Source: Podarcis liolepis
Lineage: Eukaryota
NCBI GenBank assembly: GCA_965112155.1
Contig: OZ218101.1
Length of the DNA: 64,000 bases
Strand: one strand, 5' to 3'
Shown here: positions 1 to 64,000 of the stretch, piece by piece
Layout: each line of letters starts with the position of its first letter
How positions within the stretch are numbered: position 1 is the first letter of the stretch
Notes under the pieces: model-generated
The model's database searches: none
What the model was told of the DNA's origin: nothing
Seen by the model: the letters and a program-made list of their open reading frames with translations, nothing else
Translations under genes and position numbers: made by a program

Positions 1-39
1 AGCAACCCAGGCAGATGCAAGCAGCAATCTCCCTAACAT
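1..39 (-). CDS. CLTRN: Probable first coding exon (partial, runs off the window) of collectrin/TMEM27: MLGRLLLASAWVA
   Basis: Minus-strand ATG at 39 opens a hydrophobic signal-peptide-like stretch. A near-consensus HNF1 site lies ~115 bp upstream. Position and orientation relative to ZRSR2-AP1S2 match known synteny. Only 13 codons are visible. Confidence 0.55.
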   Translation of the reverse strand, partial: MLGRLLLASAWVA

Positions 40-154
40 CCTTCCAGACTTGGAAACTTCAGGGAAAAACAAAAAAAGACTGTAATGCAGTCTTAAACTT
101 CCAATGACCCAGGATTAAAGCATCAGCAGAACTAGGAAATGATGAAGTAGAAAG

Positions 155-167
155 TTTAATAATTAAC
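155..167 (-). promoter_or_regulatory. HNF1A/B binding site GTTAATTATTAAA in the putative CLTRN proximal promoter
   Basis: 12/13 match to the GTTAATNATTAAC consensus; CLTRN is an established HNF1 target. Confidence 0.55.
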
Positions 168-331
168 CCCCTTTATCTTAGCAAAAACAGTTGGGGAAGC
201 ATCCGTTTTCATCCTTTTATCTCTTTAGGTGCACCTGAATAAAGCAGGTAAGAAGTAGTTTATTTTCTTTCTCATAACATTTCATATAATAAATATCCAA
301 CAACTGAACACTTTGTCCTCTCAGTCATAAA

Positions 332-333
<2 letters not shown>

Positions 334-377
<44 letters not shown>
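334..377. repeat. (CA)n microsatellite
   Basis: Direct reading. Confidence 0.95.
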
Positions 378-378
<1 letters not shown>

Positions 379-1214
379 ACCTTATTTGAATGCTGGGTTT
401 TTTAAACTGTTTTAGTGAATTTGTAGTATACTGCCACACACGATCATAAATTGTGAAGGAAGTTACCTGCCAAAAGAATATGTCATGTAGACAAATAGCC
501 TTGGATGGAAGCAAACGAAACAACTGGGAAGCAACACACTTGTCTAGAGAACTGTACTCTTCGACCTCTCATCTTGTCCCCAGCTAAATGGCCATACAAA
601 ACTTTCGCCCTGATTTTATGTTTGTTAGTTGTAAATATTTTTCAAAGGGTTTTGGATTGTTGTTGGCATTCTGCAGCATTCCACTGCGGTGACATAACAG
701 GACCTCCTGGAGACCACGGGATATGAGAGGGAGAGAAAAACAATCCGTTTTGCATTGTAAAACTTGACAATTCAGCAGTCTGTAGGAGCACAGGTGGTGA
801 ACCTGTGGCCTCAAGATGCTGTGAACTGAAATTCTTACCATCCCTGGTCACTAGTCACGCTGTCTGGGAGGGATTAATGGAAGCTGGAGTCCATCAACTT
901 TTGGAGAGCAACACGCTCTTTTTGCCTGCTGGATGTCATCTGCTGCTTCAGAAGAAGCAGAAAGTATGTCTGCTTTAGAATATTGATGATCTCAGTCCCA
1001 AGCTGTGCATTGCAGTAAAGGCTACCTGAACCTGAAATTTTTATGTGAGGACATATCAAGGGAAAAGATGCTGCCTGCCAGCTCCATTTGAACCTGTGGC
1101 TACTGTACTCAGTCAGATACACACCATCACCAACAGGACACACACAACCAGCTGGCTGGAGGGCCCTAAGACTTAATGACTTTCAGAGGCGTGACTTTCA
1201 AATACACCATGTGA

Positions 1215-1600
1215 CCGCAGTATCTCAAGGACCACCTCTCCCTACGCAAGCAGACTCAGACCTGTGATCGTCATCTGAGGTCCTTCTTTGTGTGCCTCCT
1301 CCACAAGAGGTCCAGAGGGTGTCAAGATGACAACAGGCCTTTTCTGCGGTGGCTCCCCTTTGTGGAATGCTCTCCCCAGGGAGACTCGCCTGTTGCCTTC
1401 GTTACCTATTTTAGGTGCCAGGCAAAAACATTATTCTTCTCTCAGGCATTTGGCAAATTAAACAATCTATGGCCGTGTAAACTGTGTGTGGAGGGTGTTA
1501 TTGCTTTGTTTGTTCTTATGTTATGTACATTGGTATTTTTATAAACTGTAAACTGCCGTGTGAACCTTGGAGAAAGGATGGTATACAAATTAAATTTAAA
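1215..1600 (+). mobile_element. Degenerate L2/CR1-group LINE 3' fragment
   Basis: Motifs AGGCCTTTTCTGCGGTGGCTCCCC..TGGAATGCTCTCCC resemble the other L2-like copies in the window; boundaries approximate. Confidence 0.55.
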
Positions 1601-1766
1601 AAAATACAAACAATAATTTATGTATTACTGGAAAGTGCTTGAAACTCATGTGTGTACTAGTTCTTTGGCTCTGTCTAGCTGGCTTAGCTGGGCCTAGCTG
1701 GGACTTCTAGCTGGCCTAGCTGGGACTTCTCTGTAATGCAAAATTGTGTGTGCCTAGCATCATCTT

Positions 1767-2198
1767 CCATTAGTGATGTATGGAAGTGAGAGCTGGACCA
1801 TAAAGAAGGCTGATCGCCGAAGAATTGATGCTGTTGAATTATGGTGCTGGAGGAGACTCTTGAGAGTCCCATGGACTGCAAGAAGATCAAACCTCTCCAT
1901 TCTGAAGGAAATCAGTCCTGAGTGCTCACTGGAAGGACAGATCCTGAAGCTGAGGCTCCAATACTTTGGCCATCTCATGAGAAGAGAAGACTCCCTGGAA
2001 AAGACCCTGATGTTGGGAAAGATTGAGGGCACAAGGAGAAGGGGACGATAGAGGATGAGATGGTTGGATACCATCGAAGCTACCAGCATGAGTTTGATCA
2101 AACTGCGGGAGGCAGTGGAGGACAGAAGTGCCTGGCGTGCTCTGGTCCATGCAGTCATGAAGCGTCGGACATGACTAAACGACTAAACAACAACAACA
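1767..2198 (+). mobile_element. 5'-truncated RTE/Bov-B LINE (3' end)
   Basis: ORF MYGSESWTIKKADRRRIDAVELWCWRRLLRVPWTARRSN..LEKTLMLGKIEG is typical of Bov-B; (CAA)n tail; ~11-bp TSD AGCATCATCTT/AGAATCATCTT (1756-1766, 2199-2209). Confidence 0.9.
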
Positions 2199-5100
2199 AG
2201 AATCATCTTGGGTGGCAATCACAGACTAATTAACATATACTTGGAATTCTACTCTTTGAAAGCTTGGAGCATTTATTGTTTATGCTAACGCTTGTAGCAT
2301 ATACACTAAAATAACCTCAGCTGAGGCTCAAGTTTACTTGCTTTTGTTTTGCATGGTGAAACTATCTCTGGAACAATATTGCTGGAATTTTTTTAACCAT
2401 TCTTGTCACTCTCCCTTTCCTCCTTCGTGTGCTGTGGGCATCCATCTGTCTTGAGAGTCAAACTGCTGTGTTTGCAGCACTGAAGTGACCTCCCCTGGGC
2501 ACAAGCCTGGACAGTGTGTATGGAGGTACTGGCCTGCCCAGACAACAAGACCCACCTCTCAACCTCAATGATGTGGTGTAAAGGAAATTAGAGCAATCCG
2601 TTTAGCACCAACTTGCCTGCAGGAGTTGCTGGAAGGAGGTCCATTCCAACCATCTTAGGGATCCATTCTGGATTTGTGTAGGGTTTACTCTTTAGCTTTT
2701 TCTTTTTCCGAAGATATCCCACAAGGTAGTGGAGGTTTAGGATCAGAGTTTTGCTTCTTCTAGATGGGCTACCTTCCCACACTGATGAGCCCCATCTGCC
2801 CCTCACTTCCTTCTATAATGCAGAAACCACTTTCTTGACCATTGGAGCCACTATTGGCCACATCCGCTCAATCTGCTAGAACCTGTCTTCCCATGCAGGG
2901 GAAGACCCTTACTCACTGAGGGTACCCTCACCTGGTTTAGGCAACCAGTCAAAGCCGTTCCTGGGGTGTGGCTGCTGCCCCATGCTGACAGCTTCTAGGA
3001 GCTACAGGTGAGAGCTGAGTGCAGGGTGGCAACCCAGTCAGATGGGTGGGATATAAATAAAATCATCATCATCACCATCATCATTATGGAATAGGACGTC
3101 CCTATTTTCATTGGAGAAATGTTGGAGGGTATGTAAATGTACTTTCCACAGTGCGGTATAATGAAGCAGTAGTTTAATGTTTTGGTTTTGGAACTGAAGC
3201 CTCACGTACGTGCTCATCACTCAGTGACTCCAACATCAAGAGAAGAATTGCATGTGTGATATAGCCTCTGCAGATCAAACACTGCAGACAACTCACATCT
3301 CTGTACTCTTCATTGGTGGCTACATTCACTTGTAAGTCATCCAGTAAACAAACACGGAGAGATGTACTTGGCCCCAGATCACAATTCAGCACAGGAGGTG
3401 TATAGATTTACTCATCACTTCCTTCTGTGCAGAAAAATCAGCTGGATGTGTGAAGGAGCATTAGAATGAGTGCCTCCTAACCATTTGCCCTAAGGTCACC
3501 AGACACTACTTATGTGAAATTAGGGGCTTCTGGAGATGATGCCAGACAAAATGGCAATTTAACAATGTTCTTAAAACACGCACACACACAACTTGATCAG
3601 TTTCACAGTATTAAGAAGGCTGGGGTACTCATCCAACACTGGTAAAAACAATGTCAATGGTTTTCCTAGATTTGTAGTTGTTGACTTCTCCCCCCCCTCC
3701 CATCACCAAAGTAAACATGTTGCGGCTAGCAGCTAATCTCAGGATTAGCTGAACTTTGGGTTTCCGGGCTTCACAGCTTATAACTGAAGAAAAGCTTTGT
3801 TCCGGAACTCCACTCTAAAAAAGTTGAGTTTTTTTTTAATCCATCTTTATACCCACCAGCTTCCATGATAAATTGTATAGGCGGGGCAATTTCCTTTTCA
3901 CTCACTCCTTACAGCTTCTTAACCAGGTAGTAAATGTTGTTGAATGCATCTGAGTCGCAGCTGATCTCTTAATAGATATAATGAGATTTGCTAGGAGATG
4001 AAACATTCTGTTTCATATTCTTATGCTTTAAAAACCAAAATAGCAACAAGTGTTGTGGTTACTCATGCGGCCTGTTTTGGATGTCAGTGCAGGACAGGCT
4101 ACAGCAAAGTAAATGAACACAGTTTATTTACACCTAGCAGGGGCTCATCCACACTGTGTTTGCAGCTGTTTGCGTAGTTCACATGACATTACCCTCAAAC
4201 AACAACAATCTTGATGCTTTCCCCAAGCAAAATCAGGTTTACCAGATATGGGGATAATCTGATACGGGAATAATCTGATTGGAGAAACTGCAGTCACAGA
4301 AAATTTGTTTCAGTAGTTTTGGGTGGGTGGATCAGTTGTCAGACATTCTGTTTCCATGCCTCCTACTTCCTCAATGCTTTCATTTCTTTCCTGGCTGTGC
4401 TTATAACTGTTTCCTGTGGCTCCTGAATTACATTTCCCCCCTCTGATCCCTCAGATTTGAACAACTGCACTAGCAAACCACATTAAGAATTCCGACACCA
4501 GATACTGCATTATACTGCTCAGCACAGCAAGTTAATCTGAAAAGTGTGCACTGAGAAAATACAATTGCTTTCATCTCCAGCTGTGCTGCTAACTATTCTT
4601 AGCACCCCCAAACGAAGCATTTCCCCCCTATTGATACCTCAGATGCGCACAAAACCAGAAACCTACACAAGCAAACTAATAGTGCACTTTTCTGGTTTTG
4701 TGCAAATCTGAGGGGCCACAGACCCGACCTCCTGGCAGAAGCATCTCTGACATATACTGGGATGGTGAGGGGGGAAGACAGCAAGAAGGCCAGGGCAATT
4801 CAGGCACACCAGCAGGAGTCAATCCGGTGCTGCTGCTGGGACACCCAAACTGAGCCGAAACAGCTGCTGCACCATTTATGCCAGAGATGGGGAACCTGTG
4901 GTCTGCCAAATATTGTCACACTTCAGTCCCCATCAGTCCCAGTGAGCATGGGCAATGGTTGGAGATGCTAGAAGCCAGCAACATTTTGGGGGGGGGCACA
5001 AGTTCTCCCTTGCTGGCTTATGCCAAGTTGGTTAGTTTTTTCTCTTCAAATGACCTCATGCCTCTTTATTCTCTTCATCTTTGTTTAGCTCTAAGGGACC

Positions 5101-5639
5101 AAAAAGGAGAAATAAGGACAATGTGGCAAAAACTCTTCTTTCTCTAGTTCCCTTTAAATGCCCAGGACAGTCAAAATTTTACTAGACATTCACAAAAGTT
5201 AATTAATAGCTATGCACAGACCTCCAACTGTGCCAAATTCTGGGGGAGTTAATCACTACTGTTTTGCACTAAAAATTAACTTCCCTTGGCCAACTATGTA
5301 AATATATTACTGTCCTGGAAGATTTTGGAAGACTTGTCTGGTAATTGCTTGACCCTTCCTAGTAAACTGAAAAGACAAGACAGTTGCAGCCAATTTCAAA
5401 TGTGAAAAGAGATATATGATCCTTAATAGTGATTCTATCTTGTCTCCCATGCTTTGAAACTGCTAGGCACAGACATGCAGGGTTATGAGGGGAAGCACTG
5501 CCAGTTTTCTTGCCATCTGAATCAGGAGAGGCAGTAGATGTACTGTGGGCAGTGACAGACTGAACAAGGGCCAATAAACTATGATGGAACCCTGATAAGC
5601 TGAAGGTACTAGGGACACATACTTCTCATGTCCAGGAAA

Positions 5640-6200
5640 CGGAAAGACAGCCAGATTTGGATCGTGTAGCACCCCTGCTGAAGGAGCAGCTACATAGCGT
5701 AGGGTTTCTCCTTGGTTCACTTTTGTTGGAGGTTCAGATTGTGGTAGCAAAGAGCATCTCTTCCCAGCTATGGCCCTTCAAAGAACAAGACAACCTGCTA
5801 TCAGCTACCTGGGTTCTGATGATTTCATTCAGATTATTGCAGTTTGCCTATGTGGCGCTGCACTCAAAAACAAACTGGAAACTACAACTACTGCAGAATG
5901 TGTCTGCCAAGTTATTAAGTAGGGCAGTGATATATGACCTGGTATCTCTGATCCTAAAAGTTCTGCATTGGCTGCCTCTGTACTACTGGGTTTCAAGGTG
6001 TTGGCAACTGTTTGTAGAGCCGTAAAAGACTCAAGGTCCAAATATCTGCAGGATTGCCTCCTCATTAAAATTGGGGGTGATGAGAGAGCCAGAGGACTCT
6101 GCTTCTGATCCCTGCCAGAATTCATGGTGAGAAGGTGCAGAAAGGCCTTCTCTGTGGTGGAAACACAGCTTTGGAATGATCTTACCCTAGATTTTTTATT
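5640..6200 (+). mobile_element. Degenerate L2-like LINE fragment
   Basis: Translation KLQLLQNVSAKLL..LHWLP resembles the L2 RT C-terminus; boundaries approximate. Confidence 0.65.
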
Positions 6201-6553
6201 TATATAGACATTTACTTTGACAATGAGATGTTTAATCTTTAGTAATAGGAGTTAGTGTTTTGATGATTGATGATTAGCAATCCTAACAAAGTCTACTCAG
6301 AAGTCATATTGAATTGAAGACAAATGGGGTTAGAATTATTATTTCATTTTAAGCTTGTGCATGTTTTTAATTCATTTTCACTGTATTTTGCCTTACTGCT
6401 TCTTGTATATGACCCTGAGATCCTTTGGATTCATAAATACCATAAATAAATTAATATTGCCAGTTGGAAATGGTTTAGAACAACCCTGTAACACAGTTCT
6501 TTCAGATTATATCTCTTTTGCATGTTGGGGGGTAGTTATTTATTCTTTATTTA

Positions 6554-6920
6554 AAGGTAAAGGTAAAGGTACCCCTGCCCGTACGGGCCAGTCGTGACCG
6601 ACTCTAGGGTTGTGCCCTCATCTCACTCTTGAGGCCGGGAGCCGGCGCCATCCGAAGACACTTCCGGGTCACGTGGCCAGCGTGACGAAGCTGCACTGGT
6701 GATCCAGCACCAGTGCCGCACACGGAAACGCCGTTTACGTCCCTCTATAAAGCGGTCCCTATTTATCTGCTTGCACTTAGGGGTGCTTTCGAACTGCTAG
6801 GTGGGCAGGAGCTGGGACTGAACGACGGGAGCTCACCCCGCCGCGGGAATTCGAACCGCCGACCATACGATCAGCAAGTCCTAGGCACTGAGGTTTTACC
6901 CACAGCGGCACCCGCGTCCC
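6554..6920 (-). mobile_element. Sauria SINE (full length)
   Basis: (ACCTTT)n tail on the minus strand; tRNA-derived head with B-box GGTTCGAATTC; perfect 13-bp TSD TATTCTTTATTTA (6541-6553, 6921-6933). Confidence 0.9.
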
Positions 6921-7397
6921 TATTCTTTATTTATTTCCATTTTAATTCTACCCTTCCTCCTATGAGCTCAAGGCAGTATGCTTGGTTCTCCCACCCACGC
7001 TGTGAAGTAGGTTTGGCTGAGACATAGTGATTTGTCCAAGATCATGCAGTGAGTTTCGTGGCACTGTGGGGATTTAAGGCTGAAAGAGTAGCATACAACA
7101 ACCTTGTAACGTTGCCCACTGTTTATATCCCCACAATGCAGGTTGGGAGGTCAGGCTGAGAAAATAGCATTCAACAACCCTGTTGTGTCGTCTACTGCTA
7201 CCATAGCCCTGTTGTAATTGGGGAGATAACCACTGACAAGAGAGTGTCTTTGAATAGGAGGCAACAACATAGCACAATCAACATTGCAGGTCAGAGGTAT
7301 GGTTGATATGGATTTTCAGCCAAAATCCCTGCATACAAAACAGCCCACAGGTTGCAGCAAAGGGTCATTTATTCAACTTCTCCACCCCCAATCTGAA

Positions 7398-7623
7398 CAT
7401 AGCTGTCAACTTTCAGATTTGAAAATAAGGGACCAGCAGCCTCACCTGTCCCGGGGACAGTCTACGGGATATCTGGGATATCTAACAATCCGGGATAGCA
7501 GTGGGAAGCAGCGGGAAACGGCGCTGGAATAAGGGAATTTCCCGCAAAAATGAATCTGAAATCCTGCATTTATCTGCATGCAAAAGGCTTCCATGCACAT
7601 GGACGGGCGACTTGAAAGGGCTG
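7398..7623. mobile_element. Older hAT-like MITE (CATAGCTGTCAAC.. end)
   Basis: Terminal motif and internal CGGGA repeats; right end degenerate and no clear TSD. Confidence 0.4.
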
Positions 7624-8160
7624 CATTCAGGGGCGCCGACTTATAAAAAATATTGGGGGGGCCCATACCGGGGTCCTGCCGCTGGTTCGCTCGGGTAGCC
7701 GGGAGAACGCAGTTCGAGGTGGCGGTGTTGGGGAGAGACCCTCGCTCAGGGCGCCACTAGACTTGGCGGCCGGCGGTCTATCTGGGGGGTTTTGGAGCGT
7801 ATTTCGGCGGAGCGATTGGGGAGGAGGGGGCTTGTTGCCGGATTCTTCAGCTGAGCCGGAGATCCGCTGCTGGGGGTCCCTGGGCCGAGTTGTGAGCACG
7901 GCCTGCTGAAGGGAGATCCAGCCGATTGCGCGACGGGGACGGCCGGGGCTCTCCGGCTAGGGCGCACGGCTGGCTGGCTGGCGAGGGAGCAGGTGGGGAG
8001 GAGGCGGGGGTCCTCACTCTCTTAGGAAACGCACCCGCGCGCCTGATTGCCACGAAGTCCGAAGGGTGTGTGTGTGGAATTAAAAAGCAAAAACGAGATA
8101 CGGGCAGGGCAGGCAAAGAGTTTTCTGCAAGAGGATGGAGGGCAGGTTGAAGAGAAAATC

Positions 8161-9180
8161 ACTCAGGATGAGACAGTCAAATCAGCCATGATAAAATGGG
8201 CTCAGGATATTGGGTATAACATCATGTTTGAGGACTGGGAAAGGTTATGGACCACCGGAATGAAATTCACGGCATGTAATGCCTTGAAGGAAAATATTAT
8301 GAAAATGATTTATAGGTGGTACATGACCCCAGTCAAGCTTGCAAAAATATATCACCTGTCTGATAATAAATGTTGGAAATGTAAGGAGGCTGAAGGGACA
8401 TTCTTTCACCTCTGGTGGACTTGTCCAAAAGTGAAGGCCTTCTGGGAAATGATCTATAATGAGTTAAAAAAGGTATTTAAGTATACCTTTCCCAAGAAAC
8501 CAGAGGCCTTCCTCTTGGGCATTGTTGGCCAGAAAGTGTTAAAGGATAGAACTTTCTTTATGTATGCAACTACAGCAGCAAGAATACTTATCGCAAAATA
8601 TTGGAAGACACAAGATTTGCCCACACTGGAAGAGTGGCAGACGCAATTGATGGACTACATGGAACTGGCTGAAATGACTGGCAGAATCCGAGATTTGGGA
8701 GAAGAAACAACGGAAGAGGACTGGAAAAAATTTAAGGACTATTTACAAAAACAATATAAGTTGTATGAATGTTAAAAATTTACACGATTCGGAAACTATA
8801 GCTTCAGCAATTAGATTTGGGAACCAGGAAATTATATTTTAAGTAAGAAAAGGTCAAAATCTAAGGTAATACAATGTTTAATTTAAGATATAAGTAACTG
8901 ATGAAAAGTATGTTAAATTTAGAGGTATAGTATTTGAAAAGTACAAAATAAGGTACGAAACAAGGTAATAATTTGCTGATATCTTTATTATAAAGAATGC
9001 AGGGTAAGGGAGATGCGAGGAAGTCCAGTTAGTTATATAAAAAATGTGTTGAATGGTTGGTTTTCTGTTCTTCTTTTTCTTTTCTTTTTCTTTTTCTTTT
9101 TCTTGTTCTTTTACTTTTTTCTTCAGTGTATGTTTCTAACTTTGTATTTGAAAACTTAATAAAATATTTATAAAAAAAAA
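8161..9180 (+). mobile_element. 5'-truncated L1-clade LINE (ORF2 C-terminus, 3' UTR, polyA), nested in the hAT element
   Basis: Open frame to stop 8775 with CWKC..GTFFHLWWTC zinc knuckle; AATAAA ~9158 then A-run; 12-bp TSD GAAGAGAAAATC (8149-8160, 9181-9192). Confidence 0.9.
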
Positions 9181-9699
9181 GAAGAGAAAATCCTTTCACT
9201 TTTCTGGGGCGCAGGGAAGTCTCAGAGCCGGAGGTTGGGGAAGGGACCCCCTTTGCTCTGGCCTCTTCTCCCGTCTTAGATTCGCATGGGGGTCCCCGCC
9301 CGAGCTTGCCTGGCCACCGGGCCACACAAGGGCCGCGCTCTACGCGGCGCACCTTGCTAGCCGCGCAGCTGTCCTCCGCGGCTGCGGAGCGGCCCTGCGC
9401 CGGTGCCCAGCCCCTCTGGGCGCCCGCTGCGCTGCCAATGACAAGCAGGCGACGTCGCGGGCGGGGAAGGCGTCGCTTTCTTTCCCGATCCTGCATCCTC
9501 CCAGTCTTCCAGCCCTTTTTTGGGTTGGAAGCTCGTCTCATTCGCCCTTCTCCTTTCTTCACCCTGCGCGCAATTTTCCTCCCTCGTCTCCCTCCCCATT
9601 TCTCCTTCCTTCCTTCCTTCCTTCCTGACTGACTAACGGGCTTGGGCTCGGGCTCAGGGTCGGGCTCGGGCAGCCACAGCGTCGGTGGTGTTGGGGATC

Positions 9700-9856
9700 G
9701 GCGGCGCGGGGGGATGGCCCTCCCGGGGGAGCCGGCGCTGCTCAATGGGGTTGCCAAGGAGACAAGCCGGCCGCCCCCTCCCCCGGCCCGGCGCCCCCCG
9801 CCGCGCCGGTGCCCGTTATCGAGCTGGTGCGCGCCGGGCGCCCTATAAAAGCCGCG
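9700..9856 (+). pseudogene. TAL1: Captured, frameshifted fragment of TAL1/SCL N-terminal coding exon
   Basis: Frame 1 reads RGGMALPGEPALLNGVAKETSRPP. After a frameshift in the C-run ~9775 it reads SPGPAPPAAPVPVIELVR..IK. This matches recalled human (LLNGVAKETSR..PVIEL) and chicken (RGGME..LLNG..SPGP..VPVIELVR..IKSR) TAL1. No bHLH domain is present. Confidence 0.8.
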
Positions 9857-9968
9857 GACGTGCCCACCGCCGCCCGAGATTATTGGGGGGGCTGAGCCCC
9901 CCCAAACGAATTTTTGAGGGGGCTCGGGCCCCCTCAGGCCCCATGGAGTCGGCGCCTATGGCTGCATT

Positions 9969-10054
9969 CATGGGTGTAGCCAGGATTTTTGTTAGGACGA
10001 CAGGACCTCATATGTTTATTGATTTTTATTGGGGGGGGGGCAGCTACACCCTTG
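9969..10054. mobile_element. 86-bp hAT MITE inserted at the same target site
   Basis: TIRs CATGGGTGTAGC / GCTACACCCTTG; flanked by GCTGCATT at 9961-9968 and 10055-10062. Confidence 0.8.
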
Positions 10055-10379
10055 GCTGCATTCAACTACTTAAGAGTACACCTTAAATTAGAGGACACGA
10101 CCTTGGGTTCATTATCTCAATAGAAGATACTCTGAGTAGGACTAAGAGCTCCTGCTTCTGTCTGTAGCCTTCAAGTTTTGGATTCCCCCACTGATTTCTA
10201 TAAAGACAATTCTAGTTTCACCCCGGGGAGAAGAGTGTAAAAAAGAAAAAGGCGTTTGCAAGCAAGAAACTTGATAGTCCACTTCCCTATGCCTTGCCTC
10301 TCTCTTAATTCAAACCCCGCTTTTGCACTGTGCACTGGAAGTGAGTACAGGAAGCCCGTTCCAACCCCAGAGCAGCAGG

Positions 10380-10990
10380 AAAGGAGGCGCTGTAGAATCC
10401 GACGCATCCTACGTTTCTTAGCTTCAGACCATTCAGCTCCGGCAGCAAACCCGGAAGTGAGCGGGCGTCACGTCCGGCGGTTCCCCGTCACGTGACTGCC
10501 TTAGAAACTGTGGAATATGGCGGCGCCCGTGTCTCCGCCGTTGGTGGCGGAAGAAGGGCCGGCGAAAGTGAGGTAAGGAGGGCTCTGCGGAAGGGTCTGG
10601 TCCCCCTTATGGGGAGCTTCCCGCACGGAGGTGGAACCGGAGGTGGCGCGCGCTCGCTCGCTCGCTCATACGCTCGTCTCAGCTCCCGGTTCCCACACGT
10701 GGCGCTTTCGGGGATGAGGAAGCGCCACACAACCCCTCCCCCCCCCGACCCAAGCGTAAGCTGGGCTGCTCCTGCTTCTGGTAGTGGAAGGTTGAGCTGG
10801 GCTTCATAAGGGCGGGAAGGTTTCTGCAGGAGCCGCTGGAAAGCCTGACATGCTGCGCGTGCTTCAGGTGCTGCTTAGCTCCGAATGGGTGGGATTAAAG
10901 TGTACCTGGGGGAAAGCCATGAGGCAGGCAGATGTCATTTGTTGTGATGTGAAGGAAGGGGGGGGGGCGCCGCGGGGAACGTATAGGTAG
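10380..10990 (+). promoter_or_regulatory. ZRSR2 CpG-island promoter with ETS/GABP (CCGGAAGT 10451-10458), palindromic E-box GTCACGTGAC (10487-10496) and YY1-like ATGGCGGC at the start codon
   Basis: CpG-rich, TATA-less, housekeeping-type motifs directly upstream of the ATG. Confidence 0.75.
10517..10572 (+). CDS. ZRSR2: ZRSR2 exon 1 (MAAPVSPPLVAEEGPAKVS)
   Basis: ATG GCG GCG; donor AG|GTAAGG. Confidence 0.85.
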
Positions 10991-13900
10991 GTGGTGACTT
11001 TTGAAGCATCGCTATGGCTTGAAGCGAATCCAAAACCCTTAATGCTTAGTGAAATTGCAAAATCGTTAAGCCTTTATAGAGAAAGGGTCACGGATCCGAT
11101 ACAAGAAAGCGAGAAAAATAACTGTCCCTTTTATGTGGATGCCGTTAGATCTTTGGTATGCAATTAAAAAGACACCTGAGACTATGCCAACTGTTGCAAA
11201 CTCAACAGTAAAAAAGTGTTAAAGGAGTACAGTACAGTAACGTCTTCTTAAGGATTGGCACTGGGAAGTTTGGTACATGTTAAAACAAAGACATTGTACT
11301 TCTATACAGTGGTACCTTGGGTTACATATGCTTCAGGTTACATACGCCACTAACCCAGAAATAGTACCTCGGGTTAAGAACTTTGCATCAGGCTGAGAAC
11401 AGAAATCGTATTCTGGTGGCGCGGCAGCAGCAGGAGGCCCCATTAGCTAAAGTGGTGCTTCAGGTTAAGAACAGTTTCTGGTTAAGAACGGACCTCTGGA
11501 ATGAATTAAGTACTTAACCCGAGGTACCACTGTAGTTGGTTGGGGAACTGCTGTTGAAACATTTCTTAGACTTCATAATATGTATACATTTTGAACTAGA
11601 AATTGTATAGAACTGACAATCTGTGCCCAGTTTTTCTTTCTTTTGTTTATTATTCGTTTAGTATTTTCCTCCATTTCTTGGTTGGAATAATAAGCTTGCA
11701 TTCTTTCTTTTTTCCAAAAAATATTTTGTGGCAAAATATTAAAACAAGTAAATTTAAGTGGTTGCAATTCAACTTTAATATTAATGGCTGCAATCCCAGC
11801 AGCCTTTGAACTTTGAATAAATATGAATAGGATTTTGACATAAAAGAATCAGTTTACAGGGCAATCTCACCCATGTCTTCACCGAAGTCCCACTGGGTTT
11901 GTTGTGATATACTTACCAGTTTGCATTTCTTAGTGCAGAAAGTATTGATCTGATGTGTGATCTTTCCTATTCTAATTAATTCAAGAGGGTTCTGGGGGCT
12001 TCTGTGTGTGAAAGAAAAAAGCAGGTGGTTCGTGATGTTTGGGTTATTCCTTCAGAGAAGCTGAGTACAGCTGGCTTAAATTCTTATCTCTTCTGTCAAG
12101 GTAATGCTGACTACAAAAATAGGCCAGGAGGAGCCCGGGTTTCACTTTCTCTTTCTATCTCTTTTCCTTCTGGTGTGGTGTTCTGTACATAGTATGCTTG
12201 GTGTTAAGGTTTAGACTTATAAGTTATTGTAAGTTTAAGTTAAGTCTGCTGCAACTGGATTTCTTATGGACTACATCCAATCCTGGATGTAGGATTTGTG
12301 ACCATTATGCTCATTTGCCTTCAGTAGCAGTAAAGCTCTGCTAGATGAAATAATTGTCTCTGGTCTATTTTTGAGAAATTCTGCAACATGTTTAAGTTTT
12401 TACTTGGCTAGCTATACATCGGAGTTCTGCTCTGGATCATATTGAGTAGAATTCTATGACAATACTATCAGAAAAAATGACATTTGTTTGTTTTAATCTA
12501 ATAAGAAAACATTGTTATAAATGTTTGTATGTTCAACACTTGAGAAATCCTAGTTGACTGTTAGCTGGCCAATTACTACAGAAACAAAGAAGAATCTTTT
12601 TTCCATTTTCAGCCACAAAAAGTACAGAGCACTTTTGAAGAAAGAGAAACGGAAGAAAAAGAGACAAGCACTAGCAAGATTGAGAGATTCAGGTAAAAGC
12701 TAAGTTGATGAATGGCACAGATTACTTGTGAAATATGAGCTAAATTTCAGCTCTCAGAAGATGGTTGTTATTGGTATTCAGAAGTGTTTAAAAATGTTGT
12801 TTTAGATTGAAAAGAATAGGTAATTGTTTTTCATTACTTGTCAACAAGGCTGCAGCCTCTTCATCTGATCATAGGTTGGGAAGTGTACCGTATTTTTTGC
12901 ACCATAACACTCACTTTTTTCCTCCTAGAAAGTAAGGGGAAATGTCTGTGCATGTTATGGAGGAAATGCCTACGGGTGGCATGCCTACGGATTTTCCTCC
13001 TCTAAAAACTACGTGCGTGTTATGGTCGGGTGCGTGTTATAGAGCGAAAAATACGGTAATTCATGACTGTGGCAATCTTGAGAACATAGGCTCTATGCAT
13101 GCACTGAAGACTGCCTTGGACCTTAGATTGTGTAGAATGCAGTGGTTTGCCTCATGGCAAGGGTAAGCTATCTATGTTATATATTTAAAACGAGGTACCC
13201 TTTTTTCTCTTCAGAAAAAGGAGAGAAAGATGAACAGGTTTCTGAAAAGCTAGAAGATGACGACCTAGATGATGAAGAAAAACAACTCGAAGAGGAAAGG
13301 TAAATTAAAATTATATTTAATTGGCAGCTCTACTCTATGCATATTTACCGTATTTTTCGCCCCATAAGACGCACCGGCCCATAAGACGCACCTAGATTTT
13401 TGGGGGGGAAATAAAGGAAAAAAAATTTATTTCCCCCCCAGGTGCGCTGCGCTACACCAGGAGCTTGGGGCGTGCGGAGCTCAGCGCGCCCCAAGCTTCT
13501 GCGTGCAGGCAAGGTCTCCGCTAGCGTCGGAGAGCCGGGCGCCTCTCCCAGGGCTAGCGGACTCCTGCGCTAATCCAGAAGCTTGGGGCAAGCTGAGGTC
13601 AGCGCGCCCCAAGCTTCTGCGTGCCGGCAAGCAGTCCGCTAGCCCTGGGAGAGCCGCGGGGCTCTCCCAGGGCTAGCGGATCGCTGCGCTATACCAGGAG
13701 CTTGGGGCGTGCTGAGCTCAGTGCGCCCCAAGCTTCTAGGTGCGCGCAAGCAGTCCGCTGCCGCCCCAAGCCTGGCGCACCCGGCAGGAGGTCCCACCGG
13801 GTGCGCGAGGCTTGGGGCGGCAGCGGACTGCTTGCGTGCACCTAGAAGCTAGCAGTCCGCTGCCGCCCCAAGCCTGGCGCACCCGGTGGGACCTCCTGCC

Positions 13901-16900
13901 GGGTGCGCCAGGCTTGGGGCGGCAGCGGACTGCTAGCTTCTAGGTGCGCGCAAGCAGTCCGCTGCCGCCCCAAGCCTCGCGCACCCCCTGCCGGGTGCGC
14001 CAGGCTTGGGGCGGCAGCGGACTGCTTGCGCGCACCTAGAAGCTAGCAGTCCGCTGCCGCCCCAAGCCTGGCGCACCCGGTGGGACCTCCTGCGGGTGCG
14101 CCAGGCTTGGGGCGGCAGCGGACTGCTAGCTTCTAGGTGCGCGCAAGCAGTCCGCTGCCGCCCCAAGCCTCGCGCACCCCCTGCCGGGTGCGCCAGGCTT
14201 GGGGCGGCAGCGGACTGCTTGCGCGCACCTAGAAGCTAGCAGTCCGCTGCCGCCCCAAGCCTCGCGCACCCGGTGGGACCTCCTGCGGGTGCGCCAGGCT
14301 TGGGGCGGCAGCGGACTGCTAGCTTCTAGGTGCGCGCAAGCAGTCCGCTGCCGCCCCAAGCCTCGCGCACCCCCTGCCGGGTGCGCCAGGCTTGGGGCGG
14401 CAGCGGACTGCTTGCGTGCACCTAGAAGCTAGCAGTCCGCTGCCGCCCCAAGCCTCGCGCACCCGGTGGGACCTCCTGCGGGTGCGCCAGGCTTGGGGCG
14501 GCAGCGGACTGCTAGCTTCTAGGTGCGCGCAAGCAGTCCGCTGCCGCCCCAAGCCTCGCGCACCCCCTGCCGGGTGCGCCAGGCTTGGGGCGGCAGCGGA
14601 CTGCTTGCGCGCACCTAGAAGCTAGCAGTCCGCTGCCGCCCCAAGCCTCGCGCACCCGGTGGGACCTCCTGCGGGTGCGCCAGGCTTGGGGCGGCAGCGG
14701 ACTGCTTGCGCGCACCTAGAAGCTAGCAGTCCGCTGCCGCCCCAAGCCTCGCGCACCCGCAGGAGGTCCCACCGGGTGCGCCAGGCTTGGGGCGGCAGCG
14801 GACTCCTTGCGCGCACCTAGAAGCTAGCAGTCCGCTGCCGCCCCAAGCCTGGAGCACCCGGTGGGACCTCCTGCAGGTGCGCCAGGCTTGGGGCGGCAGC
14901 GGACTGCTAGCTTCTAGGTGCGCGCAAGCAGTCCGCTGCCGCCCCAAGCCTCGCGCACCCGGTGGGACCTCCTGCCGGGTGCGCGAGGCTTGCAGACACT
15001 CGCCAGAAGCAGGGGGAGCCCTCCCGAGGGCTCCCCGTGCTTCGGGCGACAGGCTGCCGCCCCAAGCCTCGCGCACCCGGTGGGACCTCCTGCCGAGGGC
15101 GCGAGGCTTGCAGGCTTTCGCCCCATAAGACGCACCCCCGATTTCCTCTTCATTTTTGGAGAGGAAAAAGTGCGTCTTATGGGGCGAAAAATACGGTACT
15201 TAGAATAAAGTTCCAGTGGCTGATATTCAATGAAATGTGATGGAACAAGAGGATGCCCCTATGATATATTAACATTGCTTAGCTAGCTCAATAGACCAAA
15301 TGCAAAGGTGGTGGGTTGGATCCAGACTTTACTTCCACCTTCTTGTTGGCAGAGGTAGGGTGACTTTTGCCAATTCCGTTCTCCCCTTCCAGCCCACTGC
15401 TGTTGTGCAAGTGAAGTGTAAAGTTGCAGTGTTTAATTGCCTGTTTTAGGCCATAGTCCAAAACTTTGAGGAATTACTCTGCTAAATAGTCTTGAGGCTG
15501 CAACCTTATTCATAGTTATCTAGGGATACTCTCCATTGAACATAGTGCTTTAAATGCCAAGTAAACATGTATAAGTTAGCACTGTATGAATTGGAGCCTG
15601 TGCCCCCTAGCTCTTCTGAGGCCTTTCTTTAGAGGTCCGCCTTTGAAGATTAGGTGAGCAACTACACAAGAGAGATCCCTGGAATTCTATCCCCAGGTTG
15701 CTTAGTCTGACACCATCATTATTACCTTTTAGACACCAGGCCATGTTTCCCCCTGGGTGCCCAATCTTATTAGTAATTAGCTTATATGGTTTAGCCATAT
15801 GGCTGCTACTTTACTGCTGTGCTTTTGCTATTTTAAACAGTACTTAATTTGAATATTACTATTTTAAATAGAAAGGCAGAATTATTATTTTTTTAAGAAA
15901 TAAAAACATAGTAAGTTTGATGACATTCAGTGATAACCCAGGATTCATCGGATTCTATTTGCAGGCAGAGGCTTCATGAGGAGTGGTTGCTGCGAGAAGA
16001 AAGGGCACAAGAAGCTTTTAAGATCAGGAAAGCAAAAGAAGAAGCAGCAAGAAAACGTCAAGAGGAGGAAGAGGTGCAGTATATGCTTTGACTACCTTTT
16101 TGGAGCAGACATTCTAAACATAAAAATAATTACTGAGGTCTTTATTAAAAAAACAACACCACCAAAAAGCAATGGTTGTGTGAGAGGACTTCTCTCTCCA
16201 GCCACCCATCACCTCCATCTGTCTCTGCTGGAAAACCCTGCAACCTGCTGGTGCAGGGTTGCTGGAGGAGCTGCAGGGGGGAAATGAGAACCAATTCTGT
16301 CAGAGGTGACTTTTCCACTGGCAGATGGACAGTGTTAGATTTCACACCTTCATTTTACCTTTGACTAATTTTGGAAAACACAGCACTAAAGTATAGTGCT
16401 TAAGGCTGGCTTATTTCTGGGAAAGTTTTCATCGATTGTTGGGAGGCTGATTTTAAATGATGAGGGCAAAGTTGGACTTTTAAGGCTCGTTCAGTTCTGT
16501 GTTAACTGTAATCTGCAATGAAGGGGGGGCGGGAAGAAGTTAACACACACCTAATGACCTATGTTGCTTTCTTCAGTATCTCAAAAAAAGTAGTAGATAG
16601 GTAGCCGTGTTGGTCTGCCATAGTCAAAATAAAAAAAATCCTTCCAGTAGCACCTTAAAGACCAACTAAGTTAGTTCTTGGTATGAGCTTTCGTGTGCAT
16701 GCACACTTCTTCAGATACACAAAAAAAGTAAGTGGCAAATTAGTTTACATTTATCACTTATTGGTTAAAGCAAGTAGCAACTAAAATTATTTTATTTGTT
16801 CAGCCTTCATGGAGATATTTAGCATAATGCCAGTCTCTGTTTGTTTTTTTAAAGCAAAGAATAAAAGAAGAATGGGAGGAACAGCAAAGGAAAGAGCAAG

Positions 16901-19900
16901 AGGAGGAGGACCGGAAAAAACAAGTGAAGAGAGAGAGAGAGGTGATTCCTGCTCTAGGAGGATAAAACACAGTGCATATCCTCTTACAGTAATAATAGGA
17001 CTAAAAAAAAAGTACAAAATGACATAGTGTTGGAACACGAGGGTTGAAAAGTTTTTCTTTCTGTGCTTCTGCATAACGTTGTAAATGGAACATGCTATGA
17101 ATAAGTGAGGCTGCAATGCTATACCTGCTTACTGGGAGTAAACCCCATTGAATTCAAAAGGATTTACTTCTGAGTAGACATGTATAAGAAAGCACTGTAA
17201 ATGTAGATGCACCCTTCGTTATTCAGGGCAGCATATAAGTTGCTAATATTATTGCTGCAGTATCTTGCCTTATTCCTAAGGCTCCGGGCAAATGCTTGTT
17301 ATTTTTCATTGTTTTTAAAAGGCACAGGAAACAGAATGACAAAATAGAATCTCCCCTGAAATGTTCCATGAATGCTCCCAAATATTTTGTGCCCTTTGGC
17401 AGCCTTCTTCACTGCAGCTGGCAATTGTGATTACACTTCATGAGGGAGAAGGGACACAAACTCTCAGCAGCTATTCATACATTTGTTGGTAGCTGCCGCC
17501 AGGCTAGCCTTCCCTACAGTTCTGCAACTGGCAGAGGGAAGGGTTTCTTGTGACTATTGGGCCAGTCCTCACACACAGAATTATTGTTGGGAGGTTCTGG
17601 GCACAAGCTATGAATTCTTATGTTTAACAGTAGTGTAATCTCTCTAAGAAACTATAGCAAGTATACGTATACTAACTTCTTTTTAGAACTTAACTTCACA
17701 AGTAATTTTACTGCTGCGATTCCTTAACCATTTTTTCCACTCAAAGATGTTACAGCTCATCTTTACCTGACTCATTCATCAAGATGTATCTTTTTCTATA
17801 GCTTGCTGGGTGTGGGAAGGAACATAATATAATGCTTTCAGCTTCTTGTAGGTTAATTTGTTGAATGCCTTGCTCAGCATATAGAGAGCAAATGGTGATC
17901 TTAATCATGGAATTGTAGAGTTCGAAGGCACCCTGAGGATCATATAGTCCAACCCCCTGCAATGCAAGAATATACAGCTGCCACACATAGGGATCCAACC
18001 TGCAACCTTGGCATTATCAGTACCTTGCTCTAACCAACGGAGCTATCCAGGCCCATGACTTGCCTCTTATTATGTTGGGATTTAACTGGTCCAGAACAAT
18101 CATCAAATGAGATTATGAAACTGTTTTAGTTGACCAGCAGTTTGTGTAATGTATAGATAGCAATCTTGACGGAGTACTACTCCTAGTATCTTTTGAAAGT
18201 AGATGAAATTGTTGGAAACAGTCCATTCCTTACTACTTCAGCAAAAGTATGATGTTGAGGGAAATTGCCACTTTTAGCTTTGATGGAAGTAATAATTTTA
18301 TTTGATTTTCAAAACTTATATATCCCACTCTTTGTCCTAAGACCCCTGTATGTCACTACATAAATGACAAATTTACCATGAACTAGAAACCATCCATCAG
18401 TTCCTTTAAAATCTAGGTGTTCCTCTACATTGAAAAACCTAACAAAAAGGACATGTCTTCAGCTGGTGCCTGTAGCGAAACAATGTTGCCACCAGCCAAA
18501 TTTCTAGGAGCATGTTCTGTAGCTGGGATGCTATTTCTAAAGATGTTCATTTACTGATTCATCAGCCCCCAAACTTTCTTTGATATGGGGAAAGGTGCTG
18601 CCTTAGATAACCAGGTCCACAGCTGTTTAGGGCTTTCTGCAGCAAGACTGGAACCTTGAATTGGGTTTGGCAGTTAATTGGCAGGCAATGCAGATCTTCA
18701 ATTGATATTATAGGGTCCCTAGGCAGCATACCCAACAAGTCTCTGGTGGCCTCATTTTGCACTAGCTATATCTTCTGAACCACCTTTCAGGGCTGCACCA
18801 AGTTGAATGTGTTTCAGTAGTTTAAATGGGAGGCCACTGCAGTTTGAATCACAGCCACAAGACTACCCCTGTTGAGGAATATAGGCACTCTGTGCCACTG
18901 AAACCACCTTCGCTTCCAGACAAGGTAGAATCCAGGAGTACACCCTGTCAGTGATCCTGATCTTTCAGAGGGAATGCAACTCCATCCAGAACAGGCCACC
19001 TACCAAATCTGTGAACTCAGAAACGGTGGCGGAGCTTCATGCTACGGAACTGGGGGGCAGAGAGCAGGTGGGGGGTGGGGCAGGGAGTGTTGCCTGTGGG
19101 GGCGGGGGGGGCAACCACGATGGCACCCTGCCAAGATCGTGCTGCCGGGGGCAGTGCACTCCCCCCGCACTCCTCTTCCTCCGCCAGTGCTCAGAATTCA
19201 GCTTCAGTTCATTGGCAATTATCCAGCCCATTACAGCATCTAGACATTGAGAAACGAAGGGGGAAGATGTACAATGGAAATCAGTGCAAGCTGACAATTA
19301 AGCCAAAACAACTGTGTGTATGTCAGGGGAAATATATTGTTGCTAAACTTGGGTGACTGGGTTCCTAAGGCACTCCTTTCTGGTAGTCCGATAGAAACCG
19401 CAAAGCTGGTTATTAATTCTCCTTACTCTATTGGAAGCTTCCTTTTTGCAGGCTGGACTTTCAGTACGCTGGTACCCAGCTTGAATACATACTGGGGAAC
19501 TGAACTCTAGTTACACAGACTCTGTCCCTCTCAGACACCACTGCAGTGGTGGCAGCCGGTGGGCCTGGGAATGTTTGACCTTCTGGACATCACTGAGTAA
19601 ACTGTTTCAAAACCAGGTTCTAGGCACAATCTTCACAGCAGAGTCTTTGGCATCAAATCCTTCAGGAGAAAATTCCATGTGATAAGAAACTAGATGGTGA
19701 ATCTGGGCCACTCAACTCAAATAGAAGTTGAGAAAGGTCTTCAAAAGATGTATGCCTATGCTAAATCACTTGCAGGACTGGGCTGCTGTCTTTATTTGAC
19801 TTGCAGATACTTGGAAATTGAAAGAATATGGTAATAAATTTTAACCTTCAGTTCTGTTTGCTCTTTAAGCTCTTTGTGTCAAAATTTTGCAATTGTGTCA

Positions 19901-22900
19901 AATAATGGGGGGAATTATTTAAATGTAACTAGAATGTTTTCTACATTTTTCTTTGGGCATTCTTAGTAACATGGAAGCTTTTTCCAGTTTTATTTGACAA
20001 AACTAACAGAACATAATATAAAACCTGAATATTATGGTCTTGACTGAAGAAACCAGATGATGTCTCCATTCAGGGTTTTCACTAGTCCTATGTTTGCACC
20101 ATTTATAGGAAGCTGTGCAGAAGATGTTGGACCAGGCTGAAAGTCAGGTATGTTTAGAGCTTTTGAAAATGGATCACTGAGCGGCTCTTCTTTCTGGAGA
20201 ACAATGGCAGCTTGTTCTTTCATATGGGTTATGTAATTAGCTTGTATCGCACCATACGTCTCTCTTTAACAGATTATACAATTCCTGACACAGGCTTGCC
20301 CTGCAGCTTGCGATGAATTTTGCCAAGAACTAGACTGTGTGGACCTCATCCTGGTCCAAAAATATGCTTTTTATTTTCTTAAGAATATGTGCTCAAAATC
20401 AACATGGAGCTGTTCGGTATCAGTCATTCAGAGATTCAATGCAGTCCTGATATATAATTTTTAAGAGCTGACGGACCATGAAGATGCTCATAAATTTGTT
20501 GATGTGACTGAATTAGATTCCTGTGCTTTAAAGTCTCTCTGAAGGTCAGAGGAGAGGGATTGTACAGGTTCTAATGGTATAGAAAAGGTGTTATTCTCTT
20601 TGGAAAGAGAGTTGCCTTCTGCAGTGCGTAAGTGCAGTGCCCAGAAGTATTTTAGCACTCTGCATACACTCAACAGCACTTGCAGTTGGGCTACAATTCC
20701 ATGCTCGCTTTCCTGGGAGCAAGTCCTGTTGAATTTAGTGGGATATACAAGGCCTGTTGAAGCTTACTGGGATGCCTAACAAAAATTGTTCAGTATATTC
20801 AGTGTACAAGTATGCAAAGTTTCACACTTGTAAGTCAAAGTGTATGTTTTTAGGGTTAACCCTCTCCAGTCTTTTCTTTGGTCTAGATTTCAATATTTAA
20901 AGCAGATTATAGTATTTCCCTAAACTGTTTGGTGACGTTCCGTTTCAGTGGCGAAATTGTTTCTCCCCACCATCTTGCAATTATAATCACTCCTATTTTC
21001 ATAAATTGAATTTATTCATGACCAGTATTCAGTTTGTTAACATATATAATGTTCTTGTTTTCTATTTTAAAAAAATCCAGGTAGAAAATGGAACCACCTG
21101 GCATAATCCAGAGCCCCCAGAGAATATGGGACGTGAGAAAGATTGTGCCAATTGCCCATTCTATATTAAAACCGGAGCTTGCAAATTTGGAGACAGGTAA
21201 TTCAATTCTATATGGACCTTTTAAAAATATGGCTTGCATTTTATTTTGCTGGGGGCAGGGAATCTACAGGTGTATTACTGTTTCAATACTTCAGTTTAGC
21301 TCTCATTTTCACACTGTGATAGGAAAGAGATTTCTGTTTTTTCATGTTTAAAAGCCTGTGAATGGAAACACCTTCCATTCATGGAGGGGGAAAATATAGG
21401 ATCTAAGTTGCTGTTTCTTGAACTGTTCCATTTTAAATGAAAGATCTAAATAACGGCTACTGCTGCTTGTATTAGAGTTCTAGTTTTTAATTTCCCCCCA
21501 CTGCATATTAAGCCCATACAAATTAGGAAAGAAGGACTGGCATAGCTAAAGGAATAAATGATGGAAGTAAATTATAGCTGGGGAGAACTAAAATCTATGT
21601 TGGTGCTTGTGTTTTTAGCTTCACTGCAAATTCAACCTAGATTCTGAAATTGAGAAACTGCATTCAGGGTAGATTAATAGAGTTTTTGGCAAAAGGGAGA
21701 TCTATCCACCTAGGTAATTCACACCAAAGTACGCCTCTGGCAGAAATGGTGACTCCAGAAAGCCCAAATGCTTGTCCCCATGCTAGCTAACTAGACCTGG
21801 GGGGAATGTTACTTTCACAAGTCACAGCTGAGACATCAAAACAGAAAACTGCAAGCTAGCGTCAGTGAATTTGTGTGCAACGTATCCAGCTTTGTACTGA
21901 ATTCTTTGCTTCCCTAACTTTTCAGACAGATTGCTTGGGTCAAGAGCCTACAAGTTGCACATTATGAAATAGAATTGGGCAAGAATACAATGCATTATTT
22001 CAATTTTTATGCACTTCTTTTATACAACTGTTTGTATGGTACATAACGGATCTTAATTCGGGCATGGGCTGAATGTTCCCCATGCTCAGTCTATACTAAC
22101 CTAAGTTTTTGAATTCAAACCTTATAAGGTGCCTTGAGAACTTTTTATCGGATTGCCTATGCATATGAGGGACTAAGTATTTATACTAAAGTGCATAATA
22201 TATGGCTGCAGCTTCAGCAGCTGGAATAAGTGCTTTCTTTCTTTCCTTCTTTAAGATGTTCGCGGAGGCATAACCATCCAACCTCTAGTCAGACACTCCT
22301 TATTAGGGGTATGTTTTTCACTTTTGGGATGGAGCAGTGTAAAAGAGATGACTATGACACAGATGCAAGCCTGGAGTACAGTGAGGAAGAAATGCACCAA
22401 CAGTTCCTAGATTTCTATGAAGATGTACTTCCTGAATTCAGGAATGTGGGAAAGGTTATTCAGTTCAAGGTAAAACGCAAAATACTGTTTTGCTATTCCC
22501 TTAAGTAATTGCGGGCCGAGATCCAATGTAATGTTAGTGCAAGAAATTTGAGAGCTGATGTTGGGCAAGTGGTAGCCCACAAGCTTGAGGTATCACCAAG
22601 TATCATAGTGGTTGTGCTTGGGGTCTCACAACAGCTTTTGCAAGCACAAGACACTCACTGTAATTCTTGTGCTACTCCAGAACAAGGCTTATGCTAGTGG
22701 AATGACTGTTGTGTGAATGGGCTGTCACATTTGGAGATCATCCTAGGCATTCCTAATTTCCCTTCGTATGCAGATGTGGAGAGTAAAAAATTGGGGAGGA
22801 AGCAGTTAAGACCAGGATCTCTACCATGAAACACTCTGTGTGTTCAGTGGGGGTGGAGTCAGAACAAGTCCCTCTTAATTCCTTAGTTTTTCACACATTG

Positions 22901-25684
22901 CGTTTCCATTTTGGCTTCATTGTTGTTAAATAAATCATGACATGGTGTAATATGTCATGTGTTGTTATTCATCTGAGGTTGCATTTTCCAAATCTTAAGA
23001 CCTGCTAAGGAACAGATGGTTGTTATTATATCCCCATATGTAAAACCACAGAATTCAAAGAGGGTGTACTTTTCTTTTTCCCATGACTGTATAACCCATT
23101 AAATCAAGAGAAAAGTAACACTTCTTACTTTGCGTTATGTGAGAGCTGTTTTGGAATGTGCAGTTGACGAATCACAATGGTAGTTCATGGATTCCACTCA
23201 CACAGCACATTGTTCTTCAGGAAGATGGGCCTAATGCCAGTTATTTTTGCAAAAATCTAGCTGAACCCTGAAGTGTGCGTTGGTTAAACAGAAGGGCTAG
23301 GTATCAGTTCTTGATAGTGACAAGACAAGATTTTGAATTTGACATACCTAGAACTTGAAAACATTACATACATTCCAAATTGAATATAGCCCCCCCCCCA
23401 TGTTTGTTACCCAGTCAGCTTGCTCAGCTTGGGGTACAATAAGAGATTGCACTTGTGTGCGGTTTTTAAAATGAAACTAAAACAAGTAAGACATAACAAC
23501 AACAACAAAACATGCCATATTCTCTGCTCTCCCACCTCCCTAGCCCTCAGTGGTACAGTTAGATTACAAATCCATTAAGAATTATTATGCTTATCAGTTT
23601 TGTTTTGTTGTGCAGCTTGGAATAATTGGAAGGAGTTCAGGTGTTTTGTTTACCCACTCCAGTGGAGATAAAGATCATCAGCTTGTTGCCATGATGCGAT
23701 TTGATGTTCATATATCAGTTAGGATAGCCATATCTGTCATAGCATGGGTGATAATCTGTCTGTCCTGTGATTGTTATTAAGACATGAAAAACGGCTACCA
23801 AACCATGAAAGAAAGTGCATTTTGTGTGCTATAATTAAATAAGGTATCTTGTAAACCACTCAACTAAAGCAGCTGTGTAAGGATACAAAGAAACTGCGCT
23901 TCCTTAAGTTTTAACCTGCTTTTGATATAGGTGAGCTGCAACTTTGAACCTCATCTTCGAGGAAATGTTTACGTTCAGTACCAAACGTAAGTATTTAAAA
24001 TTTAGTAGTTGGTAAACTGAATGAGAAATCATAAGGAAGGTTTATGTGGTATGGGTGGGTATATTGGTAAAGCTCTTTCCCAGGAAAGATGGCTAATTCT
24101 CCATATTGATGCAATATCACTTGATTGAATTGTATTGATTTTATGAGGTTCTAATAATACTTTTTTATTTTTAAAGAGAACAAGAATGTCAGCAGGCTTT
24201 TGCTTTATTCAATGGTCGATGGTATGCAGGTCGGCAGCTTCAATGTGAATTTTCTCCAGTAACAAGGTGGAAAACAGCTATTTGTGGTAAGTCAGTGAAA
24301 ACCTCCAGCTCTAACAGCTGATATCTTTCAGCCTAAATGTCTTTCATGTAATTGAATTATACATAAATTATAATTTTAAAGTGAATGCAACTGATAGGGT
24401 GTTGGCCCTATCGACACATTGGATAGTATCTTATTTGAAAGATCCCGTTCTGCATTAAGTAATAAATAAGTTTCCACACCTTTGAGTACATCAGGAGATA
24501 TCATGTGTATTCGAACCCACCATGCTACACCTTGGCATCACAGTATCAAGCATTTCCTATATTCAAAAATACAATTGTGAAACAGGGATTGTACCTATAT
24601 ATATATATACACTATACAAGACACAAGATAGCACCTATGAGAGATGATGCCAGGGCCCAGCAGTAGCAGCTGTTTCTGAGTCAGTGCATTTGCTAGAGCT
24701 GCTGGCTTCCACGCCCTGAATATGGTTCACTGATACCTCTGGTAGGGATGCCTGGGCCACACTGAGCTGTCTGATACAAGTTGATGGGCCTTCCGCTTGA
24801 CTGCCGTGTGGTTAGACAGAAGCAGATATCGCAGTTGCTAGAATACACCTAAAAGTGAACAAGATCATATATGACTCTGATTCAAACTTGCCTTTCTGTC
24901 CATGTGATATCAAGATAAGGGGCAATATCTAGCTGTGACTTCCAGCTTAGGCAACAGACTTCTGCTTGCACCAACGGGATTTGCTCTTCCTCTCCTGCAC
25001 CACTTTAAAATCTGCAACGGGGACAGAATCCAACTGTGTCTTCAAATGCAACATTGATTTCCTACAGTTATTAAAACGAGACATGATCCACCCCTTTCAC
25101 CCATACATCTGTGATAAAAAATATCATGCAGATAAAAATAAACATAGAAGTGTCCACTGAGTCTATTTAGCTTTCAAATGTTATAATTACGGTTGTCTTC
25201 AGACTTTGATAATCAGTTTCAAAATTGGTTTTCAGGTTTGTTTGAAAGGCAAAAGTGTCCAAGAGGGAAGCATTGCAACTTTCTTCATGTGTTCAGAAAT
25301 CCAAACAATGAGTTCTGGGAGGCCAACAGAGATATTTATAATACCTCGGAATGGACCAAAGAGGCAAGTAAATATTCAGAAAGGAGAAATAGAGCGGGAT
25401 ACCATGAAAACTATTACAGCAGGTCAAGAAGAAGAAGTAGTCAAAGTCCAGATCACGCTTACAGCAAAAGAAACGGAGACTCTGAAAGGGAAAAGCGTTA
25501 TCACAAACGTAAGAAAAGACAATTTCCTGAGAGGTCACGAAGTCGTGGAAGGCGACGGTCACGCAGTAAGAAGAGGCGAGGCCGGAGTCGCAATAGGAGC
25601 CCAACCCGTAGCCGTAGCAGAAGTTCCTCTCGGTCGAGAAGTCGAGGTAGAAAACGATCCAGCAGCAGAGGCAGAAATAGTTGA
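10517..25684 (+). CDS. ZRSR2: ZRSR2 (U2AF35-related splicing factor; coiled coil, CCCH-UHM-CCCH, RS tail), 11 coding exons, 1401 nt / 466 aa
   Basis: Exons 10517-10572, 12613-12692, 13215-13299, 15965-16073, 16855-16941, 20109-20147, 21081-21196, 22256-22469, 23931-23986, 24177-24286, 25236-25684. All introns are GT-AG and phases are consistent. Peptides [51 protein letters not shown] and CPRGKHCNFLHVF match ZRSR2. Confidence 0.96.
11307..11532. mobile_element. Tigger/pogo-type MITE
   Basis: TIR CAGTGGTACCT(T/C)GGGTTA; TA TSDs. Confidence 0.85.
12613..12692 (+). CDS. ZRSR2: ZRSR2 exon 2
   Basis: [28 protein letters not shown]/GT flanks. Confidence 0.95.
12888..13056. mobile_element. Tc1/mariner (Tc2-like) MITE, short version
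   Basis: TIR CCGTATTTTT..; TA TSDs. Confidence 0.85.
13215..13299 (+). CDS. ZRSR2: ZRSR2 exon 3 (acidic)
   Basis: Polypyrimidine acceptor, donor AG|GTAAAT; phase fits. Confidence 0.9.
13348..15196. mobile_element. Tc1/mariner (Tc2-like) MITE with expanded palindromic interior
   Basis: TIRs CCGTATTTTTCGCCCCATAAGACGCAC / GTGCGTCTTATGGGGCGAAAAATACGG; TA TSDs at 13346-13347 and 15197-15198. Confidence 0.9.
13735..14990. repeat. GC-rich array of alternating inverted ~33-bp arms, with a 193-bp higher-order unit
   Basis: Arm GCAGTCCGCTGCCGCCCCAAGCCT(C/G)GCGCACCC and its reverse complement alternate; units start at 13934, 14127, 14320, 14513. Confidence 0.95.
15965..16073 (+). CDS. ZRSR2: ZRSR2 exon 4
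   Basis: QRLHEEWLLREERAQEAF. Confidence 0.95.
16593..16719 (-). mobile_element. Penelope-like element terminal fragment
   Basis: Typical squamate PLE end (GGTAGCCGTGTTGGTCTG..GCACCTTAAAGACCAAC..GAGCTTTCGTG..CTTCTTCAGATAC); 11-bp flanking repeat CAAAAAAAGTA (16582-16592, 16720-16730). Confidence 0.75.
16681..16718 (-). ncRNA. Minimal type I hammerhead ribozyme motif
   Basis: Minus strand reads GUAU-CUGAAGA-A-GUGUG(CAUG)CACAC-GAAA-GC-UC-AUAC: conserved core, stem I GUAU/AUAC, stem II, palindromic mini-stem III. Confidence 0.75.
16855..16941 (+). CDS. ZRSR2: ZRSR2 exon 5
   Basis: QRIKEEWEEQQRKEQEEE. Confidence 0.92.
17903..18053 (-). mobile_element. tRNA-derived SINE with CR1-like tail
   Basis: Minus-strand A/B-box-like head and GGACTATATGATCC..TTCGAACTCTACAATTCCATGATT tail; a related copy lies at ~57140-57262. 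Confidence 0.6.
18400..19010 (-). mobile_element. Degenerate L2-like LINE fragment
   Basis: Translation ..LHCLPI..FKV..KALNSCGPGYL resembles L2; boundaries approximate. Confidence 0.6.
19024..19189. mobile_element. hAT MITE
   Basis: TIRs CGGTGGCGGAG / CTCCGCCAGTG; 8-bp TSD CTCAGAAA/CTCAGAAT. Confidence 0.75.
20109..20147 (+). CDS. ZRSR2: ZRSR2 exon 6
   Basis: EAVQKMLDQAESQ; TAG|..CAG|GTATGT. Confidence 0.92.
21081..21196 (+). CDS. ZRSR2: ZRSR2 exon 7 (start of CCCH1)
   Basis: [28 protein letters not shown]. Confidence 0.95.
22256..22469 (+). CDS. ZRSR2: ZRSR2 exon 8
   Basis: CSRRHNHPTSS..FYEDVLPEFRNVGKVIQFK. Confidence 0.97.
22885..23091. mobile_element. Tc1-like transposon terminal fragment
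   Basis: End GAGGGTGTACTTTTCTTTTTCCCATGACTG|TA resembles Tc1 TIRs. Confidence 0.5.
23931..23986 (+). CDS. ZRSR2: ZRSR2 exon 9
   Basis: VSCNFEPHLRGNVYVQYQ. Confidence 0.96.
24177..24286 (+). CDS. ZRSR2: ZRSR2 exon 10
   Basis: [36 protein letters not shown]. Confidence 0.96.
25236..25684 (+). CDS. ZRSR2: ZRSR2 exon 11 (CCCH2 and RS domain, stop)
   Basis: LFERQKCPRGKHCNFLHVFRNPNNEFWEANRDIY..RS repeats; TGA 25682-25684. Confidence 0.96.
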
Positions 25685-25995
25685 ATTTGTTGCTGAACTA
25701 CTTTTCAAGATACTTGTGGATATAAAAATTTGGTGCTTACCAGAGCTGTTGCATACTAGAGACTTGTCTGTGCCCTAGAAATAGAGCTGATGTGGGCTAT
25801 CTTTATTTTTGGCAATGATTATTTAAGGGAATACATCTCACAATATTCAAAACTTGTTTACCCAAGTATTTGTTATTCTGTCATGGAAATCTGGTGTTCT
25901 TTATAAATCCCTCCTCCTCATTCTAATGTAAACAGTGTACCTTAGTTAAGCAATTGTGCCAAGGTTCTACCTATCTTTTTGTTTAGAAATTTGTA

Positions 25996-26001
25996 AATAA
26001 A
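25996..26001 (+). terminator. Probable ZRSR2 polyadenylation signal AATAAA
   Basis: First AATAAA seen after the stop, followed by a GT/T-rich tract. Confidence 0.65.
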
Positions 26002-27619
26002 TTCAGTGCGTGATTTTGTTTCTTAAAATGGCAAAATAACTTTTTGGTGGATGGGATACAAAAAGCCCTTTTTAAAAATTATTTAGAACTGTTAGGGCTA
26101 AGGTGGGGGCAAAACTAACAAGGCATGGTTCTTACGCTGCAGCTATCGTCCTTTGTTTGCACGTGAAATGTTTTGGTATACCAATTCAGGGAGTAGTTCA
26201 AAACAAGCAACTTGGCTAATGTGTTTGGTCCAAGTGGAAGGCAACAGAGCACACGATAAAACACATGTATACATAACCACATCTTTCTGGATCAGCATAA
26301 CCTACTCCAAAGTGTAAAATACAGCTCTTATTTCAGGGGGTATTGCTAGGAACAAATGAGCTGCTGTGTGTGGAGTCAAGAGGCTGTGTTTTCTAATGTA
26401 TTTTTTTCTTGCTTGCAAGTATAGGAAAAGTTTAGTATTACTGGCCTCTGAAGACGTGTTTGTTGTTCTGATATTGGAATACAGATCTAAAGCACTAATG
26501 TGCATCCTCTTATATAAGACGAGTTACTGCAATTCTTTAGGTCTTTATCAGAATTGGGAAATGGGTTGCCCAGTTTTAGCCCCGCTTCAGACACCTATTC
26601 TTAGCCATATGGATTCCTGTAATTATTTCTTGTAATTTGCAGGATCCACCTGGGACTCTCTTCTAAACCTTCAGATCCCAAGTCATGTATCATTCAGATT
26701 AAAACACTGTGCAAAAGCATAGCTCTCAGGTGTTTTAGTGCAAGTGTTATTCTAATGCACTAGCTTTAGCAAACATCAGCTGTGAGCAGACAGTCTCTTT
26801 TTGGAATGTGGGTTTCTAGATGTTCAGCCAGGGGTAAAAAATATTAGGTTGAGGGGAGCTTATGTGAAAGTTATTGAAAGCTGTTTGCCTAGAAGCATTA
26901 TTCATGGCTTTCTGGTGCCTGGAACTTACTGTCAAAGGGGTTTGCAGAAGCCCTATTCAGCTGTCTTATGTGATTACAATTCCAAAAGGGCAGAAAGCAG
27001 GGATGTGCTTCCTGATTCTGCTCCTTCCATCTCATCATATTTGGCAGTGGAGAGCTGCTGTAAGGTAAGTTTGTGCAAGTTACAGACATAAATGTATGCA
27101 GAGTTCACATACAGCAGTTACCCAAACTACATGAAAGGTGTATAGACAGGGCCAGGAACTGAAATCCTGCTCCATTTCCATGTGTAACTGTGAGCTGGAT
27201 AATGCTACAAAGCAGGTAATCAAGAACTGCCACAAACAGTTTACAATAGATTTGAAGAGCACTTTAAGTTAAGGTGATGCTGCCATCACACTTTTTAAAG
27301 GTATAATAGGCTTCTGGGTCTAGGAGAGGCACATACTGAGAATAATTATTTCTGTATATTACATCACCAATGAGGATTACTGGTACTTTTTATTCATTTA
27401 GGGTAGACACACCACACCTATGAAAAGTAAAATTTTGGTATAGTATATTAAACTACCCTGAGTTAATCTCAAAAAACTTCATTCAATAGGTATAGACTAA
27501 ACTTGTACCAAAAATTTTTTATAGCAGTAAGAAAAATCCATTTTACAGTGTGAGAAGAAAGTCTCATAAAGAGAACTGTCTGCCCACCACCTGAAGAGCG
27601 TGGCCAGAAAAGAGCATTG

Positions 27620-28500
27620 ATGGGTTGTGTCTTGGCCCCATGGTCCTTGTACTTTGGTGTGCTGCAAGACACAATTATGTTGCCAATGCTGTTTAATAGC
27701 TGTGTTAGGAGCAGTCATTCACAGATTGGGGGGAAATGTCTTATGTTGATGATACCCAGCTCTAGATTTCTTCATATCATGAGTCAGGAAAGGCAGAGCC
27801 TAGTCTGGAATGCTGTCCAGAGGCATTTGTGGAATGGATGGGTAATAAGCCAAGCTTAAACCCAGGGTAGTTCCAATTCCAGGAGATGGATTGGCCATCT
27901 GCCTGTCTAGGATGGGTGTTACTCTCCTTTTGTCAGAACATGTGCATAGGTTGGGGGGTCTCCTGGATCCATCTTTGCTGCTGAGGCTTTTACCTGCTAT
28001 GGTTAGTGTTCCAATCACAGCCCTTCTTGGACAGGGATGACGTGGCTACGATGATTTATACATTGATAACCTCGACTTTTACTATTGCAGTATGCTATTA
28101 TGTGCCCAGCCCAGAAGCTCCAACGGGTACAAAATACTGGCTAGACTAGTTAAGCTACTGTCAGCACATACCTGGCGCTTAAATGTTTTCACTGGCTGCC
28201 CCCGTTACTAGGACAGGGTCAAGGTTCCTATGTTAATTTGCAATATCCTTAACCCTGGAATTCTAGCCTGATCACAGAGATCTTTGGCGAAGTCTCTTTT
28301 GGTGGCTCAGATGAACTGCTCACAACTACTACAAACTGCATTCAAGTGAGATCCTTGCTGAACTCTGGATCCATTCTTTTTTGCTTCAGTCATTTTACAA
28401 CTGTTGGCTTTATGATGTTAATTGTTCTTGTTTTCCTGACTCATTTTCTGTGAACTATTTTTATGCACATCACCTAGAAGTACAAATAATCACTTCTATT
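27620..28500 (+). mobile_element. Degenerate L2-like LINE fragment
   Basis: Remnants of GVPQG-like, LGGLLDPSL and HWLP motifs; boundaries approximate. Confidence 0.55.
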
Positions 28501-28652
28501 TCTTTACAAGTAAATATAAACAAGAGACCATACAGAGCAGATTGGGTACTGGAGCTGGTTGCTGGAGAAGGAAAAGAATGGCCATTATTCAGTCACAAGA
28601 CATTTGAGAGCTAACACAGTTTAAAGAGCTTCTCCCTCATCCAATCACACTA

Positions 28653-28872
28653 CAGTGGTACCTCGCAAGACGAATGCCTCGCAAGACGAAATAGTTTTTC
28701 GTTTTTTGAGTTGCTTCGCAAGACGAATTTCCCTATGGGCTTGCTTTGCAAGACGAAAACATCTCGCAAGTTTGTTTACTTTTTCGTAAAACCGTTAATA
28801 CCCAGGAAACCGTGCTTCGCAAGGCGAAAAACCTCACAGAACGAATGAATTTCGTCTTGCGAGGCACCACTG
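28653..28872. mobile_element. Tigger-type MITE (CGCAAGACGAA internal repeats)
   Basis: TIR CAGTGGTACCTCGCAAGACGAA; TA TSDs; same family as 45422-45684. Confidence 0.85.
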
Positions 28873-29494
28873 TATTTGCAACCCTCTTCCCCCCAAAAGA
28901 CAGGATCTGCTAAGAGTACAATCAGCTACAGTAATTGTCGGGGTGGGGTGGGGATAGATTTTCTATGTTCCCCAACCTCAACAGCTATATGCAAGTTTAT
29001 TTTGGAGAATAAACAAATAATAATCACAAATAAGGTAAACATTTTCTGCTGTAATCAGAGCTGTAGGTGTGGTACAACACAACTGCATTCAGCATCTTTG
29101 GCGTGCCAGAGGGAGTGCTAGCTTGGTGTGGCTGTAGTCTTAGGGCTACACAATTATGCTTTAATGGATGGATTATACCTGCTGAAGACTGCAAATCAGA
29201 GAAACGACATTTATTGTGGTAAGGGATATGGCTTCAACAAGCTGCTCAGCTCTTACCTCCCTCTCCATGAACAATTTGCATAAAGTAGTAAAAGTGAATT
29301 ACACAGTGGAATAATTTGTTCTCGTCTCACAATCTAGACTTTGTTTTTACAAAACACCCACATCTTTGACTTCGGAGGTAAATATATACCACTGGGAAAC
29401 ATTTAAAAGTCAACTTCGAGCCCTGCAGTTCTTTAAAAACAAAACAAAACTCTAAACTTCTAAAAAGAGTTATTTTGGCAGGCTACTTACCCAT

Positions 29495-29862
29495 CAGTGT
29501 TCGAAACTCCCATTGTTCTCGGCACATTAGTGACAGGGAAATTCATTAGCGTGAGCAGTTTCTGAGCTCTGGGAGCCTAAGATTTCAGATTAAAACTGCA
29601 GAGTGGAAGGAAAGGAGGACCTTTTTCTGCCTCCACACTTCCAGCTACTCTCTGAAGACTGAGAAGAGAATATTAGGGGGGCGGGCAGGGAAAGGACTAG
29701 ACCATATGGGAAATGAACATAGTATCTTAGCTGCGGTTCATTTGTTTTCAGTTTCGTATTCTTGTTATAAAAAGCGTGCCTAGACATTCCGTTGTTGCAA
29801 CCATAACCTAGCTATAAGGTGCCATTTAGCTCCTATCTTTCATATCTCAGTTCCTAACACTG
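29495..29862. mobile_element. hAT MITE
   Basis: TIRs CAGTGTTCGAAACT / AGTTCCTAACACTG; 8-bp TSD TTACCCAT/CTACCCAT. Confidence 0.7.
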
Positions 29863-30077
29863 CTACCCATGAACTTTCAGTTGATAATGTTCATTTCCAA
29901 AGGCCAGAAAACAACCAGGAATAATAATCTGTCAATAAATTTGTTTTGAATGGAAAGGTGGTTATCTAGACACTGATTTTCTTAAGCAATTGAGATAAAC
30001 CTAAATGTAACTGAGGAGATAAATTGTTGATGCTTTTAAACAAGTCTCTAAAATTTATGTCTCCTGTGAATTACACC

Positions 30078-30213
30078 AGAGCTGGGGTAGCCAACACAGT
30101 GCCCTTCGGATGTTGCTGGACTACAACTCCCATCATCCCTGGCCACTGGCCATGTTGGCTGAGGCTAATGGGAGTCCTTACAATATCTGGAAGGCACCAC
30201 AATGGCTACCCCT
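30078..30213. mobile_element. Short hAT-Charlie-like MITE (GGACTACAACTCCCATCATCCC family)
   Basis: Family motif also at ~4882-5016, ~32960-33066 and ~50927-51062; boundaries approximate. Confidence 0.6.
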
Positions 30214-30845
30214 GCAATAGAGTACCACAATACTAATTCTGAAATGATGGGAAAACGGATAAACACCTTATATAGAATATTGTTATAGGCCTGCAAGAAT
30301 ACATGGTGGCCTGAGGAATGATGATACGACCTGAAGAATGATACCTTTGTTTAAAAACTGAAATGACTTTTGTTAAAGGTAAATAAGTAGATATTTGGTG
30401 CTTCTGTGAGGGATGAGATTGTAAAAATGAAAAACAAAAAAACCCCAGCTGTATATGAACTATTGTTTATAACTGATTTGCAAGTAAGTAAAGAAAAAAA
30501 CACAAAAGAAAAACACCTTATAAACTAAGATGTGCTACAGAATAAAGTTTTGTTTCTATAAATTGTGTTCTAATACTTCCACTGACTGTATGTCTATGTT
30601 TTTAAACATGGACAACTGGTTAAACAAACAAACTAACAAACAAAACTCCCGAAAAACACAAAGTACTTTTTCTTAGAAAAAAATGTATATTGTCATATGC
30701 TTGCTGTTAAAAAAATCATCTACTGCATTACAAGTGCTATATTTAACTGTCAAGAAAAAGATTAAAATTCTTAACCGTAAAAGGAAACGAATTATTTCCG
30801 CAAGTTTCTGAACAGACAGACATAGCAATGGAGTAAAAATGAACA

Positions 30846-30851
30846 TTTATT
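30846..30851 (-). terminator. Candidate AP1S2 polyadenylation signal AATAAA
   Basis: TTTATT on the plus strand ~1.8 kb past the stop; T-rich sequence downstream on the minus strand. Confidence 0.5.
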
Positions 30852-32672
30852 ACAACTCAACTGGTGTGATACTAAGACAGTGTCCACACAGCTTATGTCA
30901 CAGTCACAACAAAGCTTCCAACCAAGCACATACAAGGCAACATTGTAAACCTTAAACATGGTTTGAATACACATTAAAAAAATTGCTTTCAACTTTTTAA
31001 AATGTCAAGTAATTCGATCACTTCAACATCACACAGAGGGCCACTCTAATGTCTCTTGAAACTCATTCCAGATTTTCTGTGAGTGAAATGTAGAACAGGG
31101 TTCCTGGGTATCTTATGCAAACATGATATTTTCATAACTTCTCCTTTGTGATTATGGCATGAAGCCATGATCTTTCAAATGCCTGGCACAGCTTATAAAG
31201 TATTTGGATGCTTTGGAACACAGTAATCACAGCAAATAGACCCACAGGAGGGGAACTTGATAGTCATATTATTGGAAAGGCGTGCAGTAACACACACAAA
31301 CACAATGTGCAGGAAGTCACACTGCTTTCAACAGCAGGTGTTCTGTACTGGGGTTCTGCACTATGTGAAGTGTAGGACATGCAGGGAAATGCAAGACAGA
31401 GTAAAACAGAGTTTGACTTTGTGAAGTTCATGTTGCCTGATCCTATGCATGTTTATATGGTAGTAAATCCTGCTTTGTTCAATAGGACTTAATGTTTTAT
31501 TCTGTTTTTAATCTGTTGGGAGCTGCCCAGAGTGGTTGGGGAAACCCAGCCGGACAGGCAGGGTATAAATAATAAATTATTATTATTATTGTTTTATTAT
31601 TATTATTATTACTTACTGCCAAATAAGTATTTGCAGCCTTTTGAAAAACTAGCTGAGGTAAGGTATGCCAATGACTTAAAGAGTTTGTGTGTAATGTTTG
31701 CTTCTAGTGTGTTCAGATTTGAACACACTAGAAGTGTTCAAAGATAGGGAGTAAACCTATCCTTGCAAAGTAGAATGAAAAACGAAAAACCATGATTAAC
31801 ACACAGATTGTCAGATTATCAAAATAGCTACTTGAGTTCTGATTTAAGTATAGTTGATATACTTGGAGAAAGGTAGACAGATGTGTTGTAACGTTCTCTT
31901 CTTACATTTTTCCCTTTGAGATTATGTCATCTCAATGACTTCTGGCTTAATACTGCTTTACACTTTTGAAAGGATTACATGTGCAATCAAGAAAGCTAGT
32001 AAAAAATAAGTTTTTTAACAGAAAATTCCATGTAGCCTCAGCAGGTTTCCCTTTGTACATTAACTCAGTTTTCTGACTGAATTTCACACTGTACAATTTC
32101 ATTCTGATACAAGTTCTGTTTACAACCCTGTTGCTAGAAAGAAAACAACTAACATCTCGCAACAGATCTTGAACTTGCAGATCTCAATAGAATTCTTTGG
32201 TATTATGAACAGCTGCAAAACAGTTGTTTCTCCCCAATCTAACAACCTAAACTGAGTATAACAAATGCTGACTTTATAGTAAAAGTCTTTGGTTACACAA
32301 AACCAAATTAACACATTTCGACTGGTTGCCATATGGAATTGTTTCTTTTCAGTACTTGATACATTATGTATGGCATTTTACAAAATATATTTACTAAAAT
32401 TGCCATTTATGACTCATCAATGCTTGTAAATTACTGTGGCTTAAATCACTGCAATATCCCTTTTCTCCCAGAAAAATGTTTTTAAATCTTTCATTCCCTT
32501 GTTTTTAAATTTTACAGTAAATGGATTTTTTCTTGTAGGCCTAAAAGATGTAGCTCAGCAGAACAGTAATACTGACAAATAGCATCATAACACCATTAGC
32601 TAACAATAAATGAAGGCAGTGAACATTTAGTTATGCGGAAACATCACACAAGACATCAGCAAAGAAGGAAGT

Positions 32673-32720
32673 TTATGTCAGTCCAATTTCTTCGAGTACA
32701 CTACGAGGGGTTTCCGCTTC
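32673..32720 (-). CDS. AP1S2: AP1S2 terminal coding exon [15 protein letters not shown]
   Basis: CCACAG| acceptor, TAA stop. Confidence 0.96.
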   Translation of the reverse strand, partial: EAETPRSVLEEIGLT

Positions 32721-35700
32721 CTGTGGAGGGAAAATTAGAGAATGAACAGATTTTGTGCTCTTGCCAAACTATATGTGCTATGTTAATAGGGAATTGATGA
32801 AATTCAGGATATGCACCAAGCAGTCGCTAGTTATGCAGAACACTCTCAATGTTTAAGCATTTTATAATAGTATTCATCGCACACACCCATCCCTTTTCTT
32901 TTGTCATCAAACAGAGGAAGCAAATTATTTTCTGTTTTCAGAGCAGAGATAGGGGATATTGCTATTAAAATTCCCACTCCCAACCACCCCAGCTGGAATG
33001 GCCAGTGGTCACCAATGATGGGAGCTGTAATCCAACAACAAGTGGAGGACCACAGATTCCCCATCCTATTTGACATAAAAGAATGCTATGATACCACTAA
33101 AACTTTTTAGAATCAACATTTCTAGGTTTAAAAAGTTAGATTTCTATACTTTATATGTGAAGTTTGTATGGGACTTCTTGAAGTGATTTGACAGCAACTG
33201 TACTATTAGCTGAACGTCAGATGCTTCTAAGACTACCTTAAGAAAAGCATACCATGTTTGTTTTTCCTGTTAAAAGCATACCTTGTAATTTTTGTATAAA
33301 CACAGAGAGTTTACACTTACTTTAGCATCCTAAACAAGGCACAGCACCAAAAAGAGAGAGTCAGAGTTAGGCAACAATTTTCAGAAAAGGCAGCATTGAA
33401 AATGTGAAAGAATATAGTTAAAGATGCATTTTGAATTTCAGGATGTTCAACTATGATTTTAAAACTGGAAATTTTGAAAAGGCTATTGTCAGGGGACTGA
33501 AACCACAAGAAACTTACCTTTATTATTCATTTACACATCATAGAAATAAACAATGCTTCTAAATATTCATGGATATAAGGATAAAAGAGCTGGACTATCA
33601 CAAGTGGGGCGGGATGTTCCTAGAACCTCTAGATTAGCACAGATGGTACATACAATCACTAGCATGATCACTTTCCACCATTCTGCATTGATAGAAAGAC
33701 ATGCTAGTGTATGGAACTGAAGGGCAGGATACGAGATAGCACTGCAGTTAAGTTTTAGCCTAATCTGCTCTGTGTAAAGAAGGTGCTTTCTGACAAATAG
33801 ATCCATTGGCAGTGAAAGGCACCGTTCTTCCCATTTGTGAGGCAGACTACAGCTCCTTGCCACACAAGAACTACTTGGGAATGGGCACGTTCCATCAGAA
33901 GCTGCAGATCAAGAAGATAGTATTTTTCTTCTTCCTTTCACTGATTTGTGAGGTAGGTTAGCGCCACTGTATGCCATGTGAAGCACAGGCTGGACTTCCA
34001 TGCTAGTTGGAGCTATCCACAGAAATGTTCATATTCTCCTATCGGGACAGGACCTAAAGGAAGTAGTGCTTATGGACTCTAAACTCTGGGCAATATGCAC
34101 ATACTATCAGACTATTGTTGTGTGTATTTTCATATACTGGGTAAAAAATTAAAAGTTAATTTGCACTTTAATTAACAACGTTTTATGAGTAAATGAAGCA
34201 AGCACACCCTCAACTAGTTAACATCCCAGATGCAATCTGGGAGCATTTAAACTACATAGTAGCTCTGAATATCAATCAAACAAATGTTAACAGCTGTTTG
34301 AAAATGTGTAACTGAGTAATGCTTGAGAATCAATTTAAATAATGCTAATGCATTGAAGTTTGAATCATTTATCAAACGTGTTTTCACATATTTTATGCCT
34401 GTAGATTAGAATTACCAAAGGCCAACTGCACAAACATGAAATATATCATAGCAAAGAGATGGAGGAAAAAAGAAGCCATTCACGTCAGGAGTGCATGCAA
34501 TACTTTATTATAGACATGCCATGAAAACTAATTCACAGAAATTTACAAGCATGCAGCCGTATAAAGCTATAACATAACACAGCACCTCATTAGCACTCCA
34601 TGCACAGCACTTTAAAGATTCAGGCATGAGGAGAATGCAAGCAGCATTTACCATATACATTCACAGAAGCAATACAACAAAAACAGGAAAGTTTTGTAAT
34701 GGAAAAACATCCTAAGATTTGATACTAATACATCCCAGACTGTTGTAGATTCAGAATGTTAAACCCCCTTACTTGTGAACTATAACTGACATTTTTGTTC
34801 AAGTAAAACATGTATATCTGGAATTTTCTATTACTTATAGTTCATTTGGTTAATCCTGCCTCTTTCCTATTTTTGCAATCACTATTTTATAGCAGCCTCC
34901 TGAGCAATGTAAACAGAATTAGTCTACCACTGCTCACACTTGGAATGTTCACATTTCTGAATAGAAATTGCAGAGTGGCTCAGAATATCTGTGGATGTTT
35001 CTGTATGACTACCTGCAGGCACAGATTCTGCCTGCTGTGGCAATGTTTGGGTCAGCTCCATTAGTGCACTGAAGTATAGTCATATAAACCATTTTTTCTA
35101 TGGCCTACGAAGTTTTTCTCATTATCTATTAAACGAACATTTAACGGGTCCAATAGTTCACTGTCAATGGATTTCTGTAATATATGCACAAATACCAATT
35201 CATACTTAGTTTGAAAAATACAGTCACCATAGTGTTTGCGTATTTAAACTGCAATGTTGGGCTCAACGCATTCCAGCTTGAATACTACATGCTATGACAA
35301 GCGCTACTGGTAAGATTTAACATGGAAGTTATGGCATGCTGACAAGACACATGAAAAGAAAAAACACAGACATCACAAATGGTAGGAAAAGAAAATATAC
35401 AACAGCAAAACAAATGTGATAAACTAATTTGTTCAAGATGACTGGATTCGTCCAGCTGAGGATAAGTATTCTGCCATGAGTAAATCGGCTCTATCACGTC
35501 TCTGTATGCATGGTGAATGAAGTCATTTAGTATACTGGGACATTAAAGTATTCATGACGTGGCTACAAAAGAAATGTGCACATTCTTTATAAATAGTACA
35601 AAAGTTTGCATGCATACAATAATGCAAATGGTTTTTTATTTACCACTACTTTTAATGCTATATTACACTATTTCTACACCAATCTTCTCAATCACATGCA

Positions 35701-38700
35701 TTATTAAACAACATGCTATTCAGGGTTTGAAAAGCACATCACTGTAGTATGTTTAACAAACTATATGCAATTAGACATCAATAAATCATTTGTTTAAAAA
35801 ATGTTGCTGTGTGTGTGTGTGTGTGCTTCAATATTTCACAACAAGCTTGTGGTGACTCGTCTGTACCATGCATGGCTACAGTCAAACATTATTTGTTTGC
35901 ATATGATTACATTTAAGTAGAGAAGGCAGAACTTTGCCTGCGTACTGCTAAATAGAATTGTCATTTTTCCTTTTTATTGGAGGCACAGAAAGAGGTGTGG
36001 AAATTAAAGTATGAAAATTGTTCAGTTTCTGATAATGAATCTAACTACATCAAATTCTATCCCCGCTCCACCCGATGTGTTTTTCAGCATGGCAATTTGC
36101 AAGCAAAGGATTGTTAGAATATCCCCCCATCAGCAAAAAAATAAAGCGTAGTCTTGCAAATTATCTCTAAGCACAATGACCACATTCTGTCTAAGCCATT
36201 TTTAAAACCACTTGTATTAACATTCCAAGCCAGCTAACCGTTAATCCAACTACTCAGATGGAGACTTGGCTTTTGGGATTTTCTACCAACCAAGGCTAAT
36301 TTAACAGGACCTTAAATTCTCTCACACTTCTAAGAGCTTCTGTACAATCAGACCATTCATAGAACTGTTTCAGGACCAGTTCTAAGAAGACTAATCCAAA
36401 GACCCTTCTGAGAATTCTCATTTAAATAGGAATGTCCAAATTCTCATGCACAATAACCAGGCATAAGAATAGCCTGTGGACATTCCCATAGCACTGTGTT
36501 TATGTATGAAAAATATGGGCTTTCCAAAAAATGTTAAACTGAAAAGTCTCCCCCCCCAAAAAAATAATTCTTCTGCTCTAATATCAACTGGGATCCATGT
36601 TAGTCTTATATTTAGTTAACATTTAATATCTTAATGAGAAGAAAATGAACTTTCTCAACTAATGTGCAGTGCTCCTGTTCAGATAGATTTCCAGCCACTC
36701 CATTCCAGTTTCTCTCCAGTTTTCAATCTCCGTCCCCCTGCAACACTGTCTGCATTCTATGCTTACTAAACATGTTCTGTTCTCATTAGATCATTTTTGC
36801 ACACAACTCATGATGCTGCATAAGGTTGCAAAGAAACAATAGTTAACTTCTCAGGCAACAGAGCAAGAGTTACATCAGCTTTAACCTTGACTAGCATTCC
36901 CTCCTACGGTGTCTTTGAACAAGTTCTTAAAAATACAAAAATAACTAGTCAATAACCTAGACTCAGTGTTCTCATCCACATCAGATTTTGCTCCTTCTGT
37001 TTCACTTTGCCCCAAGTGAGCATGCATTGTGTAGCATTTCTAAAGGAGTTTGCTGCATTTAGAATATTATATAAGGAAGAACGAAGTTTTACCAGAAGGG
37101 TGTGAAGGTCTGGTTTGACTTACTAATGTTGAGCTTTTGTATATTTTTTCTTTTAAATTCAACTTGCACAGAAGCACTTAAGCAAACCACTCTTGAGTAG
37201 GACAATGGCAAAGATAGCTAAACACCAGTAAGTTGATTTGTTATTATTTAACAAAACATTTTATTTTTTACATTTTCCAACCTCAGACAGGGTGGGAGAA
37301 TTAGTTATAAAAAGTAGTGAAAAATGAACTGGTTCAAAACATTACAAAAGTAATTAAAACATTAGGTCAGGGCAGGCACACTGAGTCAAGAAGCTGTTAG
37401 CTTCTCAATGACAATATTCTGCACTACAGCCTACCCGCATAATTTTTGCAGCTCAGGTCCTAAGCAAATTTCTATCACATTGTAGGTAATGTTGATAGGA
37501 AAGTGTCTCTTCTCTCATCAAGTTTGGGACTTTGCAACCAAGTGGAATAGAGAAAGGAAGACTTACTATTTGAGCCATGGTGTACCCTCCATAAGCAGAG
37601 CTGAAGATATGTACCAGCATGACTAGGTGGAAAATTACTCCACAATCACACTCAAACCAGGGGCAGAATCCACAGAACAGATGAATGTATTGTAACTTTG
37701 AACAATTTCATCTTTTGTTCAGTCTATTCAAGGGGAGAATAGCCCGCAGCAATCATTCTATATAATCACTGTGGCACACATAAATGATGGTAGAGACAAC
37801 CAAATCCTAGAGTATGGAGCATCTTATATCTTTAGGAAGGGCTATAGCTCAGAAATCAGGTTCAATCCCTGTCATCTCTGTGTAGGGCCCAATAGATAAT
37901 CCTGTTGAAAAATCCAGAGTACCACTGCCAGTCAGTGTAGTCAGCTTCCTAATTGTCTGATTCAAAATAAGGCAACTTCCTATGTTCTTGTTTCTTCACC
38001 TGTGGTGTGGGATCTAGTAACAGCTGCTATTTACATTAGGGGTCCACACCAGCTATCAAGCAGATCAGCAACAACTCTAGGGCATCCAACTCATTATTGG
38101 CTGTGGCCAGGTGCGTTTCTGTTCAGCTTAATCTTATGTGCCAGCTACATCCATTCCGGGAGTCTGCAGATCTGGTCAGGTGATGTAATACCTTAGTTAC
38201 ACCATGCCTGGATTGCTGCAATGTACTGTAAATGGGGCTACCTTTGAAAACTGTCTCAAAACTATCAGTTGTCAAGAATGTGGCAGATTACTGGGGGCCA
38301 TATGACTTTCCTATTAAACACAGGAAAATGCAGACAATTGGTCTTTCTAACTTAGTATTGTCTACACTCACTGGCAGAAGCTCCTCAGGGTTTCAAACAG
38401 GGGTCGTTCTAAACACTTCGTGGAGATGCCAGGGATTGAACCTGGATCTCCTGCATACAAAGCAGGTGCTCTATCACAAAACTATGGTCCATTCACAACG
38501 ACTGTTCAGGTTTCCAATTCATTTCCAGGCTCAATTCAAAGAGCTAGTGATAACCTTTAAAAGTCATTCAGTTTAGGACAGGGTTTTCTGAAGGATTCCC
38601 TTCTGTAAATGCCTGCACATGACTGAGTCTTCAACGGATCACTCTTGTGTGTCCCAACAACTTTGAAAGGATGCCTGGGAACACAGACAAGGTCTTCTCA

Positions 38701-41700
38701 GTGCCCGTGCTCAAGCTCTAGAATTCCCTCCCAAGGAAGGGTCATCCTGCCTCCTCTTTAATGGCCTTCTGCAGAGTTATTAAAAACTTTTAAAAGAAGG
38801 CTTCTGAGTCATTGATATTTCTATGCTCATTTACTGACCTAATTTGCTAAAAGGTATATTGAGTAAACTGCTTTTAACAGCTGCTTGGAATTAAACAAAG
38901 AAGGGGAGAACCATGTATGTCACACTGAGCTCCTTCGGGGAAAAGGCAAGATATAAATGCAATAGAAATAAAATAAAACAGAAGTTTTTTAATGGGTCTT
39001 TGAATATTATTTAAATATAGATCATTTATTCACCCTGATTTGTACTGTCCCAAGCTTACTGGGGAAAGGCAGGATTAATAAGTGTGATAAGTTTTAACTT
39101 GTTTTACGTGTAATTCCATTACTCTGTTAAAAGAAATTCAGCTTTTTGAAAAAACTGGAAGATGTAATTAACTTTTTTCTTTAAAAATGATACCAGGCTT
39201 TTAAACTACAGTGGTACTTCTGGATGCGAACGGGATCCGTTCCAGAGCCCCATTCGCATCCTGAAGCGAACGTAACACGCGCCTGCAGGTCGCGTTTCCG
39301 CGCATGATGTCATTTTGAACGTCTGCACGTGTGCGAGTGGCGAAACCCGTTACTTCTGGGTCGCAGCGGAGCGCAACCCGAAAACGCTCAACCTGAAGTG
39401 TATTCATCCCGAGGTATGACTGTACTTCTGCTACTCTGTATATAATTTAGCTCTGGAAAGTTTTCAGTTTATCCATTTGAATGTTCACTGGGATTTCTTT
39501 AAAATACACTTACCTTTTTGTGTAACATATTCCTCTAAAATACTCAACAAAAATGTTGCAATGCACTATAGATGTATATTAGGCTTGTCCTATGAAATTG
39601 AGTAGTAAAGCATAAATAAATAGGTCTGCAGCAAGGCCTATGGTAATTTCATGACCCTTCCAGGTAATGTTTCAATGCATAATTAGGCCCTACCTAGCAA
39701 AAAACTTTGTGAACCTTCCAACTTCTATTAACACCTAAAGATTAACAACACCAGAACAAAACCACACACCAAACACTTCAAACTGATGCTGTTAGTATGA
39801 AAGGAAAATAAGACAAGAGCACCCAAAGCATATTTCAATACTGTCATGCAAGTGTTGCACAAGGTTAAGTTCATCACTGGCCACTTTTCTGTTCCTCTTT
39901 TTACTTATCAGGCAAGAGTTCCATTACACGTGCAAAACTCTGCAAAGCACCCATGTAAACCATGCCACCAAAACGGTAAATTTGGTAGTTACCAATCGTA
40001 TGGATGGGATCAAAACGCTAAGGCTTTAGACTGCTCTTAATCATAAGATATCCTCAGACAAACCTCCCCAGTCTTCATTCTGGCTCTACAAACAAAATCA
40101 AGCACAATTGAAAATTTGGCAAGTCTGAAGTTTAAACATTTTTTTAAAATGTAGCAAAACTATCTGAAAAAATATCCACTATTACACACACTTGTACATA
40201 TGAGGACCACTAAGGCTCTCAGGTAAACGGCTTCTTTGCATTGCTTAAAAAGTCAGTGTTATCAAGGACAAAGCTAATGAAAATGTGACAAAGACAACAA
40301 CTCCAATGAACTCCACATAAAAAACATGAGAACTCAACACAACAAGATGTTTCTTTTCCAATAGCTAATCAAGCTCCAGGTTGGGGAAGTTATTCTGAAC
40401 ACAGTGAGAGCATCTGTTAAGAGTCAAGCTATATTTGACGGTAGACGATACTTCCTACTTGTCAGCTCCATTCCCATATAAAATGGAGGTGGGACTCAGG
40501 TCTTGCAGCAAGAACACTGCACCCTTAACCACCTCCTGTGCCTTATTTCCTCTCAGTTCATTTTGCTAACCATGTTTTCCCATTCCTGATCCACTTCTGG
40601 TACTGGAGCTAGAAATAGGGAAGTGTCTGAAGCAACTGAATACAGGGAGGTGAGGTACATGAGAAAGTCAGTTAGTCGGTCAGTCTCCCATGGATGCCAT
40701 TTATTGTTAAGGACCCTCAACTTTATATGACAGTGGGCTAGACACATAAATTAGAGTTCCCACCATGTCTGATTTGGTCCCCAAATAGATCACATTAATT
40801 CAGATCTCCTCCTTACTAACAGCTTTGAAAACTCTTAGCAAGATGTAACTGGACTATCGGATTTATTTTTAATGGGTTTTTAAAAGACAGTATCTCAGAG
40901 AATGCTACCCTCTTTGAAGTTTTCTTCTGAAGAGTACAACATAAAACCTAAAAAGCTGAAGTTAAGCCTTTCTTAAAGTTAGCATTTAATTTGCAATAGT
41001 GGAGTTATGCCATTCCCAAACTATTTAGTACTATGTAATATACATTAATTCCCTCATGCTACAAAGGACTACGATGTAAGACATCGATGAAGAAACAATA
41101 GAGAACAAGGCAGAGTTCTCATTCAATATTCCTGCCTCTACCGAATACTTTAAAGACTACTTCTGTGCTGAGGTCAAAGCACCAAACATTCAAATAGGGT
41201 GATGACAGTTATCTAATTCAAAGCACAATATCTGTAAGGGAGATTAAACAGCTTTACCACACAGAAAGGTGCTTGCTTCATAACTTATGCAAGCAGTTCA
41301 GAAACACACATCTCTCAGAGGCAAAGCATAGGTACTGATTCTTTCAGTGCTAAGTATGACAAAAACCCAATAACTACATTAGGTGTGCAATGTGTTTGTT
41401 ATTTCCCTATGTCACTCCAATATTACAAGAAGTTAGAAATCATGTAGAAGGGACAGAATGATTATGTGCATATAGGCATACAGTACACAATTCATTTTTT
41501 AACCATGGCATCCCCTCACTTCTGCATGTGATCTTCGTCCTCCCATGTAAACTTTAAAGCCTTGCATTCCTCTGGCAGCTCTAGACAGAGCTACAGGACT
41601 GCTGCCATACCTATGTCAGGCGAAGTATGTAACATGGAGAACACTTTAGATGTAAACACTGCCCCAAGTCCTCTCCATATCTTCAGCAAGCTGACTGCAA

Positions 41701-44700
41701 GTTTGAAATCATATGGAAATACTCTGAACAAAAAAAAGTTATCACTGCAAGAATCTTGACTGCCTTGTATTTAGGAGCTGAACTAATGTTTGGCAGCTGG
41801 CACAGATCTGAGTCACTACCAGTACCTGGGCCATAACAGGGAATGTGGGGCTTAACACATCTATTGCTCACTGCTTTTCGCCATAATAAATGTGTCTGCA
41901 AATCTTGGGGAGATAAGCATATGAAGTGTGGTTGAGGGCAAGCATCTTGCAATTGAAGAGTGAAGCATTTCTTCCCATTTTTCCCCACTCCATATCACAC
42001 TGCCTCCCATGGCTTTTTAGCTCTGATTATCTTTGTTCTCAAGTTCCCACTTTATTCTGGATTAGGCATCTCTTGGTCTTAAAATCTTTTCTTCTTGTGC
42101 CACATCCAGGGTGATTTAAATGGGTTGCATGGAGCTCAGTTCTGCAATCACTTAAGTATTTCTTTCGCCAGAACTTAAGCTTAAGTAGTAGATGCATTCT
42201 TGTGAGATCTTCTTTGTTATCTGCAAGTGAACATGCTCATTGTCCACTCGCAGAACATGAAATAAAAAACTTTGTAGCAATGATGCACTAATTTAACAAA
42301 TCACAGTTCTAGTGAACAGGGTACTTAATTTCCAAAAATAATGGAAGTGTACTACTAATGTAACCCTCCCCATGAACTATGTGCTTGATAATAAAGTAAT
42401 TCTAAAATACACAATTGAATAAGAGCATTTGCAATCTGTCCTAGAAGGACTGATTGTCCTTATTTTGTCCTTGTGCTTTAGCTTGTCAAATGGATTTTTA
42501 AAAATCCTTCAGTGTTAGGGTATGAAGGAAGTATTATGGTATTAGCTACAAAGTCAGGATAAATGACTCTTCCTTGTCTAGCTTTTGTACAGGGAGTCCC
42601 AAGTGAAAAGCTACTTATTATGTTTACATTTGTTTTATCAAACAGATTGTTACATACATATAAGGCAGCACTGATTCCAACCAAAGCAAAGGAACGGAAT
42701 GGAATGACACACACATCACCCATTACAAATAGGTTAACTTCCAAAAAGACACTAACCAATGTAAAGGAAACACAAAGTCCAACATAGGCACTGCAGTAAC
42801 AAATTCTGAAAAGATAAAGTACATAACTAACACACTATTGAAAAGATAAACTATCAATTATACAAACCCTGAAAGTCTATGTGAATTAAATTATGATGGG
42901 AAAGAGTAAAACTGATAAGGGGAAAATATTATTTTATTTCCTTTTGACATTTAGATGTCACACATTCAACAACTTCCGTTGGGCAGCTATACCTCCCTTG
43001 CAATTTCTTAAACAAGATTTGTTCTGGCAAAACTCTGATTTTTAAGGGGATTTGTATGGAAGAGAAATCTATGGATTTTGTTCTGCAATTTAATGTTGGA
43101 CTTTTTTTCTTGAAGAGATTCTAAAAGGAACTGCATTTTGTATTTTTTTTACTGTGGTTCATTAGCCACCTCAGGCACTTTTAATCGAAAAGCAGGTTAG
43201 AATTACTCTGTAAAACAGACGTGCAAAATTTTGTTCACAACAGCTTAGTGTGCCACTGCACTCTGTCAAGCAAAACAAATGGCCAATCTTGCTCCCAAAC
43301 TTGGGAGCTATAGCGCTAGATGCAAATTATTCTAACAGCTGTGTAATGATCCCGTCCCTTCTCAAAGCTGGGGGTTGTTTTGCCACTATGACAATGTTTT
43401 GCCCTGGGGGCCATAGTTCACCAAGCTTCTCACCATACTTTCCTGCTGAGAAAACCTCCTTGGTTGCTTCAATCCCAATAGCAACTTGACTTGGAGTAGT
43501 CAAACCAGTGAATTACCCACAATTCTGTCCTGCAGGGAAGCATAGCGAGTCACTGGAGCACATGGCTAAGAAAAGTCGTGGCAACCACTATTTTTGGCTT
43601 GCCTAGCAAGGACAGCCAAAATTCTGTTAATAAACGAATCCACCATAAAATTACATGAACAGAGTATGCCAATATTTTGTACTAGTACTATGGGGCCAGA
43701 TAAATTCTGGACTGTAATGCCAGCCAGATAATAGAGCCAAACTAGACATGACATTTGCCACATGGTTTGTCTTTGTATCATTACTTTTTCTTTAACATAT
43801 AGCCAGCACTTTGAAGAATCCTTAGAGGAGACCATGGCATACAGTAGTTCACAGAGTGGATAGACCCAACAAAAATACATTACCAAGAGGAGGAGGAAGA
43901 GGTACACACACCCCTGACTCGCCCTTTTTCTTTCTCTTTTACTCTGGCCTCAGAGGAATTGCTATGTCTGACTTGCAGCCCCAGAGCGCTCGGAGAGCTG
44001 CTCTGCCAGACCCTTCAGTGCGCCAGTGTGGTGTAGTGGTTAAGAGTGGTGGACTCATAATCTGGTGAACCGGGTTCGATTCCCCGCTCCTCCACATGCA
44101 GCTGCTGGGTGACCTTGGGCTAGTTACACTTCTTTGAAGTCTCTCAGCCCCACCCACCTCACAGTGTGTTTGTTGTGGGGGAGGAAGGGAAAGGAGAAAG
44201 TTAGCCGCTTTGAGACTCCTTCGGGTAGTGATAAAGCGGGATATCAAATCCAAACTCTTCTTCTTATGGGGTCCACTTTTCTGCTTGCCTTTCTTCCTGG
44301 CAGCAGCCCTCAACTCTCTCCCCAGAACCCCATGAGGTATGTATAGCTATGTGCGTAAAAGCGGCTGTCACCTCTCTAATATTTCTGTTCTCATTTCCTC
44401 TGTTTTATAATACTTAAAAATCTGTTAGGGGAGGGAAATCCTCCTCCCTTCAACTTCCTTCTACTCCAACCTCTGTAAAATCATATTTATGAAACAAACC
44501 TGTTAATTTCCTATCAGCCTACAAAGCACTGTGCACTATTAAGATCAAAGCAAACTAAACCAATAGTAACAATGAAGTAAGATCATACAGCTATAGCAAA
44601 TAGATCTCTCTGCAGCCTTGTCCTTTGTGTGTTTACTCAGAAACAACACTATGCAAGACTTGCTCTCAAAAGTGTGTATAGTGTTGCAGCTGTAAAAAAA

Positions 44701-47700
44701 ATATTCTTCCTCCACCCCTTTAATTCATATTCTTTCCTCCCTAATCTCCAATATCACATTTTCTTCCTGTGGATAGGTTAAAAGAGAAAAATAATCTCAG
44801 CTGTGTTTGAGGTTGCAAGCCTAACCATGTATATTCAGGAGTAAATTCTACTTAATTCAGCAGGGCTTACCCCCAGGTAAGGATTAAGTTTGGAGGTTTA
44901 GTGACCAAAGTCCACCCATCTACTCATTGCCGTTTTCTGCCTTCCTCTGCCATCTGTCCTATCATCCGTATTTGCACAAGCTTGACCTGCTGCATCCAAC
45001 ACCTCGGCTCATAGGCACTTCAGCAATGCAGATTGTTGCCCCTATGGCCAACTTTGCAGACATGCACTGCACACATGCACTTTAAACAAGCATGAGCAGG
45101 TTACACCTCATGTAAGGAATAAAGAATCAAACATTTTAAGAAAATGGAAAAATATATACTGAAAGACACTGTATGCAATCGCAACAGTCATGATGGCTGT
45201 TGTATTAATCACAGTATTCTATTTGCCACCTGCTCCTTCTGCAACTTTTTCTAAAGCTTCTTATATAATATGAACAAGCCGGAGTATTTGTGGGAATTCA
45301 GAATCACTACACTACACGGTCAACATCCGTATGAAAACATCTACTCAGTTGAGCCTTCTCCTTAGTATACCAGTATTTTAAAGGCAGTGAATTTTTAATG
45401 AAGAATGCTTTTAAACAAGTACAGTGGTGCCTCGCAAGACGAAATTAATCCGTTCCGCGAGTCTCTTCGTCTTGCGGTTTTTTCGTCTTGCGAAGCACGG
45501 CTATTAGCGGCTTAGCGGCTATTAACGGCTTAGCGGCTTTAAGAAAAAGGAAACAAACTCGCAAGAACTCGCAAGACGTTTCGTCTTGCGAAGCAAGCCC
45601 ATAGGGAAATTCGTCTTGCGGAACGACTCAAAAAACGGAAAACTCTTTCGTCTTGCGCGGCATTCGTCTTGCGAGGTACCACTGTAGTCCCAGTGTATAT
45701 ATTCTGAAGTGGCAAAACCCAAGAAGTTAATATATATTTGGGTGGGGTGGCCACTTAATTACCAGGATAAATTTATGGTTTATTATTTTAAAAGTCTCAC
45801 TAATGAGTGGATACAGGAGGACTGAAAGATGGGACTTCAACAAAACACATATCAAAGCAAAGCAAATACACATCTCAAAACACCATCCATGTTTGCAATA
45901 CAAAGCCACAAAAGTTCACATTTGCATAACTGTACAAGTACACAGGCTCAATCCATGTTCCTTTATGTAGAAACAGACTTGCTGTATTTATAACATGGCT
46001 CTGAACCATCATTCAAAACATCTGTAGTGCCAGTTCTATGTTATCACCTCAAGATTTAGGAATTTTATGTAGCCTAACAAAAAATGCACTGTTCCAACTA
46101 CTGTGTTGAAACCCTAATTCTAAATCAGTGCACTAAAGGCAACAGAGTTCGCTAATATTTATGCAGCTGCTATCTGTATACCAATGAGGCTAGGTAAAGG
46201 GAAATGGGGTGCGAACAACAAGGCCAGAAGCAGGACCCTTACTATTGAATTAATTCTTATGTATTTCAAAGATTTATGGCTTTGACATATTTCATATTTT
46301 GATATATGCTATGCTTTGTTATATTGATTATTCTGATGCTGTGTTAATTGAATTGTTTTCTGTTAGTCTCTTCGGGCTTCTCTCAGGAAGTAAAAACAGG
46401 ATGTAATACAGGAAATGCATTTTGTTAGCAGCTGAGGTGCAAAGTTTCAACCCAAAAGTCTACTTTATTTGCTACAGTTCTAAGACTAGTGTTATAACTA
46501 TTTTCTAAATGCACAGTGTACATCTACTTAAGTTAGCTATGGTACTGTTACTTGTTTTTAAAACAGTTAATGTTAACTATACCTTAGCGTCTCAAAGAAG
46601 AGAGTCTAGCTTCTGGATTTCAGCAATGAAAGAGGCATACATGCATCAGGTATGACAAAAATTAGTTATAATCATTCAGTTAATTGAATAAAAAGAAACG
46701 GATATAAATTAATTGAATAAAAACAACAGAAATGCCTAGACAAGAAGACAAACACATGGAGACAGTAGCTGCATGTCTAGCAACACATACAACACCAAAC
46801 ACATTATGAAAGGAAACCTTAAAAAAATAAAGCAGTATTACAGTTCTTTATAGGTTATATACTGAATATAGTGATGCTAGCTAACAGAATAAGAAGTGGG
46901 TAAAGCAATATTGTACAGAAGACTTTTAAGGAGAAGCTACATGCTAGACATGCTGAAAAGCTTTTTCAACAACTTCTGGAGAAATAAGATGCTTTTCTTA
47001 GAAAAGAGTAAAGCATGCTGGTGGAGCTTTGGCAAAAAACCAAATTTCTTACCTCTTGTAATAGATCTGCTTGTTCAATGGCTTTAAGAACATTTTTCTT
47101 TGAGGTCTCCTGTACTTCCCCTCCCAAAAGAAATTCATCCAAAATAAAATAAGCCTTCTCAAAATTGAAGATGATATCAAGTTCACATACCTAGAAAACA
47201 TAGGAAAAAACATGTTGAGATTTATTCCCTTCTTTAAGGTACCAAGTTAAGATCCTGTGGTTTTTAAAGAAACACACATTGTCATGATCTTCTGTGTGAT
47301 CACTAAAGACCAAGTCATGGATTTGGTAAGGAACAAACTTTTGAGAAAATATTAATATTGATTTAAATAGTAACATTAAAATATAAGGAACAGGCATTTA
47401 AATTAGTGTATCATTTGAGCTCATCAACTAGGCCTCATATATATACCACATAGTTCTCTGAATTATGTAATAGCGTTTGTAACAGCAGCAGCACACTACT
47501 GAATATCTTCAAAGAAGATTCAGTGAAGTTGCTGATGGAAGAAATCCTAGTTTCTTGGTTGTTACATACAGTATTGGTATTTGACATGCAATATCCGACA
47601 AATTCTTTACTTTCAGACTTCATTAACAATTCCCAGTAAGGAAACAGACCTATATAATGTAATGCAATAGATAACTTTTTTATTCTCATTCACAGTAATA

Positions 47701-50430
47701 ATGCATACATGCTGTAATATAAAATCAAAATACCAAATTTATTATTCTTTTACAGCACTTTTCAGAGTGCAGAATAGTATTAAAATTCCCCAAAAGCACT
47801 GTGAGGGTGAAAACTAATGTCACATAAGCAAACTTCCACAGTGAAGCTTCCTCTTCTTTTTCTTCTCCCTGCAACATGCCCACCCCACTCCCAGGGCAAA
47901 TCTATTGTTAATCTAGATCTTGCAAACCTCATGAGTAAATTTTGAGGACTGCAGGGAGAGGAGAGGAAGAGAAAGCCCTCTTCAGAAATCTGTTCCACTC
48001 ATGTACAGACAACACAGGGTGTTATTTCTTATGTGTATTAAAACATTTTTTTATTTTCTTCAGGAAAAATAAGTCATCTTAATTTGTGTATTACATAAAT
48101 AAAAAGCTTCATTACAGAAATTTATAATATAGGATGAGACCCAGTGGAGCTTGAGTGAGCATCTACTTAGTCAGTGAGGCTTCTGCTTTCTCTTCTCCCC
48201 CCATGTATCCCCCAAATCTGTTCTGGAGGTTGGGAAGAAATTCTGGAGTAGATATTGGGAATGTGTGGCAGAAGAGAGAAAATGGTGAGAAGAGAAACCC
48301 AAGTCCCATTACACAAGTAGATTTCCACTGCCCAAGCAGGCAGACATCCTTGGATGTCACCTACAGAGACCAGAAAAACCAATTAATAACTTACACTTCC
48401 AAAGTATTTATCAAGCAATTCCACATAACGGTGAATTATTTCCAGGGTTATTAGCTCATTATCCTGATCTTCAATGGCACAGCAAAAGTAGAGACTTGCA
48501 TATCTGAAAGAAACAGGTTACTCTAATTATGAAACACTGCCAGATTTTTGTTTTAAGAATTATACATACCCATTACATATTTCACAGAAATTAACAGTGC
48601 CAACTTCCTCAGAGTAATGCATTAACTTTCAAAATTAACCTGAATTCACTAACTTTACAAACTGGCTTGAAAATAGCTTTATTATGGCTTTTTCCAAGTA
48701 CCTCATTGTAGTTGCCAGTTTGTGGACAAGTTTCATATTTGAGTGTGTTATCAACAGTTATTCAATCAATAGCTATAGGAAAGAATAATTATAATAGCAG
48801 TTATTGTTTTTATGAAAACAAACTTTCAAGATGGCTGTGGAAGCGCTACCCCCAGCAATCTTTTCCATCTCAAGGGCCACATATACCAGTAGTGAGTGGG
48901 GTGTAGAATGAGATACTTAATTTTGTACAGTAAGCTATATTCTGCCAAATAAAAGCCAGAGTCTTCTAAATACACACACACCTTTTATCCTCCACCCAGG
49001 CAAGGAAGGTGCATTTCAAGAACACATTACAGCCAGGCAAATCACTTTAGGCGGATGCAGAGTGAAGGGTGTGGCCTGAATGGAGATAGAGGCCTGGAGG
49101 ATGTTGGAAGTGCTACAGCAGGGATCATTCAGTTTGTAATTTAAGGGTAACCTTTGTTATCCGTAAGTCAACCAGCCAGTAAGGGTAGAGGAGTCGCTTA
49201 GCAACCAGTAAAGGTAAAATGGTGTTTGCTGAAGCAGCATGTGCCTATTTATACATTGCTTTTGTTCATTTTCCTCAGCACAGTGTTATCAGGATTTCTT
49301 TTATTTCTGGCTACATCGGCATTATTTAAGTGACTTTGCTAAGAGAGGGGCCCCCAAGGTTCCCCACCCTACTCTAGAACACAATCATCATCCTAGGTAC
49401 TTTTATCCTAGGTACACAAGATCAAGCCTTTTCCATGATGGCTTCCCACTTGTTGAATGCTCTCTCCAGGGAGGCATGCCTGGCACAACCTTTATCTGTT
49501 TTTATCTGCCAGGCAAAGACTTTTCTCTTTGTCCCTTAATTTGAAGTGTGGCATTGTGGCTTGTTTCAGTGGGGTGCGATCAGTAAGTCCTCATCTGTAT
49601 TATCAGTTTAACAGTGTTTTAAAATTTTTATTGCATTTTCTCAGCTGTAGAAACTCGGCAAATAAAATAAAATAAATAAAGTGGTAAGTAGTTTCGCAGG
49701 GCGTGACATTTCCAACTGTCAGAGATTTATGAATGCACTGAAGCACAGGTAGTACTTGATCTGTTTACCTATTGAAACAAAGATTGAAATAATTTCACTG
49801 TGGTAGCAAGAACAATTTTCTTCATGGCATTAAGCAGACAGTACAACATTCCAGAGCTCTTAAATTTACAGTTGAACAGGCGAGAAGTATAAGATAGTGT
49901 AATTGTGCAACCTTTCTATATTTGAGCAAAATCAAGTCCTAGCTTATATAAAATAAAATGATGTAACATTTTAACATTCAAGTACATTAAATAGCCTTTA
50001 AAACATAGTTTTCAAATATGTATGCCTCATTTAATGAAAAATCTGAGTGCATAACTATTTTATTAAGTGTAAAATTATCTCATTTTTACAACACAGAAAA
50101 AGTACTGCAGACATAATTCCTACAATGCTACTGAATTATATTTGAGGAAAGTTGAATATGTTTTTCACACATAAGAGAAGAAATCCTTATTCCTACTATT
50201 CAGTATATCTTTTGTTGGATAGAACTTATAAGTGTAAGCATGGAAAACCACCTTTTGTAGACAATCTTCAGGTCCCTCCACTCCAGAAAACTGCACATTT
50301 TCGGTTTACGGGCCAAGACTGTTTGAACAAGTTCTCTTGTGATTTTCTTCTTTTCTTTGTCAGATAATGGGACATACCATTTCTGAAGTCTCAGCTTCCC
50401 TTGACGACTAAAAAGCAACATAAACTGCAT
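32673..50430 (-). CDS. AP1S2: AP1S2, AP-1 complex subunit sigma-2 (sigma1B), 157 aa
   Basis: Exons 50430-50252, 48503-48395, 47190-47053, 32720-32673 (474 nt). Reads [67 protein letters not shown]. Adjacent to ZRSR2 as in other vertebrates. Confidence 0.97.
33321..33329 (-). CDS. AP1S2: AP1S2 9-nt microexon GATGCTAAA (DAK)
   Basis: TGCCTTGTTTAG|GATGCTAAA|GTAAGT; in frame; gives the known QE-DAK-EAETPR isoform. Confidence 0.85.
35527..35562 (-). CDS. AP1S2: AP1S2 alternative terminal exon [11 protein letters not shown]
   Basis: Acceptor TTTCTTTTGTAG|, phase 0, 11 codons then TAA; matches a recalled mammalian AP1S2 isoform tail. Confidence 0.75.
   Translation of the reverse strand, partial: PRHEYFNVPVY
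37835..38950. mobile_element. Cluster of a degenerate L2 fragment and two tRNA-derived SINE copies (~37835-37990 plus, ~38335-38495 minus)
   Basis: A/B-box-like heads (TAGCTCAG..GGTTCAATCCC) and L2 remnants (MGLPLK..,FKELVITFK); boundaries approximate. Confidence 0.5.
39209..39422. mobile_element. Tigger-type MITE
   Basis: CAGTGGTACTTCTGGATG / CATCCCGAGGTATGACTG ends; TA TSDs. Confidence 0.8.
44018..44266 (+). mobile_element. tRNA-derived SINE (CORE/Squam3-like) with (CTT)n tail
   Basis: A-box TGGTGTAGTGG, B-box GGTTCGATTCC, CORE-like GGGTGACCTTGGGC, CTT tail. Confidence 0.8.
45422..45684. mobile_element. Tigger-type MITE, inverted relative to 28653-28872
   Basis: TIR CAGTGGT(G/A)CCTCGCAAGACGAA; TA TSDs. 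Confidence 0.88.
47053..47190 (-). CDS. AP1S2: AP1S2 coding exon 3
   Basis: [46 protein letters not shown]. Confidence 0.97.
48395..48503 (-). CDS. AP1S2: AP1S2 coding exon 2
   Basis: [36 protein letters not shown]. Confidence 0.97.
50252..50430 (-). CDS. AP1S2: AP1S2 first coding exon
   Basis: CAG|ATG CAG TTT..; donor AG|GTGGTT. Confidence 0.97.
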
Positions 50431-51407
50431 CTGTTGAGTTAAATAAAACACAGTTTCATGTCAATCCTTCAGACCCGTTGCATAGTGTGTGCTATACATT
50501 TGAGAAAGCTTTTGAACATTAAGATCACCAGCATTTTTCTTTCCAATTAAGCTTTAAAAGCAGCCTCTGGGAAAGGACATCAAGGACTTGATCTCAAAAG
50601 ATAGACAGTGGCTTGTATTATTAAATAATTATTTTGAAAAATCTGGGTAAGTTAAACACAGTAGTGAGTTTTATCTAGAAATCATCTAAATTGTATACAA
50701 CTGTATACAAGTGAAGTTTAAATGCAAAACATATTCACAGCAGTTAATCATAATATACTATCATCTTCCCATTGAAGACAAATGTAGCATAATGCCCTAG
50801 GTTAAAATTGCTGCTGTTTTTATAAACACTTCTATAACTCATTGCACAGCAATAATTCTCAACTCTGAAAAGCTACAAATTTCATATTAAACAGATCTCT
50901 AGTAGCATGATCCTTGTTATCTGGGTCAGTATTCTTCAACTCTGGGTTCCCAGACATTGTTGGATTTCAGCACCCACCATCCCCAGCCATTTGAGGGCTT
51001 AGACAATGGTCAGGGATGATGCAAGTTGTAGTCCTATAACTTCTGGGGACCAAAGACCACTGATCTAGTTATGCTGTTGCAGGTGCACAATATACTTTGT
51101 TAAAAACCAGCCCATTCTTCTACACTGACACTGCGACTGTACACAAAAGGTATGACATAAAATAACCATGCTGAAAATATAATGCTGTTGGTCAGACTGG
51201 CCTAAGCCTTCTTCCTATATCTATGTCTACTTCTTTCTGCAAGCAGGCTATACAGAAATTGTAAACAAATTCTACACCCAACTTGAAAGACATCCTGCAA
51301 ACATTTATGCAAGCATTACACATAATCCACCATACAGATTGTGGAAGGTTTACTTATGTGTGCAAATTTAGGTAACAGATAAATGTGTATTGTTTTGTGG
51401 TTCATTA

Positions 51408-51778
51408 TGTTGGCTTTTTGCAGTATAGTAACGCTGCAGAGAGCTTGCTGGGGAGATCATGCATTAAAAAGAAAGGACTCAAAAATAACTTAAAGAAGGT
51501 TTTAATAAGAAAAACAAAAACTCCATTAACACTAAATATATTAACAAACAAACATGACCCAACCACCAACCCATCCCCCAGGGTAATGGGAGAGCTAGGT
51601 GCTGCTCCTTATATACTACACCCAGATGCTGACACACCTTAATCAAATACAACTCAGCAGCACCTGCTATGTTACACAGCTGTAAAGCTGGGTCTCGTTA
51701 TCTTGCTCTGGCCCCTTAAAGACATACACATGGAGTGGAACAATGATGAACCTTTACATTTAAAGTAACCATTCAACA
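51408..51778 (-). repeat. 3' LTR (371 bp, TGTTG..CAACA)
   Basis: No mismatch to 54909-55272 over 364 bp by eye; PPT GCAGGGGAAA adjacent on the minus strand (51779-51788). Confidence 0.95.
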
Positions 51779-51916
51779 TTTCCCCTGCGGTTCATCATTG
51801 TGGAACAAAAACATAAAGCATACTTTGTACATGTTTTTCATGTGTAACCTTTGGAAGTGCTTCTTGTAAACTGCAACCTATAATGTTTGGTATGTTTAAG
51901 GTACATTACCACTCTC

Positions 51917-53677
51917 TTAAGAGCAGAGAAACATTGTGTAGTGGGCTTTTCCACAAATTGATGCATCTTTTAACAAAAGCTTAACTGTTTCATATTTTAC
52001 ACTTGGTGAATAGCACAAATCATAATCTTCGCCTGGAATTTGTTGAAAGACCCTAGCAACTAGTCTTGCCTTGTACCTTACAACTTCATTTTTGTCATTC
52101 ATTTTAACTCTATAAACCCATTTTGAATCAATAAGTCTCATATCTGGGGTTTGTGGTACGAGAGACCAAGTGTTATGCTCTTTTAAAGAAGCTATCTCAG
52201 AGTTCATAGCTTTATACCAATTTACAGCTTGGTGCTTAGGTAACTTCTGAACATCATTGTAGCTTTTTGGCTCAAAAACCACCTTATTGGCATACACAGT
52301 ATTAAAATGTTCATCTGCAAAACGTTGTGGCTTCTGCCTCTTTCTATCTGAACGTCTCAGTCCGGAAGGAGAGTCAGACTCCTCAGACTTAATGGGACTG
52401 AGTGAACTACTAGTTTCAGGTTGTAAATCATCATTGTCAGACTGAAGAGGTGCCTGTAGGCTAAGCTCACGGTCAGAAAACTCAAGAGAATCTAGCCTCC
52501 CCTCGGGTGCCTGTGACTTTAAATCCTCAAACAAATTATCAGATCCAACAGGCTTTTTGTCTTTTTCCATTAATTCAGAAGCACCATTTCCTCCTGCTTC
52601 TGCTTCTTCTACCTCTTCTTCCCCAGTATCATTTATACCATCAGTATCTTGGAAAACAGCAACCCCATTCCACTTTACAGTTTGTATCATGCTTCTGGTA
52701 ATATGAAATTTGCCAGTTGCTGGGACGTAAATTCTGTACGCCCCCTGCTGGTAGCCCATTAATTTTCCCTGGACACTACGCTCACCCAATTTCTGCTTAG
52801 CAGGATAATGCATAATTACATCTGAACCCCTAATACGTAGGTATTTCAGATTAGGGCGTTTTTTAAACAACTTCTCATAGGGGGTGACATCTAAACCAGA
52901 ATTATAACTGCGATTTCTAACATAACAAAAGGCATGGAGCGCTTCAGCCCAAAAGTCTTTGGGCAGATTAGCATCGTGCAGATAAGTTTTAACCCCTGCC
53001 TGCAAGTCACGCTGCACAACTTCAACAAGCCCATTTTGCCAGGGACTTCGGGGGCAAGATAACTCATGAGTAGTCCCCTGCGCTTCCAGGAATTTCTCAA
53101 AATCCTCAGAAACAAATTCCCCACCCCGGTCAGAAAACAGGTTCTTAATTGGTTTGTTAAAGTGCGTTTTTACCCAGTTGCAAAAAAACTTGTACTTCTC
53201 AAATGCTTGGGACTTCTCAGCTATTGCATAAGTCCAACAATATCTACTATACTGGTCTATGAGAGTAAGCCAGTACTTAGAACCTCCTAATGATGGTGGG
53301 AGTGGCCCAACTAAATCACAATGTACACGCTCAAATGGCTCAGTTACTTTCCTATCTGAGCACCTACCCTTGTGTGCAACCTTAATCTTATTCTTGCAAC
53401 AGGATAGACATTGCATAAAGAATTTGCATGGTTTTAAGTTGAGGCCATTGACAATATTCTTTGTCTTAATTACATCAGCAAAATTCAGGTGTCCCAGAAT
53501 TCTGTGCGCCACGTGGATACACCCAGAATGTGGTCTTACATTCCTCAACCCCTGGCTTGACTGTGCTGCTCTGCAATTTATATGCGATTGTGAGTAGGTG
53601 TGAAAATACAGTCTATATAAACCATCAGATTCCCGGGCATACAATAGACGTTTGTTCCCCTCGAAAAACTCACACAT
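51917..53677 (-). CDS. Copia integrase (HHCC, DDE, GKGY) plus N-terminal stub of RT; out of frame with gag-PR
   Basis: HRILGH..CLSC, HCDLVGP, SDRGGEF, QNGLVE, GKLMGY, NTWSLV..SKWVYRVK..YKARLVAR; no YVDD motif. Confidence 0.9.
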   Translation of the reverse strand: MCEFFEGNKRLLYARESDGLYRLYFHTYSQSHINCRAAQSSQGLRNVRPHSGCIHVAHRILGHLNFADVIKTKNIVNGLNLKPCKFFMQCLSCCKNKIKVAHKGRCSDRKVTEPFERVHCDLVGPLPPSLGGSKYWLTLIDQYSRYCWTYAIAEKSQAFEKYKFFCNWVKTHFNKPIKNLFSDRGGEFVSEDFEKFLEAQGTTHELSCPRSPWQNGLVEVVQRDLQAGVKTYLHDANLPKDFWAEALHAFCYVRNRSYNSGLDVTPYEKLFKKRPNLKYLRIRGSDVIMHYPAKQKLGERSVQGKLMGYQQGAYRIYVPATGKFHITRSMIQTVKWNGVAVFQDTDGINDTGEEEVEEAEAGGNGASELMEKDKKPVGSDNLFEDLKSQAPEGRLDSLEFSDRELSLQAPLQSDNDDLQPETSSSLSPIKSEESDSPSGLRRSDRKRQKPQRFADEHFNTVYANKVVFEPKSYNDVQKLPKHQAVNWYKAMNSEIASLKEHNTWSLVPQTPDMRLIDSKWVYRVKMNDKNEVVRYKARLVARVFQQIPGEDYDLCYSPSVKYETVKLLLKDASICGKAHYTMFLCS

Positions 53678-54791
53678 AGACTAAGAAACGCACAGTTATG
53701 CCTTGACGGGCAAAGCACCTTACTGACAATAAATTGTCCACTGACGGGCAGTAAATGCAGTTCGCTATTGTAATGTTTAAAGAGTCAAGTTTAACAGTAC
53801 CCCTGCCAAGCGACTGCAGGACTTGTGAATTGGCTAAATGTACATTACCAATTTCCTCTTCGAAAGAAATAAACAAGCTTCGATCATTGCAGACGTGCTG
53901 CGATGCTCCTGAGTCGACAACAAAAGACTTCCACTTGGCACCTTTAATTCTTTTACGATCTTTAGTCCAAGCGTGAAAAGCTCGCGGCTCGTTTCTGTCC
54001 TTACGGTACGATGCCGGCTGCTGGGCTGACGACCGTGATTGACGAACAGAAACAGGCTTGGGAGTACTTTGCTTTCCTTTGGATCTGCAGTCCCTTGCAA
54101 AATGTCCTTGCTTATTGCAGAACCAACAACGCTTTGCAGCTTTAAATGCAGTTGTATCACCACAGGTTTGCATATGGCGTTCCTCATTCTTTCTGGAAAC
54201 AGGAGTGCTTATGGCACAAGCCTCCCTTCTATCCAACTCGCCCATTAATCTTGCCGTTACCCCTTCCACAGTTAATTGTGCTGGTGGAACAGCAGATATC
54301 TGGCTAGCTATACCATCAAAGTCCTCATTAAGGGAACAAAGGATGATAAAAATATACTGAATATCAGGTATCTCCATGTCCCTTTGAATTGATTCGCCGC
54401 GTATTGCCTCCAGACGTCTCAAGTGTGCTGCCAAATCACCACCAGGCTGCAACTTCGTCTGGTACAACTGCTTGAAAAACGTCAATGCAGACGCTGACTC
54501 TTTTCTAACATGCACTGCTGCAAGACTGTCCCACATTTCTTTGGCAGTTTTCTTATTCCTTATATAGACTACTTGCTGGTCGCTGACTGCCAAATTAATT
54601 ATCGCCCTGGCTTTTGCATCTCCTTTCGACCAAGCATTAGTTACAGGGTCAGGAGGGTCATCAGTTACATAGGTCCATACTTCTCTAGAGGTCAAAAGCG
54701 CCTCCACCCGAAAAGACCATAAACTATAGTTCTCATCTGTTAGCTGTGGGAAGACCAGAGCCTTCTCAGCTTCAGGAACCCGGTCAACCAT
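53670..54791 (-). CDS. Copia Gag (CCHC knuckle) plus aspartic protease
   Basis: LTDENYSLWSFRVEALL, CWFCNKQGHFARDC, VVDSGASQH; ATG at 54791. Confidence 0.9.
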   Translation of the reverse strand: MVDRVPEAEKALVFPQLTDENYSLWSFRVEALLTSREVWTYVTDDPPDPVTNAWSKGDAKARAIINLAVSDQQVVYIRNKKTAKEMWDSLAAVHVRKESASALTFFKQLYQTKLQPGGDLAAHLRRLEAIRGESIQRDMEIPDIQYIFIILCSLNEDFDGIASQISAVPPAQLTVEGVTARLMGELDRREACAISTPVSRKNEERHMQTCGDTTAFKAAKRCWFCNKQGHFARDCRSKGKQSTPKPVSVRQSRSSAQQPASYRKDRNEPRAFHAWTKDRKRIKGAKWKSFVVDSGASQHVCNDRSLFISFEEEIGNVHLANSQVLQSLGRGTVKLDSLNITIANCIYCPSVDNLLSVRCFARQGITVRFLVYV

Positions 54792-54889
54792 TCTGGAACT
54801 CTTCCAGACCCACAAAAACTACGCTAACAGGAGAAGGAGTTTTCAAACCTTTCTCAGAGTCCAAAAATATGCAGTCATCCACTCAGCAG

Positions 54890-54904
54890 CTGGGCCCATA
54901 ACCA
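54890..54904 (-). promoter_or_regulatory. Copia-type primer binding site TGGTTATGGGCCCAG (internal tRNA-iMet fragment priming)
   Basis: Lies just inside the 5' LTR; GGTTATGGGCCCAG is the classical copia PBS. Confidence 0.85.
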
Positions 54905-54908
54905 AAGA

Positions 54909-55272
54909 TGTTGGCTTTTTGCAGTATAGTAACGCTGCAGAGAGCTTGCTGGGGAGATCATGCATTAAAAAGAAAGGACTCAAAAATAACTTAAAGAAGG
55001 TTTTAATAAGAAAAACAAAAACTCCATTAACACTAAATATATTAACAAACAAACATGACCCAACCACCAACCCATCCCCCAGGGTAATGGGAGAGCTAGG
55101 TGCTGCTCCTTATATACTACACCCAGATGCTGACACACCTTAATCAAATACAACTCAGCAGCACCTGCTATGTTACACAGCTGTAAAGCTGGGTCTCGTT
55201 ATCTTGCTCTGGCCCCTTAAAGACATACACATGGAGTGGAACAATGATGAACCTTTACATTTAAAGTAACCA
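54909..55272 (-). repeat. 5' LTR (364 bp, outer 7 bp missing)
   Basis: Direct repeat of the 3' LTR at offset 3501. Confidence 0.95.
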
Positions 55273-57139
55273 GGCTTCTAATTTTTATTTTTAAAAAGCG
55301 AAGAAAAGAACCTATAATGCAACAAAACAACCTGGGAGAAGCAGCTAAAAACAAGCAAAATATACTAAAGAACCAACTTATAAACTTTAAAATGCCTTGA
55401 TAACTGCGCCTGAACAATATGTGGTGGGGAGGCAGGTAAAAGAGGAAGTGATGGCATCCACACTAAATGGTATTAAAATATCTTTAAAGTGGTATTAAGT
55501 ATTCTTCCTATATCTTTCATAGATGAAGAGAGAGGTCTCTGCAACTTCTCATCCTGACACTACAATTGTTGTTGTTATTAAATTTTGTATATTTCCCTCC
55601 CTACATCTGTAGATCTCAATTTGACAATTTATATGTGCCAAAATGATCCCTTCTATCTAGCTACTAAAGGTATAGAAATCCTGTCTTCCATATAATCTGG
55701 TCAGCCCAGAAAAAGCAGGAACATTGATGCTTCAAACATGAGATGTGATTCACATATTGCAAGCCATACTTGAAGATAGATCTTTGGTTTCAGAAGGTGG
55801 AAAATACTGAAGAAAATTATGTACCATCACCCTATCTTTTGAGTTCAACAAAGTGCATCTGGGATGAACAGCTCTTATCACCAACTATACATATTGTGGT
55901 CAAATAAATTTGTACTAAAGAATATCCACACACACCAAATATGCATGCAGTTCTTTCTTAAGATCAAGAGAACTTTGGAATTGAAATCTTTTTGAATGAA
56001 CTACCTAGACCTTGTTGGCCACACACAAATATAAAAGTTGCCCCTCTTACAAGTAGATGCAGCCATGACAGGTCCATTCCTACTTAGGGTATTATCTTCA
56101 AAATGGAGTTAGAACATGAAAACACCAAGTTCATGAGGTGTGTAGCTGTGAGCTGAAGATTTTGACTAAGCCTTGCTTGCAGAAGTTGTTTTTCTGTAAG
56201 CTCTCCTCACTATGTAGAAGGCCTCAGTGAACGTTACAAGAGTTACTTTGAACTTTAAAGGCACTCGTCTCTATAAAAATACAAGTTAAAAAGCAATTTG
56301 TATTCTGGAGCCAGAGCAGTCTGGACAGTTAAATACGGAAATTTAGTACCACACATTTCTCAATCTGAATATAGTGATGTATCTCTCACTTTATCACATG
56401 AGATACAGGAAGAGGAGCAAGGAACAAACAAAAGGAAGTCCTCCGAGAGAACTTCAGAGCAATATAGATTTGTTCTATTTTACAAATCCCAGAACATTAG
56501 GCATAATCTAATCTGATCTATGAAGTGTCCTTAAATGGGTTATTTGTATGGAGAATCAAAACTGCAATAATACCATAGGGCAAAAAGCTTACCTTATTTA
56601 TAATACATTTCTAGTGGCTAATCTCCTTAGTGGAGAAGCAGCTCACCTGCAATCCCCAATATTTGTCCAGAAGGCTATAGCACTCATGCTCAAAAAAATG
56701 ATCTCTCTCCCTCCTTCTCCCAGGGTCTCTCAGCATACATATGCAAGACCACACTAAGGACAAACACCATCCTGCTTTTAGGCTTTAAGCGCTTCGAATT
56801 CGCATTTAAGCATGTGCTGGGAAGGGATGGAGGGGAGAGGGGAGCCACCTTTGTTCATCCAGGCTGCGTGTGGATTACACCCTCCTCAAAAAAGAGAGAG
56901 AAATAGCTGAAGCGCATGTTAGGAGCTGGTTACCCCACTCATACATCCACTTCCTTCCAGCATCCCATTTATGAGGAATCGCGCACGGGTCCACTAGAAG
57001 CAAAATCCACAATAAAATGCTACAAGTGAAGGGGTTTTTTCCAGGGGGGTGTTGTTGTGTTTGTGTTTGTTGAAGGCAGACAGCCTGCCAAGCCAGCGTG
57101 GCATCAGGGGCCACGAGAAGGACCGAGGGCAGCGCCAAG

Positions 57140-57262
57140 GGGCCAGGCAGGAGACTCTTGATCTCAGCGAGGTCGCGGGTTCGAGCCCCGCGTTGGGAAA
57201 AGGAGTCGTGCATTGTATGGGGTCGGACTAGATGACCCTCGCGTTTCCTTCGAACTCCTACC
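57140..57262 (+). mobile_element. tRNA-derived SINE with CR1-like tail
   Basis: B-box GGTTCGAGCCC; GGACTAGATGACC..TTCGAACTC tail. Confidence 0.55.
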
Positions 57263-57289
57263 ATCTCCTTCAGAATAGGGCCTAACACC

Positions 57290-58320
57290 GACGGGTCACG
57301 AACAGCTCGACGGACGCCTACCCCGCCAAGACCTCGAGGAAAAATAGTCTTTTTTCTTTTTTGTGAGCACGTAGAGCCCGCGCGGCTTGTATACAAATGC
57401 ACGCGCTGTGTATTCCTGTACCTGGCCGCACATTTTTATATATGCAAACGACGACGGCGGAGAACAAGAGGCAGCGGGAGAGTCTTTACAGCCGGTCTTT
57501 ACAGCCTCCCCGCCTTCCACCCGTCGGCGTATTAAAAAAAAGGGGGGCTCCGTGAGGAGACGCCTCTGACCGTTATAAGGAGGCAAAGGCGCGCGCGCGC
57601 GAGGCCAGGCTCGCCGCATCACTTACCGTTAGTCAGGAGCGTTCGAAGCGCGCGCACCGGTGTCTCTGCGTGAGTGTGTGCGTGTGTGTGGAGGGTGTCT
57701 GCTCAGCGCTCTCTCAAACTACGCAGGGAGCAACCGCCGCCACGCTCCCCACCAGAGCGAGGGAAGGGAGGGGCGCCTCACGGCGAGCAGGCCGTGCCAA
57801 CTGTGGCGGGGCCAGGAGGCGGGGCCAGGAGCTCGTCGCAGGGGGCGGGCGGGCGGCCCCACTTCTTCTCTTCAGCCACCAAACTTCATTCGCCCCCTCG
57901 GAGCGGACACCAGGGTGTACCCAAGGGGCGGGGTGTGCGTGGGAGCGCGGCGGGGCGGGGTTGGTGAAAGGAGGAGGAAGGATTTCCCGGGCAGCCAATC
58001 CCTGAGGCCGAACCGCACGACAGAAGGTTGGGGAGCGGGTAGTAACCGGTGCGCAGGCAACAGCCATCCGGACACGGCGGGTTGTGACAGGAGCGAGGTG
58101 GACCAATCAGAAAGCCGGGTAGACGTAACGTTGTCTTTCCCCCGCCTCTCCTCGCATCTCGCCAATCAAAAGCACAAGGGGAAAGCAGATCAGCCAATCA
58201 GACGGGGACGTGGACGCCCTCTTCTTGCCCACCAAGGCACACAAGGCGGTATATGAAGCCTCGACAGAATTGCACCGATTGCACATGCGCAGGGTCGTTC
58301 ACTCCCCCCCCCCCGGTAAT
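57290..58320 (-). promoter_or_regulatory. AP1S2 CpG-island promoter with GC boxes and multiple CCAAT boxes (~57995, 58103, 58162, 58194)
   Basis: CpG-dense; GGGGCGGG and CCAATC motifs. Confidence 0.75.
57627..57720 (-). other. AP1S2: AP1S2 non-coding exon 1 (5' boundary uncertain)
   Basis: Strong donor ACG|GTAAGT at 57627/57626 inside the CpG island; the next exon begins at the ATG. Confidence 0.7.
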
Positions 58321-58380
58321 TGGGTTCCAGCTTGTCATCGTTAAGCTACGTCTTCTCTGTAACTCTCCCTCTAGTCTTTT

Positions 58381-58381
<1 letters not shown>

Positions 58382-58440
<59 letters not shown>
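58382..58440. repeat. (CA)n microsatellite
   Basis: Direct reading. Confidence 0.95.
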
Positions 58441-58442
<2 letters not shown>

Positions 58443-58536
58443 TTAAACGCAAGGAAGTGTACTACCCTATTTAAGCTCCAGGAACCCCAGAATGAGGGGA
58501 AATGACTCTTCGTGCAATTGTGTCAGAGGACAGTCT

Positions 58537-58537
<1 letters not shown>

Positions 58538-58595
<58 letters not shown>

Positions 58596-59240
58596 TTATT
58601 TATACCCCGCCCTCCCCAGCTCAGAGCGGCTTACAAGCAATAATAAAAACAAGATGAATGATTACAACTTAAAAACAAAAATAAAATACAACATTAAAAT
58701 ATTGGAACATTAAAATATTAAAATGTAGCCTCATCGCAGGAGGAGAAGGAAAAGAAAAAAGAAAGAGAGGGAGGGAGGGAATCAAATTGGCTCCAAGCCA
58801 AAGGCCAGGCGGAACAACTCTGTCTTACAGGCCCTGCGGAAAGAAATCAGATCCTGCAGGGCTCTGGTCTCATGAGGCAGAGCGTTCCACCAAGCCGGAG
58901 CCAGAGTTGAAAAGGCCCTGGCTCTGGTTGAAGCCAATCTAACTTCCTTACGGCCCGGGACCACTAGGGTGTTGCTATTTATGGACCTTGAGGCTCTCCG
59001 TGGGGCATACCGAGAGAGGCGGTCCATAGGTACGAAGGTCCTAGGCCGTGAAGGGCTTTAAAGGTCAAAAGCAGCACCTTAAATCTGACCCTGTACTCCA
59101 CCGGGAGCCAGTGCAGCTTGAAAAGCACTGGGTGAATATGCTCCCATAGCAGAGACCCCGTGAGGAGCCTCGCTGCAGCATTCTGCACCCTCTGGAGTTT
59201 CTGGGACAGCTTCAATGGCAGCCCCACGTAGAGCGAATTA
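58538..59240 (-). mobile_element. L2-like LINE 3' end with (TTA)n tail
   Basis: GLPLKLSQKLQRVQNAAARLLTG..LHWLPV..FKVLLLTFKAL..RAFSTLAPAWWNALP; (TAA)n run at 58538-58594. Confidence 0.88.
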
Positions 59241-60407
59241 GTTAGACTGTTGGACTAAGACTAGAGAGACCCAGGCTCAAATTCTTTGTCTTGAAGCTCC
59301 CGGGTGACCAGGGGCCTTCATTCTCAGCTTCACAGGAGGATAAATTGCAGGAGGTAGAATCAAGTAATGCTTTAAGCTCAGGGAAGGGCTGAATATAAAT
59401 GTAATTGATAAATACTCAAATTTAGCATAGGAAGTGCCATAAAGGACATGCAGGAATGGCAGTGCACCGTGTTTTAGGATCTGTGACAGCCTTTAATTTT
59501 GAGAGCAATATAGTTTTCTGGAAATGAGCTTAATTGAAGCAGATGTGATGCCATGATTATCTATTTATGGCATTTTAAGATTAATGGTACTGAAGAACAT
59601 ATAAGCAATATGATACCCAGCCATACCCACAGCACAGGCAAGCCAAAATGTGCTGATTTTAAGCCAAATTGCATCCAATCCTTTTGTCAGGAAGATTGTG
59701 AACTGTGCTGTTGGAACTGCATGCCACAGGGTTTTCCATGTTTAGGAAATGAGAGAAAAAGAAGAAGCCTGACATGGGAGGAACTGCATCTCTAAAATAG
59801 CTGCCAAAAAGGGGATTCAAACTGCCCAAAGGAAATGATAAAATCAGGGTTGTCTCTAATATTAGGTAAAGGGAAGCGACCACTTCGGGCAGCAGACACT
59901 GATGGTGGGAGCAGCAAGGGCAGCCCTTTGGCTATCCCCCAGCTGCATATGTTTTACTGTCTGTCCTGGCTATTGTACACAATCCTGTTGCCCTCAGATG
60001 CAGTGGAAGATGGAACACCATCCCATCAACACGGCTGAAGTAAGATTCAAGCGCTAGTCCACTTGGCTTCTGCACATGGTGTGGACAGAGGAGGGGTGCC
60101 ATCTTATGCACAACCTCGGGGGGGGGATGCATTGTGTTGCAGAACTGTTTTTCTTTGTGTTGTGTGTTAAAATATATATTGTCCGCTGCCATGAGCTCTG
60201 GAGATGTGGTAGGATATAAATCCAATCAGGGGTTCCCAAAGTGTGGTCTGCAGACCACCAGTGGTCCACAGGCTTTATTCAGGCAGAAAAATAATTAAGT
60301 TGTTTAAACAAATCCCTCAGCAATTTTCAAGTGGTCCATGGCAGGGAACATTTGGTCGCTACTGATCTAAACTGTAAAAAATGCAAGCATTTGGGAAAGA
60401 GTACTGG

Positions 60408-60731
60408 CAGGGCCAGCCCACACATAGGGCAAGGTGAGGCAACCGCCTCAGGAGGCAGAATCCACAGGGAAAGCAGATCCAGCCTCCAAGGAATGCATTG
60501 CCTGCTGTCACTGCCACTGCCACAGTGGTGCAGGATCTGTCTCCCCAGCAGCACCCCTAATGCCACCTCTACAACAGTCTATTGAATAGTAGGAGGAATT
60601 GCTGGCTTCCTTGTTCTCAATGTAGATCTTTATTCCCCTGTTGTTCCCAATGTAGATCTTTATTCTCCCCTTGTTCCTGATGTAGATTTTGTGGTTTGCC
60701 TCAGGTGCCAACCTGTCTTGGGCCAGCTCTG
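60408..60731. mobile_element. hAT-like MITE with an internal 3x ~30-bp tandem repeat
   Basis: Ends CAGGGCCAGCCCA / TGGGCCAGCTCTG; degenerate 8-bp TSD; repeat TGTTC..ATGTAGATCTTTATTC. Confidence 0.6.
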
Positions 60732-63700
60732 GGAACTGGATTGGATGGAGAATCAAATTTCTACTACCAGAGCGATTTGGGAAGGGAGGGGAAGTCATTC
60801 TCAGTTTGATTCCCATCAGGGTTACAGGAATTAGCTCCACTGTAGTAATTTGAACATTAAAATCAAGATTTCTTTTGAAATTATTTATCTGATCCTCAAG
60901 GGTGTCTTGAACATTAGACACATATTAGTTAATTTATACTCCATAAAGCTTAACATCCTCATTTTGTACAGTTTTTCTAATCACATTACTCATATCCCGA
61001 TATTTATAGTCTTTTACAAGATAATTTTAGGAAGATAAGAATCAAAATCTCTAGTGCTTTTTAGGATCTTATTTAATCTCATTTATGAATGCATGCAGTT
61101 TCCCCCTAGTCCTTAATCAACATGCAGTAGTGTGTTAGAAGTATTTTCAATAAAGCTTCCACAGTTACATTTTAATTGTTCACTGGTACTGTAAATAGAA
61201 ATTAGACTTAAGACATTTATGGTAATTACGAAGAAATACCCTTTCTGTCACCTATCTATGTAGACCGTTAGTAGGGAGTGTTTTGAGTGCACTGCGAGGT
61301 TTTAGAGGAAAATAAGCAGAGTGAAGAACCCAGCCATTGAGGCTGCAGTCCTGTATATCCTTATGTAGGAATAAGCATAACTGAGCTTACTTCTGAGCAA
61401 ATGTGTATATGATTGTGCTGATAGTTGTTTCTGACCTACTATTATTACTGTAGTTTCATGTATGAACTGCTTCCCAGGATTCATCTTGATCTCAAAGTGA
61501 CTTTACAATACTATATATATAACCAACTGCATTTATGGAAAACGTTGCATATAAAAACAATTGCATATATAAAAAGAATTTCAAATCTAATAAAGATAGC
61601 AATTGGGATAAAAATGTCCACTTAGAAGGCTTGTTGAAAGAGAATAGCAGGTGCTAAAAAGACAATAGAGATGGTGCCTGTCTGATAGACCAAAGGCCTG
61701 ATTCTGACACAGTTCGGAACACACATCGTGATAAGATGGTATCTGTAGGACGCCCTCCTGCAAAGCACAGTGATCAGTTGAATATACATTTCTTGACACA
61801 CCCCCACCTCCACCAGCCAGGGATTATTGACCCATTCACTGCTACTTTAGGACTCAGAGATAGTTGGAGGACTATGATTGAAGTGCACAGCACACCTTCC
61901 TGTTAACAAGCAGATTTAATGAACATTGATTAGAACACATACCAAGTCAATAGTGGTCAGAACTGATTGCTCTCAATTAAAAGGGGGAGGGGAGAAAACA
62001 GATCAAATAAGAAATGCACAAAGTTTTAACCACCTATTCTTGCAAACCACAAAGGGCCAGCCGATCCAAATGCCACTACTCCATGCACTTCGTTCTGCAG
62101 AGACACTGTACATTCACACTTGTATTTGAATATCGTTTATTCTACGAGTAACGAGGCACCTTGCCCTTTGTTTGCCATTCAAATTCTAGCTCTAATAGCT
62201 TTTTGTTTGCATTTTGCAGGGGGAGGGCATAATCTTTGGGTATGACTAGTACTTTTAACATGCTGTTTATGAGAAAAGAAGGCAGAGTGCCTGGCATAAT
62301 CTGTAACCTGCCTCTGTTAGTGCTCCACTTCCAGATTTCCTTTGAAGAATCTCGTACTTCTTTTGACCTGTGTCAAAGTCTCAGATTATTGCTGTTTCTG
62401 GCTGTTGCTCACCCACCTCTTCCCCTGTCAAGAAGTTTTACTGCCAAGGTAAATTTGTGCTTCCTCCTGCCAGACACTTTACCTAATTTTGTCTCAGAGC
62501 CTTGGCTACTTCACAACCCTGGCTCACAACCCCATACCCCTTCAGCACACTACATCAACTTTATTTATGCACAGATGCAATTGCCCAAATTCATCGATTG
62601 TTAAGAAAATCAAAGACCCTGAACCTCAAATTCCAGGGTGGGGCATGTGCATTTGTTTGGAACATAAAGATTAATTAAGCAAACACTGAGAAATTAAACT
62701 GAGATGAAACGTCGCAGGAGTGCTACCCCCATTCCTGCTACTCATGCACACATGGAAGTATTCCATTGAACGTCCCATTTAGGTGGAAATAATCTAAAAT
62801 TCAATCTATTCTACACCTCCACAGTAGACAGAAAATCGGTCTGTCTACATTTTCTGCTCCTGCATTTCAGCATTGTCCTATGTGGACACACCCACACCCT
62901 TATATGCACAAAAAGTGTTCGAGTAACGACAATGGAGATGTGATGATCTAAAATTATAGCAAGGACGGCTTTATCAAGAATCATCTTTTTGCTCTCTTCA
63001 GTCCCATTTTAACAACTTAAATAACTGCTCTGTTTTGTAATTGGTGCTGTTAAAATGTCATGAACTGATCAGACCTGATCGTGTTGCCTAGTAGCTTTCA
63101 GAAGATGGAGCGCTGATTGGAATCCATCTGTGGTTTTGAAGGAAGCCACTCCTGGTTAAACAAAGAGTTCTATGAAAGCTTCCTTAGGAACCGGGAGAAC
63201 AGAATTAAGGGGCATATAATACGTACTGATTTTGGGTAAGTAATGCAGATGCAAATATGTGCCTCGTTACATTAACAAACTGCAACAGCTAGAAGCCATC
63301 CACATGCAGTCAAACGATCTCCTTTCTCAAACTTTGACTTCTGCCTTGTGGATAGATTGACCAGCAGTCTACAAATGACGCACTAAAGATTAAAATGCAA
63401 ACTAAGAGCTAGTTCTCCTCATCGCCTTTTGTCATAATGTAACAGGTGCAGCACTAAACGTGTGCTTCACTTTTGAGGGTAGAAAAAGAGATGTGGAATT
63501 TCTGCCGTGCAAGACTGAACCTGCTGCAACGCAAGCAGAAATGGCACTGAAAGGGAACACACACATTAAGGTCAAAATGGCTTGTTCTGAAAGGGTTGCC
63601 TTATGTTAATACAGTAGTTTAAAAATGAAATTACATGCATTAGGCTGGCACAAAAATGTGGCTGTTGTCTAATATGTAAGAGTAGCAATGAATAACAGAA

Positions 63701-64000
63701 CACCTGGCACCTTGACTATTATTCTGCTGCCAGCTCTGACATTTCTAATAGCATTATGTGGTTGCTGGGGTGTTTGGTTGCTTTTAAAAAATGCGTTTTG
63801 TTCTTTTGTTTTGTTTTTCATTGGGAACAAGTAGATCCTGAAACAAAACATTGCCGTATCCTTTGTCAGAGTTTCAGCCATGTCCTTTTCCAAAATGGTG
63901 AATTACTTTTCCCTTTCCTAGTTTTTCTTTCCCCTCATCAATAGTTGGTCAGCATTTTGTGGCCACTGAGAATGCTCAGTTCCTATTAGGATGGGGTTGT

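Follow-up and report, generated by a model that had tools for sequence, protein, structure and literature searches.

Positions 7628–9960 of the window (the whole 64-kb stretch of DNA analysed) are very probably an insertion of a non-autonomous hAT-type transposon, here called element A, which belongs to a high-copy lacertid family and carries, together with other GC-rich DNA and a nested L1 fragment, a piece of a coding exon of TAL1. A second, much smaller element, element B, lies directly beside it. The features of the region are as follows, with the strand given where one is assigned and with the three copies of GCTGCATT placed by sequence.

7620–7627: target-site duplication GCTGCATT, copy 1
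7628–7664, + strand: left terminus of element A, holding the TIR CAGGGGCGCCGACT (7628–7641) and the subterminal motif TTGGGGGGGC (7653–7662)
7665–8160: cargo segment 1, 64% G+C, CpG observed/expected 0.89, no origin assigned
8149–8160: L1 target-site duplication GAAGAGAAAATC, left copy, 12 bp, direct repeat
8161–9180, + strand: 5'-truncated L1 3' fragment, comprising the ORF2 C-terminal part, 3'UTR, AATAAA and A9 tail
9181–9192: L1 target-site duplication GAAGAGAAAATC, right copy, 12 bp, direct repeat
9193–9629: cargo segment 2, rich in G+C and resembling a promoter (GC box, CCAAT at 9436), with (CCTT)n at its end, no origin assigned
9630–9877, + strand: fragment of a TAL1 exon, matching residues ~34–109 of Podarcis TAL1
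9878–9960, + strand: right terminus of element A, holding TTGGGGGGGC on both strands, an internal palindrome and the TIR (9947–9960)
9961–9968: target-site duplication GCTGCATT, copy 2, common to elements A and B
9969–10054: element B, 86 bp, MITE-like, TIR CATGGGTGTAGC / CAAGGGTGTAGC (as reverse complement), 11/12
10055–10062: target-site duplication GCTGCATT, copy 3

The two 14-bp TIRs of element A, CAGGGGCGCCGACT on the left and CATAGGCGCCGACT on the right (9947–9960 as reverse complement), agree at 12 of 14 positions, and the 8-bp duplication on both flanks is perfect, as is characteristic of hAT elements. The TIRs of hAT elements are ~10–25 bp in length with the terminal motif YARNG (PMC3014272); the left end, CAGGG, conforms to this motif, whereas the right end of this copy, CATAG, departs from it with a T at the R position. 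In the reads, about half of the left ends of the family are CAGGGACGCGGACT. The motif TTGGGGGGGC, found in the right terminus at 9883–9892 on the + strand and at 9896–9905 on the − strand, occurs three times in the 64 kb, always inside the termini of element A, and three occurrences were reached in none of 100 shuffles. When the window was scanned for 8-bp direct repeats with TIRs agreeing at 12/14 or better, the pair of element A was the single one found outside an inverted-repeat array, which lies at 13.7–15.1 kb and is unrelated to element A. Block shuffles yielded on average 0.025 such pairs for each window, with any pair at all in five of 200. The boundaries are also visible in RNA reads from many family copies, which lose their match exactly at 7628 (77 reads) and exactly at 9960 (66 reads), with diverse flanks in both cases; past 7664, 108 reads run into one other interior with an agreement of 0.98. 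A single-copy-depth contig of run X2 spans 7515–7633; no contig bridges the element junctions by at least 31 nt on each side, and the contigs stop at the repeat boundary.

No transposase was found in element A, either among the listed ORFs of at least 40 aa or by Pfam on three cargo ORFs, and the window holds no autonomous partner, the eight ORFs scanned outside element A being without transposase. Nor does the 64-kb window contain further family members, as the TIR, the element B TIR and the G-run motif are confined to the region of elements A and B; a site at 29671 was considered as a further member and rejected as unrelated. Metagenome contigs scanned with terminus and junction patterns gave no match, as expected for a lizard repeat. 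The original prediction of imperfect 14-bp TIRs with a perfect 8-bp duplication of hAT type is thus supported by sequence, reads and shuffles, and that of an interior without transposase by the ORF listing and Pfam; the ~1.2 kb of GC-rich cargo that it had described once the L1 was removed was measured as 496 + 685 bp, with a G+C content of 64–69%.

The CpG observed/expected ratio of this cargo is 0.87–0.95, compared with 0.29–0.36 in the flanks. The one ORF of cargo segment 1 submitted to Pfam (7926–8147) gave no match, and the part of the cargo traced to TAL1 is ~250 of ~1,180 bp, or ~21%. This part encodes the motifs LLNGVAKETSR and VPVIELVR in two different reading frames, and the two pieces were searched and aligned separately and never joined. 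When 1.84 billion proteins were searched with phmmer, the match was the product of a squamate TAL1 exon (E 4.7e-11), itself 61–66% identical to named squamate TAL1 proteins; matches to P0001 and P0003 were rejected as relatives, these being repeat or low-complexity proteins. Annotated Podarcis TAL1 proteins exist, and positions 9630–9877 are, at protein level, ~94% identical to residues ~36–109 of Podarcis muralis TAL1, including lacertid-specific residues, with GSHSVGGVG, PAPP and VRAGRPIKAAD common to the window pieces and Podarcis TAL1 (tblastn E 5e-23 and 3e-15). The source of the fragment is the first coding exon of TAL1, a large one, and both ends of the fragment lie inside it. The fragment cannot make TAL1: the exon's initial ~28 codons are missing, as is all that follows residue ~109, the bHLH included, a frameshift lies near 9770–9776 and an in-frame stop lies at 9846. 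For TAL1 biology nothing follows from a piece so short, broken and devoid of the bHLH; its possible effect would be that of dispersed CpG-rich DNA, not that of a transcription factor. At two sites, 9765 (A>G) and 9861 (T>C), the majority of the family has letters that give back the native Podarcis ETGR and DAP and are nearer to native TAL1 than those of the present copy; together with the conservation of the TAL1 motifs of the fragment in birds and turtles, they indicate the direction of transfer, from TAL1 into the element. The phmmer result and the lacertid-specific residues therefore uphold the earlier reading of the right part as pieces of TAL1. As for the further claim that a TAL1 CpG island had been captured, TAL1 origin is shown for 9630–9877, and nothing in the data makes the other ~930 bp part of such an island.

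The bHLH exon of TAL1 is absent from the entire 64-kb window, so that this is not the TAL1 locus, as had been proposed. It is scarcely credible that the region is instead a TAL1 paralogue or pseudogene, or a segmentally duplicated CpG island, in which TIRs and duplication arose by chance: the region is indeed GC-rich and CpG-island-like and adjoins a real promoter, but against this stand the missing bHLH, the similarity to TAL1 that breaks off inside the exon at both ends, the reads of many copies that stop exactly at the two element boundaries and the low yield of the shuffles given above.

The abundance of the family was followed in three DNA runs from three organisms, X1, X2 and X4, as summed contig depth, which is not a copy number. 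Across these runs the interior of element A has a summed word depth ~1,000–8,000 times that of the single-copy flanks. In X1 and X2 the summed depth of the cargo is 9e4–4e5 against ~50–85 for the flanks, and X4 behaves alike; for cargo segment 1 it is 1.1e5–3.9e5 against ~55, and for the terminus ~7e5–1e6 against ~50. In RNA run X23 all copies together give the cargo a depth of 0–25, and the neighbouring gene has only 0.6 over its exon 1. The read depth suggests that the cargo-carrying element is present in hundreds to thousands of copies. It is distinctly unlikely that the element is a low-copy Pack-hAT whose few copies appear numerous through the summing of GC-rich, partly matching contigs. 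The nature of summed depth would leave room for this, as would a protein search with the 68-aa sense ORF, in which no ORFs of other copies were found, a search weakened by its length window and by the short repeat contigs; however, only 992 of 22,746 contigs in X1 match partly, the pattern recurs in all three organisms, and non-repetitive TAL1 positions such as 9765 (11 contigs, depth sum 113,773) carry the same alternative letter in every contig, each at a depth near 1e4.

A second copy lies outside the window, where the P. muralis gene model LOC144327575 (P0055) runs antisense through the equivalent of 9139–9867. It matches throughout cargo segment 2 and across the boundary to the L1 tail, differs from the present copy by three indels and departs from it near 9868–9877, where either the gene model may have a splice site or the copy may end differently. 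Depth, the diverse flanks in the reads and this copy all favour members of like structure at different loci, although no second target-site duplication was seen. Since the interior depth marks element A as one copy of a high-copy family, its present locus is not the capture site: the original prediction had placed the capture event here, and the depth points instead to insertion of an element already formed, while strongly favouring the accompanying suggestion that it may be one member of a cargo-carrying family. For the same reason a single-copy Pack-TIR made in place, in which a gap in a resident hAT was filled by copied TAL1 DNA, is very improbable; most animal Pack-TIRs are of such a kind (PMC8277862), but here the cargo is multicopy by depth and the second copy has the same internal junctions.

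The nested fragment has the features of a LINE-1, namely the C-terminal region of ORF2, a poly(A) tail and a duplication within the range of 7–20 bp. Its ORF, with a stop at 8773–8775, matches residues 1068–1223 of human L1 ORF2p (E 1e-13) and contains a weak zf-RVT match, and its AATAAA lies at 9158–9163. Contigs of the L1 family extend upstream beyond 8161, and the depth of the 3'UTR falls in the same class as that of the cargo. The fragment had been taken for a later insertion; the junction shared with P. muralis and the depth speak against this, and the L1 fragment probably belongs to the unit that spread with the family. That it is private to this copy, with most family members lacking it, is unlikely. 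Its clean 12-bp duplication and A-tail resemble those of a recent insertion, and no read evidence is listed directly over 8160/8161; yet P0055, encoded outside the window, crosses the same junction of cargo and L1 tail (9139–9192), positions 8824 and 8873 of the 3'UTR lie in the depth class of the cargo with one alternative letter in every covering contig, and no high-depth joint of 8160 to 9193 is listed, although thousands of copies without L1 should yield one.

Element A has only the parts for mobilisation in trans, the 14-bp TIRs and the subterminal G-run motifs; where a transposase gene would stand, it has ~1.2 kb of GC-rich foreign DNA, the last ~250 bp of which come from the TAL1 exon. 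In a history consistent with these observations, the TAL1 piece would have been gained once, elsewhere in the genome, perhaps through template switching in hAT repair or replication. L1 retrotransposition into the master element would have come next, and the composite may then have been amplified to the order of 1e2–1e3 copies among roughly 1e4 elements with the same termini. One copy would have inserted upstream of the apparent ZRSR2, generating the 8-bp duplication, either beside the small related element B or ahead of its arrival, element B using the same 8-bp target.

Four known systems are instructive. In the available text of the survey of animal Pack-TIRs (Tan et al. 2021, Nat Commun 12:4280; PMC8277862), hAT elements are the commonest carriers (208 of 370), 98.6% of Pack-TIRs occur as single copies, and no lizard cases are listed; multicopy ones are known from frog and alligator, and the four that are described have a few copies; Pack-hAT-N8_XT, for example, carries a 5'UTR fragment at three loci with distinct duplications. 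Like these, element A is non-autonomous, combines TIRs and a target-site duplication with the lack of a transposase and has an interior partly copied from a host gene; unlike the animal cases described there, it has a depth that speaks for copies in the hundreds to thousands, and its cargo is a mosaic with an L1 fragment. The Pack-MULEs and other Pack-TYPE elements of plants are TIR transposons that gain gene fragments, join them together and disperse them; the fragments are in many cases GC-rich 5' parts and are mostly non-coding once captured (PMC8903248, PMC6379663); these are Mutator or CACTA elements with duplications of 9–10 or 3 bp, whereas element A is hAT-type, with 8 bp, and resides in an animal. 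HelibatN3, a Helitron of vesper bats carrying the promoter and first exon of NUBPL, has amplified the 5' end of a gene to thousands, with the promoters of 15 genes in 4,690 copies (PMC4778049). Element A resembles it as a vertebrate DNA transposon with an amplified gene piece and promoter-like DNA, but HelibatN3 is a rolling-circle element with neither TIRs nor an 8-bp duplication, both of which element A has, and promoter activity and exon trapping have been demonstrated for HelibatN3, whereas the cargo of element A is promoter-like by its sequence. Among lizards, the non-autonomous hATs of Anolis carolinensis (~24,000 copies) have 8-bp duplications, YARNG ends and interiors that are unrelated to transposase, and are reported to incorporate extraneous DNA (Novick et al. 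2011; PMC3014272). None of the TIRs in the available part of the table in that article matches CAGGGGCGCCGACT, and the terms 'captured', 'host gene' and 'exon' are absent from the article.

That cut-and-paste transposons capture gene fragments is well established for plants, whereas in animals such capture has been described as rare and almost always single-copy (PMC8277862). Pack-type hAT elements are already known in animals, while amplification on the scale suggested here is undocumented there; if the present reading is true, Pack-type amplification at plant scale occurs in an amniote and offers a natural experiment on dispersed CpG islands, their escape from methylation, new promoters and antisense or chimeric transcripts. 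Annotation has already been misled, as LOC144327575 of P. muralis is an antisense ORF through a copy, and copies would produce spurious TAL1 matches. We tentatively raise the possibility, which we hold to be somewhat doubtful, that this wall-lizard hAT family is the most prolific carrier of gene fragments known among animal cut-and-paste transposons, with ~1e4 elements, a TAL1 subfamily at ~1e3 sites and other subfamilies bearing the CpG-island 5' ends of other genes; if so, the family would scatter promoter-like DNA that is rich in CpG and possibly unmethylated throughout the genome.

Between element A and the start codon of the gene that lies downstream, apparently ZRSR2, there are ~560 bp; a CCCH-finger regular expression gave nothing useful for this gene, and a comparison of its last exon with the PDB gave no match. 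Element B, which contains TATTGGGGGGGGGG, adjoins element A and is followed by the third copy of GCTGCATT; both element B and this third copy had been overlooked previously. The tandem arrangement, in which the target is present three times, is a hint that the transposase directs insertions to the ends of relatives already in place, and such insertion could be a route by which two ends come to flank and mobilise host DNA. Element B itself is found on single-copy-depth contigs of 756 and 763 nt, which have a depth of ~50 and start at 9967 and 9970.

Positions 7628-9960 are occupied by a transposase-less element (element A) with hAT-type ends and a target-site duplication, which carries a TAL1-derived piece in its interior and exists in many copies. 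It is abutted by a small MITE-like TIR element (element B).

Features of elements A and B
7620-7627 and 9961-9968: target-site duplication GCTGCATT, 8 bp, immediately outside element A
7628-7641: left TIR CAGGGGCGCCGACT, just inside the left GCTGCATT
7628-7664: left terminus of element A
7665-8160: GC-rich cargo
8161-9180: 5'-truncated L1 3' fragment
9193-9877: GC-rich cargo including the TAL1 piece
9878-9960: right terminus of element A
9947-9960, other strand: right TIR CATAGGCGCCGACT, just inside the right GCTGCATT
9969-10054: element B, 86 bp, directly 3' of the second GCTGCATT

The TIRs CAGGGGCGCCGACT and CATAGGCGCCGACT are identical at 12 of 14 positions. When the entire window was scanned for 8-bp direct repeats that enclose TIRs matching at 12/14 or better inside a 5-kb span, element A was the sole case besides an array of inverted repeats, unrelated to it, at 13.7-15.1 kb, and composition-preserving block shuffles gave 0.025 cases per window. 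In an RNA run, 77 reads lose their match immediately 5' of 7628 and 66 immediately 3' of 9960, in both cases with diverse continuations, which is the pattern given by many dispersed copies. A further 108 reads run past 7664 into a different interior with 98% agreement, so that the termini are common to other elements and foreign DNA begins at 7665. No contig reaches 31 nt past a junction in both directions. The TIRs and perfect 8-bp duplication of the original prediction are present as it described them, their ends being backed independently by public reads. Three copies of the motif TTGGGGGGGC are present in 64 kb, on both strands and always within the termini of element A (0 of 100 shuffles yield three copies); it is a candidate subterminal transposase-binding motif.

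The GC-rich parts of element A have a CpG observed/expected ratio of 0.87-0.95, versus 0.29-0.36 in the flanks. As had been predicted, no transposase is found in the element, either among the ORFs of at least 40 aa (the longest being at most 242 aa) or in Pfam, where three cargo ORFs gave no match. The L1 fragment, whose ORF matches residues 1068-1223 of human L1 ORF2p (E 1e-13), terminates with AATAAA and A9 and has a perfect 12-bp duplication, GAAGAGAAAATC, on both sides.

For the TAL1 piece, two reading-frame pieces were queried apart and never joined. Among 1.84 billion representative proteins, phmmer with the 68-aa ORF at 9642-9845 found one true relative (E 4.7e-11), P0002, an ORF of a public assembly that shares 61-66% identity with the large first coding exon of named squamate TAL1 proteins; the two remaining matches were repeat proteins, not relatives. 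By alignment and by tblastn against the window, 9657-9770 matches Podarcis muralis TAL1 residues ~36-73 and 9776-9877 matches residues 76-109, with just four residue differences in the two together. The Podarcis-special residues GSHSVGGVG, PAPP and VRAGRPIKAAD are present, which places the genome among the lacertids and makes the copy young relative to squamate divergence. Since the motifs of the piece are conserved in birds and turtles, the direction of transfer was from TAL1 to the transposon. The predicted capture of TAL1 stands, but for a damaged fragment: one additional base near 9770-9776 shifts the frame, (CCTT)n-containing DNA stands in place of the exon's initial ~28 codons, similarity stops at 9877 directly before the transposon terminus, and tblastn with P. 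muralis TAL1 found no other TAL1 part, the bHLH in particular, in the 64-kb window. The piece is without coding value.

Two database proteins of the gecko Sphaerodactylus also resemble TAL1. P0025, a C-type-lectin gene model (S. townsendi NKG2-A/NKG2-B-like isoform X3), begins with ~180 residues that are a degenerate copy, at 49% identity, of the entire first TAL1 coding exon, which has therefore been duplicated elsewhere in another squamate too. P0051, a UniRef entry labelled transaldolase, matches TAL1, bHLH included, at 89% identity; the label is an error that probably arose from a mix-up of 'TAL' names.

Contigs of three public DNA runs with three organism labels (X1, X2 and X4) were placed on 6950-10950 at ≥90% identity. 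The low-coverage run X4 has the same depth profile as the other two.

Summed contig depth in runs X1 and X2
Unique flanks: X1 about 56-84; X2 about 50
Cargo: X1 9e4-4e5; X2 9e4-3e5
Bins containing element A termini: X1 3e5-6e5; X2 4e5-7e5
L1 ORF part: X1 1.4-4.4e6; X2 0.7-3.3e6

Summed depth is no copy number, and as orders of magnitude only we put the cargo at hundreds to a few thousand copies and the termini at roughly ten thousand. This high depth over the cargo in all three runs bears out the suggestion of a cargo-carrying family. At 9765, within non-repetitive TAL1 coding sequence, 11 of 11 X1 contigs (depth sum 113,773) read G where the window has A. Nine positions set the window copy apart from the family majority (7777, 7966, 8824, 8873, 9261, 9447, 9540, 9765 and 9861), four of them by CpG transitions; at 9765 and 9861 it has changed away from native TAL1 residues (ETGR, DAP). 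It is thus further from native TAL1 than the majority, which argues that capture took place elsewhere and that a ready-made element inserted here.

The L1 fragment probably entered the master element, or its source DNA, before amplification. Among the contigs of the DNA runs its 3'UTR and the cargo share a depth class, all contigs over 8824 and over 8873 agree on a single letter other than the window's, just as they do within the cargo, and the joints listed include none of high depth that links 8160 to 9193. The minus-strand ORF at 9032-9757 has one protein match (E 4.5e-81), P. muralis LOC144327575 (P0055), residues 156-370 of which are the antisense reading of 9867-9139. This span comprises the whole of cargo segment 2 (9193-9629) together with the TAL1 piece and continues over the cargo/L1 junction to the L1 tail (FFFINILLSFQIQS at 9160-9139); relative to the window copy there are three indels, and about 13% of the aligned residues differ. 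Nothing in the window matches the first 155 residues of P0055. The protein appears to be encoded outside the window and is taken for a reading of another copy of the transposon. Annotated as an 'uncharacterized protein', it is probably an annotation artefact.

Element B has TIRs CATGGGTGTAGC and CAAGGGTGTAGC matching at 11 of 12 positions, contains a G-run resembling the element A motif and is followed by a third GCTGCATT at 10055-10062. In two runs it lies on contigs of single-copy depth, which start at 9967 and 9970 and reach 10733, breaking off where high-copy element A begins. The related elements A and B re-used exactly one 8-bp target, which is not expected by chance; our guess is that insertion aimed at the end of a resident relative caused the triple GCTGCATT.

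Element A belongs to the Pack-type hAT elements, which have already been described in animals: an animal Pack-TIR survey of 100 genomes counted 370 cases, of which 208 were hAT and only 4 multicopy, with described examples of 3 or 4 copies (PMC8277862), and Anolis hAT families are reported to take up extraneous DNA (PMC3014272). What would be new, if confirmed, is the scale of amplification of its family, the nearest parallel in scale being HelibatN3, a bat Helitron that carries the NUBPL promoter (PMC4778049). TAL1 may have been captured through a template switch while a hAT element was being repaired or replicated, and transposition would have followed, as the FoSTeST model proposes for multicopy Pack-TIRs (PMC8277862); the L1 would have arrived by target-primed reverse transcription, and amplification would have been driven in trans by some hAT transposase.

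The right end of element A is 558 bp upstream of the ATG (MAAP...) of an exon-like sequence with a splice donor at 10518-10575, within a CpG island, and the TAL1 sense strand faces this ATG. The RNA run, with 0 reads at 10032-10433 and almost none on the exon, is uninformative on promoter use. Further downstream, the 25193-25684 ORF looks like a CCCH finger (weak Pfam zf-CCCH) with an RS-rich tail behind it and would fit the last exon of ZRSR2, the gene named in the original prediction; a search of the PDB with this exon gave no match. The downstream gene's first intron holds, at 10788-10950, a locally fast-diverging or paralogous stretch, where organism A and B contigs depart from the window at 11-14 of about 165-215 positions, versus about 1% at 9967-10732.

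Other repeats lie in the window. Another high-copy repeat at 7398-7515 (summed depth up to 1e6, diverse flanks before 7398) has tandem units like AAAATAAGGGATCAGCAGCC in its other copies. The GC-rich, tRNA-related, SINE-like repeat at 6560-6920, starting GGTAAAGGTAAAGGTACCCCTGCC, resembles squamate SINEs. The array at 13700-15100, a strong signal in the TIR/duplication scan, consists of alternating inverted repeats. On the minus strand, 51917-54815 holds a Ty1/copia-like LTR retrotransposon whose reading frames are largely open: its two long ORFs have gag, integrase and RVT_2 domains of copia type.

Follow-up and report, generated by a model that had tools for sequence, protein, structure and literature searches.

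A young TA-inserting element in an intron of a ZRSR2-like gene of Podarcis liolepis: an alternating inverted-repeat array with a small inverted triplication as its likely origin

The window analyzed here (the whole 64,000-nt stretch of contig OZ218101.1, assembly GCA_965112155.1, from Podarcis liolepis) includes a host gene that, by its sequence, is ZRSR2-like: it yields two zf-CCCH matches, one above and one below the Pfam cut-off, and a U2AF small-subunit match (E = 3e-4), and it is probably ZRSR2, the name given in the original prediction. Its third (13216–13299) and fourth (15965–16073) coding exons, both on the forward strand and the latter with RNA-read coverage, bound intron 3 (13300–15964), which houses a noncoding, 1,849-bp element with terminal inverted repeats (TIRs) at 13348–15196. 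As predicted, the element lies in this intron and begins 48 nt past the donor, although the alternating array proper begins only 451 nt past it.

A duplicated TA flanks the element (13346–13347 and 15197–15198), and contigs from two sequencing runs of related organisms (X1 and X8) join 13348 to 15197 across a single TA. This empty site indicates that the insertion is recent; it is absent from the four runs of related organisms examined. RNA runs X23 and X24 (organism C, ~12% of reads) cover exons 4 and 5 at a depth of ~7, with no reads in 15257–15936; they are no test of the insertion's effect, because the DNA run of organism C (X8) is without the insertion.

The TIRs are perfect and 27 bp long. 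On the forward strand, the left TIR (13348–13374) opens a left end with a subterminal repeat (13348–13440), which is followed by 2.7 copies of a 119-bp two-hairpin module (13445–13759, called by TRF in the window). The array (13751–14957, unstranded) comprises 25 arms, 13 forward and 12 inverted, which alternate without exception; each has a core of 29 bp and extends up to 33 bp, and they are separated by loops of two types, a and b, each occurring in both orientations. Four arms make up a higher-order unit of 193 bp, present in 6.3 copies with 94% matches (TRF, 13731–14960, forward), which is inherited and common to many copies of the element. A partial closing arm and a right 118-bp module, consisting of a diverged arm plus a loop (14958–15115, forward), lead to the right end (15116–15196, reverse strand), itself a hairpin terminating in the right TIR (15170–15196). 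Inverted arms in the window reach 384 nt at 91% complementarity. Reading frames in the element are exclusively repeat-derived, none encodes a transposase, and no G4-like runs occur in it. The predicted MITE with an alternating inverted-repeat array is thus borne out by these arms, TIRs, and TA flanks, but the palindromes at its edges, which had been regarded as diverged ancestral remains, are standard modules that are ~99% alike in sister copies (1 to 9 modules on the left, with 3 in 61/89; 1 to 5 on the right, with 2 in 71/89).

Genome-wide, we estimate ~330 copies by extrapolation, with 602 exact junction matches against none in the control. All 91 complete copies (58/58 and 33/33 in two sets) have TA on both sides and differ by ~1% in their fixed parts, and they carry from 0 to 18 inverted arms, with nearly every array different from the rest; the comparison with other genomic copies that the original prediction proposed therefore reveals strong variation in length. 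In the 58-copy set, which was picked by likeness to the element in the window and in which long arrays are overrepresented, 958/958 neighboring arm pairs alternate and loop codes differ in 56/58. The 193-bp unit recurs in 33/58 and 12/49 sister copies, such that the array is a trait of the family, neither born at this locus nor special to the ZRSR2-like gene. Nor is its reading as a satellite supported: the 2,442 exact arm matches in the assembly fit ~330 elements with a few arms each, and among 53 census loci (49 with both element ends and 4 with one end; longest array, 37 arms) no long arrays without element ends were seen, unassembled arrays excepted. The family has short perfect TIRs, a TA duplication with an empty site, many copies, and no transposase, as is characteristic of nonautonomous pogo-type TIR elements; element sizes run from 434 to 2,466 bp, so that only the one-arm forms are miniature and the family lacks the small, uniform size of MITEs in the strict sense. 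A search for a second copy of one insertion, in which arrays could be compared in place, led to four paralogues of the flank of one copy (L031); all four are empty and, like the contigs of X1 and X8, show the site without the element.

In a search for DDE_1, none of the 30 best loci (3.5 kb each) contained a TIR like that of the MITE family, and a candidate autonomous partner was instead recovered from 15 regions of lower rank. Its ends match those of the family, as do those of no other region among 13 with a transposase that were compared. The element (L149:178–4112) is 3.9 kb long with TA ends, holds a hairpin array of its own, and has an open 453-aa reading frame with BrkDBD, HTH_Tnp_Tc5, and DDE_1 domains, with 35 residues separating the triad's second D from its third (DD35D). 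Its ends are near-identical to those of the copy in the window (91/96 aligned columns on the left and 78/83 on the right), and, based on these shared ends, this Passer-type (pogo, DD35D) element is likely to mobilize the family. Passer (PS) is a family of pogo transposons (PMC7386202, PMC9976928), and in the parts of those sources consulted its features (DD35D, BrkDBD plus HTH_Tnp_Tc5, 400 to 500 aa, TIRs under 30 bp, TA duplication, and a length of 1.6 to 4.0 kb) coincide with those of the partner, including its 27-bp TIR; the MITE differs in having no transposase, only the ends of the Passer-type element. The same descriptions, as far as consulted, mention no internal arrays, and the word "tandem" is absent from PMC9976928.

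The alternation itself can probably be traced to the simplest members of the family. There are copies with a single arm, in which an inverted repeat of 18 bp, formed by that arm, already encloses loop a. When a forward-inverted-forward arrangement is modeled from one such copy (L027), it fits a three-arm product in L003 with 2/252 mismatches and the first three arms of the window's array with 4/236, whereas a model of direct duplication alone leaves 31 in either case. The first template switch falls in the 18-bp inverted repeat, as in small inverted triplications, and the first loop is flipped in 47/54 arrays. The long-loop type fits less well (8/298 mismatches in L043 and 23/298 in L048), with 11-bp microhomology at the second switch junction in L043 and none in the short-loop type; nothing within 6 mismatches was obtained for L166, because its left context comes from another module. 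Starting from a one-arm copy with its inverted repeat, two template switches would have copied the segment backwards, so that the arm is followed by the loop in flipped orientation, an inverted arm, a newly formed loop b, and a final arm. The hairpin-driven template switching that was originally proposed for the whole array is therefore retained for the first inverted arm and for occasional flips, but not for every arm, and the placing of the array inside a DNA transposon stands, its alternating arms lying between 27-bp TIRs and TA flanks.

Subsequent growth seems to have followed another route, in which slippage or misaligned repair synthesis would duplicate units of 102, 148, or 193 bp in the same direction; less often, a loop or a block would be flipped by a template switch or when arms of opposite orientation recombine. 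Most remodeling would occur at or before insertion, for example during repair synthesis tied to cut-and-paste transposition, and a minority later. The alternative that arrays grow and shrink mostly in place after insertion, like minisatellites and independently of transposition, is conceivable but doubtful. Of the 73 private point changes found in 62 arrays, 10 lie in same-direction repeats, as in-place change would produce, and 2 in opposite ones, but 61 are single. Six private changes recur inside the array that carries them, so that some remodeling takes place outside transposition. Arrays of 119-bp units that are 96 to 98% uniform are likewise present in a sister MITE and in the autonomous element, where the array lies upstream of the transposase gene. 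Against predominantly in-place change, arm number does not rise with divergence (rho = −0.13, P = 0.41, n = 45), and the two copy pairs with no substitutions in their fixed parts are already 12 to 14 arms apart (23 versus 11 and 23 versus 9). No array code is shared by any of the 25 copy pairs with ≤1 substitution in ~640 fixed bases.

Iterated fold-back synthesis, in which each block would mirror its predecessor and most arms would arise in the manner of a rolling hairpin, is disfavored, and we rate it as improbable. It would account for the strict alternation of arms, for whole inverted blocks in three copies (L006, L129, and L170), for one private change repeated in the opposite direction, and for b loops being opposite in 366/420 neighbors. 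Taken alone, the last of these looks like fold-back, but we read it as one inherited flip within the 193-bp unit. In the parvovirus model of rolling-hairpin concatemers, both loop types would flip between neighbors; here, neighboring a loops agree in 311/416 cases. Likewise, marked loops stay forward (114 forward versus 4 inverted for the loop with a 10-bp deletion and 107 versus 8 for that with a 1-bp deletion), and a lineage with plain 148-bp tandem units exists. In 108/114 cases, the two arms flanking the 10-bp-deleted loop differ from perfect pairing at a marker base, a mismatch that fold-back copying would not keep. On balance, we consider it fairly probable that the locus holds a recent copy of a young, TA-inserting nonautonomous family, whose array likely goes back to a small inverted triplication at a pre-existing hairpin and was likely lengthened mainly head-to-tail, and which was probably moved by a Passer-type element.

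As the original prediction anticipated, the array is predicted to pair strongly with itself: 1,000 nt of it fold at −1132.9 kcal/mol, whereas 20 shuffled versions give −566 (z = −85). Self-folding of the element in the host pre-mRNA would reduce the intron to about its ancestral length of 814 nt; hence, its effect on splicing is probably small. Among the changed places listed, A>G plus T>C made up 25/51 and 30/68 in RNA and 14/51 and 21/70 in DNA contigs (other repeats in the stretch; the samples differ), in a comparison where family reads are not placeable to the locus and editing is not separable from copy variation. It is very improbable that the insertion was retained for its double-stranded RNA, whether as a modulator of ZRSR2 splicing or as a substrate for editing and small-RNA pathways: the predicted fold is indeed stable, and TIR pairing would start 48 nt past the donor, but the insertion is young and missing from the four runs of related organisms, its array is of the standard family type, and the element contains neither donor-like or acceptor-like motifs (simple scan) nor any Rfam match. 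Pending any measured effect, the host gene presents an ordinary case. That the array stems from an assembly or fold-back read artifact is most unlikely, given its unique, nonmirrored flanks, its asymmetric loops, the three private point changes inside it, and the recurrence of its marked units across many chromosomes, although such arrays are hard to assemble and the true count of units may differ somewhat.

Foldback elements (FB, Galileo, and Tetris) are likewise transposons whose long, self-complementary repeats vary in length; they have two long TIRs containing direct repeats, whereas here the TIRs measure only 27 bp and inversion is confined to local stretches of the interior. Also related are MITEs that carry tandem repeats, namely, miDNA4 (a Tc1/mariner MITE of Xenopus) and Xmix/Xstir (PMC12628747, PMC9659126), and DTC84 (PMC3879986): insofar as these sources were consulted, they share an internal repeat whose number of monomers ranges from one upward, variants that occur in order, palindromes within the unit, and nearly every copy being unique. 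Their arrays are described there as head-to-tail, whereas here the arms alternate and the loops flip, the unit is itself the likely product of an inverted triplication, and no long TIR-free array was seen. Small inverted triplications (DUP/IN/DUP), in the portions consulted of PMC13334657 and an Aspergillus preprint (10.1101/2025.01.14.632981), share the forward-inverted-forward layout, the switch at a palindrome, slippage proposed as a later change, and a similar scale (inverted part of 66 to 84 nt here versus 160 bp on average there); those are rare, unstable, and tend to be removed, whereas here the product is inherited, its inverted arms have multiplied to as many as 18, and transposition has spread it. 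In the literature search (partial coverage), no description of alternating-arm arrays in a MITE was found. The array combines known kinds, a tandem-repeat-carrying MITE and, probably, a small inverted triplication.

Inverted repeats that are long and nearly perfect usually prove unstable. Here, a young transposon has retained, multiplied, and dispersed the likely product of an inverted triplication, such that one-arm, three-arm, and long forms coexist as a natural series for telling template switching from direct duplication, and a few hundred sites predicted to form long duplexes or to be prone to cruciforms have been seeded in one genome. A further idea, speculative and on present evidence unlikely, is that the hairpin array has a function in Passer elements of this lineage and that the transposition cycle itself drives template switching. 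If true, the ~330 copies would be a heritable flip-flop record of how often small inverted triplications, inversions of loops, and slippage occur in the germline of a vertebrate.

The element at 13348-15196 is flanked by TA dinucleotides and has perfect TIRs of 27 bp; between its ends lies an array (13751-14957) of 25 arms (repeats of ~29-33 bp) whose directions alternate with no exceptions, much as the original prediction had described. Two kinds of loop join the arms: loop a leads from a forward arm to an inverted one and loop b from an inverted arm to a forward one, and each is present in both orientations. TRF recovers the claimed 193-bp unit (6.3 copies) and, to its left, a 119-bp unit (2.7 copies); a 1,000-nt part of the array is also predicted to fold, with an energy of -1132.9 kcal/mol (z of -85 versus 20 shuffles). 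The host gene, called ZRSR2 in the original prediction, is ZRSR2-like in its domains (two CCCH zinc-finger matches and a U2AF small-subunit match). Its coding exons start at 10518, 12617, 13216, and 15965, which places the element in intron 3 (13300-15964), 768 nt from the acceptor. The proposal that the structure begins 48 nt past the splice donor holds for the TIR but not for the array, which lies 451 nt from the donor.

The alternating array is real and family-wide. Among the best 40 matches scored for the element's left 100 bases, 16 places are identical and 24 further ones reach 99%. Left-end and right-end searches led to 63 distinct loci (a set biased toward close relatives of the window copy), of which 58 are complete copies, all with TA ends, spanning 552-2,466 bp and 1-37 arms; neighboring arms alternate in 958/958 cases, and loop codes are distinct in 56/58. 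A less biased census, comprising all 53 loci on the two largest contigs to which the first 96 of 602 exact junction matches point, yielded 49 complete copies; these measure 434-2,446 bp, and their median number of inverted arms is 3 (none in 11 copies, at least 12 in 4). Array size thus varies among genomic copies, a comparison originally suggested, and the window copy, with 12 inverted arms, is long, yet not the longest. The 193-bp unit occurs in 33/58 copies of the first set and 12/49 census copies, a separate lineage of the family carries plain 148-bp units, and edge modules differ in number (left, 1-9; right, 1-5; 89/91 copies parsed). Scaling from 53 loci per 96 junction matches, we extrapolate to a family of ~330 copies. 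The 2,442 exact arm occurrences across the assembly (control, 0) fit such a family and leave none over for a large satellite within the assembly; the view of the array as a satellite is not supported.

In the one-arm copies (L015, L016, and L027), the arm leads into loop a and then into an incomplete inverted arm. Starting from L027, a forward-inverted-forward model leaves 2/252 mismatches in the three-arm copy L003 and 4/236 in the window's first three arms, versus 31 in each for direct duplication alone; its first switch falls within an 18-bp inverted repeat. The fit is poorer for the long-loop type (8/298 and 23/298 mismatches), whose second switch lies in the left hairpin. In agreement with the forward-inverted-forward prediction, the first loop is flipped in 47/54 arrays. 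A one-arm copy would thus have acquired three arms by a small inverted triplication, its first switch at the inverted repeat, and we infer that one-arm copies represent the ancestral state and did not arise by deletion.

Later growth appears to have been different. Marked loops were counted over the 91 complete copies. One with a 10-bp deletion points forward in 114 cases and is inverted in 4 (in 3 copies); another, with a 1-bp deletion, points forward in 107 and is inverted in 8 (in 6 copies, including the window copy). Arms flanking the 10-bp-deleted loop mismatch at a marker base in 108/114 cases. In 58 copies, neighboring a loops share direction in 311/416 cases, and neighboring b loops are opposed in 366/420. 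The forward bias of marked loops, the agreement of a loops, and the opposition of b loops are read as the result of duplicating, head to tail, a unit of four arms that holds one old, inherited flip, with new flips probably rarer. Hairpin-driven template switching, as first proposed, therefore suits the founding of the array but probably not most of its subsequent growth. Whole array blocks, marked loops included, are inverted in three copies (L006, L129, and L170).

Mean divergence of the fixed parts among 45 copies is 0.95%, and none of 25 copy pairs with at most one substitution there has an array code in common. Private point changes in 62 arrays number 73 (61 single, 10 in same-direction repeats, and 2 in opposite ones), the window array having 3, all single, and arm number shows no trend with divergence (rho = -0.13, P = 0.41). 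The predominance of single changes and the missing trend indicate that most remodeling likely took place at or before insertion and some later, and remodeling may be tied to transposition.

Insertion at this locus is recent. In each of the four DNA runs of related organisms examined (X1, X2, X6, and X8; organisms A to D), one single-copy contig follows the window as far as 13348 and then extends for 435-2,578 letters without resemblance to the element; in X1 and X8, the two in which the right side was checked, this contig rejoins the window at 15197, overlapping by three letters and with one TA. Given their many sequence differences from the window, these runs attest to recent insertion and not to variation inside the window's own population. 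Nearby, a second element of 171 bp with related TIRs (12886-13058, intron 2) is skipped in X1, X8, and X6, and X2 contigs enter both its ends; a 138-bp high-copy insertion in intron 4 (16581-16720; 11 letters fit either side) is absent from X1 and X8. Elsewhere, the insertion at L031 lies in a duplicated region whose four paralogues (L199-L202) are empty.

RNA runs X23 and X24 derive from organism C, whose DNA run is without the insertion; their reads fall on exons 4 and 5 but leave the intron uncovered. At 14985-15120, both contain family right-edge reads (depth 5-7, mostly one strand) from unplaceable copies, so that some family copy is transcribed in this organism. Pairing of the TIRs would leave the ancestral intron length of 814 nt, which argues for a small effect on splicing.

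Among 15 lower-ranked DDE_1 regions, one (L149) has nearly the same left end; of the 13 regions examined, it alone has ends that match those of the family (91/96 and 78/83 columns identical to the window copy). This putative autonomous partner (L149:178-4112; 3,935 bp, TA ends) has an open frame of 453 aa with matches to BrkDBD, HTH_Tnp_Tc5, and DDE_1 and with DD35D spacing, features described for Passer elements, a group within the pogo superfamily (PMC7386202, PMC9976928); by these features, it may be placed as Passer-type. An LTR-like insert lies within the left module of L003, with a related insert near the partner (L149, about 5410-5975). Another young pogo-type family, with different ends, is apparently represented in G000 by numerous DDE_1 copies that are nearly identical and whose open frames measure 575-646 aa.

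The partner has its own array upstream of the transposase, 12.4 copies of a two-hairpin 119-bp unit; an 11-base loop motif is all that it has in common with the window copy. A sister MITE (L209:1148-2604) holds 9.7 direct copies of this unit. Three copies of another Passer-type subfamily bear GC-rich 112-114-bp arrays, likewise upstream of the transposase (L151:2865-3566, L152:6832-7071, and L153:2773-3047). Hairpin-rich arrays are thus common in the lineage. Internal arrays whose repeat number varies are already known from MITEs (miDNA4 and Xstir, reviewed in PMC12628747 and PMC9659126; DTC84, PMC3879986), as are small inverted triplications at palindromes (PMC13334657; 10.1101/2025.01.14.632981), whose layout (PMC13334657) is that of the founding forward-inverted-forward step. 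In the literature searched (main texts, in partial coverage), no family of mobile elements was found to combine alternating arms with flipping loops. The family combines two known kinds, the array-carrying MITE and the inverted triplication; its alternating arms with flipping loops appear to be new, and alternation is the feature that it has added to a lineage of hairpin arrays.
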